A DNA stretch of 64,000 nucleotides, from contig CAVPOC010000006.1 of the NCBI GenBank assembly GCA_963706955.1, forward strand, positions 192,001-256,000, written 5' to 3'. This document shows positions 1 through 64,000 of this stretch, piece by piece. Below the pieces are notes generated by a model. The model was not told the origin of the DNA and did no database searches. It was given only the letters and a program-made list of their open reading frames with translations. Within the stretch, counting starts at the first letter, position 1; the number at the start of each line of letters is the position of its first letter. The DNA is from an uncultured Verrucomicrobiae bacterium. GTDB taxonomy: Bacteria > Verrucomicrobiota > Verrucomicrobiia > Chthoniobacterales > Terrimicrobiaceae. Position numbers and translations under genes: made by a program.

Positions 1-502
1 GCGCGTTTGTTCCGGACGCGCACGCGTTCGAGACGATGCGAACGGGCGAGCTAAAGCCAAATAGAGACATCGCCTGCATGACCGGTTCCTGCGGGGCATA
101 GGCGCGAACCTTTCTTGTCGCCGACCACGCCGGGGAACCGGAGGTGAGCGAGCGATAGAACTGCTCGCCCAACGACATTCCGCCGCTGGTGGTTCCGATA
201 ACCACACAATCCGGAACGAAGCGTGGCTTGGCCGCCAGCGCTTCCGCCATCGCTACGAGAATCATCTGCGCTGCCCGCGTCCATCGCTTGGAGCGCGCCA
301 GGATCGATGTCGCGACTTCGCCAAGACTTTCGTCCACTTGGCCCGCCGTCTTGGCCAGGCATTTGTCGACCGCAAACAGGCGCACCGGGCTTACGCTATC
401 GCGCGAGTGGCGCATGTTCTCGACCGTTGAGGGTAGGCCGATTCCCAACGGGCTCACACAGCCGAACCCGGAAATTGCGATCTTCGGAAAGGGCACCCGC
501 AT
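1..502 (-). CDS. Beta-ketoacyl-ACP synthase (FabF/FabB family), N-terminal part; runs off the left window edge
   Basis: Manual translation of a minus frame absent from the ORF track: MRVPFPKIAISGFGCVSPLG...VVIGTTSGG...RIVSNACASGTNA, which includes the catalytic Cys motif (ACAS). Starts just after the MATE stop. Confidence 0.9.
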   Translation of the reverse strand, partial: MRVPFPKIAISGFGCVSPLGIGLPSTVENMRHSRDSVSPVRLFAVDKCLAKTAGQVDESLGEVATSILARSKRWTRAAQMILVAMAEALAAKPRFVPDCVVIGTTSGGMSLGEQFYRSLTSGSPAWSATRKVRAYAPQEPVMQAMSLFGFSSPVRIVSNACASGTNA

Positions 503-506
503 GAAG

Positions 507-1892
507 CTACTTTGGTTGTGGAACAATGGATGAGTTCGGTGCCCGTCGAAAGGAATTTATGCGGCTGACGAACAGCATCAGGCGTGTGCACAAAGCTGCA
601 GAGGCAACGGCCAATCCAGCGACAAAACCGAACCAGATTCCCTGTGGGCCAAATCCTAGTTTGAAGGCGCCGAGGTAAGAGATCGGGAGCGCAACAACCC
701 AATAGGAGAGCACACCAATCAGCATCGGCGTGCGCGTGTCCTCGAAACCTCTTAGAGCCCCCGCAGAGGTCACCTGAATCCCATCGAATATCTGAAACAG
801 CCCCGCAATCAGCAACAATTGTGCAGCTAGCACTGTGACCGCAGAATCTTCAACGAACCATGCAGCGATCACCGTTCCCGCGCCCATGAACAAGGCGGCA
901 AAAATTGCCATGATCGACGCGGTAATTCCCCAAGCTCCAAAAATGATCGGAAGATAGCGAGCTTCCTCTGCAGCTCCGCGCGCTTGGCCGATGCGCACGG
1001 CGACCGCTTGGGAAAGTCCCAACGGAATCATGAAGGTCGTGGCAGCGCAGGTAATGGCAATCTGATGCGCGGCGAGAGCTCCGGCCCCCAACCATCCCAT
1101 CATCAAAGATCCGCTGGCAAAGCCACTGACCTCGGCAAGTTGCATTCCCCCCGATGGCAGTCCGATCCCGAGCAAGCGTCGGATCTCGGTCCCGAATCCT
1201 CGCTTAAACCAAGCTACCGGCAGGGCCCGCTGGAGACTCGGAGCGGTGAGGACGTAGATGACGACGGCCGTAGCGACAGCGATGCGCGCAGTGGCGGTGG
1301 CCACCCCCGCGCCGTCGATCCCCATGGCGGGGGAGCCCAGGTTCCCATAAATCAAAACCCAGTTTAGCGCGATATTGAGGAGGACGCCCGCCATCATGAT
1401 CCAGAAGGGGACCCACGGGCGGGAGAGCGCCTCACAGAAATTCTTGGCCGCAGTGGTAATAAAAACCGGCACCGCCGACCATGCGCAGATGACAAGAAAA
1501 TTCCTGCTGGTGTTGGTGATCTCATCGCCCTGACCCAACACCGTTAGAAATGGCGCGACGAGATGGAGCCCTCCTCCCACCAGAATACCTAGAAAGAGCG
1601 CAACGAGTAAACCGCCGCGCAGAGCTTCACCGGACATCCTTTCGCGCCCGGCGCCAAACGCGAGTGACGCGCGCACACTTACCGAGGAAAGAACCGCAAA
1701 TCCAAAGACCAGAGGCACCGCCAGCACGGTGTTCGCGAACGCGCAGGCGGCCAGTGGAATTACTCCTATTTTGCCCACCATGATCGTGTCGGCCCAACCC
1801 ATGAGCATTTGTCCGACGAAGCCAGCAATGATCGGCACTGCCAACGCGAGGGTGCGACGGTTCTCAGAAAATGACTGTGCGAGCAAGGGCAT
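507..1892 (-). CDS. MATE family efflux transporter
   Basis: 461 aa, about 12 hydrophobic segments; motifs LALAVPII, DTIMVG, LAAHQIA, GALRG..DT, GIWFG. Confidence 0.93.
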   Translation of the reverse strand: MPLLAQSFSENRRTLALAVPIIAGFVGQMLMGWADTIMVGKIGVIPLAACAFANTVLAVPLVFGFAVLSSVSVRASLAFGAGRERMSGEALRGGLLVALFLGILVGGGLHLVAPFLTVLGQGDEITNTSRNFLVICAWSAVPVFITTAAKNFCEALSRPWVPFWIMMAGVLLNIALNWVLIYGNLGSPAMGIDGAGVATATARIAVATAVVIYVLTAPSLQRALPVAWFKRGFGTEIRRLLGIGLPSGGMQLAEVSGFASGSLMMGWLGAGALAAHQIAITCAATTFMIPLGLSQAVAVRIGQARGAAEEARYLPIIFGAWGITASIMAIFAALFMGAGTVIAAWFVEDSAVTVLAAQLLLIAGLFQIFDGIQVTSAGALRGFEDTRTPMLIGVLSYWVVALPISYLGAFKLGFGPQGIWFGFVAGLAVASAALCTRLMLFVSRINSFRRAPNSSIVPQPK

Positions 1893-2144
1893 GGAACTAC
1901 AATAAAGGTGCGAGACGGAGAGATTTCCGAGCGGAGCCGAGCGCGAACCTTTAAGCCGCCAGCAATCCGCCGACCGCCAGGGGAGCGCGCATACCGCGCT
2001 TCACCGCAGAATTGAAAACGGCAGATTGCATTGGCAAGACTCTAGTCGCCGCCGTTTCGAAGTCAACTCATCTGCTCGCCGGCGATGGTGCGCGTCCATT
2101 ACTCCGAGGTTGCTTTTCGGGCATGCGTCAAGAGAATCACGACA

Positions 2145-2667
2145 ATGCCTCGCCGGATCGCTCTCTTAGTCGTTTCCTGCATTCTTGCGAGCTGCTCTCA
2201 GCAGGAATATTCCGGTTATCAGTATAGGCCTTACGTGGTCCGAGGTATTCGTTACGCGCCGATGTCTCCAGGACAAGCGCCCGGCTATGTGGAAGAAGGG
2301 ATCGCCTCACATTACAAGGAAGGGTGGCTGTTTCTTCCAGGACCGACGTCCCTGGGTGAGAAACAATGGCCGTGGAGTCGTGCCGGTGCGCACAAACTGC
2401 TGCCTTTGCCTTGCAGAGTGCGCGTCACGAACCTGCGAAACGGCCGATCAACAATCATTCGCCTCAATGACCGCGGGCCTTTCATTGCCGGGCGCACGCT
2501 CGATGTCACCGAACCAGTCGCGAAAGAACTCGGATTTTACGAGCGCCGGCTTGGCACCCGTGAGAATCGAAGTGCTGAGTGTCGGTGATGCTGAGTGGCG
2601 GGTCAGTCGGTCGACAATTCCTCGTGCTCTGCCAGCGAGTCCGGCGGCGCCGCGTACTGGAGGATAG
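2145..2667 (+). CDS. rlpA: Septal ring lytic transglycosylase RlpA family lipoprotein (frameshift near 2545)
   Basis: Lipobox LASC, PYVVRG, EEGIASHY, AHKLLPLP..VRVTNL.NG, RLNDRGPF, LDV; C-terminus GLAPVRIEVL in the adjacent frame. Confidence 0.88.
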
Positions 2668-2700
2668 AGGTTCGTCGGCAAGCGCCGGCGCCTCGCCAGG

Positions 2701-4747
2701 TCAACTCGAGATATCGGCCTTCCGCTGGTCGAGGAGTTCTTTAGCCGCCTTAAGTTGCTCCTCGCTTCCGATCAGAAGAAGCTGGTCGCCGCTTTCCAGC
2801 TCTTCGCCGGGATTGGGATTTACGATGCTGTTGCCATGGCGTTCGATACCAACGACGCTCGCTCCCGTCTGGGTGCGCAGCTTCAGCTCGGCGATCATCT
2901 TGCCAGCGGCTTGTGTGCCGCTTTGAATTTCGACCGTTTCGAGCCGGGCCTCGCGCAACAGCGGTGGCAGGCTGGGGGCTTCCTGCAGCAAGGGCGGATC
3001 CGCCGGTTGCGCAAACGTGTCGCGCAGGGCCGATTGAGCACGCGAGTAGAGCTTCACAGCGCCGCGGTAAAAAAGGAAACTGGCAATCGCCATGATGACG
3101 AGCGTAATCAGGAGCACATTTCTCGAAGGCAGAAGCGTTGAACTGAGCAGAGCAACCAGCAGCACAAGAATGCCAGTGCCACAAACCAGGATCGTGCTCG
3201 AGATTACCGCCTGAAGCCCGGAGTCTTCGGACCCGGCCTTCTCCAAACCTACCGCCGTCTCTGCCACGAGCATCGCTCCTGCCTCGATCTTTCGCCAGAC
3301 GGCGACCAGGAGCGGAAAGCTGACAAGCAGAGCGGTCAGCCAGGTAGCTGCCTTGGTGCCGTCTTCTCCTCCTGGAAAGTTCGGGCCACCATGCCTGGAC
3401 GCGGTTATGCAGAAAAACGGCTCCGATGAAAATCCCGGCAACGATTAACAGGTTCACGGCGATCTGGCCTCCCAACTTCCCCAGAATCCTTCGCTCAATA
3501 CGTGATCCGTTCTGTGTGCTGAGCTTGCCAACTCTCTCGCTGTAAGCATCGATTGCCTGGAGGAGAGGCCTCGGTGCCACGCGATCGAACCATTCCACCA
3601 ACACGTCGGAACTCTTGATGAGATAAGGCGTGAACAGGGTGGTGAGCGAAGAGACGGCAACGGCGATAGGGTAAATGAAGTCGCTTGTGACGTTTAGAGT
3701 AAGTCCCAAGGATGCGATGATGAAAGAGAACTCACCGATTTGAGCAAGGCCCATGCCGACTCGCAACGAAGTTCGCATATCATTACCGGCGACAAAGCTT
3801 CCCAAGGAGCAGGTCAAGACCTTTCCCAAGACGACGACGATAGTGATGATAAATATTGGCAGCGCATATTTCGCGAGGAGGGCGGGCTCGATAAGCATTC
3901 CGATGGAGACGAAGAAGACGGCGCTGAAAAGGTCACGCACCGGGTGCATGAGGGTCTCGATCTTGTAAATCTGACGAGCCTCCGCGATCACCGCTCCAAT
4001 CAGAAAGGCGCCGAGCGCCACACTGTAGCCCAGCTTTACCGTGACCAGTGAGATCCCGAAGCAAAGCCCGACCACGGTAATGAGCAACATCTCGTCGCTT
4101 TTGAAGCGGGCGACATAGTCGAGGAGGCGCGGAACGACAATAAGACCGGCGACCAGGAGAATGCCAAGGAAAGAGCTCAGGCTCAAGATCGTCATACCGA
4201 TCGTTTGCGCCTCAACTTCGCCGGTTCTGGCAAAGCCGGAGAGCAGCGCGATCAATACGATGGCGAGGATGTCTTCAACGATCAGGATGCCGAAGATCAA
4301 GTTGGCAAAGCGTTCACGCGTCTTCCCGAGACCTTCGAGCGCTTTTATGATGATGGTTGTGGAGGAGATGGAGAGGATCGCACCGAGAAAGACGCTATCC
4401 ATCGTGTTCCACCCGAAGGCGCGTCCCAGCCCATAACCAGCCAGAAGCATCAAGAGGATTTCGAGGCTGGCGGCGATGAACGCAGTGGCCCCAACTTGCC
4501 GCAGCTTGCGCAAGCTAAATTCAAGCCCGAGCGCGAACATCAGGAAGATGATGCCAAGCTCGGCGAGCGTTTCGATGGCGTGCTCGTCCGCAATCAGGGC
4601 AAACGGCGGGGTATGCGGTCCAATGATGACTCCGGCAAGGATATAGCCGAGGACGACGGGCTGGTTGAGTTGGCGGAAGATGATCGTGGCCAGAGCCGCC
4701 ACGCTCATCACGATAGCCAAGTCTTGCAGGAAAGATGTTTGATGCAT
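2701..4747 (-). CDS. Cation:proton antiporter (CPA2, Kef/YbaL-like) with C-terminal TrkA-C (RCK-C) domain; frameshift near 3370-3440
   Basis: GYILAGVIIGP, ELGIIFLMFALGLEFS, SISST, GILIVEDI, LAQIGEFSF; C-terminal AGKMIAELKLRTQTGASVVGIER..NP...L..GD.L. Confidence 0.9.
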
Positions 4748-4917
4748 GTCCGTTCCGTTAGCTGCAGCCCCGAGCCGACATCTCCTCTGGCTGCGCCGGG
4801 CTACGATGCCCTCTGCCGGCAAGGCCCAACCAAATGCCAGGGAATTCTTCGACTATTTGAGCCACAAGCCCGGCAAATGTCCAATCCGGAGCTTCGAAAG
4901 GGCCAGTCCTTTGGATA

Positions 4918-5605
4918 CTATTTCCGAGCCCTCGCTAGAGTGTCATCTTTCGAGGAGAGGAATGCGGTGATGGATCGATGGATTTCAACCGAGAAGACTG
5001 GCCAAAGGTGCATCGGAACATCGGTTCGAAGGAGCACGTTCGCTTTGTCCCATCGCCCTGAGGAACCGGGAAAAACCATGAGGTCATACGGACACCACGT
5101 TACCAAGGTCGGATACGTCCAGGGCGCCGCATTCAGCTGCCTGAGAAATGCGCTTCCGGGTCTCATTTCCCTGCACGCGGAAAGCGGCACGAAAAACGCC
5201 GCTGCACTGCCATGATTCGGAGAGTTTAATAGCGCTACTTTTTTCACTTTCGACTCAGGGCTTTGCCGGAGAGCCTCGCGAATCACCAAACCGCCCATGC
5301 TATACCCAATGAGGTTCACCGGGACATCGAGTTGGCGGAGCTGCGAGGAAAGTGCTTTGGCGAGAGCCTCGATCGAGACGCGTCCGCTGTTATCGTATCT
5401 GCCAAATCGTGCAGGGACCGACTTCTTTGGCGATGCGGCTGCGGAGGCGTTCCCATCGCCGGTGCGAGCCCCAAATCCCATCGATGATTAACGTTTGCGT
5501 AGAATTCTTCCGTTTATCGGGTTTGCTTTCAGCGGATGATACAGACAAGCACGAAACCATCAGAATCGCGCCGGTCCACGCGCAAAGGCTCCTCTGAACG
5601 CTCAT
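4918..5605 (-). CDS. Secreted alpha/beta hydrolase (lipase/esterase-like), frameshift near 5440
   Basis: Signal-like N-terminus, GYSMGG nucleophile elbow, SPNHGS, D and H further downstream. Confidence 0.8.
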
Positions 5606-5938
5606 TCCAATCGCTTTCTTGTTGTGAGAGACTAGCGAGGTCTGGCATCTATGCATCGTTCTCCGTATGCGGCCTGGCTCTTCGATAGCGGCGATTCAAC
5701 AAGTCTCATCTGCAGTCGGAGATAGTTTCGCCAGGCTCCGTCATTGCGCAAGCGCGCGGCACTTCTATTTTCCGATAGTTGCGAGTCGGACGTGCATGCG
5801 ATCGACTCCGGTGAAGCCATGTCGTTGATGAAGTTCCTTCCTCTCCTCTCAAAATTCTGTAAGTATTTCCCGCGCGTCTTTCTGGTCGGCGCGAGGACTG
5901 CCTTGGCGAGTCCTCTCAGAGCGCCGCCGGTCTCAACA

Positions 5939-6649
5939 ATGAAGCGAGCCTTCCTATTTCCTGCTACGGTTGCCAGCGTTTGTCTTGCGCTCTGCTCATG
6001 CGCGTCCGTAAGCGTGAGGGAGGTCATCCCTTTGACCGAACCGCCGGTCTCAGCGCCGCAGACCATCTTTGTCGAGACGTTTGAATTTGAAGACGACATG
6101 GTTCGAGTCGGGCGCCAGGGAGAGGAACTCGAGCAATTCAAACGCGCGATGCAGCAAGAGATGACCTCGAATCTGCTTGAACGAATTCGCAAATACGTCG
6201 CTCCGGCGCAGGCAGTCTCCTCTGCGGCCGAAGCGCCACCGGGAAAATCGTGGTTAATCAGCGGCCGGTTCACTCGCGTGAACCAAGGAAGCCGGTTCCT
6301 ACGAGGCGCATTGGGATTCGGCAGCGGCGGCACGAAAATGGATGTAACGGCGATAGTCTCGGACCTATCGGGAAAAGCTCCGAAGCGATTCCTCATGATC
6401 CAGACAAGCGGTGGGTCTAACGCGATGCCAGGGGCCATCGTCGGAGTGTTCGCCTGGCCGGCGAGCTTTACAGGAGCGCACGGCCTTATTGCCGGGCTCT
6501 CCAGTGATTGCCGCCGCACTTCCCGCGAAATCACCAGTGCCCTCGCCCAATATATGAAGAGACACGGCCTGCAGGTCGCCGACGATGTGCCAAAGCCAAA
6601 GCCAAAAGGCAGTTTGCCCTGGTTGCCGCAGCGAAGAGACGAGGGCTAG
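5939..6649 (+). CDS. DUF4410-like lipoprotein
   Basis: Lipobox LCSC; ISGRFTRVNQGSRFLR..GFGSGGT pattern. Confidence 0.7.
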   Translation: MKRAFLFPATVASVCLALCSCASVSVREVIPLTEPPVSAPQTIFVETFEFEDDMVRVGRQGEELEQFKRAMQQEMTSNLLERIRKYVAPAQAVSSAAEAPPGKSWLISGRFTRVNQGSRFLRGALGFGSGGTKMDVTAIVSDLSGKAPKRFLMIQTSGGSNAMPGAIVGVFAWPASFTGAHGLIAGLSSDCRRTSREITSALAQYMKRHGLQVADDVPKPKPKGSLPWLPQRRDEG

Positions 6650-6716
6650 TTTTAGGCCTCGCCGCAGACGGCTGTTGCAAGAGTATTTGAAGGGCCTCGC
6701 TGCGCATGTTTCCCGC

Positions 6717-7610
6717 GTGCGTTGCTTCTACCATCCTGGCTACTCGTACCCGTTGCCGGAGGAGCATCCATTTCCCATGGACAAGTTTTGGCGCGCGGAG
6801 CAGATCATCCGTGCTGAGTGCCCAGAGGTGACCATCACCTGGGTTGAGCCCGCTTCAATCCCTCAGCTCAAGCGCGTCCATACCGCGCGGTATTTGACGT
6901 CGATCCGGAGCGGTGACTTGCACCGCGAGGCAATGGTTCGTCTTGGGCTGCCGGCATGCGAGGAGTTGCTGACCCGCTCACGACGCGAGACGGCCGGGAC
7001 CATCGCGGCGATGTGGGCGGCGCTCGAAGATGGTCTAGCTTGCAATTTGGCAGGTGGAACACACCACGCCTTTCCGGATCGCGGGCTTGGCTATTGCGTC
7101 CTCAACGATGTCGCCATCTCCATTCGCGACTTGCATGCGGCCCACCCGAAGCGGCGGGTATTTGTAATCGATACCGATGCCCACCAAGGCAATGGCACGA
7201 ACGAGATTTTTGCCGCGGACGATCGGGTATTCACCTATTCAATTCATGTCGGTCGAAATTATCCCGCAGAAAAAAAGCCCGGGTCGCTGGATGTGGCTTT
7301 GCCCCGGCAGGTAAGTGGCGCGGAATATCTCGCTGGCCTGGAACAGACGCTGCCTGTCGCCTTCGAGCTCTTCGCACCAGATCTTGCCTTTTGGATTTCT
7401 GGCTGTGATCCGCACGAAAACGACCGATTTGGCCAGATGAGGCTCAGTGACGCCCATTTGGCCGCTCGCGACCGGCTGGTATTGGATCTGGTGACAGGAA
7501 GCGGCGTTCCTTTGGCTGTTCTCTACGGCGGCGGTTACAACCGTGATCGCCTCCACACCGCCCGCCTGCATGCCAATACCATCAAGCTGGTAGGAAGTTA
7601 TCCACATTGA
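6717..7610 (+). CDS. Histone deacetylase family (AcuC/AphA-like) protein
   Basis: HPFPMDK, GGTHHA, GYC..NDVA, DTDAHQGNGT, SIH, GCD....D, GGGY. Confidence 0.93.
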   Translation: MRCFYHPGYSYPLPEEHPFPMDKFWRAEQIIRAECPEVTITWVEPASIPQLKRVHTARYLTSIRSGDLHREAMVRLGLPACEELLTRSRRETAGTIAAMWAALEDGLACNLAGGTHHAFPDRGLGYCVLNDVAISIRDLHAAHPKRRVFVIDTDAHQGNGTNEIFAADDRVFTYSIHVGRNYPAEKKPGSLDVALPRQVSGAEYLAGLEQTLPVAFELFAPDLAFWISGCDPHENDRFGQMRLSDAHLAARDRLVLDLVTGSGVPLAVLYGGGYNRDRLHTARLHANTIKLVGSYPH

Positions 7611-7714
7611 AGTGCCGCATCGTTTTTTAGGCAATCTCTGCGTGCCGGGCGCGAGAAAGCTGCTGCGCGAGCTCCGAACTGTTGACGCAGCCTTCTAGCT
7701 CAGCCCCGACGACG

Positions 7715-8176
7715 CTAGGAACGCAAGGTCATCGCCAGGCACAAGAGCACGAAGCCTATGAGCAGAAGCCAGGATCGCAACCCCTGAAAAAACTCCCAAC
7801 GGTTCCGCGACTCCTTCCAGTCGCCGGGCGGGTTATCCGCATCCCATTTTCCTGTCGCTAGATTTATCGGAACGTTGAAGATGATCGTCGAGACAAGGGC
7901 TGCCACCAGTGAAACCGCCGAAGCCCAACGAAGCGTGCGCGCTACCTCTTCAACGTCTTTCAGCTGCACCGCGTAGCAAACAGAGAGAATCACAGAGAGC
8001 GTCATTAAGACGGGCATCACGCGCCCGAATGTTTTCAGAAGGCCCTGCTCAACCCGAATGTGGTCCTTCGTTGGCAGCCGGCGGATCACCGGATGCACGA
8101 ACGCGTACGAACCGAATTCAGCGCAAGAAGTAAATCCCACCACAGCGAGGGTGATAAAGCCGAGGATATCCATCAC
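7715..8176 (-). CDS. DUF1772 (anthrone oxygenase-like) membrane protein
   Basis: Four hydrophobic helices, FNVPIN, W...RNRWE....R. Confidence 0.75.
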   Translation of the reverse strand: MMDILGFITLAVVGFTSCAEFGSYAFVHPVIRRLPTKDHIRVEQGLLKTFGRVMPVLMTLSVILSVCYAVQLKDVEEVARTLRWASAVSLVAALVSTIIFNVPINLATGKWDADNPPGDWKESRNRWEFFQGLRSWLLLIGFVLLCLAMTLRS

Positions 8177-8785
8177 GATTGCTACTTAGGCTTTCGTTTC
8201 TGAATCGCAGTGACTGCTTACTTATACTCGAGTGGATCATTCGAAAAGTGTAGTAAGCAAGCTGAGGTTTCGTGTGTCCGGAACAAATCCTTCTATCAGC
8301 GACAATATTAGCTCCAGCCTAACACAATCGCCTTCCTTGCCACTGGAGCACGCGCAAGTTCATGACGACGCTGCAAAGGTGTGGCTTCAGTTGAAGGTCG
8401 AGCAACGATCGCTGAGATACGGACCCTATGTGGGTCAAATGTATCACACTCAGTCGACTTAAAAGACCACGAAGCGAGCACTGAACAACAGTCTCAATTC
8501 GACGTTGACTTAGACTTAATGAGGAAAATAAGTTGCAAAAATAAGCAAATTAAACCTTGCTAAGCGTTTAAAGATCTGCCAAGAAGAGGCGCGTCCGTAA
8601 TCTCCCCTCCCCACATGCCCCCCGGGATTCCCTCCTGCCGGGACGTCAAGACCTGGGTTTGCGCTGCAACCCTCGCTTTGGCGTTCGGCGCGTCGACGGC
8701 CAGTTCTGGCTGAACTGGAAAGCGCTTATTCGCCGTAATTGACGGCCCTTCCGGGCGGGCACCGACGGGAATTTTCCGTGAAAAG

Positions 8786-11700
8786 GTGAAACCGTCGGAT
8801 CCCGGCACCAAAAGAATCTCGCCGGGTCCGTTTTTTTTCGCACACTACAAGCGCCTCATCTCGTTGGCGCGATCGCGTTCGCAATTTTGGCCTCTGGTCT
8901 CGTCGGGCTTTGCGGCGATCTCCGACCTTCGGGTGGAACAAACCCTGACGGCTGAGCGGAGCGACATACACGGTCACTCCTGCGCTGAAGATTTCCTTTC
9001 ACTTGTCGCAGGCCTCGCCTGTAACGGTGAAGATCTCGCGGCACCTCGCGCGATACGAGCATTTAAAGTGGCCCTACCTTGCGAAGCCGATCCTGGTGCG
9101 GGAGTTGAACCAAGGAACGATCGGCGCCGGAACGCAGACCATCACGTGGGATGGTCTGGATCAGAACGGCAGAACGGTCGTCGAGGAGCAGAATACATCG
9201 ACACAGGAACTTGCGGCGATGAACCTCTGGACGACGGCCTCCCTCGAACAGCTGACGCAGAGACCCCGGTCAATCTTTTCCAGATCTCCGTAGAGGCAGG
9301 CAGCGAGAAGGTCTTCACCAATTTCGAACGCGCGGTGGGATCGGTGCGACCAAATCGCATGGTGCGCCCCTTCCGCATGGGCGTTGTCGATCGGGACGGA
9401 CGTTCCTGGTGTCTGATTTCTGGGGCGCGTGCGTATGGCGATATTCGCCCGACTGGGCGATCCTCGCGAAATATCCCAAAGATCATCTGGTCGGTAGGGG
9501 CTTTGAGCCGGACGAATGCGAGGCCGCAGGAGCCGACAGTCGCGGTAACGTCTTTGCCATGAACGGCTCAGGTATCTACCGATATAACGGCGACGGCGAG
9601 GCCTACCCTGGCCGGTCCAGTCTAATCACACCAGATACATGGACTTCGGCCACGTGCTCGGGAGAACAGGCGGCAACAGCGACGAGCGATTCCGCGGGTT
9701 CGCGGTCGATGACCAAGACAACATCTATCTTGGCCAAACCCAGCCCGATCGCCGGATCCTCGTCTTCAACAGAGATGGTGTGCTTCTGCGCACCTTCTCG
9801 CTGCCCGATGGACGCCGGCCAGGGTCGATCTGGTGGATGGGGAACAACACCATCGCGCTGACAGCGGTTGGCACGAATCCCGAAGGCGTTCTGCTCTACA
9901 TGGATGCGACCACGGGTGCCGTGAAAAGGCAGCTGGGTAGCGCGGGCTCTCCTTTAAATGATCCCTGAGAGCTGGGCGGGCGCTGATCGGACGATCTATG
10001 CCGGGCCATACAGAGAATGATGTCCGGCGTTACGATGCCAATGGTGATCCTGTGCCGTTCAACGCCGCCCTGCCGGCGGTTCCTGATAACCTCCCTCACG
10101 AAATTCGGTTTTACGCTCATGAAGTCGGCCTTCCGTCGAATGCGCCCGGCTATCCCCAGCCGGCGGGTGGCTATTTGATCTTCGGAAATAGCGGCTTTGC
10201 GATTTCTTCCGCAATCGACAGTCAATGATCCCGTCGTGGAAACCGAGTTGTCGCGCTTCGCCAAGGACGGCACCTATCTTGCCGGAAAAGGCGACCTTCT
10301 CCCTCGGACGCCATGCGTCCGGCAACATCTTCCTCGACAACGAGCAGCGGCCTTGTTGTATTTTCGCGACCAATTTCCAATCAACCAACCAGACATTCAC
10401 GGCGGCGTGGACGCTCACGGATTTCGACGGGTTAGTGACCACGGGTTCGAGCACCTTTACGACGGTGCCGAACGCCCGCGCAGACCGTTCCCCTCAGCGT
10501 CAACGCGCCGGCGCTGGGGCACTACCGGCTGAAAGTGGACATTCTCCAGAACGGCGTTCGACTCGAGCAGTTGGAGGCGCAAATCGGCCCGGATCGCGTC
10601 GCGGGATACCAGCGAAAAACGCTACTCGCCTTTCGGCATGTGCGCGATCGGGGAGTTCGAATTGATGAAGCTCGCGGGCGTCAAGAGCTACCGCAGCGAT
10701 TCGGCCTCCTGGGGAGGACCGTCGAGCCTCTCCCGGGCGTCTTCTATCCCGATCGCTCCGAGCTGGTGCAGTTCGGACGTGGGGGCGCTGAGGCGCTGCG
10801 CGCCTACGGACGGCGCGAAGGCTTCCTGCTTCTCAATGGCCTGAATTATGGCGAGAACTGGCTCGGAGGAGATTGGGTCGGGGAACCCAGGCACTTTCTC
10901 TACAGCTACGACCGTTATTTCGACTATTGCCTGAGGATTCTTGATCGCTTCTCAGGCAAGGGAGAGGCGTTCTATCAATTCTGGAACGAGCCCGACAACT
11001 TCTGGCGGCCAGCGTTTGATAGTCCAAACAGCGCGAATGGGCGCGAGCATTTCACCTTAGTTCAACAGCACGTCTGGAGCATCGTCAAGGCGCGAGACAA
11101 GAATGCGCTAGCCATTGCGGACGGTGAAGTGAACGACACGCGAGTCATGGACGAATTTGCCGACCTATGGCGCCGCCAGTTTTAATGACACCGTTCAGAT
11201 GCACTACCCCGGCGCCTTTGAGGTTGCCTGGAGATGAAATCAGAGATCCGGATCTGCCGGAGTCCCACGCATCTGCCATCGAAAAACTGGTGCAGACTCG
11301 CGATCGATCTTTCCCGGGCAAGCAAGTGTGGAACACTGAAGATTCCGTTCCAGCCAATCCGAGAGACGCCTAAGTGGCGGCGGCTAACTTGCCCCGCGTG
11401 TTCATTCCGCAGATCGCCGTAGGCGTGGACAAGATCTATATCTTTCCACGGGCGGGTCTCCAAGAGCAGTCGGCTGGACGTCGCCAGTTACCTGGATGAA
11501 AACGGACATCCAGGTCCCGACGCTATGTGAGCTTTGGCGGCGATGACGAAATCGATCGAGGGAGCTGTATTCGTCGGAACGAAGCAATATGACGCTGAGG
11601 CCTACGGATATCTGTTTGCCCGCGGCCAAGATTTCGTGCTGGCTGCAAACACCTATTCCGGCACCCGCACGTGCCGGTGGACGCCGGAGGGACAATCGTG

Positions 11701-14700
11701 GACCTGATGGGCCGCACCGAAGGGCACGACGGGAGCCAGCTAGTCGATCTCTCCGCAGATGCAATATGTCGTCCTCCCGCGCACGAGCGCCTGGTGCGCT
11801 GGCGATCGCCGCGAGCGAACTCCAGCGACAGCTCAATGCGCTCGGTTTGCCAAACGCCGAGGCAATTCCCGGCGAGGTGACCCGCATCGCCAAGTCTGGC
11901 ACCGACTGACCCGCTGATGATGAATCGCCTCTATTACTTGATCAAGGTAGCGAAGGTGGCGGCTGCGGCCGGTCGCGCGCCGGCCACGAGCACTGCGGGC
12001 CTGGCCTCCGCAGCCCGCCAGGCGGTCGAATCTCGCGAGGGCCAGCGACGGTTACTTGCGCGTAGCGCGCGCCTGACGCTCGAATGGACGGAGCGGCTGG
12101 CGCAGGAGGCCACGCAGCGACGCGACGCATGGGTTGGGCTCTTTCGCTGGCCGCCCAGGCGACCCGCGACATCGCGCCGGTCGAAACGCTGGCGTTTCCC
12201 GGAGTGGTTATTAATACCTTCATAGGAACGCCCGGAGAGATCCAGAGGTATTCGCTCGACGGTGCCAGCGAGGGACCAGAGGTCCACCTCCATCGACGAC
12301 AAGTTCCGCTTCGAGATCGATCGTCGACCCGGAGAGAGCCTTGAGATGGAGATCTACGGTCTGCAACTACTACCGGCACAGCATCTCCGGCACGGTTTCT
12401 CCGCGGCTGCCGGTGGGCTGGGTGGCTTCGCCCGCGCAAGCCTCCTATTCGGTGGCCAGCCGGACAGCGGCAGCGATTCATGTTCACGGTCGCAACTCCC
12501 CAGAGCGTCGGAGCCCAAAAGTATTTCGTCGGCGGCAAGACACAATACAACGGCCAGGAGGTCCGGGAAATTCACTCTTCAGAATCACGTTCAACTCGGT
12601 TGCGACACAGACGCTGACGGTGACCAACGGCAGTGGCAGCGGCAATTACCCGCCCGGGACGCAGGTGCCAGTGAGCGCAAACCCGCCGGCTTCGGGTCAG
12701 CAATTTACGGGTTGGACGGGCGACGTCTCTATCTTGGCCAATCCGGCGGCGGCGACAACGACGGCGACGATTCCGTCGTCGAACGTCTCGATCAGGGCGA
12801 CCTATTCCGGAGGCACGATCTGGCGGCGCGGAAAAGATCCGCTATCATCCCCGATCCGGTTTCGGCTGGCGAATGGTCGGCGGCGTCTTCGAGGGCAGCA
12901 ACGGCAACAAGGACAGCGGACCCTATACGCCGCTATATACCATTTCAAGCGAGCCGTCTGGATGGACGGAGGTAGACGCGAGCCTGGGAGGATTTCGTTA
13001 TCTGCGATACCGTTCGCCCAGCGGCGGATTCTGCAACGTGGCGGAAATCGAATTCTATCGTAATAACAACAAGCTTAGTGGACCGGGGTTCGGCACGCCA
13101 GGCAGCTACAGCGGAGGAAGCGTCAGATGCCTACCCCGCCGCCCTCGACAGCAACATATCAACTTTCTTTGATTCGAACCAGAGGCAGCAACGCTTACGT
13201 TGGCATCGACACGGGCGCGAGTCTCTACACACTGACTGTGAATAACGGCAGCGGCGACGGCACCTACCTCGAGGGAACAAGAGTCACGGTAAGCGCTGAC
13301 CCACCGCCAGCCGGCCAGCAATTCTCCATGTGGACCGGCGACACGCCAATCCTCTCGAACCGGCTTCTCTCAACCACGTCGGCCCTAATCCCATCGATGA
13401 ACGTCTCAATCACTGCCACCTACACTGGCTCCGGGTGGCAGCGGCGGAACAGGCACCGGCCTTCTGGGTCAATATTACAACGATCCAAGCAACTCTAGTT
13501 ATCCCTTGGCTAACCCATTCACGAGTATCGCGGTGCTGACGCGGACCGACGCCAATGTGGATTTCGCCTGGGGCGGAAGCTCGCCCGAGCGCGGCTGTGA
13601 CCGCCGACAATTTCTCGACGAGATGGACCGGCAAAGTCGAAGCGCCGGTAACCGGCAGCTACACCTTTACCGCCCGCGGTGACGATGGTGTGAGGCTTTA
13701 CCTCAGTGGGGTGAAAGTCATCGACGGCTGGTCAGACCACGGCGCAACGGACTTCAACTATACGACAAACCTTACGACGGGAACGAAGTATGACATCGAG
13801 TTCCACTTCTATGAGCATGGCGGTGATGCCGAGTGCAGACTACAATGGAGCTATCCGGGCCAAGGCAAGCAGACGATTCCGCAAGGCCGGCTCTATGCGC
13901 CGACCAATCAGACCTATATTTTGACCGTCAATAGCGGTTCCGGCAGTGGCAGCTACACCGCGGGAACGCCAGTCAACGTCAGCGCGAACCCGGCGCCGGC
14001 GGGCCAGCAGTTTGCGGGTTGGACCGGGGATACATCGATCCTGGCGAGTGCGTCGGCCGCCTCGACGACAGCGACGATGCCATCGGCGAACGCAACGATC
14101 ACGGCAACGTATTCGAATACCGGCGGCGGAGGCGGGACCGGCCTGCGCGCCCAATACTACAATGACAGTGGCGCCAACTACCCGCTGGCCAATCCATTCA
14201 CGGGAACACCTGTGGTTACCCGCACGGAGCGCGGTGGATTTCGTCTGGGGCGGACGGTTCGCCGGGCGCGCTCGTGAACAATAACAATTTTTCGGTGAAG
14301 TGGAGCGGGAAAGTGAAGGCACCCGTGACAGGTAGCTACACGTTCACCGTTCGAGGCGATGATGGCGTGCGCTTGTTCATCAACGGCGACGAAGGTCCTG
14401 GACGGCTGGTCCGATCACGGAGCCACTGACTTCACCTACACCACGAATCTCGCAGCCGGAACGATGTATGACATTGAGCTCCATTTCTATGAGAATGGCG
14501 GCGGAGCGGAATGCAAACTGCAATGGAGCTATCCGGGACAGTCCAAGCAGATTATCCCGCAGAGCCAACTCTTCCCGGCAGCGAGTTACACATTAACGGT
14601 CAACAACGGCAGTGGCGATGGCAGCTATACCGCCGGAACTCAGGTTCATGTGACCGCCGATGTGCCGCCAGCGGGTCAGCGTTCGCCGCGTGGACCGGGG

Positions 14701-15715
14701 ATACATCCATCCTGGCCGAGCCTTCGGCGCATCCACGACCGCCAACATGCCGGCATCGAATGCCACGATCGCGGCGACCTACCAATCAAGCTCGATCGGC
14801 TCCGGTCTGCGCGGACAATACTACAACGACAGCAGCAGCACGCCCTATCCACTCGCCAACCCATTCGCCGGTTCCCCCGTGCTTACACGCACCGATGGCA
14901 CGGTGGACTTCAACTGGAGCAGCGGTTCGCCAGGAGCCCCGACAACCGCAAATTTCTTCTCTGTGAAGTGGACCGGCCAAGTGAAAGCACCCGTGTCGGG
15001 GACCTATATCTTTACCGTCACAGGCGATGATGGGGTGCGCCTGTTCCTGAATGGCGTCAAAGTCATTGACGGATGGAGAGACCAGGGCCCCACCTCTTAC
15101 ACTTACACGCACGACGCTAACAGCCGGCACACTATATGACATCGAGTTGCACTACTATGAGCACGAAGAGGGATGCGGCGTGTCGGTTGCAGTGGAGCTA
15201 TCCCGGACAAGCAATTCAGGCTATTCCGCAAAGTCAGCTCTATCCCTTTGTGCAGGAGGCCGCGGGACCAGGCCTGCGCGGGCAGTACGACAACGATAGC
15301 AGCAGTGCACAGTATCCCCTGGTCAACCCATTTGCTGGTTCTCCTGTGCTTACACGCACCGATGCCAGTGTTGACTTCAACTGGAGCGGCGGTTCGCCAG
15401 GCTCTCCGGTGAGTTCAAATTTCTTTTCGGTGAAGTGGACCGGACGGCTGAGGCCGCCGGTTTCAGGTGCGTACACGTTCACGGTCACCGGCGATGATGG
15501 CGTGCGCCTGTTTATCAATGGGACCAAAGTCATCGATGGATGGCGAGATCAGGCGCAACCCCTTACACGGACAGCACGATCTTGAGCTGGCGGCACATTT
15601 TCCGACATCGAGCTGCACTACTATGAGCACGAAGGCGACGCTGCCTGTCGGCTCCAGTGGAGCTATCCCGGACAAGGCGATCCAAGCTATTCCGCAGAGC
15701 CACCTGTTCCCATAG
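8786..15715 (+). CDS. Very large secreted modular protein, heavily frameshifted: FlgD-Ig-like, NHL/beta-propeller, clan GH-A glycoside hydrolase-like barrel, discoidin-like module, 4 InlB-B-like repeats, 4 PA14 domains
   Basis: Fragments in alternating frames: TITWDGLDQNG; GFAVDDQDNIY..RRILVFNRDG; YQFWNEPDNFW and KQVWNTE; FRYLRY...CNVAEIEFY; LTVN.GSG.G.Y...WTGD x4; FSVKWTG..DDGVRL..YE..G...LQWS x4. Start uncertain; pseudogene status unresolved. Confidence 0.72.
12610..15712 (+). repeat. Intragenic domain repeats: InlB-B-like (~12610, 13230, 13915, 14590) and PA14 (~13450, 14140, 14800, 15270)
   Basis: Recurring nucleotide blocks such as gtgaagtggaccgg, gcgatgatggcgtgcgc and tggagctatccc/ggg. 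Confidence 0.85.
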
Positions 15716-15920
15716 ACGTTTCCAGGAAGCGTCGACGGCCGAACCGGCAGCTCATTTCATCGCTTAAATACAGTTCGGCGGCGCAAACATCAGGCGACAT
15801 GTTCGACTGAGCGTTGTCTGGATTCCGCCCTCAGACCGGTCGATCTCCGAGCGAACATCCGCGAAAATCCGTGATAGTCTGTGACTCGGTTTCGTGGATG
15901 AGTAGAAGGGTAGTGAGAAG

Positions 15921-16676
15921 ATGAAAATCGCCACATGGAACGTGAATGGTATTCGCGCGCGAGAATCTCAGGTGCGCGAGTTGATCGAGCGCGAGCGGCC
16001 GGAGTTCCTCTGCCTGCAGGAAATCAAGGCTTCGACAGTGCAAGTGCCCGTTTCACTCTGTCAGATGGAAGGATACTGGTGTTATTGGCATGGCGGGCGA
16101 GCTTATTCTGGCGTGGGGTTGCACGTTCGCAAAGACTTGAGTGTCGAAAATCCTCTCTTTAGCCATCCAGGCTTCGACTACGAGAATCGCATCGTCTCCG
16201 TGCAGGTTGGGAATCTGATTGTCGCGTCGGTCTATGTGCCCAATGGAGGGAAGGACTTTCCGGCAAAAATGAGGTTTCTCGCGGCCGTGGACAAATACGT
16301 CGAGGATTGCCACGCAGCCGGAAACGAGCTCCTGTTTTGCGGCGACTTGAACATCACCCGCACCGACATGGACGTGCATCCGAAGGAGAGAAAGCCCAAT
16401 TGTATCGGCCAACTTCCGGAAGAGCGCGATCTTCTCGAGCGAATCATTGGCAAGGGGCTGGTTGACGTCGGTCGCGCACTCGACCCTCACAATGATCAGC
16501 TTTTCACCTGGTGGGCTCCCTGGCGTAATTTGCGTCAGCGCAATATCGGCTGGCGGCTTGATTACATCCTGGCGAGTGCATCGATCGCGCGAAGAGCAGC
16601 ATCCTGCACGGTGCTAGCGGAAGTCGGCACGAGCGATCACGCGCCTGTCGTCGCAGCGTTCAACCAGGTGGTTTGA
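15921..16676 (+). CDS. xth: Exodeoxyribonuclease III
   Basis: MKIATWNVNGIR, LQEIK, YVPNG, GDLN, FTWW, GWRLDY, SDHAP. Confidence 0.96.
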   Translation: MKIATWNVNGIRARESQVRELIERERPEFLCLQEIKASTVQVPVSLCQMEGYWCYWHGGRAYSGVGLHVRKDLSVENPLFSHPGFDYENRIVSVQVGNLIVASVYVPNGGKDFPAKMRFLAAVDKYVEDCHAAGNELLFCGDLNITRTDMDVHPKERKPNCIGQLPEERDLLERIIGKGLVDVGRALDPHNDQLFTWWAPWRNLRQRNIGWRLDYILASASIARRAASCTVLAEVGTSDHAPVVAAFNQVV

Positions 16677-16743
16677 TCTCGCTGGGCAACAGCGAGCATC
16701 CGAGCCAATGATTTGTTACTCGCGACAAGCCCTGCCTAGTCGA

Positions 16744-16938
16744 TCAGTCGATAATCTTGCGATGCCGTTCAAGGACCTTTTTTGCCAGCAGCCTGCAGGC
16801 GGCCAGATCCTCTGCGAGGAAATGAATGAAGCCACGGTTCTTGCAAAGGATCTCCCACTCCTCTCGACTGAATTGCTTCGAGAACTCGAGAAGCTCTACG
16901 TGCGTCGGAGGTTTCTCCACTTCCGCGTATCTACGCAT
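16744..16938 (-). CDS. Small hypothetical protein (64 aa)
   Basis: ATG-started ORF downstream of the thioredoxin-like gene on the same strand; no motif recognised. Confidence 0.4.
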   Translation of the reverse strand: MRRYAEVEKPPTHVELLEFSKQFSREEWEILCKNRGFIHFLAEDLAACRLLAKKVLERHRKIID

Positions 16939-16999
16939 TATCGTGGATCCACTATCGTCGATGAGCTGCCGTTTGGCGAGCTTGCTCTTGGCACCGAGA

Positions 17000-17896
17000 T
17001 TATTCGGCCGCCAGCAGACCTTCGAGGTCTTCGATGACCTTGGATGGTCCGAGATATTCCTCTCCCTTGTAGCTGTGGGATAGCACTTTTCCTTGCTGAT
17101 CGATGACGACCAGGCACGGAATACCGCGACCGGAATACTTCTCAAGAGGTGAGCTGCTGGCATTGGCGAATTTCAAGGCGGGCCACGGCATGCCGTCCTG
17201 TTTCATATACTCGAGCATCTCTTCCTTCGAGTTGTCCTGGCTGACGAAGATCACGTCAAACTTGTCCAGTTGAGACTTGTGCCGATTGTACCAATCCACC
17301 AGTCGCGGTGTGAATTTCCTGCATGGTCCGCACCAAGATGCAGAGAAGTAGACGGCCAAATACTTTTTGCCTTTAAGGCCTGACGCCTCGAATCGTTCCA
17401 GGCTGCTTCCATTGTAGATGACGAGCTTTCCAGTGAGACGATCGACGATCTCGTTGGTTGGCCCAGCAGTCGGCTTGGAGGCAGTCGGTGGTGGAGATTG
17501 TTTCACTTGCGGAGTTGCTGCTGTCCGTGCTGCGGCGAGCACTTCGAGTCGGGTCTTAACCGTTTGTGCCCTTGGAAGAATATCGGTATCCGCCGGCGGG
17601 AAGGTTAGCGAAGAGCCCATAGCCTCCACGACCACTCCGTCTGGCTCGATTGATTTGACGGCATAGACACGACCAGGCGAAGCTTGCATCGAGCCTGACA
17701 CCTTCCCATTGACGAGAAGTGGCACTTGATGCGCGATATTGACGGTAACCTCGCGAGGCCAGAGCGCGCGAGTCGCTGCGAGCATATCGATAGTCAGTGT
17801 CTCTTGGGCGCTGAGCGCTGGTAACAGCAAGATGACGGCCGTGACGAAGCAAACCGAATAGGTGCCCCTTGAAGGCCGAGAGGTCTCGAGATCCAT
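17000..17896 (-). CDS. Exported thioredoxin-like protein (nucleoredoxin/tryparedoxin-like)
   Basis: YFSASWCGPCRKFTP, IFVS.D, MPW, GIPCLVVID; hydrophobic signal and Pro/Thr linker. Confidence 0.88.
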   Translation of the reverse strand: MDLETSRPSRGTYSVCFVTAVILLLPALSAQETLTIDMLAATRALWPREVTVNIAHQVPLLVNGKVSGSMQASPGRVYAVKSIEPDGVVVEAMGSSLTFPPADTDILPRAQTVKTRLEVLAAARTAATPQVKQSPPPTASKPTAGPTNEIVDRLTGKLVIYNGSSLERFEASGLKGKKYLAVYFSASWCGPCRKFTPRLVDWYNRHKSQLDKFDVIFVSQDNSKEEMLEYMKQDGMPWPALKFANASSSPLEKYSGRGIPCLVVIDQQGKVLSHSYKGEEYLGPSKVIEDLEGLLAAE

Positions 17897-17980
17897 GGCC
17901 CCCGCTTGTAAGCATGCTACCTGAGCAGCGTCCAGTCCCAATCGACGGGGCGTAGACGGCCTTTCTTATTTGCTCCTTCT

Positions 17981-18752
17981 CTAGACCATCGAATCGTCGT
18001 CTCCGAAAAAGTCCCCGCCATCATCGGCAGCAAAGAACTCTTCCGAACCGGGATCGGGATTCGCCACCGATGTGTCAGCTTCTGGATCAAGTGAGCTCGT
18101 GGATTCGTCCTGGGTTGCCGGTTGATCTTCGGTCGAAGAGGGCTGACTTGTCTCGAAGACATTATTGACCACCTCAGTATTCTCCGCGACCACCGGTTCG
18201 CTGCCGATAGTTTCACCGGAGGGACCAACCAATCCTCCGAATTGGCCCGGATTGTGGCCCAACATGTTCTGAATGCCTTGGAAAAGTAACGCCCCACCAG
18301 CCACACCGGCTGCTGTCGAGAGGGCGTTCTGCAGAAAGCTGCCTCCAGCGGGACCGGGGCCGGTCTGGGGAAGCGGAGGAGGGGAAAGCTTCGACAGCGG
18401 GGCAGATTGAGACGGAGGGGTCGGCGGAGTTTCGCGCTCCGCGTGGAGGCTGCGCTGGTGATTGCCCCACTCCGAAAAGGTTCGCCACCCCGGAAAGGAA
18501 GCTTCCGCTTGACTCCTCGTCGGGGCGCTGGGCCGCGGCGAGCTGCTTCTCAAGATCGGCGATGCGGGTTTGGGCGGCAGTGAGCGCCTGCTGCATAACC
18601 AGGGTGCTCTGGACAAGCAGGTAAGGGGCGGAAGGCTGTTGCGAAACCTTTGTGCGGATGTATTCATCGGCTTGAGGGTCTTTAGGCTGCGCGGCCGCAG
18701 AGTTCAGCCGGTCAAAGAGGGTTGAAACGAGCGTGCGTTCGTCCGAAGTCAT
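17981..18752 (-). CDS. DUF2076 family protein (frameshift near 18400)
   Basis: MTSDERTLVSTLFDRL, P.APYLLVQ..LV, SFL..AL.TAAGVAGGALLF, acidic tail. Confidence 0.85.
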
Positions 18753-18891
18753 GAAACAAAGGAACTCCATTTGCACGAATTCGCAAGGGGAGGGCCATCC
18801 TCGTTTACGGCGGGCCGCCTTCAGAAAACTGGATCATCTTCACCGGGCAGGAGGGCTTTGCACGCGACTAACATCTGTGCGAGTTTGTTTC

Positions 18892-19101
18892 ATGGATGCC
18901 GTTTCCGATGGTGTCAGCTCCTCTCAGCAATCCCCAGGTGAGCCCAATGTGAAGTTTTGCGAAACCTGCGGAGCTTCTGGCGCCCTTAAGGTGGGTGATC
19001 GCTGGCTCTGCGAGAGTTGCTATGTCGAGGCCGGCTCATGCTGCTTGGAGTTTGGTGCGACCGACCTCTGGGAGGATTCGTCCGGCGCGAAGCGACCTTG
19101 A
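18892..19101 (+). CDS. Small Cys-rich putative metal-binding protein (69 aa)
   Basis: CETC-x13-CESC-x6-CC pattern; ORF fills the intergenic space. Confidence 0.65.
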   Translation: MDAVSDGVSSSQQSPGEPNVKFCETCGASGALKVGDRWLCESCYVEAGSCCLEFGATDLWEDSSGAKRP

Positions 19102-19164
19102 ACTGTAGCGGCGGCGTCCCCGCCGCCGGCGGGCCATCGACGATGAGGACATCGTCGCTACAGT
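19102..19164. repeat. Inverted REP-like doublet (GTAG + hairpin)
   Basis: GTAG-CGGCGGCG-TCCC-CGCCGCCG on + and GTAG-CGACGATG-TCCT-CATCGTCG on -, between convergent genes. Confidence 0.7.
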
Positions 19165-19241
19165 AGTCCCTCGTTCAGGACGACCCGTCCACAACGCTGG
19201 CGCATTGCAGCCTGCGGGCATCGGCTCGTTCTACCGGGCTC

Positions 19242-22200
19242 TTACTTCGCCGGCGCCAACTCGGGCTGGGGGACTGAAGGTTCCTCGGTCCTCGCCGGCA
19301 ACTTTGACTTCCCAGCGAACCGCTGCTGTAGCCGCTCAAGGTAGAGATAGATGATCGGCGTGATGTAGAGAGTCACAATCTGGGAAATCACCAAGCCGCC
19401 AACCACGCTCAGTCCCAAGGGTCTGCGAACATCGCCACCAGCACCCAATCCTAAAGCGATCGGGAGAGTCCCCATCATGGCGGCCAAGGTGGTCATCATG
19501 ATTGGGCGGAAGCGGACGATGCAGGCGTCAAAAATCGCGACCGCTGGCGGTTTTTGATCGTTGCGTTGCGCGTCAAGAGCGAAGTCGATCATCATGATGG
19601 CGTTCTTCTTGACGATGCCGATGAGCATCAGCAACCCGACGAAGCCGTAGACGTTCAATTCCTGACGAAAGACGGCGAGCGTCAGGAGCGCGCCAAAACC
19701 TGCCGACGGCAGTCCCGAGAGGATTGTCAGAGGGTGGACGAAGCTTTCGTAGAGGATGCCCAGGATGATGTAGATGACCAGAATTGCCATCAGCAGCAGA
19801 AGGCCCAGATTTCCGAGAGACGCCTGAAAAGCCTGAGCCGCTCCTTGAAACTGTGTGCTGACTTGCTCGCCGAGTTCCGCCGCGGCGATGCGCTCGATGA
19901 CGGGAACCACGTCGCTCAGGGAAGTGCCTGGCGCAAGATCAAAGGAGAGGGTGACGGCCGGGAGTTGTCCAAGGTGCTGGACGGTGAGCGGTCCAACCTG
20001 TGATTTGAACTGGGCTACGGTGCTGAGCGGAACCAACTGGCCATTCGACGATCTAACGAAGAGTCGCGAGAGATCAGCAGACTCACGCTTGAAGTTCTCG
20101 TTCGCTTCTAAAATCACCCGATATTGATCGGTAGGCGTATAAATGGTGGAGATCTGGCGAGCGCCATAGGCGTTTCCGAGGGCGCGCTCGATCTGTCCCG
20201 CGCTGATTCCGAGGCTGGATGCCTTATCGCGGTTGATATCGACAAGGATCTGCGGACTCGTGATCTGGAGGTCAGTCGTCACGTCGACAATGCCAGGGAT
20301 TTGATTCATCGATCCTTCCATTTTCGTCGCCGCGTCATACAGAAGATCGAGATCGGGTCCGAAAAGCGTGAACTGATAGAGGCTCTTCGTCAGAGTCCCG
20401 CCAATGCGAATCGAAGGCGGGTTTTGTGGGAACACTTTCAAGCCCGGAATTGTGGAAAGATCTGTTCGCAGTTGGCCGATGATCTGATCGATCGGAGGAC
20501 GTTCGCTTCGGGGCTTAAGACTTAGGAAGAGCCGACCAGTATTGTTCGCTCTCGCCCCGCCTCCGCCTCCGATACGCGACATGAAAGATCCAACGGCCGG
20601 ATTCTTGGAGACAATACCGGCCGCCTTCTGCTGAAGCTCGATCATTTTTTCGAAGGCGACTCCCTGCTCGGCCTCCGTCGAGATCACGATTCGGCCGGTA
20701 TCCTCGTTCGGCAGGAAGCCTTTCGATGCTTTGATAAACATCCAAACCGTTACCAAGGCCATGGCCAAGGCCGCCAAAGACACCATCACGTGATGCCGCA
20801 GGGCCAGGCGCAACGTCTTTTGATAACCTGCCAGGACCGCGTTGAAGACCGACTCCGACCACCGGAAGAGAGCGTTATTGCTGGCGCCATGGGCACTCTT
20901 GAGAAAACGGCTGCAAAGCATCGGGGTGAGCGAGAGCGAAACAAAACCGGAAATCAGAATGGCCACGGCAATGGTGACGGCAAATTCGTTCAAGAGCCGG
21001 CCCAAGATCCCGCCCATGAAAAGCACTGGAATAAATACCGCCGCCAGCGAAAGCGTCATCGACAGAATTGTGAATCCAATCTCTCGTCCGCCTTTGATAG
21101 CCGCCTCAAACGGTGTCTCTCCCTTTTCCATGTGGCGGACAATATTTTCGAGAACCACAATGGCGTCATCGACAACAAATCCCACCGCGAGGATAAGCGC
21201 CATCAGAGAGAAATTGTTGACGCTAAAGTTCAGCAAATACATCACGCAAAACGTGCCAATGATCGAGAGCGGGATGGCCGCGCTTGGGATAAGGGTGGCG
21301 CGCACATTCCGCAGGAAAATGAAGATCACCAACACGACCAGGGCGACCGCGAGCACCAGCGTGAACTGCACATCGTGCAGGGACTCGCGGATCGAAATCG
21401 AGCGGTCATAAAGGATATCCAATTTGACCCCTCCAGGGAGCTGCGCCTTGAAAGTGGGGAGAAGCTCGCGAATGCGATCAATCACTTGGACGGTATTGGC
21501 ACCGGGTTGCCGGAGGATTGCCAAAACGATGCCGCGACTTTGATTGTACCAGCCGAGATTCTTGTCGTCTTCTACGCTATTGATGACGCTGGCGATTTGC
21601 TTGAGGCGGACGGGAAAGCCATCCCGATACGCGACAATGACCTCGCGAAAATCCTCCGCACGCTCCAGTTTGCCGGTCGTTTTGATCGTTCGCGATTTCG
21701 GTCCGGCATCGAGCTCTCCGGTAGCCTCATTGGAATTTGCTTCGCGAATCGCGTTCTCAACGTCATCGAATCCGATCCCGCGGGCGGCGAGTTCCCTGGG
21801 ATCGACCTTGACGCGGACCGCGAACTTCTGCGCGCCGAAAATATCGACCTGAGCGACACCGCTCACTGTAGAGAGGCGCTGTCCGATCAGGGTCTCAGCG
21901 TATTCGTTGACTTTGTTGAGCGGCAATGATTCGGAATGAGCGGCCAGCATCAAGATCGGCTGCTCCGCAGGGTTGACCTTGCGAAACGAGGGAGGAGCCG
22001 GCATGTCTGTGGGCAGATCTCGTTGGGCCTGTGAAATCGCGGCCTGGACGTCCTGCGCCGCGGCATCAATATTGCGGGAGAGTTCGAACTGGATGGTGAT
22101 GCTCGTGGATCCCAGTGAACTCGTCGAGGTCATCGACTCGATTCCGGCTATGGTCGAGAACTGCTTTTCCAGCGGCGTAGCTACCGAGGAAGCCATCGTC

Positions 22201-22370
22201 TCGGGCTCAGCACCCGGCAAGCTGGCAGAAACGTTAATCGTGGGGAAATCAACGTTAGGCAGATCGCTGACCGGCAGCCGAAAATAAGCGAGCAGGCCCG
22301 CTCCGAGGATCGAGATCATGACAAGGGTCGTCATGATCGGACGCCGCACGAAGGGATCAGTCAGGCTCAT
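19242..22370 (-). CDS. RND efflux transporter permease (MdtB/MdtC-like)
   Basis: 1042 aa; PFVRRPI, LP.VDFPTI, GFVVDDAIVVLENI, GIVKKNAIMMIDFA, RFRPIMMTT. Confidence 0.96.
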   Translation of the reverse strand: MSLTDPFVRRPIMTTLVMISILGAGLLAYFRLPVSDLPNVDFPTINVSASLPGAEPETMASSVATPLEKQFSTIAGIESMTSTSSLGSTSITIQFELSRNIDAAAQDVQAAISQAQRDLPTDMPAPPSFRKVNPAEQPILMLAAHSESLPLNKVNEYAETLIGQRLSTVSGVAQVDIFGAQKFAVRVKVDPRELAARGIGFDDVENAIREANSNEATGELDAGPKSRTIKTTGKLERAEDFREVIVAYRDGFPVRLKQIASVINSVEDDKNLGWYNQSRGIVLAILRQPGANTVQVIDRIRELLPTFKAQLPGGVKLDILYDRSISIRESLHDVQFTLVLAVALVVLVIFIFLRNVRATLIPSAAIPLSIIGTFCVMYLLNFSVNNFSLMALILAVGFVVDDAIVVLENIVRHMEKGETPFEAAIKGGREIGFTILSMTLSLAAVFIPVLFMGGILGRLLNEFAVTIAVAILISGFVSLSLTPMLCSRFLKSAHGASNNALFRWSESVFNAVLAGYQKTLRLALRHHVMVSLAALAMALVTVWMFIKASKGFLPNEDTGRIVISTEAEQGVAFEKMIELQQKAAGIVSKNPAVGSFMSRIGGGGGARANNTGRLFLSLKPRSERPPIDQIIGQLRTDLSTIPGLKVFPQNPPSIRIGGTLTKSLYQFTLFGPDLDLLYDAATKMEGSMNQIPGIVDVTTDLQITSPQILVDINRDKASSLGISAGQIERALGNAYGARQISTIYTPTDQYRVILEANENFKRESADLSRLFVRSSNGQLVPLSTVAQFKSQVGPLTVQHLGQLPAVTLSFDLAPGTSLSDVVPVIERIAAAELGEQVSTQFQGAAQAFQASLGNLGLLLLMAILVIYIILGILYESFVHPLTILSGLPSAGFGALLTLAVFRQELNVYGFVGLLMLIGIVKKNAIMMIDFALDAQRNDQKPPAVAIFDACIVRFRPIMMTTLAAMMGTLPIALGLGAGGDVRRPLGLSVVGGLVISQIVTLYITPIIYLYLERLQQRFAGKSKLPARTEEPSVPQPELAPAK

Positions 22371-22371
22371 T

Positions 22372-23499
22372 TCATCCGGAGGTAGTATTTCCGGCGACTT
22401 CAGGCTTCTGGGATTCCACGATCGTAATTTTGGAGCCAGGCGAAATACGGAGCTGACCGCTCGTGACGACGAGTTCGCCGGGCTTCAGGCCTTCCGTGAC
22501 GACGGTCAGATCGCCGACAGCGCGCCCGACTTTCACTTTCCTCATCTCGGCAGTGTTTCCGGAAATGACAAAGACCTGGGATCCTTGCTGGCCTTCCATG
22601 ATAGCGGTTGTGGGCACAGTCAGGGCGTCTGGTTGATCGGCGAGCTTGACGGTTACATCGACGAATTGGCCTGGCCAGAGAGTGTCATCCTCATTCGGAA
22701 AGGTGGCCTTGAAGGCGATCATGCCCGAGACCCGATCGACTTTGTTATCAATAACCGTCAATTCGCCAGTGCCGAGGAGCCGGCCACTGTCTGGATCGCG
22801 TGCGCTGACAATCGGTTTCCCAGTTGCCATCCATTTCCGCACTTCGTTGAGTGCACCTTCATGCAGGGAAAACGCGACATAAATCGGCTCCATCTGATTG
22901 ATGACGGTCAAGACATCGGTATTGGCATTGACGATATTGCCCGGTTTAAGAAGAGCCGACCCGGCGCGACCTGAGATTGGCGCACGCATTTGCGCCCAGC
23001 CGACTGAGAGTTGGGCTTCATCCACATCGGCCTGCCGCGCATCAAGGACTGACCTTTGAGATTCAGCCATTGATAAATATTGTGAAAACTGCTCCTTGGA
23101 TGCGACCCCACGATTGATCAAGGTGGTGTATCTCTCCGCCTGTTCGCTGGCGTTGTCGGCGGTGGATCTAGCCATCGCCAGATTCGCCTGAGCCCGCTTG
23201 AGAGCGACTTCGAAGGAACGGGCATCGATATCGAACAACGGGTCGCCTTGCTGCACCTCGGCGCCATCCGCGAAGTGCACACGCAAGATTTCTCCTTGCA
23301 CCTTCGACTTAAGCTGAACGCTGGCGATCGGCTCAACCGCGCCAATCGCACGCATCTCGATCGGCATATTTCGCACCTCTGCAGTGGCCGCCTCCACGGG
23401 AATAGGAGGTGCTTCCGCGGCATCTTGGGAGCCAACTCTCTGGCACGCAGAGGTGGCGAGAACTGCAGCCATTAATGTGGGAGCGAGGAAACGTTTCAT
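22372..23499 (-). CDS. RND periplasmic adaptor (MFP) lipoprotein
   Basis: Lipobox TSAC, V.G.I..V.F.DG..V..GD.L, RAPISGR, LWPGQFV. Confidence 0.93.
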   Translation of the reverse strand: MKRFLAPTLMAAVLATSACQRVGSQDAAEAPPIPVEAATAEVRNMPIEMRAIGAVEPIASVQLKSKVQGEILRVHFADGAEVQQGDPLFDIDARSFEVALKRAQANLAMARSTADNASEQAERYTTLINRGVASKEQFSQYLSMAESQRSVLDARQADVDEAQLSVGWAQMRAPISGRAGSALLKPGNIVNANTDVLTVINQMEPIYVAFSLHEGALNEVRKWMATGKPIVSARDPDSGRLLGTGELTVIDNKVDRVSGMIAFKATFPNEDDTLWPGQFVDVTVKLADQPDALTVPTTAIMEGQQGSQVFVISGNTAEMRKVKVGRAVGDLTVVTEGLKPGELVVTSGQLRISPGSKITIVESQKPEVAGNTTSG

Positions 23500-24170
23500 G
23501 CACCGAAATTGCCCTTCATCAAGATCGAAGGCGTAGCGGCGCCATTCAAGAAACAATCGGCGGCAAAGTCTGCCGAGGCACTCAAGTGCCCGTTGCCACG
23601 TTCCCGAATCCACTGGCGAATCATTTGCAGGGTGATGCCAAGAAATGCGACCGCATACAGTCGAGGGTCACCGGACTTCAGTTCCCCGCTCTGCTGTCCA
23701 CGAACAATACAACCCTCGATCGAAGTCAGGTTTCTCCGCTTAAGTTCTTCCATCTGCTTCCAATGTTCCTCGTTCAAGGGTGAGCGCGCCATTTGTTGCT
23801 GATGTAGAAATAACTCAAAGAACTGGCGATTAGTTTCGTGATAAGCAAAAAGAGCTTGCGCCGCGGCGCGGAGGCAGGCCTTCGCAGATGCCTCTGCATT
23901 CAATGCTCCCTCCAGTCGGGTGACAACTTCATTCATCTTCTCAACGATCACGCTCCCATAGAGATCCGCCTTGTCCCGAAAGTATAAGTAGATCGTGCCG
24001 ACCGCTAGGTCCGCGCCAAGGGCAATCTCGGTAATCGAGGCCTCGTAATACCCACGCGCACTGAACACCTCCTCAGCCGCCGCCAGGATTCGCTTGCGCC
24101 TCCGCGCACCGCGCTCCACACGCCGGCGAGAAAGTCGTTGCGAGGTCGAGATTTCTGAACCATGGTTCAT
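23496..24170 (-). CDS. TetR/AcrR family transcriptional regulator
   Basis: RILAAA..VF...GY...SI.EIA..A....GTIYLYFRDK; overlaps the MFP start (ATGA). Confidence 0.93.
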   Translation of the reverse strand: MNHGSEISTSQRLSRRRVERGARRRKRILAAAEEVFSARGYYEASITEIALGADLAVGTIYLYFRDKADLYGSVIVEKMNEVVTRLEGALNAEASAKACLRAAAQALFAYHETNRQFFELFLHQQQMARSPLNEEHWKQMEELKRRNLTSIEGCIVRGQQSGELKSGDPRLYAVAFLGITLQMIRQWIRERGNGHLSASADFAADCFLNGAATPSILMKGNFGA

Positions 24171-24190
24171 ACAATGAATGTATATTCATT
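24156..24190. promoter_or_regulatory. Two tandem TGAA-N6-TTCA palindromes, probable TetR operator
   Basis: TGAACCATGGTTCA (24156-24169) and aaTGAATGTATATTCAtt (24173-24190), overlapping the tetR start and a TTGACC-N17-TATACA promoter on the minus strand. Confidence 0.75.
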
Positions 24191-24297
24191 TTTGAGGGTC
24201 AGGTCAAGCCGCGCTGTTAGATGAACTATGGAAGGGAAGTATAGGGTCGGGCAAAGAAATCGGGGAACAAAAGCAATCCTCGGCGATTCAATCTGAT

Positions 24298-25548
24298 ATG
24301 AGTTCAGAAGATGAGTTTCGATCGGCCCTGGGTCGGTCAGTGGTGGCTCTTCCTCGGGAGGCCACCAAACCGTCCCGGATGAAGCTTTCCTGGCGACTGC
24401 TTCGGTGGCTAGTGCTTCTTGGTCTTGCGTTGGCTGGTTTAGCGATGTGGAGGTCCCGGCCTGCCAGCGGCTCGGCGGAAATGAGTCACGCCAATAACAG
24501 CAAACGGGCAGTGGTTCCTGTCCAGGCCGCTCAGGCAGAAGTCGGAAAGTTTCCGATGTATCTGAACGGTCTTGGGATCGTGCAGCCCTTCTATGGCATT
24601 ACCATGCGGGCGCGCGTCGACGGCGAGCTAGAGCAGGTCTACTTTCAGGAGGGACAAAGTGTAGAGAAGGGTGACCTAATTGCCCAGATTGATCCGCGGA
24701 CCTATCAAGCCCAGCTCGATCAGGCGAAGGCTAAAAAAGCCCAGGATGAAGCGCAGCTGGCCAGCTCGCAGCTCATGCTGCAGCGGGATACACAGTTGAT
24801 CAAGAACAGGGTGATTGATCAGCAAACCTACGATACGCAGAGGTATGCGACCGATCAGCTTCAAGCATTGGTGCAGGCCGATCAGGCCGCGATCGATAAT
24901 GCACAAACGCAACTCGACTATACCCATCTCGTGGCACCGATCTCCGGGCGCGTCGGCATCCGGCTAATCGATCCGGGAAACATCGTTCACAGCTCAGACA
25001 CTGGTGGGATTGCGACGATCAACCAAGTGCAGCCCATTTCAGTGCTCTTCACGCTTCCCCAACAGGAGTTGGGAAAGGTTCGTGAAGCCTTGCAGCAAAA
25101 CAAGGCGCTCCAGGTGGTCGCACTCGATCGTGACAATTCCTCTACCCTTAGTAACGGCACGTTGGCCGTGCTCGACAATCAGATCGATTCCGCTACCGCT
25201 ACCGTCAAGCTTAAGGCGACTTTCGACAATGCCGACTTGCGCCTCTGGCCTGGGCAATTCGTCAATGTTCGCTTGCTTTTGGGCACGAAATCCAACGCGG
25301 TGACGGTTCCTGCTCCAGCGGTGCAACGTGGGCCCCGCGGAATGTACGTCTACTTGTTAAGTCCAGACAACAAGGCTGAGATGCGCCCGGTGATCGTTGG
25401 ATCAACAGAGGACAATCGGACGCTTGTCGAGTCAGGCTTGCAAGGGGGAGACCGGATAGTTGTGGATGGGCAATACCGCCTTCAGCCTGGCGCGACCGTC
25501 GAGATGGCCAACAATTCCACGGGCGACGAGTCTCGCAAAAAGCAGTGA
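24298..25548 (+). CDS. mdtA: RND periplasmic adaptor, MdtA-like
   Basis: N-terminal TM, RARVDGEL..V.F.EGQ.V..GD, APISGRVG.R.ID.GN, LWPGQFVNVRL. Confidence 0.88.
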   Translation: MSSEDEFRSALGRSVVALPREATKPSRMKLSWRLLRWLVLLGLALAGLAMWRSRPASGSAEMSHANNSKRAVVPVQAAQAEVGKFPMYLNGLGIVQPFYGITMRARVDGELEQVYFQEGQSVEKGDLIAQIDPRTYQAQLDQAKAKKAQDEAQLASSQLMLQRDTQLIKNRVIDQQTYDTQRYATDQLQALVQADQAAIDNAQTQLDYTHLVAPISGRVGIRLIDPGNIVHSSDTGGIATINQVQPISVLFTLPQQELGKVREALQQNKALQVVALDRDNSSTLSNGTLAVLDNQIDSATATVKLKATFDNADLRLWPGQFVNVRLLLGTKSNAVTVPAPAVQRGPRGMYVYLLSPDNKAEMRPVIVGSTEDNRTLVESGLQGGDRIVVDGQYRLQPGATVEMANNSTGDESRKKQ

Positions 25549-28500
25549 ACGTTTCGGAGCCATTTATCCGACGCCCGATCGCGACGTCGCTTCTGATGTT
25601 TGGGATCGTCTTGATCGGCTCATTGGGATACAAGTTTCTCCCCGTTTCCGCGCTCCCGACCGTTGATTTTCCAACGATCCAAGTAGTTTCCCAATATCCC
25701 GGAGCTGATCCCCAAGTCATGGCCTCCCTGGTGACCGCTCCGCTAGAGAAGCAATTCGGTCAGATCAGCGGCCTCGCGAACATGAATTCGATCAGTTCGT
25801 TCGGCACCTCAGTGGTCACCTTGCAGTTCGTGCTGGGCCGCAAGATTGACGAAGCAGGCCAAGACGTTCAGGCGGCCATCAATGCGGCGGGCGGCTTGCT
25901 ACCTCAGGATATGCCAAATCCGCCGACATTTAACAAAGTTAACCCCGCGGATACACCGATCCTTACGCTTGCAATCACATCCGACAACCTGCCGCTCGAC
26001 AGGGTCAACGACTTCGCTGACTCGATCCTGGCCCAGAAGCTGAGTGAAGTCTCGGGAGTCGGCCTGGTTACAATTCAGGGCAACCAAAAGCCGGCGATTC
26101 GTGTGCAGGTCAACCCGGCGGCTGTTTCAGCGCAAGGTTTGAGCCTGGAGGACGTTCGAGCAGCGATCGCACAGGCCAATGTCAACGCGCCGAAGGGAAG
26201 CTTTGACGGCAAGCAGCAAGCCTTTACTTTGGGCTCCAACGATCAAATTCTTCAGGCAGAGGATTTCAAGCCCATCATCATTGCCTACCGCAACGGAGGA
26301 CCAGTGCGCCTGCAAGACGTTGCCGCCGTGTTTGATGGTGTCGAAAACGATCGTTTGGCGGCGTGGATCGCAACCCCTGGTCAAAGCTATCAGCCTGCCG
26401 TTCTCCTCGATATTCAGCGCCAGCCTGGCGCGAACATCATAGAAACCGTTGAACGCGTAAAAAATCTCCTGCCCCGCTTGACGGCTTCACTCCCTGCCGG
26501 CGTTCGTCTCTCCATCTTTTCCGACCGCACCGAGACGATTCGAGCTTCTGTGGCCGACGTGCAATTTACGCTGGTGTTGACAGTCGGATTGGTCGTCCTC
26601 GTCCTGCTCCTATTTTTGCGGCGTTTGCGCGCCACCGCCATCCCGAGCGTGGCTTTGCCACTTTCGCTCCTGGGCACTTTTGCGGTCATGTCGCTCGCAG
26701 GTTTTAGCCTCGACAACCTGTCGCTAATGGCGTTGACGATCTCGACCGGCTTCGTCGTCGACGATGCCATTGTGATGATCGAAAATATCTTTCGATATAT
26801 CGAGAACGGTGATCATCCCTTTGAGGCTGCTCTCAAGGGTTCGAAGCAAGTTGGCTTTACGGTCATTTCGCTAAGCATTTCTTTGATCGCGGTATTCATT
26901 CCTCTTCTCTTCATGTCCGGCATCGTCGGACGACTCTTTCGAGAGTTTGCCATTACCTTGAGCACGGCAGTTGCGGTTTCGGCATTTGTTTCGCTGACGC
27001 TAACTCCAATGATGTGTGCCAAGATGCTCCGCCGCGAGGATGAGCAGCACGAAAACGCCTTCCAGCGGGTGGTTGAGCGCGGCTTTAAGATGGTGCTGCG
27101 GCTCTATGATCGCTCACTGGGTTTTGTTTTGCGCCACCAAACCGCCGCTCTTATCGTCGCCGCGGCGACCCTTGTCGCGACGGGCGTCCTCTATGTGTTT
27201 GTGCCGAAAGGTTTGCTCCCTCAGCAAGACACCGGGCTTATCGTTGGCGTCACCGACGCCTCCGAGGATGTTTCCTTTCCGGCGATGCTTTCGCTTCAGC
27301 GAGCGGTTACGGATGCGGTTACAACCGACCCGGATGTCGAGCGGGTCGCGGGATTCGTCGGCGCAGGCATCGTAAATTCCACGCCAAATACCGGACGACT
27401 CTACGTAGTGCTTAAGCCGCGTAGGTCCCGTGCATCGGCAGAACAAATCATCGCCCGTTTGCGAGAAAAAGTCGGCCGCATCGAGGGGGTTGACGTCTTT
27501 TTTCAAGCTGCCCAAGACCTCCAGATTGATACGCACACCAGTCGTACCTGAGTATCAATATATCCTGGAAGGCCCCGACGCTGGGGATCTTGCGCAATGG
27601 GTTCCGAAGCTTGTTGATAGATTAAAAACCTTACCGCAGCTGGCGGATGTGGCCAGCGATCAGCAGGAAAGTGGTCTTCAACTCCAGGTGGAGATTGATC
27701 GCACGCAGGCCTCGCGTTTGAACGTCCCGATCCAGGCGATCGATGACACCCTTTACGACGCCTTCGGCCAAAGGCAAATCTCAGTCATCTTTACCCAGCT
27801 AAATCAATACCGGGTGGTCATGGAAGTTCCTCCGGAATTCCGTAGTTCGGTGAGCGACCTCGACAAGATTTACGTCAAATCCACTAGCGGTTCGCTCGTT
27901 CCGCTGAGTGCCTTCGCAACCGCCCGTATCCAAACGACACCGCTCGTGATAACACATCAGGGGCAGTTCCCTTCGGCAACGCTCTCCTTCAACCTCGGAC
28001 GAGGCCATTCGTTGGGAGAGGCGGTGCGGGCAATCGAGCAAGCTCGTCGGAACATTGGAATGCCGGACGCAATCGTCGCGGAATTTACGGGCAGTGTGGC
28101 GGAGTTTCGCGCTTCGCTCGCAAGCGAACCTTTCCTGATTCTTGCGGCAGTCGTGGTCATCTACATTGTGCTGGGAGTCCTCTATGAGAGCTATATCCAC
28201 CCGTTGACGATCCTATCCACTTTGCCCAGCGCCGGGGTAGGAGCGCTCTTGGCCCTTGATCTTTACCAGATGGATTTTTCTTTGGTTGCCTTGATCGGAG
28301 TCGTCCTGCTCATCGGCATCGTAAAAAAGAACGCGATCATGATGATCGACTTCGCGCTCGGCGCCCAACGCGAACGAGGCTTATCGGCCTATAGCGCAAT
28401 CTACGAAGCATGCTTGCTTCGCTTTCGCCCAATCATGATGACCACCGCCGCGGCTCTCTTGGGCGCGCTCCCCATGGCGCTGCAGACTGGGACCGGTTCA

Positions 28501-28674
28501 GAGCTTCGCAGACCTTTGGGAGTCGCCATCGTTGGCGGCTTGCTGCTCTCCCAATTTCTTACGCTGTACACTACGCCCGTCATCTATCTTGCTCTTGATC
28601 GAGTCGAGCGTTGGATTTCCCAACGCCGCGAGGCTCCGCGGCCGATCGGACCGCTTCAATCCGCTGCCCGATGA
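25545..28674 (+). CDS. mdtB: RND permease MdtB-like (frameshift near 27540)
   Basis: PFIRRPIATSLLM, LPVSALP.VDFPTIQV, GFVVDDAIVMIENI; continues in the 27430 frame to GIVKKNAIMMIDFA. Confidence 0.88.
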
Positions 28675-31600
28675 ACGTTTCCGGTCCATTTATCCGGCGC
28701 CCGATTGGCACGTCGCTACTCGCCGTCGGATTGTTACTGCTCGGCGGGACGGCGTATTTCTTTCTGCCAGTTGCGCCGTTGCCGCAGGTGGACTTTCCGA
28801 CAATCGGTGTGAACGCGTCACTTCCTGGCGTCGACCCGGCGACCGCGGCTAGTTCTTTGGCCGCCCCGTTGGAACGACGTCTCGGGCAAATCGCTGGCCT
28901 AACGGAAATGACCTCTGTTAGCTCGCTGGGAGGAGCCAATGTTACGACTCAATTCGACTTGAGCCGAAACGTGAATGACGCTGCGCGCGATGTGCAAGCG
29001 GCAATCAATGCCGCCGAGCGAGACCTCCCCGCCAACCTGCCGAGCCCGCCGACCTACCGAAAGTACAATCCGGCCGACGCCCCCGTGATGGTTCTAGCGA
29101 TGACTTCGCCGACCATGCGGTTGTCGGAAGTCTACAACTTGGCCGACCAGATCGTGGCTCAGCGCCTCTGCCAGCTCTCAGGTATTAGCCAAGTCGGAAT
29201 CTACGGCGGCGCTAAGACCGCGGTGCGCGTGCAAGTCAACCCGGCTGCCCTCGCCTCGATGGGAATGAGCTTGGAAGACGTCCGAAGTTTTCTGCAAAAC
29301 ACTAACAGGCTTATGGCCAAGGGGTCAGTGGACAACGCCGGGAAAAGCCTGATGGTTTCCGCAAACGACCAAATCTTGGGAGCCGACAGTTATAGATCCC
29401 TCGTGCTCGCTGAACGAAACGGTCTTCCCGTGAGGTTGGGCGCCATCGCTAACGTGATCGACAGTACCTGAAAATACCTTTCAGGCCGGCTGGTTTAACA
29501 GGGAAAGGGCCGTGTTAATGCCCGTGTTCAAGCAATCCGACGCGAACGTCATAGCCGTAGTCGATGAAATTCGCGAGCTCTTGCCACAGATTCAACAATG
29601 GCTTCCGCCAGGCGTAAACCTAAGCATTCTTAGCGATCGCACCGAGACCATTCGAGCATCAGTCCACGATGTCCAATTCACGCTCGTCCTGACCATCACC
29701 TTGGTGGTCGTCGTGATGGCTATCTTCCTTCGGCGATTCTGGCCGACATTTATCGCCGGGGTGACCGTGCCGCTGTCGTTGGCGGGGACCTTCGTCGTCA
29801 TGTGGCTGTGTAAATTCAGCCTTGATAATATCTCCTTGATGGCGCTCACCGTCGCCGTGGGCTTTCTCGTGGACGACGCCGTCGTCGTGATTGAAAACAT
29901 CGTGCGACATATCGAAGGAGGAGAGTCACCATTCGCGGCAACGTTGAAGGGTGCGGAGCAGATCGGATTTACCGTCATTTCGATAAGCCTCTCCCTCGTC
30001 GCGGTCTTTATTCCAGTTCTTCTGATGGGAGGATTGATCGGACGCCTTTTCCGCGAATTTGCAGTAACCCTGTGCGTCGCGATTCTTGTTTCAGCGATCA
30101 TTTCTCTCACACTCACCCCCACGCTTTGCGGGCAATTTCTGCGCGCGACTCCGAAGCAGCGAGGGCAAAGTTCGCGCTTTGCAGAGTGGCTGCAGGAGGG
30201 CTACGCCCGCGCGTTGCGCTGGGTTTTCAAACACCGTTTCTTAACTCAGATCCTCACCGTGGCAACCTTGGCCCTTTCCGTTTGGCTCTACGCTGTCACC
30301 CCCAAAGGCTTCTTTCCCCAACAGGATACCGGTATGATCTTTGGAACGACCGAGGCCGCGCAGGATATTTCCTTTGCCGACATGGCAAAAAAGCAGCAGC
30401 AAATGGTGGAGATATTGTTGGCCGATCCGGCGATTGCCACAGTTGGCTCCTTTGTGGGATCTGGCGGCGGAGGCAACGCACAAAACAACGGGCGAATGTT
30501 TATCGCCTTGAAAGCACCAGATCAGCGCGCTCCTATTGATGAGGTGATTGCGCGAATTCGCGCGAAAACTGCCAAGGTGCCGGGAATAGCACTCTTTCTT
30601 CAGCCCGTGCAAGACATTCGGGTCGGCGGCCGGCTGACCAAGTCACTCTACCAGTATACGCTGCGCAGTGTTGACTTGGATGAACTCACCACCTGGGCGC
30701 CGCTTCTGGTCGCAGAGTTGAAGAAATCTCCCGAGCTTGCCGACGTGAATAGCGACCAGCAGTTCCAAGGTCTTCAGACGACCATTATCGTTGACCGCGA
30801 CGCAGCGGGGCGGCTGGGAATTCAGCCCGAAGCAATTGACTCGACCTTGTACAGTGGCTTCGGACAGCGCCAAGTCTCCATCATCTATGGACCGCAAAAT
30901 CAGTATCGTGTGGTGCTGGAAGCGGACCCGCAATATCAGGGAGATCCGAAGGCGCTTGAGAAAGTCTTCGTTCGTGCGGCGAGCGGCCAAATGGTTCCGT
31001 TGAGCAGCATCGCGCACTATCAGATCGCCAATGTTCCGTTGGCAGTGAACCACCAGGGCCAGTTCGCAGCCGTGACAATTTCTTTTAACCTCGCGCCGGG
31101 TGTATCTCTAGAACGAGCCACTCAAGCAATTGATCACGCGGTGAGAGAGTTGAAGATGCCCGCAACCGTAACCGGGGCTTTTGCAGGTAACGCTCAGGTC
31201 TTCCAGCAGTCTGTGGCCAATCAACCTATCCTCATCCTGGCCGCTTTGCTCGCGGTCTATATTGTCCTCGGCATGCTCTACGAGAGCCTGGTCCACCCGA
31301 TTACCATTCTCTCCACACTACCCAGCGCGGGTCTGGGCGCGCTCTTGGCTCTGGAGCTTACACGGTTCGAGCTTTCGATCGTTGCAATGATTGGAATCAT
31401 CCTGCTCATCGGGATTGTGAAAAAGAACGCCATCATGATGGTGGACTTTGCCCTTGAAATGCAACGAAAGGGTCACTTGAAGCCGGAGGAAGCCATTTTC
31501 CAGGCATGCCTCGTGCGATTTCGCCCGATTACGATGACCACTCTCGCAGCGCTATTCGGAGCACTCCCCTTGGCGATCGGTCTCGGCGTCGGATCCGAAC

Positions 31601-31767
31601 TTCGCCGCCCGCTGGGAATCGCAATCGTTGGCGGCCTGATCGTCTCCCAAGTTCTTACTCTCTTTACCACACCCATAGTCTATCTCGCCTTGGAACGGGT
31701 TCGTAGCTGGTTCCTAAAACGACGCCGCGAAAGTCAGATACCCCATCTGCTAACTGAGCCAGCTTAA
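28671..31767 (+). CDS. mdtC: RND permease MdtC-like (frameshift near 29468)
   Basis: LPVAPLPQVDFPTI, APLERRLGQIAG, GIVKKNAIMMVDFA; overlaps the mdtB stop (ATGA). Confidence 0.88.
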
Positions 31768-31893
31768 GAGTCATTTTGTCTGCTCAACACCGCCGGATTG
31801 AGACAGAGTGACTCATATTGTCGCTACACTGAGAGTCGGATCCCGAGCTTATTCCCCTAGTATCAAACACGTTGGGAGATTCTCATTGGTTCA

Positions 31894-31909
31894 TGGAACG
31901 CTCATTGCT
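31894..31909 (+). promoter_or_regulatory. Sigma54 (-24/-12)-type promoter upstream of dnaK
   Basis: TGGAACGCTCATTGCT = GG-N10-GC, close to the TGGCACG-N4-TTGC consensus, ending 27 bp before the ATG. Confidence 0.65.
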
Positions 31910-31935
31910 GACTGATCAGCAGATATCGCGATATT

Positions 31936-33874
31936 ATGGCAAAGATTTTAGGAATTGATTTGGGCACGACCAACTCCTGTATGGCGGTAATGGAGGGAGG
32001 CGAGCCCGTAGTTTTGGAGAATTCGGAAGGCGCTCGGACAACGCCTTCTGTGGTGGCTTTTTCGAAGACGGGCGAGAGGCTCGTCGGTCAAGCGGCCAAG
32101 CGCCAGGCGGTAACCAATCCGCAGAACACTGTCTTTTCCGTGAAGCGTTTTATGGGTCGCAAGTACTCGGAAGTTCAGGATGAGTTTAAGCGTGTTCCTT
32201 ACAAAGTTGTCGAGGCTTCCAACGGCGATGTGCACATCGAGGTTGAGGTGGGCGGTGAGAGGAAGCGCTTCAGCCCGCCGGAGATTTCCGCGATGATTCT
32301 GGGCAAGCTTAAGGCGGATGCCGAAGCCAAGCTCGGAGAGAAGATCACCCAGGCAGTGATCACGGTTCCGGCTTACTTTAATGATTCCCAGCGCAACGCT
32401 ACCAAGGATGCCGGCAAAATCGCCGGACTTGAAGTTCTGCGAATCATCAATGAACCGACCGCTGCGTCGCTGGCTTATGGGTTGGACAAGAAGAAGGATG
32501 AAAAGATAGCGGTGTATGACCTCGGCGGCGGCACGTTCGACATTTCCGCCTTGGAGATTGGTGACGGAGTATTCCAAGTGGCCGCCACCAACGGTGACAC
32601 CCATCTTGGCGGTGACGATTGGGACAATCGGCTGATGGACTGGATTATCGACGAATTCAAGAAGGATACTGGGATAGATCTTTCGAAGCAGCCCGATGCC
32701 GTTCAGCGGATCAAGGAAGAGTCCGAGAAAGCCAAGATCGCGCTCTCTTCGACTCAGGAATACGAGATCAATTTGCCGTTTGTGACCGCGGATCAGACAG
32801 GTCCCAAGCATATCCAGAAAAAGTTGACTCGTTCAAAACTTGAGCAACTCACCGACGACCTCTTCGAGCGCACTGTTAAGCCGGTCAAGGATTGCTTGAA
32901 CGACGCAAAATGGAGCGCGAATACCGTCGATGAGCTGGTGCTTGTCGGAGGTATGACGCGGATGCCAAAAGTCATCGAGACGGCCCGCTCGCTCATCGGC
33001 AAGGAGCCTCACAAGGGAGTTAATCCCGATGAAGTCGTGGCCGTAGGCGCATGCATTCAGGGAGGTGTTCTCAAGGGCGACGTCAAGGATGTGCTCTTGC
33101 TCGACGTGACTCCGCTGACTCTGGCGATCGAAACCGCCGGTGGGATCGCCACGGCGATGATCCCGCGCAATACGACCATCCCGACACGGAAGTCGCAGAT
33201 TTTCTCGACTTACAGTGACAGCCAACCAGGCGTGGAGATCAAGGTGCTCCAAGGCGAGCGTCCCTTGAGCCGTGACAACAAGCAACTCGGCACCTTTCAC
33301 CTGGACGGAATCCCTCCGGCTCCGCGAGGTGTTCCTCAGATCGAGGTCACTTTCGACATCGATGCCAATGGCATTCTCAACGTCAGCGCCAAGGATCTCG
33401 GCACAAGTAAGGAGCAGAAGATCTCCATCACCGGGTCCAGCGGCTTGACCAAGGATGAAGTCGAAAGGATGCAGCGCGAGGCGGAAAGCCACGCCGAGGA
33501 GGATCGCAAGGCGAAAGAGGCGATCGAACTGCGGAACAACGCCGACAACCTCGCTTATCAAGTCGAGAAACAACTCAAGGAACTCGGCGACAAGCTCGAC
33601 GGCGCGACGAAACAGTCGGTCGAGGAGGCGGTCACCAAGGTTCGCGAGAGCTCTCAAGGGCAACGACAACGACGAAGTCAAGAGGACGTTTGATGCCTTG
33701 CAGGCCAAATTCCAAGAGGTAAGCTCCGAGCTCTACAAAAAGGCGTCTGCCCAGACTGAACCCCAGCCCGGCCCCTCAGAGGGAGAGGTCCATCCGCCAG
33801 GAGCTGAGAAGAAGGATTCCGACGTCGTCGACGCCGAGTTTGAGATGGTCGACGAAGACAAGAAGAAGAGTTGA
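31936..33874 (+). CDS. dnaK: Molecular chaperone DnaK (frameshift near 33650)
   Basis: [44 protein letters not shown]-terminal VVDAEFE in the adjacent frame. Confidence 0.98.
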
Positions 33875-33969
33875 TCGACAAGCTTTAACAATCGTCTCCC
33901 GCGCCGCCTATGCGGCAGTCGGGGATCAACGTTAAAAACCAACCAACAAGAAGAAAAATCGACAGCCCT

Positions 33970-34267
33970 ATGGCCAATGTGAACATCAAGCCTCTCGGCG
34001 ATCGCGTGCTCGTGCACCCGCTCGAAGAGAAGGAAGTCAAGAAGGGCGGTATCATTATTCCCGATACCGCCAAAGAAAAGCCCCAGGAAGGGAGAGGTAG
34101 TCGCCCTCGGAACGGGAAAACGCGATGACGATGGAAAGCTCATCGAGTTTACCGTCAAGAAGGGAGACAGAGTCCTGATCTCCAAATACGGCGGCACAGA
34201 AGTTAAAATTGAAGGCGAGAGCTACCTGATTATGCGTGAGGACGATATCCTCGGCATTATCGGCTGA
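33970..34267 (+). CDS. groES: Co-chaperonin GroES (frameshift near 34090)
   Basis: [26 protein letters not shown], then [33 protein letters not shown]. Confidence 0.96.
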
Positions 34268-34301
34268 TGCTTCGCAAACGATTAACAGATCAAAATAGTA
34301 A

Positions 34302-35948
<1,647 letters not shown>

Positions 35949-35995
35949 GTCGGACATCGCCTTGTGGCGCGTGAAAGACGCGTCGTCAAAGAATC

Positions 35996-36032
35996 AAAGC
36001 CGCCTCGGGGAGACTCGAGGCGGCTTTCTTTT
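35996..36032 (+). terminator. Rho-independent terminator after groEL
   Basis: AAAGCCGCCTCG-loop-CGAGGCGGCTTT followed by CTTTT. Confidence 0.88.
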
Positions 36033-36121
36033 GGTTCCGAACCGAACGAAGATATTCCATTTCCCAGGCTTGCACTATTGAGTAGGAAGCATGCTCGACA
36101 TCCCCAATCTGTCGTGCGCCC

Positions 36122-36481
36122 GTGAAATTTCGCCCTGTGATTCTCGCCAGTTTGGCGGCTCTGCTCATTTTCGATGCGGGCTGCGCGGTAAGTCCCGCTC
36201 CCAAGAAGGGCTATCCCCCGCTGGATGTCAGCGTGGAGCAAGCTGGCGTGCGTTTGCTGCGGCGGGGAATGACCGTTTGCTTGATACGGACTGATTTGCC
36301 CAACGTTGAAAGATGGGAAATTATCAATCGCAATACGGAAATCGTCATCAAGTCACGAGGCGACCGAGGACCCGCAGCCGTCGAATTGTTCGATACGCAA
36401 TCAGGGATTCTCAAAGGCAAAGTAATGGAACACGCTATTCCTGATGGGCAGCCCGCGTGGGCGGCGGGGTTTGAAAATTAG
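36122..36481 (+). CDS. Hypothetical exported protein/lipoprotein
   Basis: Basic-hydrophobic N-terminus ending AGC; 119 aa. Confidence 0.6.
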   Translation: MKFRPVILASLAALLIFDAGCAVSPAPKKGYPPLDVSVEQAGVRLLRRGMTVCLIRTDLPNVERWEIINRNTEIVIKSRGDRGPAAVELFDTQSGILKGKVMEHAIPDGQPAWAAGFEN

Positions 36482-36842
36482 AGCGAAGATGATTGTCGAA
36501 GCCTCGCCTCAGGTACTGAGTTCGGCGCTTTGCGGCTGACAACGAGGTGGACTGTGGATCAAGCGGCCGGTGAAATTTGCGAAGGTCCTCAAACGTGGTT
36601 GAGCTTGTGCCATGGCCGCGCAGGTCCGCTTCTGACAGCTTGAGAAGACTCCGCGAAGTAGCCGAGGCGATCGAAAATTGCATGGCTATCTCGATCGTCC
36701 CAAGCGGTTCAGATCGGGTGGAACTGGAGGACCGGAGTAGAGTCAAGAATTAGCACGAGCGCGGCCGGAAATGGTGAGTCTTCGTGCTAAAGTGGTCGTG
36801 ATCGTCTTGAAACGGTCAGACTTCCCGTCTATACGTTTTTGA

Positions 36843-38127
36843 ATGTCTGTGGACGTCGCTGGATTGGTTCAAAAGCTGCTGACCAAGCTGAGCAATTCGC
36901 GGGACTTCACGATTTCTGCTGCTCTGCACGCGGTTCTCATTGCGCTCTTTGGAGGCACAGTGCTGTATCGCGCGGTGCAGGAGCCGCCCGATTTTGAGGG
37001 GGAGTGGGGAGGGTTTGTGCAACCGAACGAGGTGGCGGCTCCTCCGGCGACGCAACAACCTCCGCCGCAAGAGACGACATTCAATGTGGCGGCGGTCCCC
37101 GCGGCGGTGAGTTCGTCGCAGATTAGCACGATCACGACGACAGCGGCAAATCCGTTGAACTTTGCCATGGATCCGATCATCACGGCGCCGATCACGACAA
37201 GTCCGACAGCGCCTTCCCAACCCGCGGTCGCGCCACCCGCCGTCGGGTGCCGGAATGGATGGGATGAGCACCGCGGTAGCGGCGCAGATCAAGGCATTCA
37301 CAGGAGGTTGGGGAAAGGGACAGGGAAGCGGGGTGGGGACTCGGTCGCGGGAGTTCGAATTCACGGCCTATATCGGCCAATACAGCGGGGGAAACTGGAA
37401 CTCGACAGTGCGCATCTCCGCCGGGAAGCAAATTGAAACCGGGAGTCTGCCAAACCTGCTCTACCTAATGAGCGCCTGGTCGAAGGATAAGATCAAGACC
37501 AACTATAAGAATGTTCAGGCGATCAAGCTGGACAGCGACGAAATTTTTTCAGTCAAGCCACCGTTCATCTTTCTTACCGGGACCCGGGATTTCAAATTGA
37601 CAGACAAGGAGGTGGAAAACCTTCAGAAATACGTGCGAATGGGCGGATGTATTTGGGGCGACAGCTCACTGCCAGGATTGCGGTCGCGCTTTGACATCGC
37701 CTTCAAGCGCGAGATGAAGCGCGTGATTCCCGATGTGGATAAGAATTTTGAGCCGCTGCCCGCAAACCATCCCATCTTCACGGAGGGTTATTTTGCCGAC
37801 ATCAAGGAGGTTCCGCCCGGCTTAAACTTTTACAAGGAACCGGTCTTTGCGATGAAGATCTACGGTGAAATTGCGATCTTGTACACCGCCAACGATTATG
37901 GCGACATGTGGCAGGTCGGTCTAAACCAACAGGGGCAAATCGACCTGAGGAAAGATGCGAACGATCGTTACGTCGCCATCAATCCGGACATTTATGATCG
38001 ACGAGATGTCTACCTGCGCAACATAGATCCGGCGGCTCTCTCGACGTGCTTTAAGTTTGGGACGAATGTCGTCATTCACCTGCTGACACGCTGGGAAAGC
38101 AAGGTGCGCACTGCGCCGACGCTGTAA
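36843..38127 (+). CDS. DUF4159-like protein with N-terminal TM anchor and Pro/Thr linker (frameshift near 37245)
   Basis: ISAALHAVL TM; PFIFLTG..DF.LTD.EVENL.KY...GG, LP.NHPIF, NDYGD.W, GTNVV. Confidence 0.75.
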
Positions 38128-38140
38128 TGCGATCCGTCTC

Positions 38141-38854
38141 TTATCCTCCCCAGCGCGCGCCGGGGCTGAGCTGAGGAATCCAGCCATTGGTCGGGCACTT
38201 GGCGTAGTCGGTCTTTCCGATGGCGCCGATCATTCTCTTGCCGGTAGCCTGTCGCCAGAACTTGCTCATGCTCTCGCCGGTGTGGCATCCCCAACTCTTT
38301 ACGACTGCGTTGTGAGCGAAAATGCCGCGACGAATTCTCTTCAACTCCTTCTCGTGCAGCCAGACCTTTGACCCGCTATCGATCTCGTTGCTGTAGTCGA
38401 ACATGAAGCACGCCTTGTTGGAGTGACCGTAAAAATCGAAGCTGCCGATCTTAACCCGACTACGCGGTTGCCCATTGTTGAGATAGTTTATCAGTTGCGA
38501 CGTGTCGCTGAAGAAAACGAGGTTGATGCCGTACTTGTTTCGCACGCTGACGATATTGCCAATCAAGTCTGCATGATCTTGACGTTGAGCGCGGCGGACA
38601 TAGCCCGGCTTATAGACCAGCCAGGTAATGCGCGCAGTCGGACCATGCTGCTGACGCAATTGCTCAATTCGGACACGCGCAGAGCGAATGAAGTTGCCCC
38701 ACCACCGGTCGTGCGGTTCTGCCTTGTAACGTTCCCACTCCACGAGGGAGGGTCCACCACTCAGGACAATGTATTCTCGCTGAGCCTCCTGGGCGAACGC
38801 GCTGGTCAAGGCCAGAGCGAGGATCACCGGCAGCATGGAGTAAGAAGGTCGCAT
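38141..38854 (-). CDS. Secreted hypothetical protein with possible His/Cys dyad
   Basis: Signal peptide ending AFA; FYGHS and SWGCHTG motifs. Confidence 0.7.
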   Translation of the reverse strand: MRPSYSMLPVILALALTSAFAQEAQREYIVLSGGPSLVEWERYKAEPHDRWWGNFIRSARVRIEQLRQQHGPTARITWLVYKPGYVRRAQRQDHADLIGNIVSVRNKYGINLVFFSDTSQLINYLNNGQPRSRVKIGSFDFYGHSNKACFMFDYSNEIDSGSKVWLHEKELKRIRRGIFAHNAVVKSWGCHTGESMSKFWRQATGKRMIGAIGKTDYAKCPTNGWIPQLSPGARWGG

Positions 38855-38937
38855 ATCAGTCGAGCATTCCTGGAACGCCATTTTCTGCAAGACGATTTCT
38901 CGCCAATTGTTGCTCTTAGACCGAATAAGCTCCGATC

Positions 38938-41342
38938 GTGCCGCTTGATTCGTCGGTCTTCGAAAAGCTGGGCGTATTTTATCTAGGGCGCTCTTACGAT
39001 CTGGCGACGCGGACTTCGAGCGACGTCCCTGTCCTCTACGACTCGCGCGATCTCGTCACTCATGCCGTCTGCGTGGGGATGACTGGCAGCGGGAAGACTG
39101 GTCTTTGTCTGGCCCTTCTTGAAGAAGCCGCCTTGGATGGAATCCCTGCCATTATCGTGGATCCCAAGGGAGACCTCGGGAATCTGCTTCTCACCTTTCC
39201 CGAATTGCGCGGAGAGGATTTTCAGCCCTGGGTAAACGCCGAGGAAGCCCAGCGAAAAGGCTTGGAGCCCGCTGCCTACGCCGAGGAGCAAGCGAAAACG
39301 TGGCGTAAGGGCCTGGCCGCCTGGGGGCAAACGCCGGAGCGCATCCGGACATTGCGTGAGAAGGTGGAGATGGTCATCTATACCCCCGGCAGTAGCAGTG
39401 GCATTCCGGTCAATGTGCTCGCTTCATTCGAGGCACCGGCTTCTGACGATGCCGAAACGCGTGCCGAGCGCGCGCAAACCACGCGAGCAGCCTTCTTGGC
39501 CTACTCAAGCTCGACACCGATCCCCTGAAGAGCCGCGAGTACATTCTGCTCTCGGCACTCATATCGCACGAGTGGGAGCATGGTCGCGCTCTCGATCTGC
39601 CAACTCTGATCGAACGCATTCAGAATCCGCCGTTTTCCAAGGTCGGAGTTCTCGATTTGGAAACATTCTATCCGGCCAAGGATCGGTTTGCCTTCATCAT
39701 GGCGATCAACAACCTGCTCGCGGCGCCGTCGTTTGCCACTCTGGCGCCAGGGGGAATCCCTCGATGTAGCGAAGTTTCTTTACACGTCCGAAGGCAAGCC
39801 GCGATTGGCGATCTTTTCCATTGCTCATCTGGGTGACGAAGAGCGCATGTTCTTCGTGTCGCTGCTGCTCAATGAAGTTGTGTCCTGGACGCGCGCTCAA
39901 TCCGGCACCACCAGCCTGCGGGCCATCGTCTACATGGATGAGATCTTTGGATATCTTCCTCCAACAGCAAACCCGCCTTCGAAGCTTCCACTGCTGACGT
40001 TGCTCAAGCAGGCTCGCGCATTTGGTGTCGGTGTTGTGCTCGCCACGCAAAATCCGGTGGACCTTGACTACAAGGCGTTGTCGAATGCCGGCACGTGGTT
40101 TATCGGCCGACTACAAACGGAACGAGATAAGGCGCGCATGCTTGACGGCTTGCAAGGCGCGGCGGCGGGCCAAAAGGGATTCGATCGCGGCGCAATGGAG
40201 GCGCATGCTAGCAAGCTTGGGCAATCGCATCTTCCTGATGAACAACGTCCATGATGATGCTCCCATCGTCTTTGAGACGCGCTGGGTAATGAGCTATCTG
40301 CGTGGTCCCCTCACCAGGGATCAGATCAAAACGCTCATGACTAGCCGGAAACAGGCGACGCCTGTTGCTGCTGAAGTCTCACGCGCGAAATTCTCACTGG
40401 CGCGAAGCGTCCGGCGATACCACCCGGGATCAAGGAAGTCTTCTTTCCTTCTCGAGACGCGGGCCCAGTCATCTATCAGCCGCGGCTAATTGGCGCTGCG
40501 ACGATTCGATTCGTGGATGCGAAACTCGGTGTCGACCAGACCCGCGATGCCCTGCTGCAGGCGCCTTTTCCCGATGGCATTTCTGGTGCTCAGTGGGCCG
40601 AGAGTCTGCGATGTCGATCCGACTGAACTTGAAAAAGAACCCGCTGATCACGCGCAGTTTTCGGATCTTCCCAACGCCGCGTTGCAGCCAAAGAACTATG
40701 CCAATTGGCAGAAAGACTTTCTTCAAGGAGTTCTCGCGACGCAGCGACTGCGAATTTTCCGCTGTCCCTCCTTGAAGGCGGTCGCGAAGCCAGGGGAAAG
40801 CGAGGCCGAGTTTAGGGCCTCGATCGCGCTCGCCGCACGCGAGAGCCGCGATGCGGCGGTTGAAAGTCTGCGGAAGAAATACGCCCCCAAATTGGCCGCT
40901 TTGCAGGCTCGACTTGGACGTGCCGAGGCGGCGGTCGCCAAACAAAAAGAACAGGCCTCCCAGGCCCGGATTCAGACCGCGATTTCCGTAGGCTCAACTC
41001 TCCTGGGAGCGATTTTCGGTCGCAAAACTCTCAGTTCCGCGACCATTAGCAAGGCGGCGACGGCGGCACGTGGGGTCGGCCGAACCATTCAGGAAGGCTC
41101 GGAGGCCGCCACTGCCGAAGCAGAATGCAGAAGCCATCCGCAAGCAGATTGCCGAGATGGAAACCGAAGTCGAAGCCGAGAGCGCCGCCCTGGCCGCCAC
41201 CGAACCGAAGATTGAAGTGGTCGAAGTTAAGCCGACTCGGGCGGGGGTTTCGGTCCGTCTGATCGCCCTTGGGTGGATTCCGCAGACGCAAGTCCTAGAA
41301 CGCCGGCAGCAAGTAAAGGAATGTGCTGCCCCAGGGCCGTAG
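38938..41342 (+). CDS. HerA/DUF87-like P-loop ATPase with C-terminal coiled coil (several frameshifts)
   Basis: [53 protein letters not shown]. Confidence 0.85.
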
Positions 41343-41436
41343 CGCCAATGTCCCCACCGCCGAACAAATACCCTCGGCGATAAGCACACGCCGCCGCAGG
41401 TTGGCGCGTAGCGCCTGCGGGTGCGGCAACGCCGCT

Positions 41437-42112
41437 TTAATTTCTACGACCGAGTGTTTCGGCGGGACTAGCCAAATTCAGAATACGCCGGCATTCCTCG
41501 CAGTAGGCTTGCGGGTTTTCGGCCTGCAGAATGCCGGAAACGATGACCACTCGGCGGGCGCCTGCGGCGACTACTTCGCGAAGGTTGCCTAGATTGATTC
41601 CGCCGATGCAGAAGACCGGTATGCTGACCTCCTCTTGAACCCGACGGATTTCATCTATGCCGATGGGCGTGTAATCTGGCTTCGTGCGAGTCGCAAACAG
41701 AGGGCCGAAGCCGATATAGTCCGGCTGTTCCTGCAGGGCGGCCCGCGCCTGCGCCAGGCTGTGGGTGGACTTTCCGACGATCGCATCGTCGCCGGCAAGT
41801 TTCCGGGCCTCAGCGACGCTGAGGTCGTCCTGGCCGACGTGCGTTCCCTGCGCATGGCACTTCGGCACCAGATGCGGATGGTCGTTCACGATGAAGGGAG
41901 TTCCGCTTGCGCGACAAAGCGCTGACAATTCGCAGGCGAGAGGGAGGATCGTCTCGGGCGTTTGGTTCTTCGCGCGCAACTGCAGGACTTGAACTCCGCC
42001 GGCAACGAATGTCGCCAGCTACCTCGAGAGCCTCTCGCTCGCTGACATACGCGAGATCGAGGATCCCGTAGAGTTGCGCCTGATCAAGCGCGGGATGTCG
42101 CGCGCGGGGCAT
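41437..42112 (-). CDS. thiE: Thiamine phosphate synthase (frameshift near 42010)
   Basis: LYGILD, QLRAK, FIVND, HVGQDD, GKSTHS, GP.F.T.TKP, IGGI. Confidence 0.92.
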
Positions 42113-42160
42113 CGCAGACTTGTCCGATGGTTTGCCAGCCGTCGTCGGACTTCCTTTTCT

Positions 42161-43070
42161 CTACTTCCAAAGCGGAGTAGGGTAAGCGCCTTCGGAATGC
42201 AGCTCTTTGAGAGCCTGCATAACTTCAGGCTTGTCTTCGCGGTAGGTAACGCCGAACCAATCGGCATTTGTGGGCAGCACATCAAGCGTCGCCTGGCCTT
42301 CGGTGATCATCGCGCCAATCGCCTCCGGAATATAGCACTCGGCTTTCGGATCAGTGGAATTGGCGCTCAGGAACGCGACGAGCTGCTCTTCGATCAAAGG
42401 GAAAGCCGCCGGCGTAAGGCCCCAGAAGTTCATCGAGACCGGCTCGTCTCCGCGAAACTTTTGGACCCTCCCATCAGGATTCTTCTGGATGATCTCACTG
42501 CCGACCTTCTCAATTCCGGTGCACTCGCTGATCGACATCAGTCTGCTATGGGAGTCAACCCGGCAGACACCGCGCGCAACCGAGCCATGTTCGGAGAGAG
42601 TGTGATCAAGTCTATAGCCGGCCATCGCGAAGTTCGCCTTCTCTGGTTTGGCGGCACGCAAGAAACGGCCAATTACTTCATAGGTTTCGCGTCCATAAAA
42701 ATCGTCAGCATTGATGGCGGCGAAAGGTTCGGCAAGTAGCTTCCCGCGCGCACCAAACCGCATGAGCCGTTCCCCACGGCTTCTTTCGATCTGACGGGAC
42801 CGAAAATCCTCGCGGCAGAAGATCGAGTTGCTGAAAGACGTAATCCACCGGCACATTGCCCTTGTAGCGCGATCCGACTCGTTCCCGAAATTCTGCCTCG
42901 ATGTCTCGCCGAATAATAAAGACGACACGATCAAAGCCAGCTCGCAAAGCGTCGAAGACCGAGTAGTCGAGAAGAGTCTCACCTGAAGGACCCATCGGAT
43001 CGACTTGTTTCAATCCGCCATAGCGACTGCCCATTCCGGCGGCAAGGACGAGGAGAGTTTGCTTAGGCAT
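42161..43070 (-). CDS. Nucleotidyltransferase family protein (frameshift near 42740)
   Basis: LAAGMGSRYGGLKQ, KPWGTAHA, INADDFYG, WFGVTY.ED. Confidence 0.88.
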
Positions 43071-43164
43071 GCGCCAGTGTTGTGGATAAGCCCTGATCAA
43101 TCAAGCTCTGAGCGAACCCAAAGCGTCGCCCTTAGAGGTTTAGCTTAAGACCTGTTACTCCGTG

Positions 43165-44835
43165 TCAAGCGGCACCATTCAGTAGCGCGCGTGCGTGCTC
43201 GACAGCGGACTTTGACTTGCCTCCCAGCATTCTGGCGATTTCTTGCTCTCGCGATCTGCCGCTCGCCTCCAGCAGCAGCGCTCGTGTCCGCCCGTCCATG
43301 ACTTGCTTGGTAACCACAAACTGCCGTGATGCCGCGGCGGCCACCTGCGGAAGATGCGTGATACAAAGGACCTGGCGTGATCGCCCAAGTGTCCGCATTT
43401 TCGTGGCAACTTTTGCGGCGATTTCGCCTCCGACATTCGCGTCAATTTCGTCGAAGACGAGAACCGGAACATCATCCTGGTCGGCCAGTGCGCTCTTGAG
43501 AGCGAGCATGACACGCGAGATCTCACCCGACGAGCCGATGGAGCGCAGCGGCCGAGGCGGCTCTCCAGGATTGGCGGAAAAGAGAAACTCAACCAGCTCA
43601 TTTCCGTGGGCGGACGGCGGGTCGAGTTTTTCCAGCGAAATGGAGAAGTCGGATCTGGCAAACCCCAGTTCCCGGAGACCAGCGCGCACCATCTCGGCGA
43701 GCTTCGCGGAGGCCCGAGCACGCAGTTCACTCAGCTCCCTTCCCTGGACATGCATCGTCTCCTTAGCAGCGGAAATCTCTTCATCAAGCGACTCGCGGCG
43801 GGCGGATCTGCCGACCAACTCGTTAAGTCTGCGACTGGCCTGCTCGCCAAAGCTGAGCACATCCGCAATGGAATTCCCATACTTGCGCTTGAGAGATTGG
43901 ATGGTATCGAGGCGGTCTTCAATTTCGGGAAGATCGATCGGGTTGTTCTCAAGAGCAGACGAATAGCTTTGCACCGCGCGCGCGAAGTCATCGACGGCTG
44001 CAAAGGAGGCTTGAAAAGCTTGTTCGATTTTCGTCGCTCCAGGATCAAGGCGAAGGAGCTCGCGCACGCTTCGCGAAAGGCTCTCCAGTTTGGCGATCAG
44101 CGAATCTTCCGAATCCGCAATTTGGGCTGCCAATTCCGTGCAGAGCTCCGTGATGCGCCGGGCACTCGTAGCAACTTTCTGCTTGGCAAGAAGGTTTTCT
44201 TCTTCACCGACTTGCAAACGGGCAGCTTCGATCTCGCCAACCTGATGCGTGAGGAGATCAACTTCGCGCAATGTGCTCTGTTCATCGCGAAGCATCGAGT
44301 TCTTTTCCTCTGTCAACCGCACGGCCGTGCTTCGAGCTTTTGCAAATTCTTCGCGAACGTTCTCACTTCCCGCAAAGCGATCGAGCAAGTCGGTCTGATG
44401 CTCGCGCGAAAATAAGCTTTGGTGATCATGAGGACCATGCAGGTCGACGAGGAAGTTCCCCAACGAGCGAAGCAATGCCAGTGTGCACGGGGATCCGTTG
44501 ACAAACTGCCTCGCGGGGGAATTAAGCGAAACGACTCGCTTGAGGAGCAGGCGACCGTCCTCACAGGGCTCCGCGCCGTGTCGATCCAGGAGGGTCGAAA
44601 TCCGCTCGTCGTCGGCGTTCTCAAAGACGGCCTCCACGCCACAGCTCTCCGCTCCCGTTCGAATCAAATCTTTGTCCGCTCGCTCACCGAGGACGAGCGT
44701 AAGTGCTCCAATCAGGATTGATTTGCCCGCACCGGTCTCGCCGGTGATGGCAAGAAATCCCGGCGCTGTTTCCCAGGTCATTTCTTCGACCAGTGCCAGG
44801 TTGCGGATGCGCAGCGAGGTGAGCGTTGCGGACAT
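43165..44835 (-). CDS. recN: DNA repair protein RecN
   Basis: TGETGAGKS, HGPHDHQ, SSGEISRVMLA, FDEID, ITHLPQVAA, EIARMLGG. Confidence 0.96.
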   Translation of the reverse strand: MSATLTSLRIRNLALVEEMTWETAPGFLAITGETGAGKSILIGALTLVLGERADKDLIRTGAESCGVEAVFENADDERISTLLDRHGAEPCEDGRLLLKRVVSLNSPARQFVNGSPCTLALLRSLGNFLVDLHGPHDHQSLFSREHQTDLLDRFAGSENVREEFAKARSTAVRLTEEKNSMLRDEQSTLREVDLLTHQVGEIEAARLQVGEEENLLAKQKVATSARRITELCTELAAQIADSEDSLIAKLESLSRSVRELLRLDPGATKIEQAFQASFAAVDDFARAVQSYSSALENNPIDLPEIEDRLDTIQSLKRKYGNSIADVLSFGEQASRRLNELVGRSARRESLDEEISAAKETMHVQGRELSELRARASAKLAEMVRAGLRELGFARSDFSISLEKLDPPSAHGNELVEFLFSANPGEPPRPLRSIGSSGEISRVMLALKSALADQDDVPVLVFDEIDANVGGEIAAKVATKMRTLGRSRQVLCITHLPQVAAAASRQFVVTKQVMDGRTRALLLEASGRSREQEIARMLGGKSKSAVEHARALLNGAA

Positions 44836-44863
44836 GTTCAGACTATGCCATGAAGGGGACGCA

Positions 44864-45646
44864 ATGCGGGAAGTAGAAATTACGTTTCTTGGCACGGGCA
44901 CATCGCATGGCGTTCCGGTGATCGGCTGCCAGTGTAATGTCTGCTCTTCCATCGATCCGCGTGATAAACGCCTGCGAAGCGCAATTCAACTGCGAACGCC
45001 CGAGATGGTCATCCAAGTGGATACTCCTCCCGACTTTCGGGCCCAATGTTTACGCGAGGCCGTCACTCGCATTGACGCGGTCATTTATACGCATTCGCAT
45101 ACGGACCATATCCTTGGTTTCGACGATTTACGCCGATTTTGCGAAATGGACGATAAGGCGATGCCTATCTATGCGACTGAGAGGACGTTGAACGACCTGC
45201 GACGCGTCTTTCAATACGCATTTCAAGCGGAGTTCCGCTTTATCGGTTACATCCGACCGGAGCCCGTTTGTATCAACGGCCCCTTCTGGCTCGGTAAAAC
45301 TGAAGTAATTCCCTTCGATTTGCCGCACGGCCGCACCACGACCAGTGGTTTGGTGTTCCGCCGCGATGGACGAATCATCTTGGCATATTTTACCGACTGC
45401 AAAAAGGTGACCAAGGAGGCTGAAGAAGCCGCCGGTGGTGCCGAGATCCTCGTCCTCGATGCTCTAAGGCATGCCACTCACATGACGCATATGTCGCTGA
45501 GTGAGGCCATGGAAACTTCGCGCCGCATAGCGCCTGTTCGCACCTACTTTACCCACATGTGTCACGATTTGGGACATGCCGAGACGGAGCTGCTTCTGCC
45601 AGAGAATGTTCGACTTGCTTACGATGGCCTGGTGCTTGCGATCTAA
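44864..45646 (+). CDS. MBL-fold metallo-hydrolase (PhnP-like)
   Basis: FLGTGTSHGVP.IGC.C.VC.S, THSHTDH, THMCH, AYDG. Confidence 0.92.
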   Translation: MREVEITFLGTGTSHGVPVIGCQCNVCSSIDPRDKRLRSAIQLRTPEMVIQVDTPPDFRAQCLREAVTRIDAVIYTHSHTDHILGFDDLRRFCEMDDKAMPIYATERTLNDLRRVFQYAFQAEFRFIGYIRPEPVCINGPFWLGKTEVIPFDLPHGRTTTSGLVFRRDGRIILAYFTDCKKVTKEAEEAAGGAEILVLDALRHATHMTHMSLSEAMETSRRIAPVRTYFTHMCHDLGHAETELLLPENVRLAYDGLVLAI

Positions 45647-45762
45647 CACTCGCCGTGACGAGGTGAACGGGCGTTCACGGGGAATTCGTCCTTCGTGGAA
45701 TGCGAAGCGGAATTTCTGGACGAGACTTTGAAGCAATTTGCCCGAACGATAGCTTTGCGCAG

Positions 45763-47085
45763 ATGACCTCAGTCTCAGAGTTCTCTTACGCGCGGCTCCA
45801 GGCACTCGCCAGGCGAGCATTCTTGGCCGAGAACGGGGCGCCTCGTCTTTCAGAATTGGAGATGCAAGCCAGGGTGTTCGCCGGGGAATTTGGCGTCTCC
45901 TGGCAGGGGGAGAGTGGTGAGAAAGTCGAAGTCGTTCACTTTGGGATTTGGAATCGCGAGCCCGGTCCGGATTTTTGCCGCGCTCTGGTCCTCATCGATG
46001 GTGAGAAATTTGCCGGAGACATTGAAATCGATCAGGACGCCAGGGATTGGGAAACCCATGGCCATTCTCAGAATCCGGCTTACGAAAACGTCGTCTTGCA
46101 TTTGTTCTTTCGCCGCGGGCAGCGGCGATTCTTTACAAGGACAGCACAAAACAAGGCGGTGACGCAGGTCTGTCTCACATTCAAGGTCGAGTCAAAATGC
46201 GCCGCCAGCAGACACGATGGGGTCCTCGACGAGGCGCGCGCGACAAAGTTGGTCGAAGCGGCGGCATCTTTCCGCCTTCGCCGCAAATGCGAAGTGTTCC
46301 AGCGTGCGGCGCGTCTCCGCGGCCATGAGGAGGCGCTTTTCGAAGCGGTTGCCGCCGCCATGGGCTTCAAAAATAATAAGATTCCGTTTCTGCTGGTGGC
46401 GCAGCGATCCAGCCTGGCGCGGGCGAAAATGGAAGACGGCGAGGCGCTCCTCTTCGGACTGGCCGGCTTTTTGAGCGCCGGCCATTTCGATCTGGGCGAC
46501 CGGGATGCCCGCGGCTATCTTAAACGTCTTTGGGAGCAGTGGTGGGCGGTTCGAGACCGAGAGCGTCGCCTCATCCTTCCTGAGCGCGCCTGGACCTATT
46601 CCGCTGTTCGGCCGGCGAATCATCCCCACCGTCGCATGGGCGCGCTCGCCGCCGCCGCCCGCTCCTTCGGCCCGATAAGAAGGGCCGTCGAGAAGGGAAA
46701 AGCTGCCGATTTCGCCGCTAGCATTTGCGTCGCTCGAGCATCCCTTTTGGGAGAAACATTCGAGCCTCGCCGGAGATCCTTTGGCGAAAGTGACCGCGCT
46801 CGTTGGTGACGACAGAGTGGTTGACCTTTCCATCAATGTTTTCCTACCGGCGCAGCCTTTCGAAGCTGCCTGGACGCATCTTTGTGCCACTGCCGGTCCC
46901 ACCCCAAATGGGAAGATCCTGCGATCATTGGAATGGCTTACCGGCCAGGCTCGGCCAGCGCATTTTACGATCGGCTATGTGCCAGCAGGGGCTGCTGCAG
47001 CTTGTGCGAGGATTTCCCGCATATGAGTTCTCTTGAAGTATGGCATAGCTTCACCCAGGCTTGGAAGCCGTCCGAAACTCCCTAA
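45763..47085 (+). CDS. DUF2851-like protein (frameshifts near the 3' end)
   Basis: G.WN.EPGPDF, GDIEI, W..HGH..NP.Y..VVLH, RPANHPHRR. Confidence 0.78.
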
Positions 47086-47132
47086 CTTCCGAGCGAGTTT
47101 GGCGATCAATAAGAAGCAAGTTTTGAGGACTA

Positions 47133-48218
47133 ATGGGTGACTCTTTTTCAGAGACAATGGAAAGCTTGTGCAAAGCTGCTGAAGCTTACGAGGCTTCCGA
47201 TCTGCTTCTCCATGAGGATCGTCCTCCGTTGCTGCGAATCTCCGGAAAGCTTAGGGTACTCGAGTCCGCTCCGCTCAACGGCGCGTTCTTCGATGCGCTC
47301 CGCCGAGCCTGCGGTGCCACCGAAGAGGCTAAGGATTATGATTCGAGTTTTACTTCCGCAGAAGGCATTCGGTTCCGGGTAAACTTGCTTCGACAGCTTG
47401 GTCGACACGCGGCCGTCCTCCGCAGGATTCGTAGCGATATTCCGGATCTGGAAACGCTTGGTCTCCCGGCAGAAGTTCTCCGTGAATGGATCGCGCGAAA
47501 ATCCGGACTTGTCCTAATCTGTGGGCCGACCGGTTCCGGCAAGAGCACCACGCTGGCATCCTGCCTGGAATGGATGAATCAAGCACTTTGCCGCCATATT
47601 GTCACCATCGAGGATCCGATCGAATACCTTTTCGCAAATAGACAATGTCTGTTCACCCAGCGCGAGGTGGGAATTGATACCCCCAGCTTTGCGGAGGGGT
47701 TGCGCCGCTCGCTCCGACAAAGTCCCGACGTAATTCTGGTGGGCGAGATTCGGGATGCGGAGACTGCCATGACTGCGGCGCAAGCTTCCGAGACGGGCCA
47801 TCTTGTCCTCTCGACGCTGCATTCCTCGAGCTGCACGGATGCGATCGAACGGTTGCAATTCCTTTTTCCCGCCCCATCGCGCGACGGCGTTCGTCGAACG
47901 CTCGCCGGACAGCTCCTCGGAATTCTCTGTCAGCGCCTCTTGCCCGCGATTAGTGGTGGAATGATGGTGGCCGCCGAATATTTTTCCAATATCGGGGCGA
48001 TGCGAAAATATATTGTCGATGGAAGCATGGCAGACCTGGCGGACGGAATCAACCGGTCTTCCGCCGAGAATGCCCGAAGCTTCATCAGCTCCATTTCTAA
48101 GCTTGTCATCGATCGGCTTGTCTCCGAGGAGGTGGCCACCGCCGCGGCGGACAATCCGCAGGAACTAAGTCGCGCGCTGCGCGGGATTAGTTCGTCTGCG
48201 CAAGCGACGCGGCGCTAA
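47133..48218 (+). CDS. PilT/PilU family ATPase
   Basis: ASDL, RFRVN, GPTGSGKSTTLA, TIEDPIE, QREVG.DT, GEIRD, ETGHLV.STLH. Confidence 0.92.
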   Translation: MGDSFSETMESLCKAAEAYEASDLLLHEDRPPLLRISGKLRVLESAPLNGAFFDALRRACGATEEAKDYDSSFTSAEGIRFRVNLLRQLGRHAAVLRRIRSDIPDLETLGLPAEVLREWIARKSGLVLICGPTGSGKSTTLASCLEWMNQALCRHIVTIEDPIEYLFANRQCLFTQREVGIDTPSFAEGLRRSLRQSPDVILVGEIRDAETAMTAAQASETGHLVLSTLHSSSCTDAIERLQFLFPAPSRDGVRRTLAGQLLGILCQRLLPAISGGMMVAAEYFSNIGAMRKYIVDGSMADLADGINRSSAENARSFISSISKLVIDRLVSEEVATAAADNPQELSRALRGISSSAQATRR

Positions 48219-48224
48219 TTTGCC

Positions 48225-49320
48225 ATGAACGAAGTTGACTTGGTAGAGTTGCTGACGAGTGTTGTCAATCTCGGGGCATCAGACCTGCACCTCACCGTTG
48301 ATGCGCCGCCGCTGGTGCGCCTGAATGGCGATCTTACTCCTCTCGGGGAGAGCACGCTTGGGCGTTGATGCGTGCCGGAATAGCGTGCTTGCGGTGCTCA
48401 CAGAAAGCCAGCGCTCGCGACTCGAAGATGAATGGGAATTGGATTTTGCCCTTCAAGTTGACGGACTGGGACGATTTCGCGGCAACGCGCATTATTGCCG
48501 TGGGGCATTGGAGGCGACCTTCCGCTATATCCCTCATCACATACCCGAGTTGGCTGAGTTGGGACACGGCCCAGCCGTGCAACGAATTTGCGAACTCCAG
48601 CGCGGCTTAGTCCTTGTCACCGGCGTGACTGGCTCGGGCAAAAGCACCACGTTGGCAGCAATGGTCAGGCATATCAGTCAACGGCTGGCCGGGGTGATCA
48701 TCACGATCGAAGATCCGATCGAATTCGTTTTTTCCAACGCGCGCAGCATCATCAAGCAACGCGAGGTGGGGAGCGACACGCGTTCATTCGCAGAGGCATT
48801 GCGTCACGCTTTGCGGCAGGATCCGGACGTGATCCTGGTGGGAGAGCTTCGCGATACTGAAACCATCAGTGCCACCGTGACTGCGGCGGAGACTGGCCAC
48901 CTTGTTCTCGGAACGCTCCACACTATTGACGCGCCTAAAGCTATCGACCGCATCGTGGATGCTTTCTCACCGGAGCAACAACCACAGATCATCGCTCAGC
49001 TAGCGAATGCATTGGAAGCGATCGTCTCTCAGCGGCTGCTTCCGGGTGAGTCGGGCGGCAGACGAGTGCTGGCCACCGAGATTCTCGCGGCGAATACAGC
49101 CGTTCGGGCGACTATCCGTGAACGCCGGTGGGAACAAATCGTCGGTCTGATCGAGATTGGCGCCAAGGATGGAATGCGCACGTTCGACGAATCACTTGCG
49201 GAGCTCTACCTCAGCCGGCAAATCAGCAAAGAGCAAGCCATCGCCAACGCGCGAGACAAGACACGCTTCGAAAATATGCTGCGAATGCAAACCGAAAAGA
49301 AGCGAGGCCTGCTTTGGTGA
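48225..49320 (+). CDS. pilT: PilT family ATPase (frameshift near 48350)
   Basis: GASDLHL, GVTGSGKSTTLA, ALRQDPDVILVGELRD, AAETGHLV, AVRATIRE (AIRNLIRE-like), GMRTFD. Confidence 0.88.
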
Positions 49321-51231
49321 GTCGTTCCCTTTTCACTCTCTTTCTTTTTGTTACTTTGGCGAGCTCGAGCGAAGCATGGGAGCTGCGGCGTCTGCCCACG
49401 TCGGCGGATCGAGCAAAGGTTTTCGCCGACGGCTGGAGCAGTTCGCGAGATTCTCTCGCCAGTGCGCTCGTGGCTGCTTACCAGCCGGGTGGGCCACGTC
49501 GACCGGGTAGCACCGGCGTGACCGCTTATCGAGCTTGGATGCATCTCTGGAAGTGGTGCGACCTGCTTTCGCGAAGTGAAAGAAAAGAGGCCGCACGCCT
49601 GGTGGCTGCTCATCTCAGAGTATAGGCCGAGCAGAAAGCCGGTGTTTTATCCTCCGGGAGATGTTCCGGATCCAGGTGCGCACGCAGTCGACGTTGAGCA
49701 AGCCAGTGAGATCCTTGGAGATGCTTTTGCTTCAGCCGAGCTCCTGGGCCGGCTACTGCCGGTCGACTTGGGCAATCCGACCGACCGGGCTATCGCTGAT
49801 AGTTTGGACCCGAGTATCCTCGTCGAATGGATCAACGACGAAGAGCTTACTCGTTTGCTCTTTGCATACCTCTCCGAAAGGGATTACCAACCGGGGGTTC
49901 TCAAACGCTTGCAGGAGATTCGCCTGGCGAACGCTCGGAGGTTCTCCGAGTACCGTGCCCTCGCGGTCGCACTCGCCATCGTCTATGATCAAGCCTGGCC
50001 GACGTTTTGGCCGCATCGGCAAGTGGATCCTTAGCTCGTTCCCATCGCTGCAATACCGGTCGCCCAATGGTTCAACTTTTGGATCGAAAGCAACGAATCA
50101 CGCGCCCTTATGCTTGACCTGCGAAAGCTTAGTCCGGATCAGATCAAGTATATCGTGGACGCACCGCTCGATCTTGCGGAGTTTCGCTGGGCCCGAAAAT
50201 ATGCAAAGTACCAGCGCTCTGAGTTCGCCAAGGCGTTTGACGCGGTTAGCTATTCACGAGCGCGCGCGACTTCTGGCGCCTTTGTTTGGAGCCAGGGCGA
50301 ATACACGTTGCAGAATCTTCGCCAGCAGGCGGGCATCTGTGTTGATCAGGCGTATTACGCAATGATTGCCGGCAAAGCGCACGGCTTGCCTACGCTATTC
50401 TTCACTGGACAGGGGTCACAAGGGGGCCATGCCTGGTTTGGCTATATGAAATCGGAGAATCGATGGGTGGTGGATTGCGGCCGCGACAAGAACCAGAACT
50501 ACGCCATTGGAGAGGCCTTGGACCCGCAAACGTGGCTGCCAATAAGCGATCATGACCTTAAATTTCAGGCAAAGGGTCTCCGCAACGGCCTCGAGTATTT
50601 CTCCTCCCAAGATGACATTCTCATCGGCCGCATGAGCGAATCGATGGGCGACAGTGTCACATGCCTTGAGGGCATATGAAAGTGCCATTCAAGTATGTCC
50701 TGAGAATGGCTCTGGATGGTCGGCCAAAGCGGAATACCTTCGCCGCAGCCAGGCGTCACTCCAGGTCCTCAAAGCTCACCATCAAGCAGCGGTTCAGCAG
50801 TTTCTGACAGATCGAGACATGCGAGTGACCCACCAGCTGGCAATCGCGAGAATCGCCAGAGAGCAGGGCGCCACTCAGGAAGCAGAAAGCCTCGAGCGCC
50901 AGATCATCGCACAGAATAAGCGGCGAGCGCTCCGACCTGAGCGTAAGCGTAGCCGCGCAGAAGATCATCACTCTGGTCGAGGCGAGGCGCTTTGACGACG
51001 CCTTCGCCGAGTATCGTCGTCAGTTGACCGCCATTGGGAAGCTCGGGGGCGGAAACTTTTTTTACGACATCGTCCAGCCGTACGTGGAAGCGGTCTCGGC
51101 GGCCGGCCAAGCAGCCCAAGCCAAAGAGGCGCTCGCTTTGGCGCGCAAGACGCTCAAGCCAGAAGCATGGCGGCATTCTCGAAGGCGATCTTAGCGAACT
51201 TGAAAAGTCGCTCGGCAATGGCTCCGAGTAG
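49317..51231 (+). CDS. Secreted protein with a transglutaminase-like Cys-His-Asp triad (multiple frame breaks)
   Basis: Signal peptide; GICVDQAYYA, GGHAWFGY, RWVVDCG; GTGA overlap with the pilT stop. Confidence 0.65.
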
Positions 51232-51236
51232 CTAGC

Positions 51237-51518
51237 CTAGGCTGCTCTTTCCGGCGAGCGGATCTTCTCCTTCTCGCGCTCCCGCTTCTCTTCGAGGCGG
51301 GCAATCTCCGCCGAAAGCTGCTTGCGCAGCTCGGACCCGGCCTGAGGATCTCCGGCAGCCTTCCGCAGCTCATCCTCAAGGAAAAGTTTTCGTTCGGCGA
51401 TCTTCGCATTGATCTCGTTATCGATTTCCGCAAGTTTCGCTTTTTGTTCGTCTGTCAGCTTCTGGGTAGGGGACTCTTTTTCGAGCCGACTCATGGCAAG
51501 TTCAAACGCGGATTTCAT
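51237..51518 (-). CDS. Small coiled-coil hypothetical protein
   Basis: MKSAFELAMSRL..LTDEQKAKLAEID; charged and helical throughout. Confidence 0.75.
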   Translation of the reverse strand: MKSAFELAMSRLEKESPTQKLTDEQKAKLAEIDNEINAKIAERKLFLEDELRKAAGDPQAGSELRKQLSAEIARLEEKREREKEKIRSPERAA

Positions 51519-51633
51519 AGGTAAAGTATATTCAGCTTGCCCGATGATCGAAATGATTTTTCCGAGAATGCTCACCATCGTCTGCGGGCAGAGAGATTGG
51601 CGGTAATCGCGAAGCCGTGTAGCGTAAGCGACG

Positions 51634-52470
51634 ATGGCGCACAATCCGACTGCTCAGTACAGATTTTGATGGGACCTTGATCGCGATGGGATCACGTGGT
51701 CGTTGCTCGCGCCGATTTCGCAGCCGCTCTCGAGGAGCATAGAGACAACGGCGGGCTCTGGGCGATTAATACTGGCCGAACTCTCGATCACGCCATCGAT
51801 GGTCTCAAACTTTTCGATGCGCCGCTGGCGCCCGATTTTCTGCTGACTAATGAGCGGGAGATTTATCGGCGTGACGACGAGCGGAGACTGGGTGCCGCAC
51901 GGAGATTGGAATTCAGTCTCGCGTCAACGCCACGCCGAGCTCTTTAGAGGTGCCCTCGAGATGTTTGCCGTGGTTGAGCAACTCGCCCAAGAATCAGATT
52001 ACATTACAATTCTCTACGAAGATCAGCTTCCCGCCGGCTTGGTGACCAATTCAGAAGACGAAATGGAAATTGTCGCCGGCCAGATCCAGGATGCCGCCAA
52101 ACGATGGCCAGATTTCAGCTTTCAACGAAACAGCATCTACCTTCGCTTCTGCCATCGAGACTATCATAAGGGCTCAGCATTGGGAGAACTGTGTCGCTTG
52201 GAAGCAATTGAAATGCAGGATGTGCTCGCCGCCGGCGATCACTTCAATGACCTCGCCATGCTTGATGGCACATACGCTAAGAATACAGCCTGTCCTGCCA
52301 ATGCGATCGAACCGGTAAAAGAACTTGTCCGGCGCACTCAGGGATACGTCGCCGAAAAGTGCTGGGCCGATGGCGTGGCTGAAGCGCTCGCCTTCTATGG
52401 CACTTGGCGCACGAAGCGAAATGCTCCGCTCGAATTCCGGGGGGAAGTCGGGCTTACGCGCCCGGTTTGA
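51634..52470 (+). CDS. HAD-superfamily (Cof/IIB-like) hydrolase, frameshifted
   Basis: IRLLSTDFDGTL, INTGR, HKGSAL, AGDHFNDLAML, PANA. Confidence 0.82.
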
Positions 52471-52885
52471 GCCGATAGCGTCCGGCTCCGATACGCTGAA
52501 TCGTTCCAAGTTTCTTGCCGGTGCTGCTGAACCAAACATGAACATTTTGATTCTTCACACCAAGCTTCGAAGAGAGCTCTTTCACAGCGACACCTTTGTC
52601 ACCGGCAGCCGCAAGGCCGCGAGGATGCGGGCTTTCAGCGCGCCGCGTCTGCCGCCGGCCGCTTGAGCTCCGGAAAGCTTGCTCGCTCGAGTTGCCAGCC
52701 GGGAGCGCGCGACGGCGACCGCGGCCTCTTCTTCGCCGGCCGGTGGAGGGTTCGGACTTTCTGCCAGAATAGGCACCCGTAATGGCAGCTTCAATTCTCC
52801 TGAGTTCCTTGACGATGATGTCGCGCTTCTTCGTGAGCTTGACAAGTGCCTCAAGAGTTGAGGTAGTGATTTTTGAAAGGTCCAT
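52454..52885 (-). CDS. Small basic putative DNA-binding protein
   Basis: N-terminal amphipathic coiled coil, Arg/Gly-rich linker, C-terminal GVAVKELSSKLGVKNQNVHVWF...GRYRL (wHTH-like). Confidence 0.7.
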   Translation of the reverse strand: MDLSKITTSTLEALVKLTKKRDIIVKELRRIEAAITGAYSGRKSEPSTGRRRRGRGRRRALPAGNSSEQAFRSSSGRRQTRRAESPHPRGLAAAGDKGVAVKELSSKLGVKNQNVHVWFSSTGKKLGTIQRIGAGRYRLKPGA

Positions 52886-52958
52886 AAGGTGTCTTACTTT
52901 AGCTAACACCTATGCCATAGTGCAAGCAAATAATTAGGCATGGATCCTTTTTTGGCAT

Positions 52959-53640
52959 GTGGAGTGGATTGATTATGACGGTGAGCATTTAGAAATTCCG
53001 GTGGGTGGGGTGCATCTATGGTTGATTGAGCCTTCGTCTATTTATGAGCGTTATTTGGATTCGGCGGAACTATTGCGTTATGAAAGGATTTTGAACCCGG
53101 AAGTAAGGACGAGTTACAGTTGTGCGCAGGGCGGTCTTCGGCGACTCGCGGGCATTTACATGCAGCGGCCTCCGGAACAAGTGGCTATGCGGCGCCAGGC
53201 ACGCGGCAAGCCTTATGTTGAGGGAGCTCCGGAGTTCAATCTATCGCACACGTGCGGAAGGACGATCGCGGCATTTTCCCTAGAGGCGATTGGCATTGAT
53301 GTTGAGTCCGCCGAGCCGAGCAGTGCATGCTGACGAGCTGGCGACGGAGATTCTTTTTTCAGGAGGAGACGGCGAGAGATTATGAGCCTCGATGAGGCGG
53401 AGAGAAAGCTAACATTTCTTCGTTATTGGGTCTGCAAGGAGGCGATGGTGAAATTGAGTGGAGATGGCATTTATCATGGTCTCAGATATGCCCGAGTGGA
53501 CTTAGCGGCTGATGGGCGGTCTCGTGGAACCTATCAAGGGCGAAAAGTCTCTCTGCTGGGAGTTTCGCCCGGCGCATGACTTGGTCGCAGCCTTGGCTTC
53601 GTGGAAGCCGGTCGAAGCAAAAGGCTTCTTTCGAATCTAG
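52959..53640 (+). CDS. 4'-phosphopantetheinyl transferase (Sfp/AcpT-like), frameshifted
   Basis: RGKPY, FNLSHT, IGIDVE, F.RYWVCKEA.VK..G.G. Confidence 0.87.
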
Positions 53641-53663
53641 GAGGTGCTAAGGGAAGGGGAGGT

Positions 53664-54891
53664 ATGTCGTTTCAAAATCTTGGTTTGTCTGAGGCGCTGG
53701 TTCATGGAGTGCAAAGGATGGGCTACGTTGATCCGTCGCCGATTCAGCTTCGTGCGATCCCGCTGATTCTTTCGGGACGAGATCTTATTGCGTCCGCGCA
53801 GACCGGCACGGGAAAGACTGCGGCGTTTGGTCTGCCCCTGCTCTCTTTGTTGGATTCACCAAGCGGAGTTTCCCGCTGTCTAATTCTCGAGCCTACCCGC
53901 GAGTTGGCGATGCAGGTGGAGACGGCCTTCCGCGACTTTGCCAGATTTATGCATATTCGAGGTGGCTTTGATCCACGGGGGAGTTGGCTACGGCCGGCAA
54001 AACGAGGCTCTCAGCCGGGGCTTTGATGTCATCGTGGCCACACCGGGCAGGTTGCTCGATCACATGCAGCGCGGCGCGCTCAACCTCTCGCGGCTTGAAT
54101 TTCTCGTCCTCGATGAGGTCGATCGGATGTTGGACATGGGCTTTCTTCCCGATGTCCGGAGAATTGTCGAAGAATGTCCTAAGAAGAGGCAAACACTTCT
54201 CTTCTCGGCGACGATTCCTGAGGAAATTGAACGACTGGCGGCATGGTGTCTGCACAACCCGGTTAAAGTGGAAGTGGGGGTGAGGCGTTCCCCGGCGGAG
54301 ACAATCACGCATGCGCTCTATCCAGTTGCGGCCGCGCAGAAGTTCGAACTATTGACGGCACTGCTCGAACGGACGCAGTACGACAGCGTCTTGATTTTTT
54401 GCCGAACAAAGGAGGGGGCTGATCGCATCGCGAGACAGCTTAAGGCCGAGAATCACTCCCTGGCTGTGCTCCATTCCAACCGCACTCAACAAGAGCGCGT
54501 TGAAGCCCTTGAGGGATTCAAGAATGGGCGCTACGAGGTGATGGTTGCCACGGATATCGCGGCCCGAGGCATCGACGTTGCCGGAGTGAGCCACGTGATC
54601 AACTACGATGTTCCCCAACATCCCGAAGATTACGTCCATCGAATTGGGCGCACCGGGCGCGCGCAGAATGTCGGTGATGCTTTTACTATCATGACTGCCG
54701 AGGAGCTTCCGCACGTGAAGGAAATCGAGCACTTTATCGGTCAAAAAATTCCCCGGCTTAAGCTCGAAGGTTTCCCTTATATTTATTCGGCCATTTTCAA
54801 AGAGGAATCGGTCGAAGCCGCCTTGCGCAGCGCCAAGGGAGTCCGGACGCATCGCGGAATGTCGTTTGGAGTTCGTCGACGGCGTCGCTAA
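53664..54891 (+). CDS. DEAD-box RNA helicase (RhlE-like), frameshift near 53955
   Basis: AQTGTGKT, PTRELA, TPGRLLD, DEVD, SAT, ARGID, YVHRIGRTGRA. Confidence 0.94.
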
Positions 54892-54946
54892 AGCTGCCAA
54901 ACGGTTATTCTTTTTGCTGAAGCTGGCATCTAAGCGCACGCCTAGC

Positions 54947-55744
54947 CTACTCATCGGCGGCGAAGTTGAAGGCAGCGCGCAGATCGGTATCGGAAATATC
55001 CCAAAGCATTTCGTTGTGCCCGGATCCAGAGAGCCGCCAGAGCTTCTTTGGTCCCGAGTAAGATTCGAAGAGTCTGCGGGTGGACTCCGCCGGAATAATA
55101 GTGTCGTCATCTGCCATGATCACGGAGACCGGTCCGTGAAACTCTTGCAGAGCGCGTGATGATTGGTAGCGGTCCTTAAGAATAAGGCCGCTAGGAACGA
55201 CGGGATAATGTTTCCGCGCGACTGTCATGAGAGAATCAAAAGGTGCCAGAAGCACAAGTCCGGCAACGGACTCCTTCTTGCGCGCGGCGGCCTGACAGGC
55301 AACACCGCTCCCGAGAGATTCACCCAGGAGAACGATGCGTCTCGGCAGCAGGTCGATTGCCTCAAGGGCGGCGGCCACGAGCGAGCTTTCTGTCGGCGTT
55401 CCTTGGCGGGCGCCGTAACCGGGATATTCAAGAATGTAGATCGGGGAAGTGATGCCGGCCTTCCGCAAACGTGAGACCACCGCGCTGCGATGAAAAGCAT
55501 GTCCGGCGTTCCCGTGTAAGATGAGGATCGGAACTCCTCGACCTTCTTGAGTGTGCCAGCCAATGAAACTTTGATCGGCGTTGCGCCAAGGAACAAGGCC
55601 CTCGCGGGCGGCCAGAGACTCCAGAGTCTCGAATCGCGCATGTGAGGGATAGTAGATGAGGCTTCGTTGAAGCGCATAGGCGAGCAGTGTTGCCGCTCCC
55701 AACAAGACCAACACGACACCTGCGATCCGCGTGGCCATCTCCAT
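54947..55744 (-). CDS. Alpha/beta hydrolase (ABHD/YfhR-like) with N-terminal TM
   Basis: QRSLIYYP, LHGNAG, EYPGYG, GESLG, D..IP, GHN. Confidence 0.87.
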   Translation of the reverse strand: MEMATRIAGVVLVLLGAATLLAYALQRSLIYYPSHARFETLESLAAREGLVPWRNADQSFIGWHTQEGRGVPILILHGNAGHAFHRSAVVSRLRKAGITSPIYILEYPGYGARQGTPTESSLVAAALEAIDLLPRRIVLLGESLGSGVACQAAARKKESVAGLVLLAPFDSLMTVARKHYPVVPSGLILKDRYQSSRALQEFHGPVSVIMADDDTIIPAESTRRLFESYSGPKKLWRLSGSGHNEMLWDISDTDLRAAFNFAADE

Positions 55745-55910
55745 GGATAACGCTGGCGAAATCTCATGCCGGCGCAAGAGGTAAGCTCCTGTTACCAGGA
55801 CCCTCGATGTCCGTAGGAGTTTTTGCACGGCACTTCGGGCTTGATCCAGCGCCAAGCCTGGTCACGAAAGCTTGAAATCGGGCGTCCTTGCGGTAAAGGA
55901 AGGCGATCTG

Positions 55911-55947
55911 GCGCGATTAGCTCAGCGGTAGAGCGCCTGCTTCACAC
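55911..55947 (+). pseudogene. 5' half of host tRNA-Val(CAC); attL
   Basis: GCGCGAT-TA-GCTC-AGCGGTA-GAGC-G-CCTGC-TTCACAC, then unrelated sequence. Confidence 0.92.
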
Positions 55948-56305
55948 AGAGAAAACAGGGTATAGACGGAAGCGGACTATTGTGGACAATAGGTTAGGGG
56001 AGAAATGCTTAAAATTGATTTCCCGGCAGTTCCATAAATTTCAAAATGGACCAAAATAGCCTCAAATTTCCTTTGCCGGTGTAGACAACGGTATTGATAG
56101 GAAGAAGCCCTACGCTCCCATCTGCAAGAGCTGCCTCCACCGCTCGAATGACCCCTTTGAAGCCCCGGTTCATCGCCTCTTTGTAGCTTGCCCTTACCGA
56201 TGCCTCGACGTTGTGGCCGGACTTGTGCCGTGCTCAAGGCAGTATCGGAAAGAGCGCCGTGATTGGAAGAAGAAAACGGCGAAATCGGCGGATGAGACCT
56301 TAACG

Positions 56306-56818
56306 TCACTTCGTCGCAGCAGGCGGGGGCTGCGCTGGAGTTGTGTTGGCGATGACCATCCGCTTTTTCCAAACACCGCCGTCACGTACAGCTATCGATG
56401 CATGATGGCCCTTGGCATGTACGGGTTCCCCTCCCTTGGCTTGCCAAGTCATAGTCCATTCCCCGTTTTCCCATATCTCATTGCCATCGCCTATGGCGTG
56501 GGGAGAATTCGAATTCGGATCGTTGTACGTGGTGTGATTGTCGCTAAAATGCACATTTTGCATGACGTCTTTGTAATGCTTCTCGATTGCCTCCCGACCG
56601 TATATTGGTCCTGATGCCTCTATCAGAACAGCGTCATCCGTGTAGAGCGCAGCCAGAGCAGTGGCATCGTTGTTGTTCCATGCATCTTCGAATTTCTTAG
56701 CGAGTGCGAGAAGCGCCTCCCGTAGCTGTGGATCTGGGTTTTCAGTTTGTTGGGCAAGGGTCGGCCAAGCAAAGCTGATTGCCAGCCCTATAAGGGTAGT
56801 GACCAAGCGGATTTTCAT
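56306..56818 (-). CDS. Secreted NTF2-like (DUF4440/SnoaL-like) protein
   Basis: Signal peptide; F..AWN..DA.ALAALYT.DAV, G.EAI, W.NGEW, VRDGG.WK. Confidence 0.85.
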   Translation of the reverse strand: MKIRLVTTLIGLAISFAWPTLAQQTENPDPQLREALLALAKKFEDAWNNNDATALAALYTDDAVLIEASGPIYGREAIEKHYKDVMQNVHFSDNHTTYNDPNSNSPHAIGDGNEIWENGEWTMTWQAKGGEPVHAKGHHASIAVRDGGVWKKRMVIANTTPAQPPPAATK

Positions 56819-57135
56819 AGTCTTCTCCGGTGCTTAGGATGATTTGTCGTCTTACGTTGTCAGTGCCCTGAACGACGCTTCAAATGGATGCCTTGGATAT
56901 TCGGGTTCAATGAGAATCGCTCCAGCGAAAAGCGCCGGTGCGCTGAGGCCCGGATCTCTCACGAAATCTCGGTCAAGAGTTCCCCACCTCCTCAAGGTCT
57001 TTTTGCGCTGTGTCAAATGGCATCGAGAAGCCGCTGGGAATTCATATCGTGAAAATAGACGATGGTGGAGAAACGGCACAGGGGAATCTTTTACCTTGAA
57101 TGGTACTTTTGAGATTTTAGGGTATCCCGATCTTT

Positions 57136-57207
57136 GGACGCTTAGCTCAGCGGTAGAGCATCGCCTTCACACGGCGGGGGTCGTAGGTTCGAACCCTACA
57201 GCGTCCA
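57136..57207 (+). tRNA. tRNA-Val(CAC), island-encoded, intact
   Basis: Acceptor GGACGCT/AGCGTCC, D GCTC/GAGC, anticodon stem TCGCC/GGCGG with loop TTCACAC, T GTAGG-TTCGAAC-CCTAC, discriminator A; CCA not encoded. Confidence 0.95.
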
Positions 57208-58078
57208 CTTTAGTCGGTATCCGCCAAATTCCGGGTCTCCACCAAATTTTGGGGATGGGGTAGGTTTTTGGGGTTTGTTAGCCGCATTGAGCGATAACGC
57301 GAAGGCGGTAGTTGGAGAAGTTTTTAAAGCCGTAAGCTCGGCGTTGGATGAGTTTGATTTTGCGATGGAAGCCTTCAGTAATGCCGTTGTTTTTGGTAAA
57401 GCGCCACATGGCCGCCAAGGGTTCTCTCCAGCGCGATAAGGTGTCAGCCAAAGTCAACATCGAGGAGAAGCAACTGGCTTTGAGCTCAGCGATAAAATCC
57501 AGAAGTCTCTTAGCCAAAGGGCGGCAAGCACGCTTTGTTTGATGCTTAATATTCAAGAGGGCGCGCAGCCGATGCATGGCCTCATAGAGGGGTTGGAGAG
57601 CAGGGTATTTGGCAAAGAGGGCTTGGAGGCGCAGGCAATCAGTGGGCGCGAGGTTGTCCTCTCGTTTGCGCAGAGCCCCCAGGAAGCCGCGGTGGTTCTT
57701 GATTGTGGGGGCAATCTGGCGAGCTAACTCCAGGAAGTGCTGGGTGACAATGCGGATGACATGGAAGCGATCGGCAACGATCTTGGCTCTGGGAAAGTAA
57801 GAGGCAATCAGGCTGCGATAGGGACTGGAGAGATCGATGCAAACGACGCGCACCTTCTCTTTGCCTTGGAGGGCAGCCAGAAAGGAGCGCAGAGCGCTCG
57901 GAGATGCGTCCCGCAACGACGTCGAAGACGCGGTGGTTCTTCAGATCGCAGAAGGTGGTGGCAAAGCGCTGCCCTTTGTGCAGGGTGTGCTCGTCGATGC
58001 CGAGAACCTGAGGGCATTGCAGGCTCAAACGTTCTCTGGCCTGACGGGAAGTAAATTCCGCATAGATCCGCTCGACGG

Positions 58079-59504
58079 GGAAGTATCCGAAGTTTTGTGT
58101 TTAGGGTCAGTTTTGTTTTTCTTCGGTTGGCCTCGATTTTGCCACGCGCGGGAGCGCCCAGCAGTTCCCCCCGAGCCGCGGGGTTATGGGGGCGCGTAGC
58201 CCCCATTCCAAAGGCGTAAGCCTCATTTGTTAAATCTCTCCCCGAATTGGATGGCGAACTGGGTCGCGGCCGCTCTCCAAGTTACTGGTGGACTTTTCCA
58301 TCGTTTAGTGATGTTTCGCAAGGCCAGATAGATGAGCTTAGTGGCCGCCTCATCGCTGGGGAAGTGCCCCCGATTCTTAAGCACCTTGCGCAGCTGCATA
58401 TGCAAACTTTCAATGGCATTGGTCGTGTAAATGATTTTTCGCACCTCCGGAGCGAAACCGTAAAAGGGAATGATTTGTTCCCAGTTGCGGCGCCAGCTCT
58501 CGGCAATCATAGGATATTTTCTGTCCCAGGGCCCGGCTTCGAATTCCGCCAACCGCTTAGCGGCGGCCTCGGCGGTTTCGGCCCGGTAAATGGTCTTCAG
58601 TTCGCGAGCTAACGCCTGGCGCTCCTTCCAGCCGCAAAAGGAGAGGCAATAACGGCTTAAATGCACGATGCAGGTCTGCACGCTTGTCAGTGGGAAGACT
58701 GCGGCGATAGCCTCCGGAAAGCCCTTAAGCCCATCGATCACCGCGATTAGGATGTCCTCCACTCCGCGGTTTCGCAGCTCGTTCATGACCTTGAGCCAGA
58801 ACTTGGCTCCCTCGTTCTGTTCGATCCAAATGCCCAGGACATCCTTGGTCCCGTCCGCAGCGATGCCCAGGGCCAGATACACCGCTTTGTTCCTCACGCT
58901 TCCCTCATCGCGGATCTTCACTCGCAGCGCGTCGAAATAGACCACTGGATAGCTGCGCTCCAGAGGCCGATTCTGCCACTCGACAACCGCTTCCAGCACC
59001 GAATTGGTTACCGTGCTGATAAAGTCGGCGCTCACCTCCACCTTGTATTGATCAAGCAGAAAGCCCTGGATCTCACGCACTGTCATCCCGCGCGCATACA
59101 TCGCGATGATCTTCTCATCGAAGCCTTCAAAGCGCTTCTGTCCTTTAGCGATCAATAAGGGCTCAAAGCTCCCGCTCCGATCCCGGGGAACTTCGATTTT
59201 CATTGCTCCGTCTTCCCCAACCACTGTCTTCTCGCTGTAGCCGTTGCGATGGTTGTCGACCTCTTCGGGCGCTTCGCCTTTGGCGTAGCCAAGATGATGG
59301 GTGAGTTCCCCGGCAAGGGCTCTCTCCACAACGCGCTTCTTTAGTTGCGCGATCAGCCCGTTTTCTCCAAGGACCGCCTCCGCGCTGACGCCATGCTTCT
59401 CCAACAGCGCGTCGATCAAGTCGTCGCACTTCGTTTCCTTCTTCTCTTTGGTCATTTTCTTTTATCTCAGGCTATGACCCACACACAAACTTTCTGATAC
59501 CCTC
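58079..59504 (-). mobile_element. IS256-family element with 8-bp target duplication
   Basis: TSD CTCGACGG at 58071-58078 and 59505-59512; IRs GGAAGTATCCGAAGTTTTGTGT and GAGGGTATCAGAAAGTTTGTGT. Confidence 0.93.
58223..59455 (-). CDS. IS256 family transposase, intact
   Basis: RNGY, VPRDR, MYARGM..REI, DAL, DGLKGF, QTCIVH, YTTNAIES. Confidence 0.96.
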   Translation of the reverse strand: MTKEKKETKCDDLIDALLEKHGVSAEAVLGENGLIAQLKKRVVERALAGELTHHLGYAKGEAPEEVDNHRNGYSEKTVVGEDGAMKIEVPRDRSGSFEPLLIAKGQKRFEGFDEKIIAMYARGMTVREIQGFLLDQYKVEVSADFISTVTNSVLEAVVEWQNRPLERSYPVVYFDALRVKIRDEGSVRNKAVYLALGIAADGTKDVLGIWIEQNEGAKFWLKVMNELRNRGVEDILIAVIDGLKGFPEAIAAVFPLTSVQTCIVHLSRYCLSFCGWKERQALARELKTIYRAETAEAAAKRLAEFEAGPWDRKYPMIAESWRRNWEQIIPFYGFAPEVRKIIYTTNAIESLHMQLRKVLKNRGHFPSDEAATKLIYLALRNITKRWKSPPVTWRAAATQFAIQFGERFNK

Positions 59505-59934
59505 CTCGACGGTGGCGCTGCCCAGCTTCATGAGGCGCGCGAGAGCCGAGGCACAAATGCCTTCGTGATGCTGGCTATAGACCTTCTGTCGCCAGGGTTC
59601 GGTGCTGCGCTTCCAGGGCCGCAAACCGGGCGTCTCGGGCAGAAAGCTGCGACCGCATGCCCGGCACTCAAAGCGCCGGGTTTCGATATGAAGAAGGCTC
59701 GGCAACCCAAAGGAGTTTAGATGCCGAGCGCGCCGTCGATAACGCCCTTTAGCTACGATGCGGGGGCTGGCGCAGCACCGACAGCAATCGGGTTCCCTTT
59801 CCAGTTCCAAGTGCACGAGCACTTGCTTGTTGCTTTCGCTCCGCAAGACGCGGTAGCCTCTTAGTCCGATATCACACACAGGGGGCATGGTGGTCTTTCA
59901 TTGACCCCATGTCCCCACTTTTTGATGGAGAGCC

Positions 59935-61068
59935 TGAAAGCCCTCGGTGATGCCATTGTTTTTGGTGAAGCGCCACATGGCGGCGAGAGGTTCTCTCCAG
60001 GCCGACAAGGTTTGAGCGAGAGTAAGGAGCGAGGGGAAGGCACTGGCTTTAAGCTCATCGATAAAATCGAGGAGTTTCTTAGTGAGAGGACGGCAGGCGC
60101 GTTTTGTTTGATGTTTGAGGTTGAGGAGAGCGCGAAGTCGATGCATGGCGTCATAGAGGGGCGCGAGAGCAGGATATTTAGCAAAGAGCGCCCTGAGGCG
60201 CTGGCGGTCAATGGGCGAGAGGTTGTCCTGTCGTTTACGCAGGGCAGCCAGGGAGCCGCGATGGTTCGTGATAGGAGGGGCGATCTGACGGGCCAGCTCC
60301 AGGAAGTGTTGGATGACAATGCGGATGACATGGAAGCGATCGGCAACGATCTTGGCTCTGGGGAAATAGGAAGCAATCAGGCTGCGGTAGGGACTTGAGA
60401 GATCGATGCAAACCACGCGAACCTTGTCTCTGCCTTGGAGAGCGGCCAGAAAGGAGCGCAGATCCCTTGGACTGCGGCCGGCAACAATATCGAAGACCCG
60501 GTGGTTCTTAAGATCACAGAAGGTGGTGGCAAAACGTTGCCCCTTGTGAAGGGTGTGCTCGTCGATACCGAGAACCCGAGGGCATTGAAGACTCAAGCGT
60601 TCCCTGGCCTTGCGAGAGGTAAATTCCCCGTAGATGCGCTCCACGGTGGCGCTCCCCAGCTTCATAAGGCGCGCGAAAGCCGAGGCGCAAATGCCTTCAT
60701 GGTGCTGGATGTAGACCTTCTGCCGCCAGGGTTCGGTGCTGCGCTTCCAGGGCCGCAATCCGGGCGTCTCGGGAAGGAAACTGCGACCACAAGCCCGACA
60801 CTCAAAGCGCCGGGTCTCGATCTGAAGAAGGCTCGGTAAGCCAAAGGAATTTAGATGCCGAGCGCGCCGTCGGTAACGTCCTTTGGCGACAATGCGCGGG
60901 CTGGCACAGCACCGACAGCAATCGGGTTCCCTTTCCAGTTCCAAGTGCACGAGCACTTGCCGATTGCTTTCGCTCCGCAAGACGCGGTAGCCTCTTAGTC
61001 CGATATCACACACAGGGGGCATGGTGGTCTTTCATTGACCCCATGTCCCCACTTTTTGATGGAGAGCC
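59935..61068 (-). mobile_element. ISL3-family element (copy B), 3'-truncated; transposase starts at 61022
   Basis: Same left IR as copy A (ends 61068); the transposase breaks after NGITEGF exactly at the copy A IR. Confidence 0.88.
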
Positions 61069-61249
61069 CAACCACCGCTACGAACACCGTCTTGAAACAG
61101 TTTTACGAACCCGAGATTCGGGGCGGGATGGGGTTTCCGACTTTTTCGGCATACCCAACGGATTCTAGATCCTATCAGTCAATATTGCAAAAGTGCCTGA
61201 ATGGGATTTGCGGGTATCGTCTCGCCTTACGCACCTCCTTGTCATCTCA

Positions 61250-61408
61250 CTAATCACCCAACAACAATCTTGCTAACCCAAGGGTGATGGAAATGAGCAT
61301 GATAAGGGGTAGTAGGCACACAAACCAAGTGAAGATCCAGACAGCATTACAGAAAAACGTCAGGCAGATGTCCAGAATGTTATCATCATCATCTCTTCTG
61401 GTGTTCAT
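61250..61408 (-). CDS. Putative small membrane protein (52 aa)
   Basis: MNTRRDDDDNILDICLTFFCNAVWIFTWFVCLLPLIMLISITLGLARLLLGD; below the ORF-track cutoff. Confidence 0.4.
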   Translation of the reverse strand: MNTRRDDDDNILDICLTFFCNAVWIFTWFVCLLPLIMLISITLGLARLLLGD

Positions 61409-61782
61409 AGGGGGGAACGTCAGTTGATCATTTATTATTACTCTCCTCCCAAAAGGGCTTGCTGTCTCCCTCTTTTGACTCGGCCACTACATTGTGCCGA
61501 CAAGATCCTATCACAACTATAAACCCCGAGAGAAAAAAAGACACGTTCCGAATTGGCCAGAACCAACACCGGAAGCCCTTGCCTTGTTCAATGATCATGT
61601 AACTTTTGCGGACGTTTTAACCAACAAGTTTACGGGAAATCCTATCTTCCCTTCGGCTCTTACGCCTTCGAGGATTTAAGGCAGGAGATCCTCTTGCTGA
61701 TCTACAAGACAATAACCCTCATACTTCTCTCGATATCGGTGTCCCTTGCCGGAGGTAACAGAAAGGACGTCGTTTATTAACA

Positions 61783-61828
61783 CTGCTTCACACGCAGGAA
61801 GTCGCAGGTTCGAACCCTGCATCGCGCA
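61783..61828 (+). pseudogene. 3' half of host tRNA-Val(CAC); attR
   Basis: CTGCTTCACAC-GCAGG-AAGTC-GCAGG-TTCGAAC-CCTGC-ATCGCGC-A; ATCGCGC pairs with GCGCGAT at 55911. Confidence 0.92.
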
Positions 61829-61882
61829 GGTCTGTTTCACTAGTTCCACGCTGACGGAAGCAGCGAGAGCCGTTCACCTGAG

Positions 61883-62272
61883 TTAGTCTGCTTGGTTGCG
61901 TAGTGGCGCGAGTGGTGGAAGGAAGAAGCGGCGGGCAGCGAGAAGCCCCGCGAAGGCGGCGACGCCCAGGAGAATGTCGATGGTTGCCAACTCCGGCTTC
62001 AGCATTTTCCGCGCGACCACGAAAGCGAGAAGCTCCAATACCGCCATAAGGTCGTGGGTAACGAGAGTGCGAATCAGTTCCACGCTAATGACGAGCAACA
62101 GAGCTCGATAGATCAGCTCGTAGAAGGTTTCCGTCGTGCTCCAATCCATCTGAATCAGCGCGACGGTACTCTCGTAGGCGAAGGCAACGACACCCAGGAG
62201 AATCCCGAAAGCCAGCAGGCGTTCGAGTCCAGTCGCGAGCCTCTTGGCAGACCGAATTACGAGGTCATTCAT
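61883..62272 (-). CDS. PsiE-like membrane protein
   Basis: Three to four TM helices; LLLVISVELIRTL, E.....VARKML. Confidence 0.7.
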   Translation of the reverse strand: MNDLVIRSAKRLATGLERLLAFGILLGVVAFAYESTVALIQMDWSTTETFYELIYRALLLVISVELIRTLVTHDLMAVLELLAFVVARKMLKPELATIDILLGVAAFAGLLAARRFFLPPLAPLRNQAD

Positions 62273-62494
62273 GCAAATGTAACGGGCAGTCTATGGCGGT
62301 CCAGTAACGCCGCGCGAGTGTTTTGTGAAGGCTCCGAAATGGCCGGCGGATGCACGCCGCGGGCCGGCTCTTCCCCTTCGCGCGTGGCACTTTGGGACTT
62401 AGAAAACCTTCCGAATGGGAAAATCGAAGGCGACGAAAAGCGCAGACAAGTTTGGCCGGGCCCAATCGAAGGATCGGAGTCGCGCCGTCGGTCT

Positions 62495-62692
62495 CTATCC
62501 GCCTGCGGCCACGTTTAAGATCTCGATCTCGTCACCGTCGGAGAGTGCAGTCTGCGGCCACTCAGAGCGCAACAGCGCCACCCCGTTGTGTTCCACCAAA
62601 ATTGCTTCACGGACGAGCGCAAGCTTATTTACCAAATCGTCAACATTTTTGGAGTTAACAGATTCATTTTGGCCATTTAGGACGATTTCCAT
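62495..62692 (-). CDS. thiS: Sulfur carrier protein ThiS
   Basis: MEIVLNG, VEHNG, L.DGD.IEI, C-terminal GG; adjacent to thiH. Confidence 0.93.
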   Translation of the reverse strand: MEIVLNGQNESVNSKNVDDLVNKLALVREAILVEHNGVALLRSEWPQTALSDGDEIEILNVAAGG

Positions 62693-62723
62693 GGATCGCG
62701 TAGCAGGCGAAGGGGGGCCACGC

Positions 62724-63836
62724 TCAGGCCGCATTTAGGATGGCGGCATCCCAATCCTTCCAGACCGGTTCGAGGCCCAATTCGCGCAAACGGGAGGCAA
62801 CCACATCGGGTGGTCGGTTGTCTGAAACGGCAAATTGACCCTCGGCGAGCTCTCCAGCAGCGGCGACTTGGCGGCCGCGCGTTGTATGGTGCAGGTTTCG
62901 TTTTCCCTGGCCCGTGTAACCACCCGGCTCAGTGTGACTGCCGGCGCTCATCATGGTAACACCCAAGGGCGCTACGGTATCGCGCAAGGCTGGGGACTCG
63001 CGCGTGCTGAGGACGATCCCGATTTGCGGAAAGGTCATTCGCAGGGCGCAGAGCACTTGAATGAATTCACGGTCCGGCAGGGGATGTGTCGGATGGAAAT
63101 CGCCCGCGGCCGGGCGCAGCCGCGGCAGGCTGACAGTAATCTGCGCTTTCCAGCACTTACGCAAAAGGTATTCAAGATGTGCCGCGAGAGCTACGGCCTC
63201 CTCCCGCCAGTGCCACAGCCCGAAGAGCGCGCCGATCCCAATGCGCCGAAAGCCCGCCTGATAAGCGCGTTCGGCGCAGTCAAGCCGCCAGTCGAAGTTC
63301 TTCTTGGGTCCGGCAAGATGCATTTTCGCATATGTCGGAGGATGGTACGTCTCCTGATAGACAAGGAGTCCTTCGGCGCCCGCACGAACAAGGGGCACAT
63401 AATCGGCGACCTCCATCGGGGCGACCTCAAGACTTAGACTCGGGACCATCGGCGAGAGGCGGCGAATGCACCGCCTGAGATAATCGCCTGAGACGAACTT
63501 GGGATGCTCACCCGCAACCAGCAGAATATTCCGAAATCCCTGATTCAAAATATGGACTGCCTCGGTCGCGACCTCTTCAATTTCGAGAGTTACACGGAGA
63601 ATGGCATTTTCCCGGGAGAATCCGCAGTAGGCGCAGGAATTGATGCATTCGTTAGAGAGATAAAGTGGAGCAAACATGCGCATCGTGCGGCCGAAGTAGC
63701 GTCGGGTGATGGCGGCGGATTCGCGGGCGAGCAGCTCGAGTTCGGCATCCGAACGCGGAGAGAGGAGAGCATCGAATTTCTCCAGGATCGGCGACCTGTC
63801 TTTAATCCGGTTCACTAGTTCAGAAGAGAATGGCAT
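62724..63836 (-). CDS. thiH: 2-iminoacetate synthase (radical SAM)
   Basis: FAPLYLSNECINSCAYCGFS, YQETY, GALFGL, S.PRLRP, STRE, SAGS.T.PGGY, PVWKDWD. Confidence 0.96.
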   Translation of the reverse strand: MPFSSELVNRIKDRSPILEKFDALLSPRSDAELELLARESAAITRRYFGRTMRMFAPLYLSNECINSCAYCGFSRENAILRVTLEIEEVATEAVHILNQGFRNILLVAGEHPKFVSGDYLRRCIRRLSPMVPSLSLEVAPMEVADYVPLVRAGAEGLLVYQETYHPPTYAKMHLAGPKKNFDWRLDCAERAYQAGFRRIGIGALFGLWHWREEAVALAAHLEYLLRKCWKAQITVSLPRLRPAAGDFHPTHPLPDREFIQVLCALRMTFPQIGIVLSTRESPALRDTVAPLGVTMMSAGSHTEPGGYTGQGKRNLHHTTRGRQVAAAGELAEGQFAVSDNRPPDVVASRLRELGLEPVWKDWDAAILNAA

Positions 63837-64000
63837 GTGTTGAACAAACCTTAATTAACCACATAGCAATCAAGACTCAAAGAAAACGCTTCGGCTCCAT
63901 CAGAATTGGCTCTGTGCTCCCGCTCGTCGCTCGCTAGATTGCACGGGTGTTTGAAAAATCTCTCTTTGGCGAGCGTCTGGCCAGCGGCAGCGGAATCCAG

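Follow-up and report, generated by a model that had tools for sequence, protein, structure and literature searches.

What becomes of a tRNA gene that an integrative element splits and does not restore? The question is raised by a locus in an uncultured Verrucomicrobiae bacterium (assembly G000), within a stretch of 64,000 nucleotides that we call the window. The original prediction held that an island had divided the tRNA-Val(CAC) gene of a probable verrucomicrobium and carried an intact tRNA with the same anticodon. The host does belong to the Verrucomicrobiae, and the analysis below asks what split the gene and whether the incoming tRNA has replaced it.

The native tRNA-Val(CAC) gene is split by a 5,835-bp insert

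The insert (55948-61782) interrupts the native tRNA-Val(CAC) where the anticodon loop ends. The junctions comprise the following features:

55911..55947, plus strand: 5' half of the native tRNA-Val(CAC), positions 1-37, 100% identical to the same positions of the intact tRNA of relatives
55937..55947, plus strand: left copy of the 11-bp repeat CTGCTTCACAC, consisting of the 5' strand of the anticodon stem (4 nt) and the 7-nt loop
61783..61793, plus strand: right copy of the 11-bp repeat CTGCTTCACAC, at the start of the native 3' half
61783..61828, plus strand: 3' half of the native tRNA-Val(CAC), including the right repeat copy, matching positions 27-72 of the intact tRNA at 100% identity

Neither half carries a substitution in G000, and when joined they agree with the unbroken tRNA-Val(CAC) of the relative G007 at 72 of 72 positions, a match far beyond chance. 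A repeat of 11 bp is by itself no rarity in 6 kb, where at least 60 families of direct repeats are listed, and the 11-bp core is defined by a single junction pair, the right junction of the second island described below (G001) having been deleted. The native upstream flank still adjoins the 5' half. The left neighbor is an alpha/beta hydrolase gene (Pfam), as had been predicted; the right neighbor had been named psiE, an unconfirmed assignment, as the ORF at 61883-62272 (minus strand) had no Pfam match.

ARAGORN called a single tRNA in the whole window, the Val(cac) gene inside the island (57136-57208). No tRNA was found at either junction by ARAGORN in the whole window or by an Rfam/Infernal search of 55500-62300 (E<=1), in which only the island tRNA matched, and both programs thus agree with the prediction that neither junction is a complete tRNA.

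Two separated halves could also reflect a chimeric assembly, an intron (group I or II) within the anticodon loop, or a tRNA gene that functions in split form. Bacterial group I introns occur in tRNA anticodon loops, and this position is the one point in favor of such explanations, which we find hardly credible. An independent public run yielded a contig of 1,312 nt that covers 55554-56863 and bridges the left junction, and the same left junction is present in a second MAG, G001; misassembly of the locus is therefore unlikely. Reads across both junctions had been proposed as a check, and it succeeded on the left; on the right, the available contigs (61280-61812 and 61143-61812) end 30 nt beyond the island edge, with a bridging threshold of 31 letters. 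No Rfam intron family matched in 55500-62300 at E<=1, there is no complementarity between the DNA that follows the 5' half and the DNA that precedes the 3' half, and the duplicated 11 bp fits recombination and not splicing. Contigs with an uninterrupted tRNA occur in the same metagenomes, but because their shorter side spans only 26-27 letters and is not assignable to this strain, they do not allow excision to be inferred.

The site is empty in relatives and occupied in a second species

G007 has the two flanks side by side, with an overlap of exactly 11 bp (C186:2889-3937 corresponds to window 54900-55947, and C186:1873-2899 to 61783-62800), and the unbroken tRNA that the original prediction expected in relatives lies between them. 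ARAGORN found an intact host-type tRNA in eight of the nine same-genus empty-site loci examined; the ninth, in G015, stops at a contig end. A full-length host-type copy (at least 97% identity) is present in 13 of the 18 other genomes of the genus, and the host-type gene is single-copy in near-complete relatives. The attB thus overlaps the host tRNA, with insertion after position 37.

A second island was found at the same nucleotide in G001, which is not a sister species. Next to the host 5' half (L024:6001-6037) lies the left arm also seen in G000, and then a tRNA of the same type; the native 5' half has two changes, which break the stem. The right side of the G001 island is deleted, and what is left (~2.6 kb) contains no insertion sequence (IS). 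In a tree of the hydrolase alone, G000 (island) grouped with G007 (empty site; support 94/95) and G001 (island) grouped with G004 (empty site; 96/93). Four-fold-site identity between G000 and G001 in three flanking genes is 58/143, 45/110, and 77/179 (0.41-0.43). Between the two, host intergenic DNA is 63% identical and segments of the non-coding island arm are 91% and 86% identical; the step lies exactly at the junction, and immediately outside the tRNA half identity is down to the host level of 63-71%. Because the islands are 86-91% alike, the hosts share 41-43% of four-fold sites, and the hosts are not sisters, these comparisons point to two independent, site-specific insertions. The shared insertion nucleotide and the target direct repeats are likewise features of a site-specific element.

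We found no third copy, no attP form (which the original prediction had proposed to seek), and no free element, and the left arm occurs in only 2 of 102 family genomes. Four exact patterns, used in seven collection scans, gave no match in metagenome or viral contigs; the scan of genome contigs returned only G001.

The island is a relic without an integrase, largely filled by IS elements

The window island consists of the following parts:

55948..56224, no strand: conserved non-coding left arm, 82% identity over 277 bp to the G001 island
56306..56818, minus strand: cargo gene, DUF4440/SnoaL-like (Pfam PF14534, E 2.4e-16)
56965..57135, no strand: conserved region upstream of the island tRNA, 80% identity (133/167) to G001
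57136..57207, plus strand: intact island tRNA-Val(CAC) (ARAGORN; Rfam RF00005, 68.2 bits)
57226..59937, minus strand: ISL3-family IS, copy 1 (Pfam DDE_Tnp_ISL3 and Zn_ribbon_ISL3 on two ORF pieces)
58079..59504, minus strand: IS256-family (Mutator-type) IS nested in ISL3 copy 1 (PF00872, E 4e-122)
59935..61069, minus strand: ISL3-family IS, copy 2, with its tRNA-proximal end missing and a 374-aa transposase ORF at 59898-61022
61070..61782, no strand: right part of the island, unique sequence with no recognizable gene

About two-thirds of the island is IS elements, and the IS-free remainder is 1,278 + 713 bp. ISL3 copy 1 is 98.6-99.8% identical to C8:580251-581528, and its inverted repeat begins 25 nt past the discriminator base of the island tRNA. 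It is interrupted by the IS256-family element (transposase at 58223-59455), whose boundaries were taken from the break in the ISL3 matches. The IS nest lacks a target duplication: its flanks read CAAATTCC and CAACCACC.

We also observed that the ISL3-family IS inserts just downstream of tRNA genes.

The transposases inside the island, and an 11-bp repeat that could be a target-site duplication, would be compatible with a single event of transposition or illegitimate recombination, after which the locus spread between species by homologous recombination. This explanation is disfavored, and we regard it as very improbable. The internal IS elements have their own ends, which are not the island ends, and neither a terminal inverted repeat pairing the two island ends nor a cognate transposase at those ends was found; the ISL3 element makes target duplications of 8 bp, not 11 bp; and G001 has the same left end and not a single IS. 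Moreover, the fall to host-level identity just outside the tRNA half indicates that the flanks were not co-transferred, and elsewhere in the family the tRNA is interrupted at the same nucleotide by other elements.

No ORF of at least 50 aa in the window island had a Pfam match to a recombinase, and a six-frame search of the island (C6:247948-253782) for PF00589 gave no match at E<=1. No integrase or other recombinase was found in the G001 island, and the integrase of the G055 element described below, used as a query, gave nothing better than E=1 in either island. The window element, which had been proposed to be non-phage or a relic, is a relic without an integrase.

The left arm contains direct GGTRTAGAC motifs at 55959-55967 and 56078-56086, plus a small palindrome. 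The motif occurs twice in the G000 arm (0.16 expected) and three times in that of G001 (0.05 expected), and the repeats are possible arm-type recombinase sites. The predicted cargo protein has an N-terminus that resembles a signal peptide; its gene is absent from the G001 island, which has a 413-aa tail-fiber-like ORF instead. Matches of this ORF to PHROG were weak (E 7.5e-12 for a family without assigned function, 7.5e-5 for a tail protein), and the ORFs of the window island had no PHROG tail or tail-fiber match; the matches of this one ORF are the basis on which the island may possibly have a phage ancestry. Small ORFs in the right part (61070..61782) had no Pfam or PHROG match, and this part had no match in 40 relatives and no significant similarity to the right part of the G001 island.

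Other elements in the family use the same tRNA site

A lone 5' half broken at the same tRNA position is present in four other family members (G055, G103, G089, and G043). In G055, a 37-nt repeat of the 5' half bounds a 5.1-kb island, and a tyrosine integrase gene (PF00589, E 3e-7) lies 91 bp from the tRNA, which is rebuilt at the right junction. The homology in the G055 repeat lies on the 5' side, as it does in the 11-bp repeat of G000. Judged from these arrangements, the tRNA-Val(CAC) site is an integrase target in this family. One attB thus offers a natural contrast between a G055 type, which rebuilds the tRNA (37-nt repeat, integrase), and a G000/G001 type, which does not (11-bp repeat, own tRNA).

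This contrast could have arisen by secondary truncation: the attP would once have carried the full 37-nt 5' half and rebuilt the tRNA, and a later deletion in the island would have removed positions 1-26 and left 11 bp, with the island tRNA making the loss tolerable and having no part in the design of integration. The 5'-half repeats in four family members, with the same break position and polarity, and the rebuilt tRNA of G055 beside its integrase fit such a history, as does a G000 repeat that reaches beyond the loop on the 5' side only. Rearrangement is also evident, both in the IS nest that lacks a target duplication and in the deleted right side of G001. However, no remnant of the 5' half is visible in the 26 nt that precede the right-hand repeat (5/26 matches by eye), and the deletion would need to have ended inside the 37-nt target, 713 bp from the nearest IS end. 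Both islands carry a cognate tRNA with conserved upstream DNA, as in a published short-core design, and 11 bp falls within the 8-17-bp range of cores tabulated for phages (PMC10865867, Table 2). We consider truncation unlikely.

The island may instead never have been autonomous: a small element of ~2-2.6 kb, it would have comprised arms, a single cargo gene, and a tRNA, and the integrase of another same-site element would act on it in trans. The size of the IS-free G000 island and of the G001 island, neither of which has a recombinase, the two independent insertions, the strongly conserved non-coding left arm with its repeated motifs, and the existence in the family of integrase-encoding elements that use the same crossover point are in accord with this idea. 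Nevertheless, no candidate helper integrase was identified in G000, whose closest protein to the G055 enzyme has 33% identity over 114 aa; the arms of G055-type elements are unrelated in sequence to the window island; and the missing target duplication of the IS nest and the G001 deletion allow for loss of an integrase gene. We think action in trans decidedly improbable. The same holds for a fuller version, in which a tiny (~2-kb) integrase-less "tRNA replacement cassette" would be mobilized in trans, break the resident gene, install a foreign paralogue, and entrench itself. If this were true, repeated events would explain the patchy spread of two tRNA-Val(CAC) lineages across the genera of the family, with some genomes carrying the host type alone, others the island type alone, and still others the two together.

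The island-borne tRNA and the host's need for it

The tRNAs of the two islands are identical at 70 of 72 positions; the acceptor stem is GGACGCT/AGCGTCC in one and GGGCGCT/AGCGCCC in the other, a compensatory difference of one pair. This pair and the Rfam score of the island tRNA indicate that it is under selection. It is identical at 70 of 72 positions to a tRNA of the genus g30 and about 82% identical to the host type; in other genera of the family, tRNAs of its lineage are the ordinary chromosomal Val(CAC). The conserved region upstream of it contains a frameshifted remnant of a small minus-strand ORF (the G001 counterpart is intact, 39 aa). A conserved promoter-like TTGAAY-16 nt-TAGGGT, read by eye, ends 12 nt before the tRNA; a consensus promoter scan called no promoter upstream of the tRNA, and conservation suggests a putative one.

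ARAGORN (39 tRNAs), Infernal (37 tRNAs), and a pattern search found no Val(CAC) in the assembly besides the island gene, a check that the original prediction had proposed. The assembly is 92.5% complete and visibly lacks other tRNAs as well, such as Val(GAC) and Cys, and so there may be a second Val(CAC) copy. GTG makes up 31% of Val codons. Because a tRNA-Val(UAC) gene is present, the broken Val(CAC) gene is probably not essential, and because, in addition, no Val(CAC) of either type was found in the relative G013 (96% complete), the predicted dependence of the host on the island tRNA is unproven.

Discussion

The best interpretation of these results, and one that we hold to be probable, is that a decayed site-specific integrative element broke and replaced the host tRNA-Val(CAC). 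Insertion into a site that is empty in relatives, a tRNA that is not rebuilt, a cognate tRNA in the island, two independent insertions at one nucleotide, and the lack of an integrase are the observations on which it stands. The element, possibly derived from a phage and most likely driven by a tyrosine integrase, would have recombined with the anticodon loop of the single-copy host gene. It would have shared only about 11 bp with its target (the 7-nt loop and 4 nt on the 5' side), so that neither junction rebuilt the tRNA, and its own tRNA-Val(CAC), presumably expressed from the conserved upstream region, would supply the isoacceptor of the broken gene. The integration machinery would later have been lost, and ISL3 and IS256 elements, homing to the 3' flanks of tRNA genes, would then have filled the island, fixing the replacement in place. 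The "break and replace" strategy of the original prediction thus stands in its insertion, its non-rebuilt tRNA, and its own tRNA; the short-core attP is the conjectural element, as neither an attP nor an integrase was seen and later deletion is a live rival.

Decay of this kind may have an end state in which the integrase is lost, the element cannot leave, and a foreign tRNA is the sole Val(CAC) found in the assembly. Mobile elements would in this way have a concrete means of swapping conserved tRNA genes for paralogues that come from other genera.

Williams is said to have described, in 2002, an anticodon-loop sublocation used by tRNA-targeting integrative elements. Like classical anticodon-loop elements, of which G055 provides an example, the window island has its crossover in the 7-nt loop and is bounded by a direct repeat of tRNA sequence. 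Unlike them, it shares only 11 bp with the tRNA, whereas the attP of those elements contains a long stretch of the tRNA, by which the gene is restored. The usual arrangement of such elements has the 3' half repeated; G055, with its 5' half repeated and its integrase upstream of the rebuilt tRNA, is the mirror image.

The closest parallel is the tRNA-dependent lysogeny of the actinobacteriophages Fionnbharth, LeBron, Gaia, and BrutonGaster (Guerrero-Bustamante and Hatfull, mBio 2024; PMC10865867). Phages whose cores span 8-17 bp do not restore the tRNA there and bring a cognate one of their own, which is needed for viability, since the disrupted host tRNA is single-copy and essential (PMC10865867). 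The window island shares with them an attB in a tRNA gene, a short core with no tRNA called at attL or attR (a feature for which later truncation is the rival account), and an element tRNA that shares the anticodon and has an upstream region of its own for expression, putative in our case. In both, the element tRNA is nearest to tRNAs of other species (88% in the phages), and sister elements at the same attB rebuild the tRNA (PMC10865867); the G055 and G000/G001 types parallel Boilgate and Fionnbharth in mycobacteriophages. The differences are that the window island has no integrase or clear phage genes and a host in the Verrucomicrobiae, that its residual homology lies 5' of the crossover whereas the reconstructing phages carry the 3' half (PMC10865867), and that it is known from sequence alone, with Val(UAC) present and a viability requirement unproven.

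Substitution of a host tRNA is also described outside the Actinobacteria, for Lactobacillus johnsonii prophage Lj965 (cited in PMC10865867) and for phage-related sequences of Sinorhizobium meliloti (PMC11476347). In these cases, as far as those sources describe them, the target tRNA is likewise not rebuilt and a cognate tRNA resembling those of other taxa is carried; unlike the window island, however, they are recognizable prophages with integrases (PMC10865867, PMC11476347). The strategy is already published as tRNA-dependent lysogeny. Because the behavior of the window element matches that system and similar cases are known in Lactobacillus and Sinorhizobium, we regard it as a relic variant of a known strategy in Verrucomicrobiae and not as a new principle. 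The mBio paper asked whether tRNA-dependent integration occurs outside actinobacteriophages (PMC10865867); with this locus, the pattern reaches uncultured Verrucomicrobiae of soil.

Insertion into the Native tRNA-Val(CAC) Gene

The original prediction described a tRNA-Val(CAC) gene broken into two distant halves that share an 11-bp repeat, and the window sequence matches that description:

55911-55947: 5' half of the native tRNA (its first 37 nt), comprising the acceptor 5' strand, D arm, anticodon-stem 5' strand, and loop TTCACAC
61783-61828: 3' half, comprising 11 nt (CTGCTTCACAC) followed by the anticodon-stem 3' strand, variable loop, T arm, and acceptor 3' strand

Neither junction was called as a complete tRNA, as had been proposed: the only tRNA that ARAGORN called across the 64 kb was Val(cac) at 57136-57208, and an Infernal search of 55500-62300 against Rfam (E ≤ 1) returned this island tRNA as its sole match. 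The gap between the halves could be read as an intron or as a split gene, but both readings are disfavoured; no Rfam intron family was found in 55500-62300 (E ≤ 1), and the halves have no complementary leader and trailer. Because about 6 kb of this DNA contains at least 60 direct-repeat families, an 11-bp repeat alone is not rare, and the comparative evidence is decisive.

The tRNA is unbroken at the same place in relatives, a comparison that the prediction had suggested. In the closest of 40 relatives (G007, flank identity 94%), the two flanks are contiguous: C186:2889-3937 corresponds to window 54900-55947 and C186:1873-2899 to window 61783-62800, with an overlap of exactly 11 bp. ARAGORN identified an intact tRNA-Val(cac) at this locus and at seven further loci of the same genus (the locus in G015 stops at a contig end), and the window halves joined at the repeat are identical to the G007 tRNA at 72 of 72 positions. 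A full-length copy of this native (host-type) tRNA, with at least 97% identity, is present in 13 of the 18 other genomes of the genus, one per genome. The insert is a true insertion into the native tRNA.

Misassembly is unlikely. One independent public run has a contig of 1,312 nt that bridges the left junction, covering 55554-56863, and two public runs from different studies cover 30 of 30 and 29 of 30 bins of the interval. Contigs at the right junction stop at 61812, 30 nt beyond the island edge, where the bridging criterion was 31 letters. Joints of the type "skips 5846", seen in three of four runs, were rejected as a signal of excision; they are contigs with 26–27 letters on the shorter side and probably derive from relatives with an identical tRNA.

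The right-hand neighbour of the tRNA is an ORF at 61883-62272 (minus strand), whose homologues are located elsewhere in some relatives (G013, G006, and G009). This ORF, initially named psiE, has no Pfam match at E ≤ 0.01.

Contents of the Island

The island (55948-61782) is organized as follows:

from 55948 (island left end): left arm, non-coding
56306-56818, minus strand: DUF4440/SnoaL-like gene
between the DUF4440/SnoaL-like gene and the island tRNA: conserved 170-bp region
57136-57207: island tRNA
57226-61069: IS nest, consisting of ISL3-family copy 1, interrupted, and then ISL3 copy 2, which lacks the tRNA-proximal end
58079-59504: IS256-family element, which interrupts ISL3-family copy 1
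last 713 bp of the island, after the IS nest: unique sequence with no recognisable gene

A Pfam search of ORFs of at least 50 aa found no recombinase in the island besides the IS transposases, and a six-frame search of the whole genome (G000) with PF00589 found seven integrase-type genes above the cut-off and three weak ones, none of them in the island. By both searches the element is a relic without a recombinase, in line with the original suggestion of a non-phage or relic element. When the integrase of G055, an other-genus genome discussed below, was used in tblastn to look for a remnant, the best match had E = 1, and very permissive settings gave only noise. A 441-aa ORF with a tyrosine-integrase domain at C8:1031795-1032193 (minus strand), about 0.8 kb from tRNA-Leu(taa) at c[1033018,1033102], may mark another integrative element in the genome.

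The IS nest has no target duplication: its flanks, CAAATTCC and CAACCACC, do not match, whereas a lone ISL3 copy beside tRNA-Phe has a perfect 8-bp duplication, so some rearrangement at the nest is likely. A consensus scan found no promoter upstream of the island tRNA, and in public RNA runs (stored as contigs), only 6–15% of the sampled words were present.

ISL3-Family Elements beside tRNA Genes

G000 has four loci with full-length copies of an ISL3-family element, and at each of them the element follows closely behind a tRNA gene and shares its orientation:

window 57226-61069: ISL3 locus
C8:580251-582737: ISL3 locus
C8:1005758-1007028: ISL3 locus
C3:568871-570141: ISL3 locus

Counted from the discriminator base, the inverted repeat begins after 25 nt at Val-CAC, 57 nt at Arg-CCG, 71 nt at Phe, and 20 nt at Ala-GGC. 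Given that the 4.16-Mb genome has 39 tRNA genes, this placement is far from random. None of the papers listed in our literature search combined ISL3 with a position downstream of tRNA. A related IS lies 7 nt after tRNA-Val(CAC) in a relative of another genus, G058 (locus L046, C500), where five tandem copies of the 17-nt IS terminal repeat GGCTCTCCACCAAACAA separate the tRNA, at c[150,221], from the ISL3-like body. Head-to-tail ISL3 pairs are found at two loci, C8:581490-581570 in G000 and 59935-59938 in the window; the second copy of each pair lacks the tRNA-proximal end, and the internal break point differs between the loci, which suggests self-targeting or recurrent rearrangement.

Probable Origin of, and Possible Need for, the Island tRNA

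The body of the island tRNA (anticodon stem TCGCC/GGCGG, T stem GTAGG/CCTAC) is unlike the host type and matches the tRNA-Val(CAC) of other genera in the same family. Matches of at least 94% identity are present in 15 of 101 other family genomes; the best, in G058, agrees at 70 of 72 positions and has the same acceptor stem. In G019, G022, and G023, an island-type tRNA lies in ordinary chromosomal surroundings. Judged by these resemblances, the island tRNA looks captured from a related genus.

The family comprises 16 genera, across which the two tRNA-Val(CAC) lineages are distributed patchily. The host type alone is present in most genomes of genera g1, g3, g4, and g7, and the island type alone in G019 (g2), G023 (g6), G046 (g24), G058 (g30), and four of six g5 genomes; G055, G060, and G074 have both.

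The island tRNA is the only tRNA-Val(CAC) found in G000 by ARAGORN (39 tRNAs), Infernal (37), and a pattern search. Several tRNAs that would be expected, including Val(GAC), are missing from the assembly, so a second Val(CAC) copy is not securely absent. ARAGORN also called a tRNA at C9:102403-102484 (minus strand; Infernal, 37.6 bits) whose anticodon, "(ca)", has two bases and whose type it left undetermined, and a tRNA-SeC outside the window at C6:88568-88659. Of the valine codons in 836 long ORFs, a crude set, 31% are GTG, and a Val(UAC) gene is present. A relative that is 96% complete (G013) has two Val(GAC) genes, and neither type of Val(CAC) was found in it by BLAST or pattern. Host dependence on the island tRNA is unproven.

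A Second, Independent Insertion at the Same Nucleotide

A related island is present in G001, a MAG of the same genus that has the hydrolase gene and the 5' half of the host tRNA (L024:6001-6037). Its left arm starts exactly after CACAC and is 82% identical over 277 bp to the left arm in the window. It is followed by a 413-aa ORF with weak matches to phage tail PHROGs, an ORF of 39 aa whose counterpart in the window is frameshifted, and a tRNA-Val(cac) of the island type. Synteny with relatives resumes only at the MsrAB gene, which indicates that the tRNA 3' half and the neighbouring gene have been deleted. The right parts of the two islands have no significant similarity; colinearity across the IS nest, seen by eye, was too weak to use.

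Three observations argue that the islands are not one old inherited insertion. First, in a tree of the hydrolase alone, G000 groups with the empty-site genome G007 (support 94/95) and G001 with the empty-site genome G004 (96/93), and two further empty-site genomes (G016 and G017) are also nearer to G000. Second, identity between G000 and G001 is 63% in the host intergenic region and rises sharply where the island begins, reaching 91% and 86% in its non-coding arm; it is 80% in the region upstream of the island tRNA and 97% in that tRNA. Host neutral divergence between them is near saturation, with identities at four-fold sites of 0.41, 0.41, and 0.43 in three flanking genes (0.87–0.91 between G000 and G007). 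Third, the orphan tRNA halves of G000 carry no substitutions; by a rough estimate, an old break should show several changes, given 9–13% four-fold divergence to G007. The G001 half carries two, which would break the anticodon stem. It follows that related elements inserted twice, in two species, at one and the same nucleotide of this tRNA. This is the signature of site-specific recombination and not of a one-off accident, and transposition is disfavoured as the route of entry.

The acceptor stems of the two island tRNAs, GGACGCT/AGCGTCC and GGGCGCT/AGCGCCC, differ by a compensatory pair, which argues for selection on island tRNA function.

Among 102 family genomes, the left arm was found in G000 and G001 only. 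One exact pattern had no metagenome or viral matches and, among genome contigs, matched G001 only; three further exact patterns had no matches in the metagenome or viral collections scanned. These exact-pattern scans are insensitive and so are weak evidence for rarity of the element. No integrase was found in the G001 island either. On a bolder reading, the element would have been a small cassette without an integrase from the start, moved in trans.

A Recombinase Target in the Anticodon Loop

A search with the host-type tRNA found 5' halves standing alone in seven other family genomes, covering positions 1-37 or 1-38. In four of these (G055, G103, G089, and G043), the half runs into non-tRNA DNA at the break position of the window; the other three are at contig ends. 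In G055, a complete tRNA is preceded, at a distance of 5.1 kb, by a second copy of its 37-nt 5' half (L041, C11 5024-10279). Genes in the interval specify a BglII-like endonuclease, an MT-A70 methylase, a Rep protein, an HTH_17 protein, and a tyrosine integrase, which starts 91 bp upstream of the rebuilt tRNA and is divergent from it. Integrative elements usually carry the 3' half of their target, and the arrangement in G055 is the mirror image. The G055 element (L041) and those at L042, L043, and L044, all in other genera, target the same tRNA position, duplicate the 37-nt 5' half, and restore the gene at their opposite end.

Elements of this type at the same position indicate that the anticodon loop of tRNA-Val(CAC) is a used integrase site in the family, and by analogy a tyrosine integrase is the likely agent of the window island. 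In the G055-type elements the homology is on the 5' side, as is the part of the G000 repeat that exceeds the loop (CTGC); otherwise the G055 element and the window island have no sequence relationship. Direct GGTRTAGAC motifs occur twice in the left arm of the window (0.16 expected) and three times at the G001 locus (0.05 expected), and are candidate arm-type sites.

The main rival to direct integration by an 11-bp core is secondary truncation, in which the element once rebuilt the tRNA with a copy of the 5' half and a later deletion left 11 bp. The G055 element does rebuild its target in this way, and only a single right junction is available here, but the cognate tRNA conserved in both islands and the typical core length favour the short core.

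Comparison with tRNA-Dependent Lysogeny

The original reading of the locus as break-and-replace integration was largely right, but the principle is already in print (PMC10865867). As described there, tRNA-dependent lysogeny is found in a set of actinobacteriophages, mycobacteriophage Fionnbharth among them, whose cores measure 8–17 bp; related phages that use the same attB rebuild the tRNA through 38–52 matching bp, and Lj965 of Lactobacillus johnsonii is a likely further case. Host tRNAs substituted by element-borne ones are reported for Sinorhizobium (PMC11476347), and a later paper by the same group (PMC12429752) is reported to have seen no such feature in phiLM21-like prophages. A literature search on Verrucomicrobia prophages with a tRNA gene and attB listed nothing that was on topic by title or abstract.

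The window locus shares three of six features with tRNA-dependent lysogeny: attB lies in a tRNA, the short repeat does not rebuild it, and the island carries a cognate tRNA. It differs in that there is no integrase on the island. The other two features, an essential tRNA and a phage nature, are ambiguous here, with a Val(UAC) gene present beside the sole Val(CAC) found, and weak phage tail PHROG matches for one ORF of the G001 island. A further likeness is the affinity of the tRNA, since the phage-borne tRNA is reported to be closest to tRNAs of other mycobacterial species (PMC10865867), and the window island tRNA likewise matches those of other genera. By this comparison, the locus works like, and probably descends from, a tRNA-dependent-lysogeny element; we do not file it as a full member. 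It is a relic without a recombinase, and a variant of a known pattern in a new phylum.
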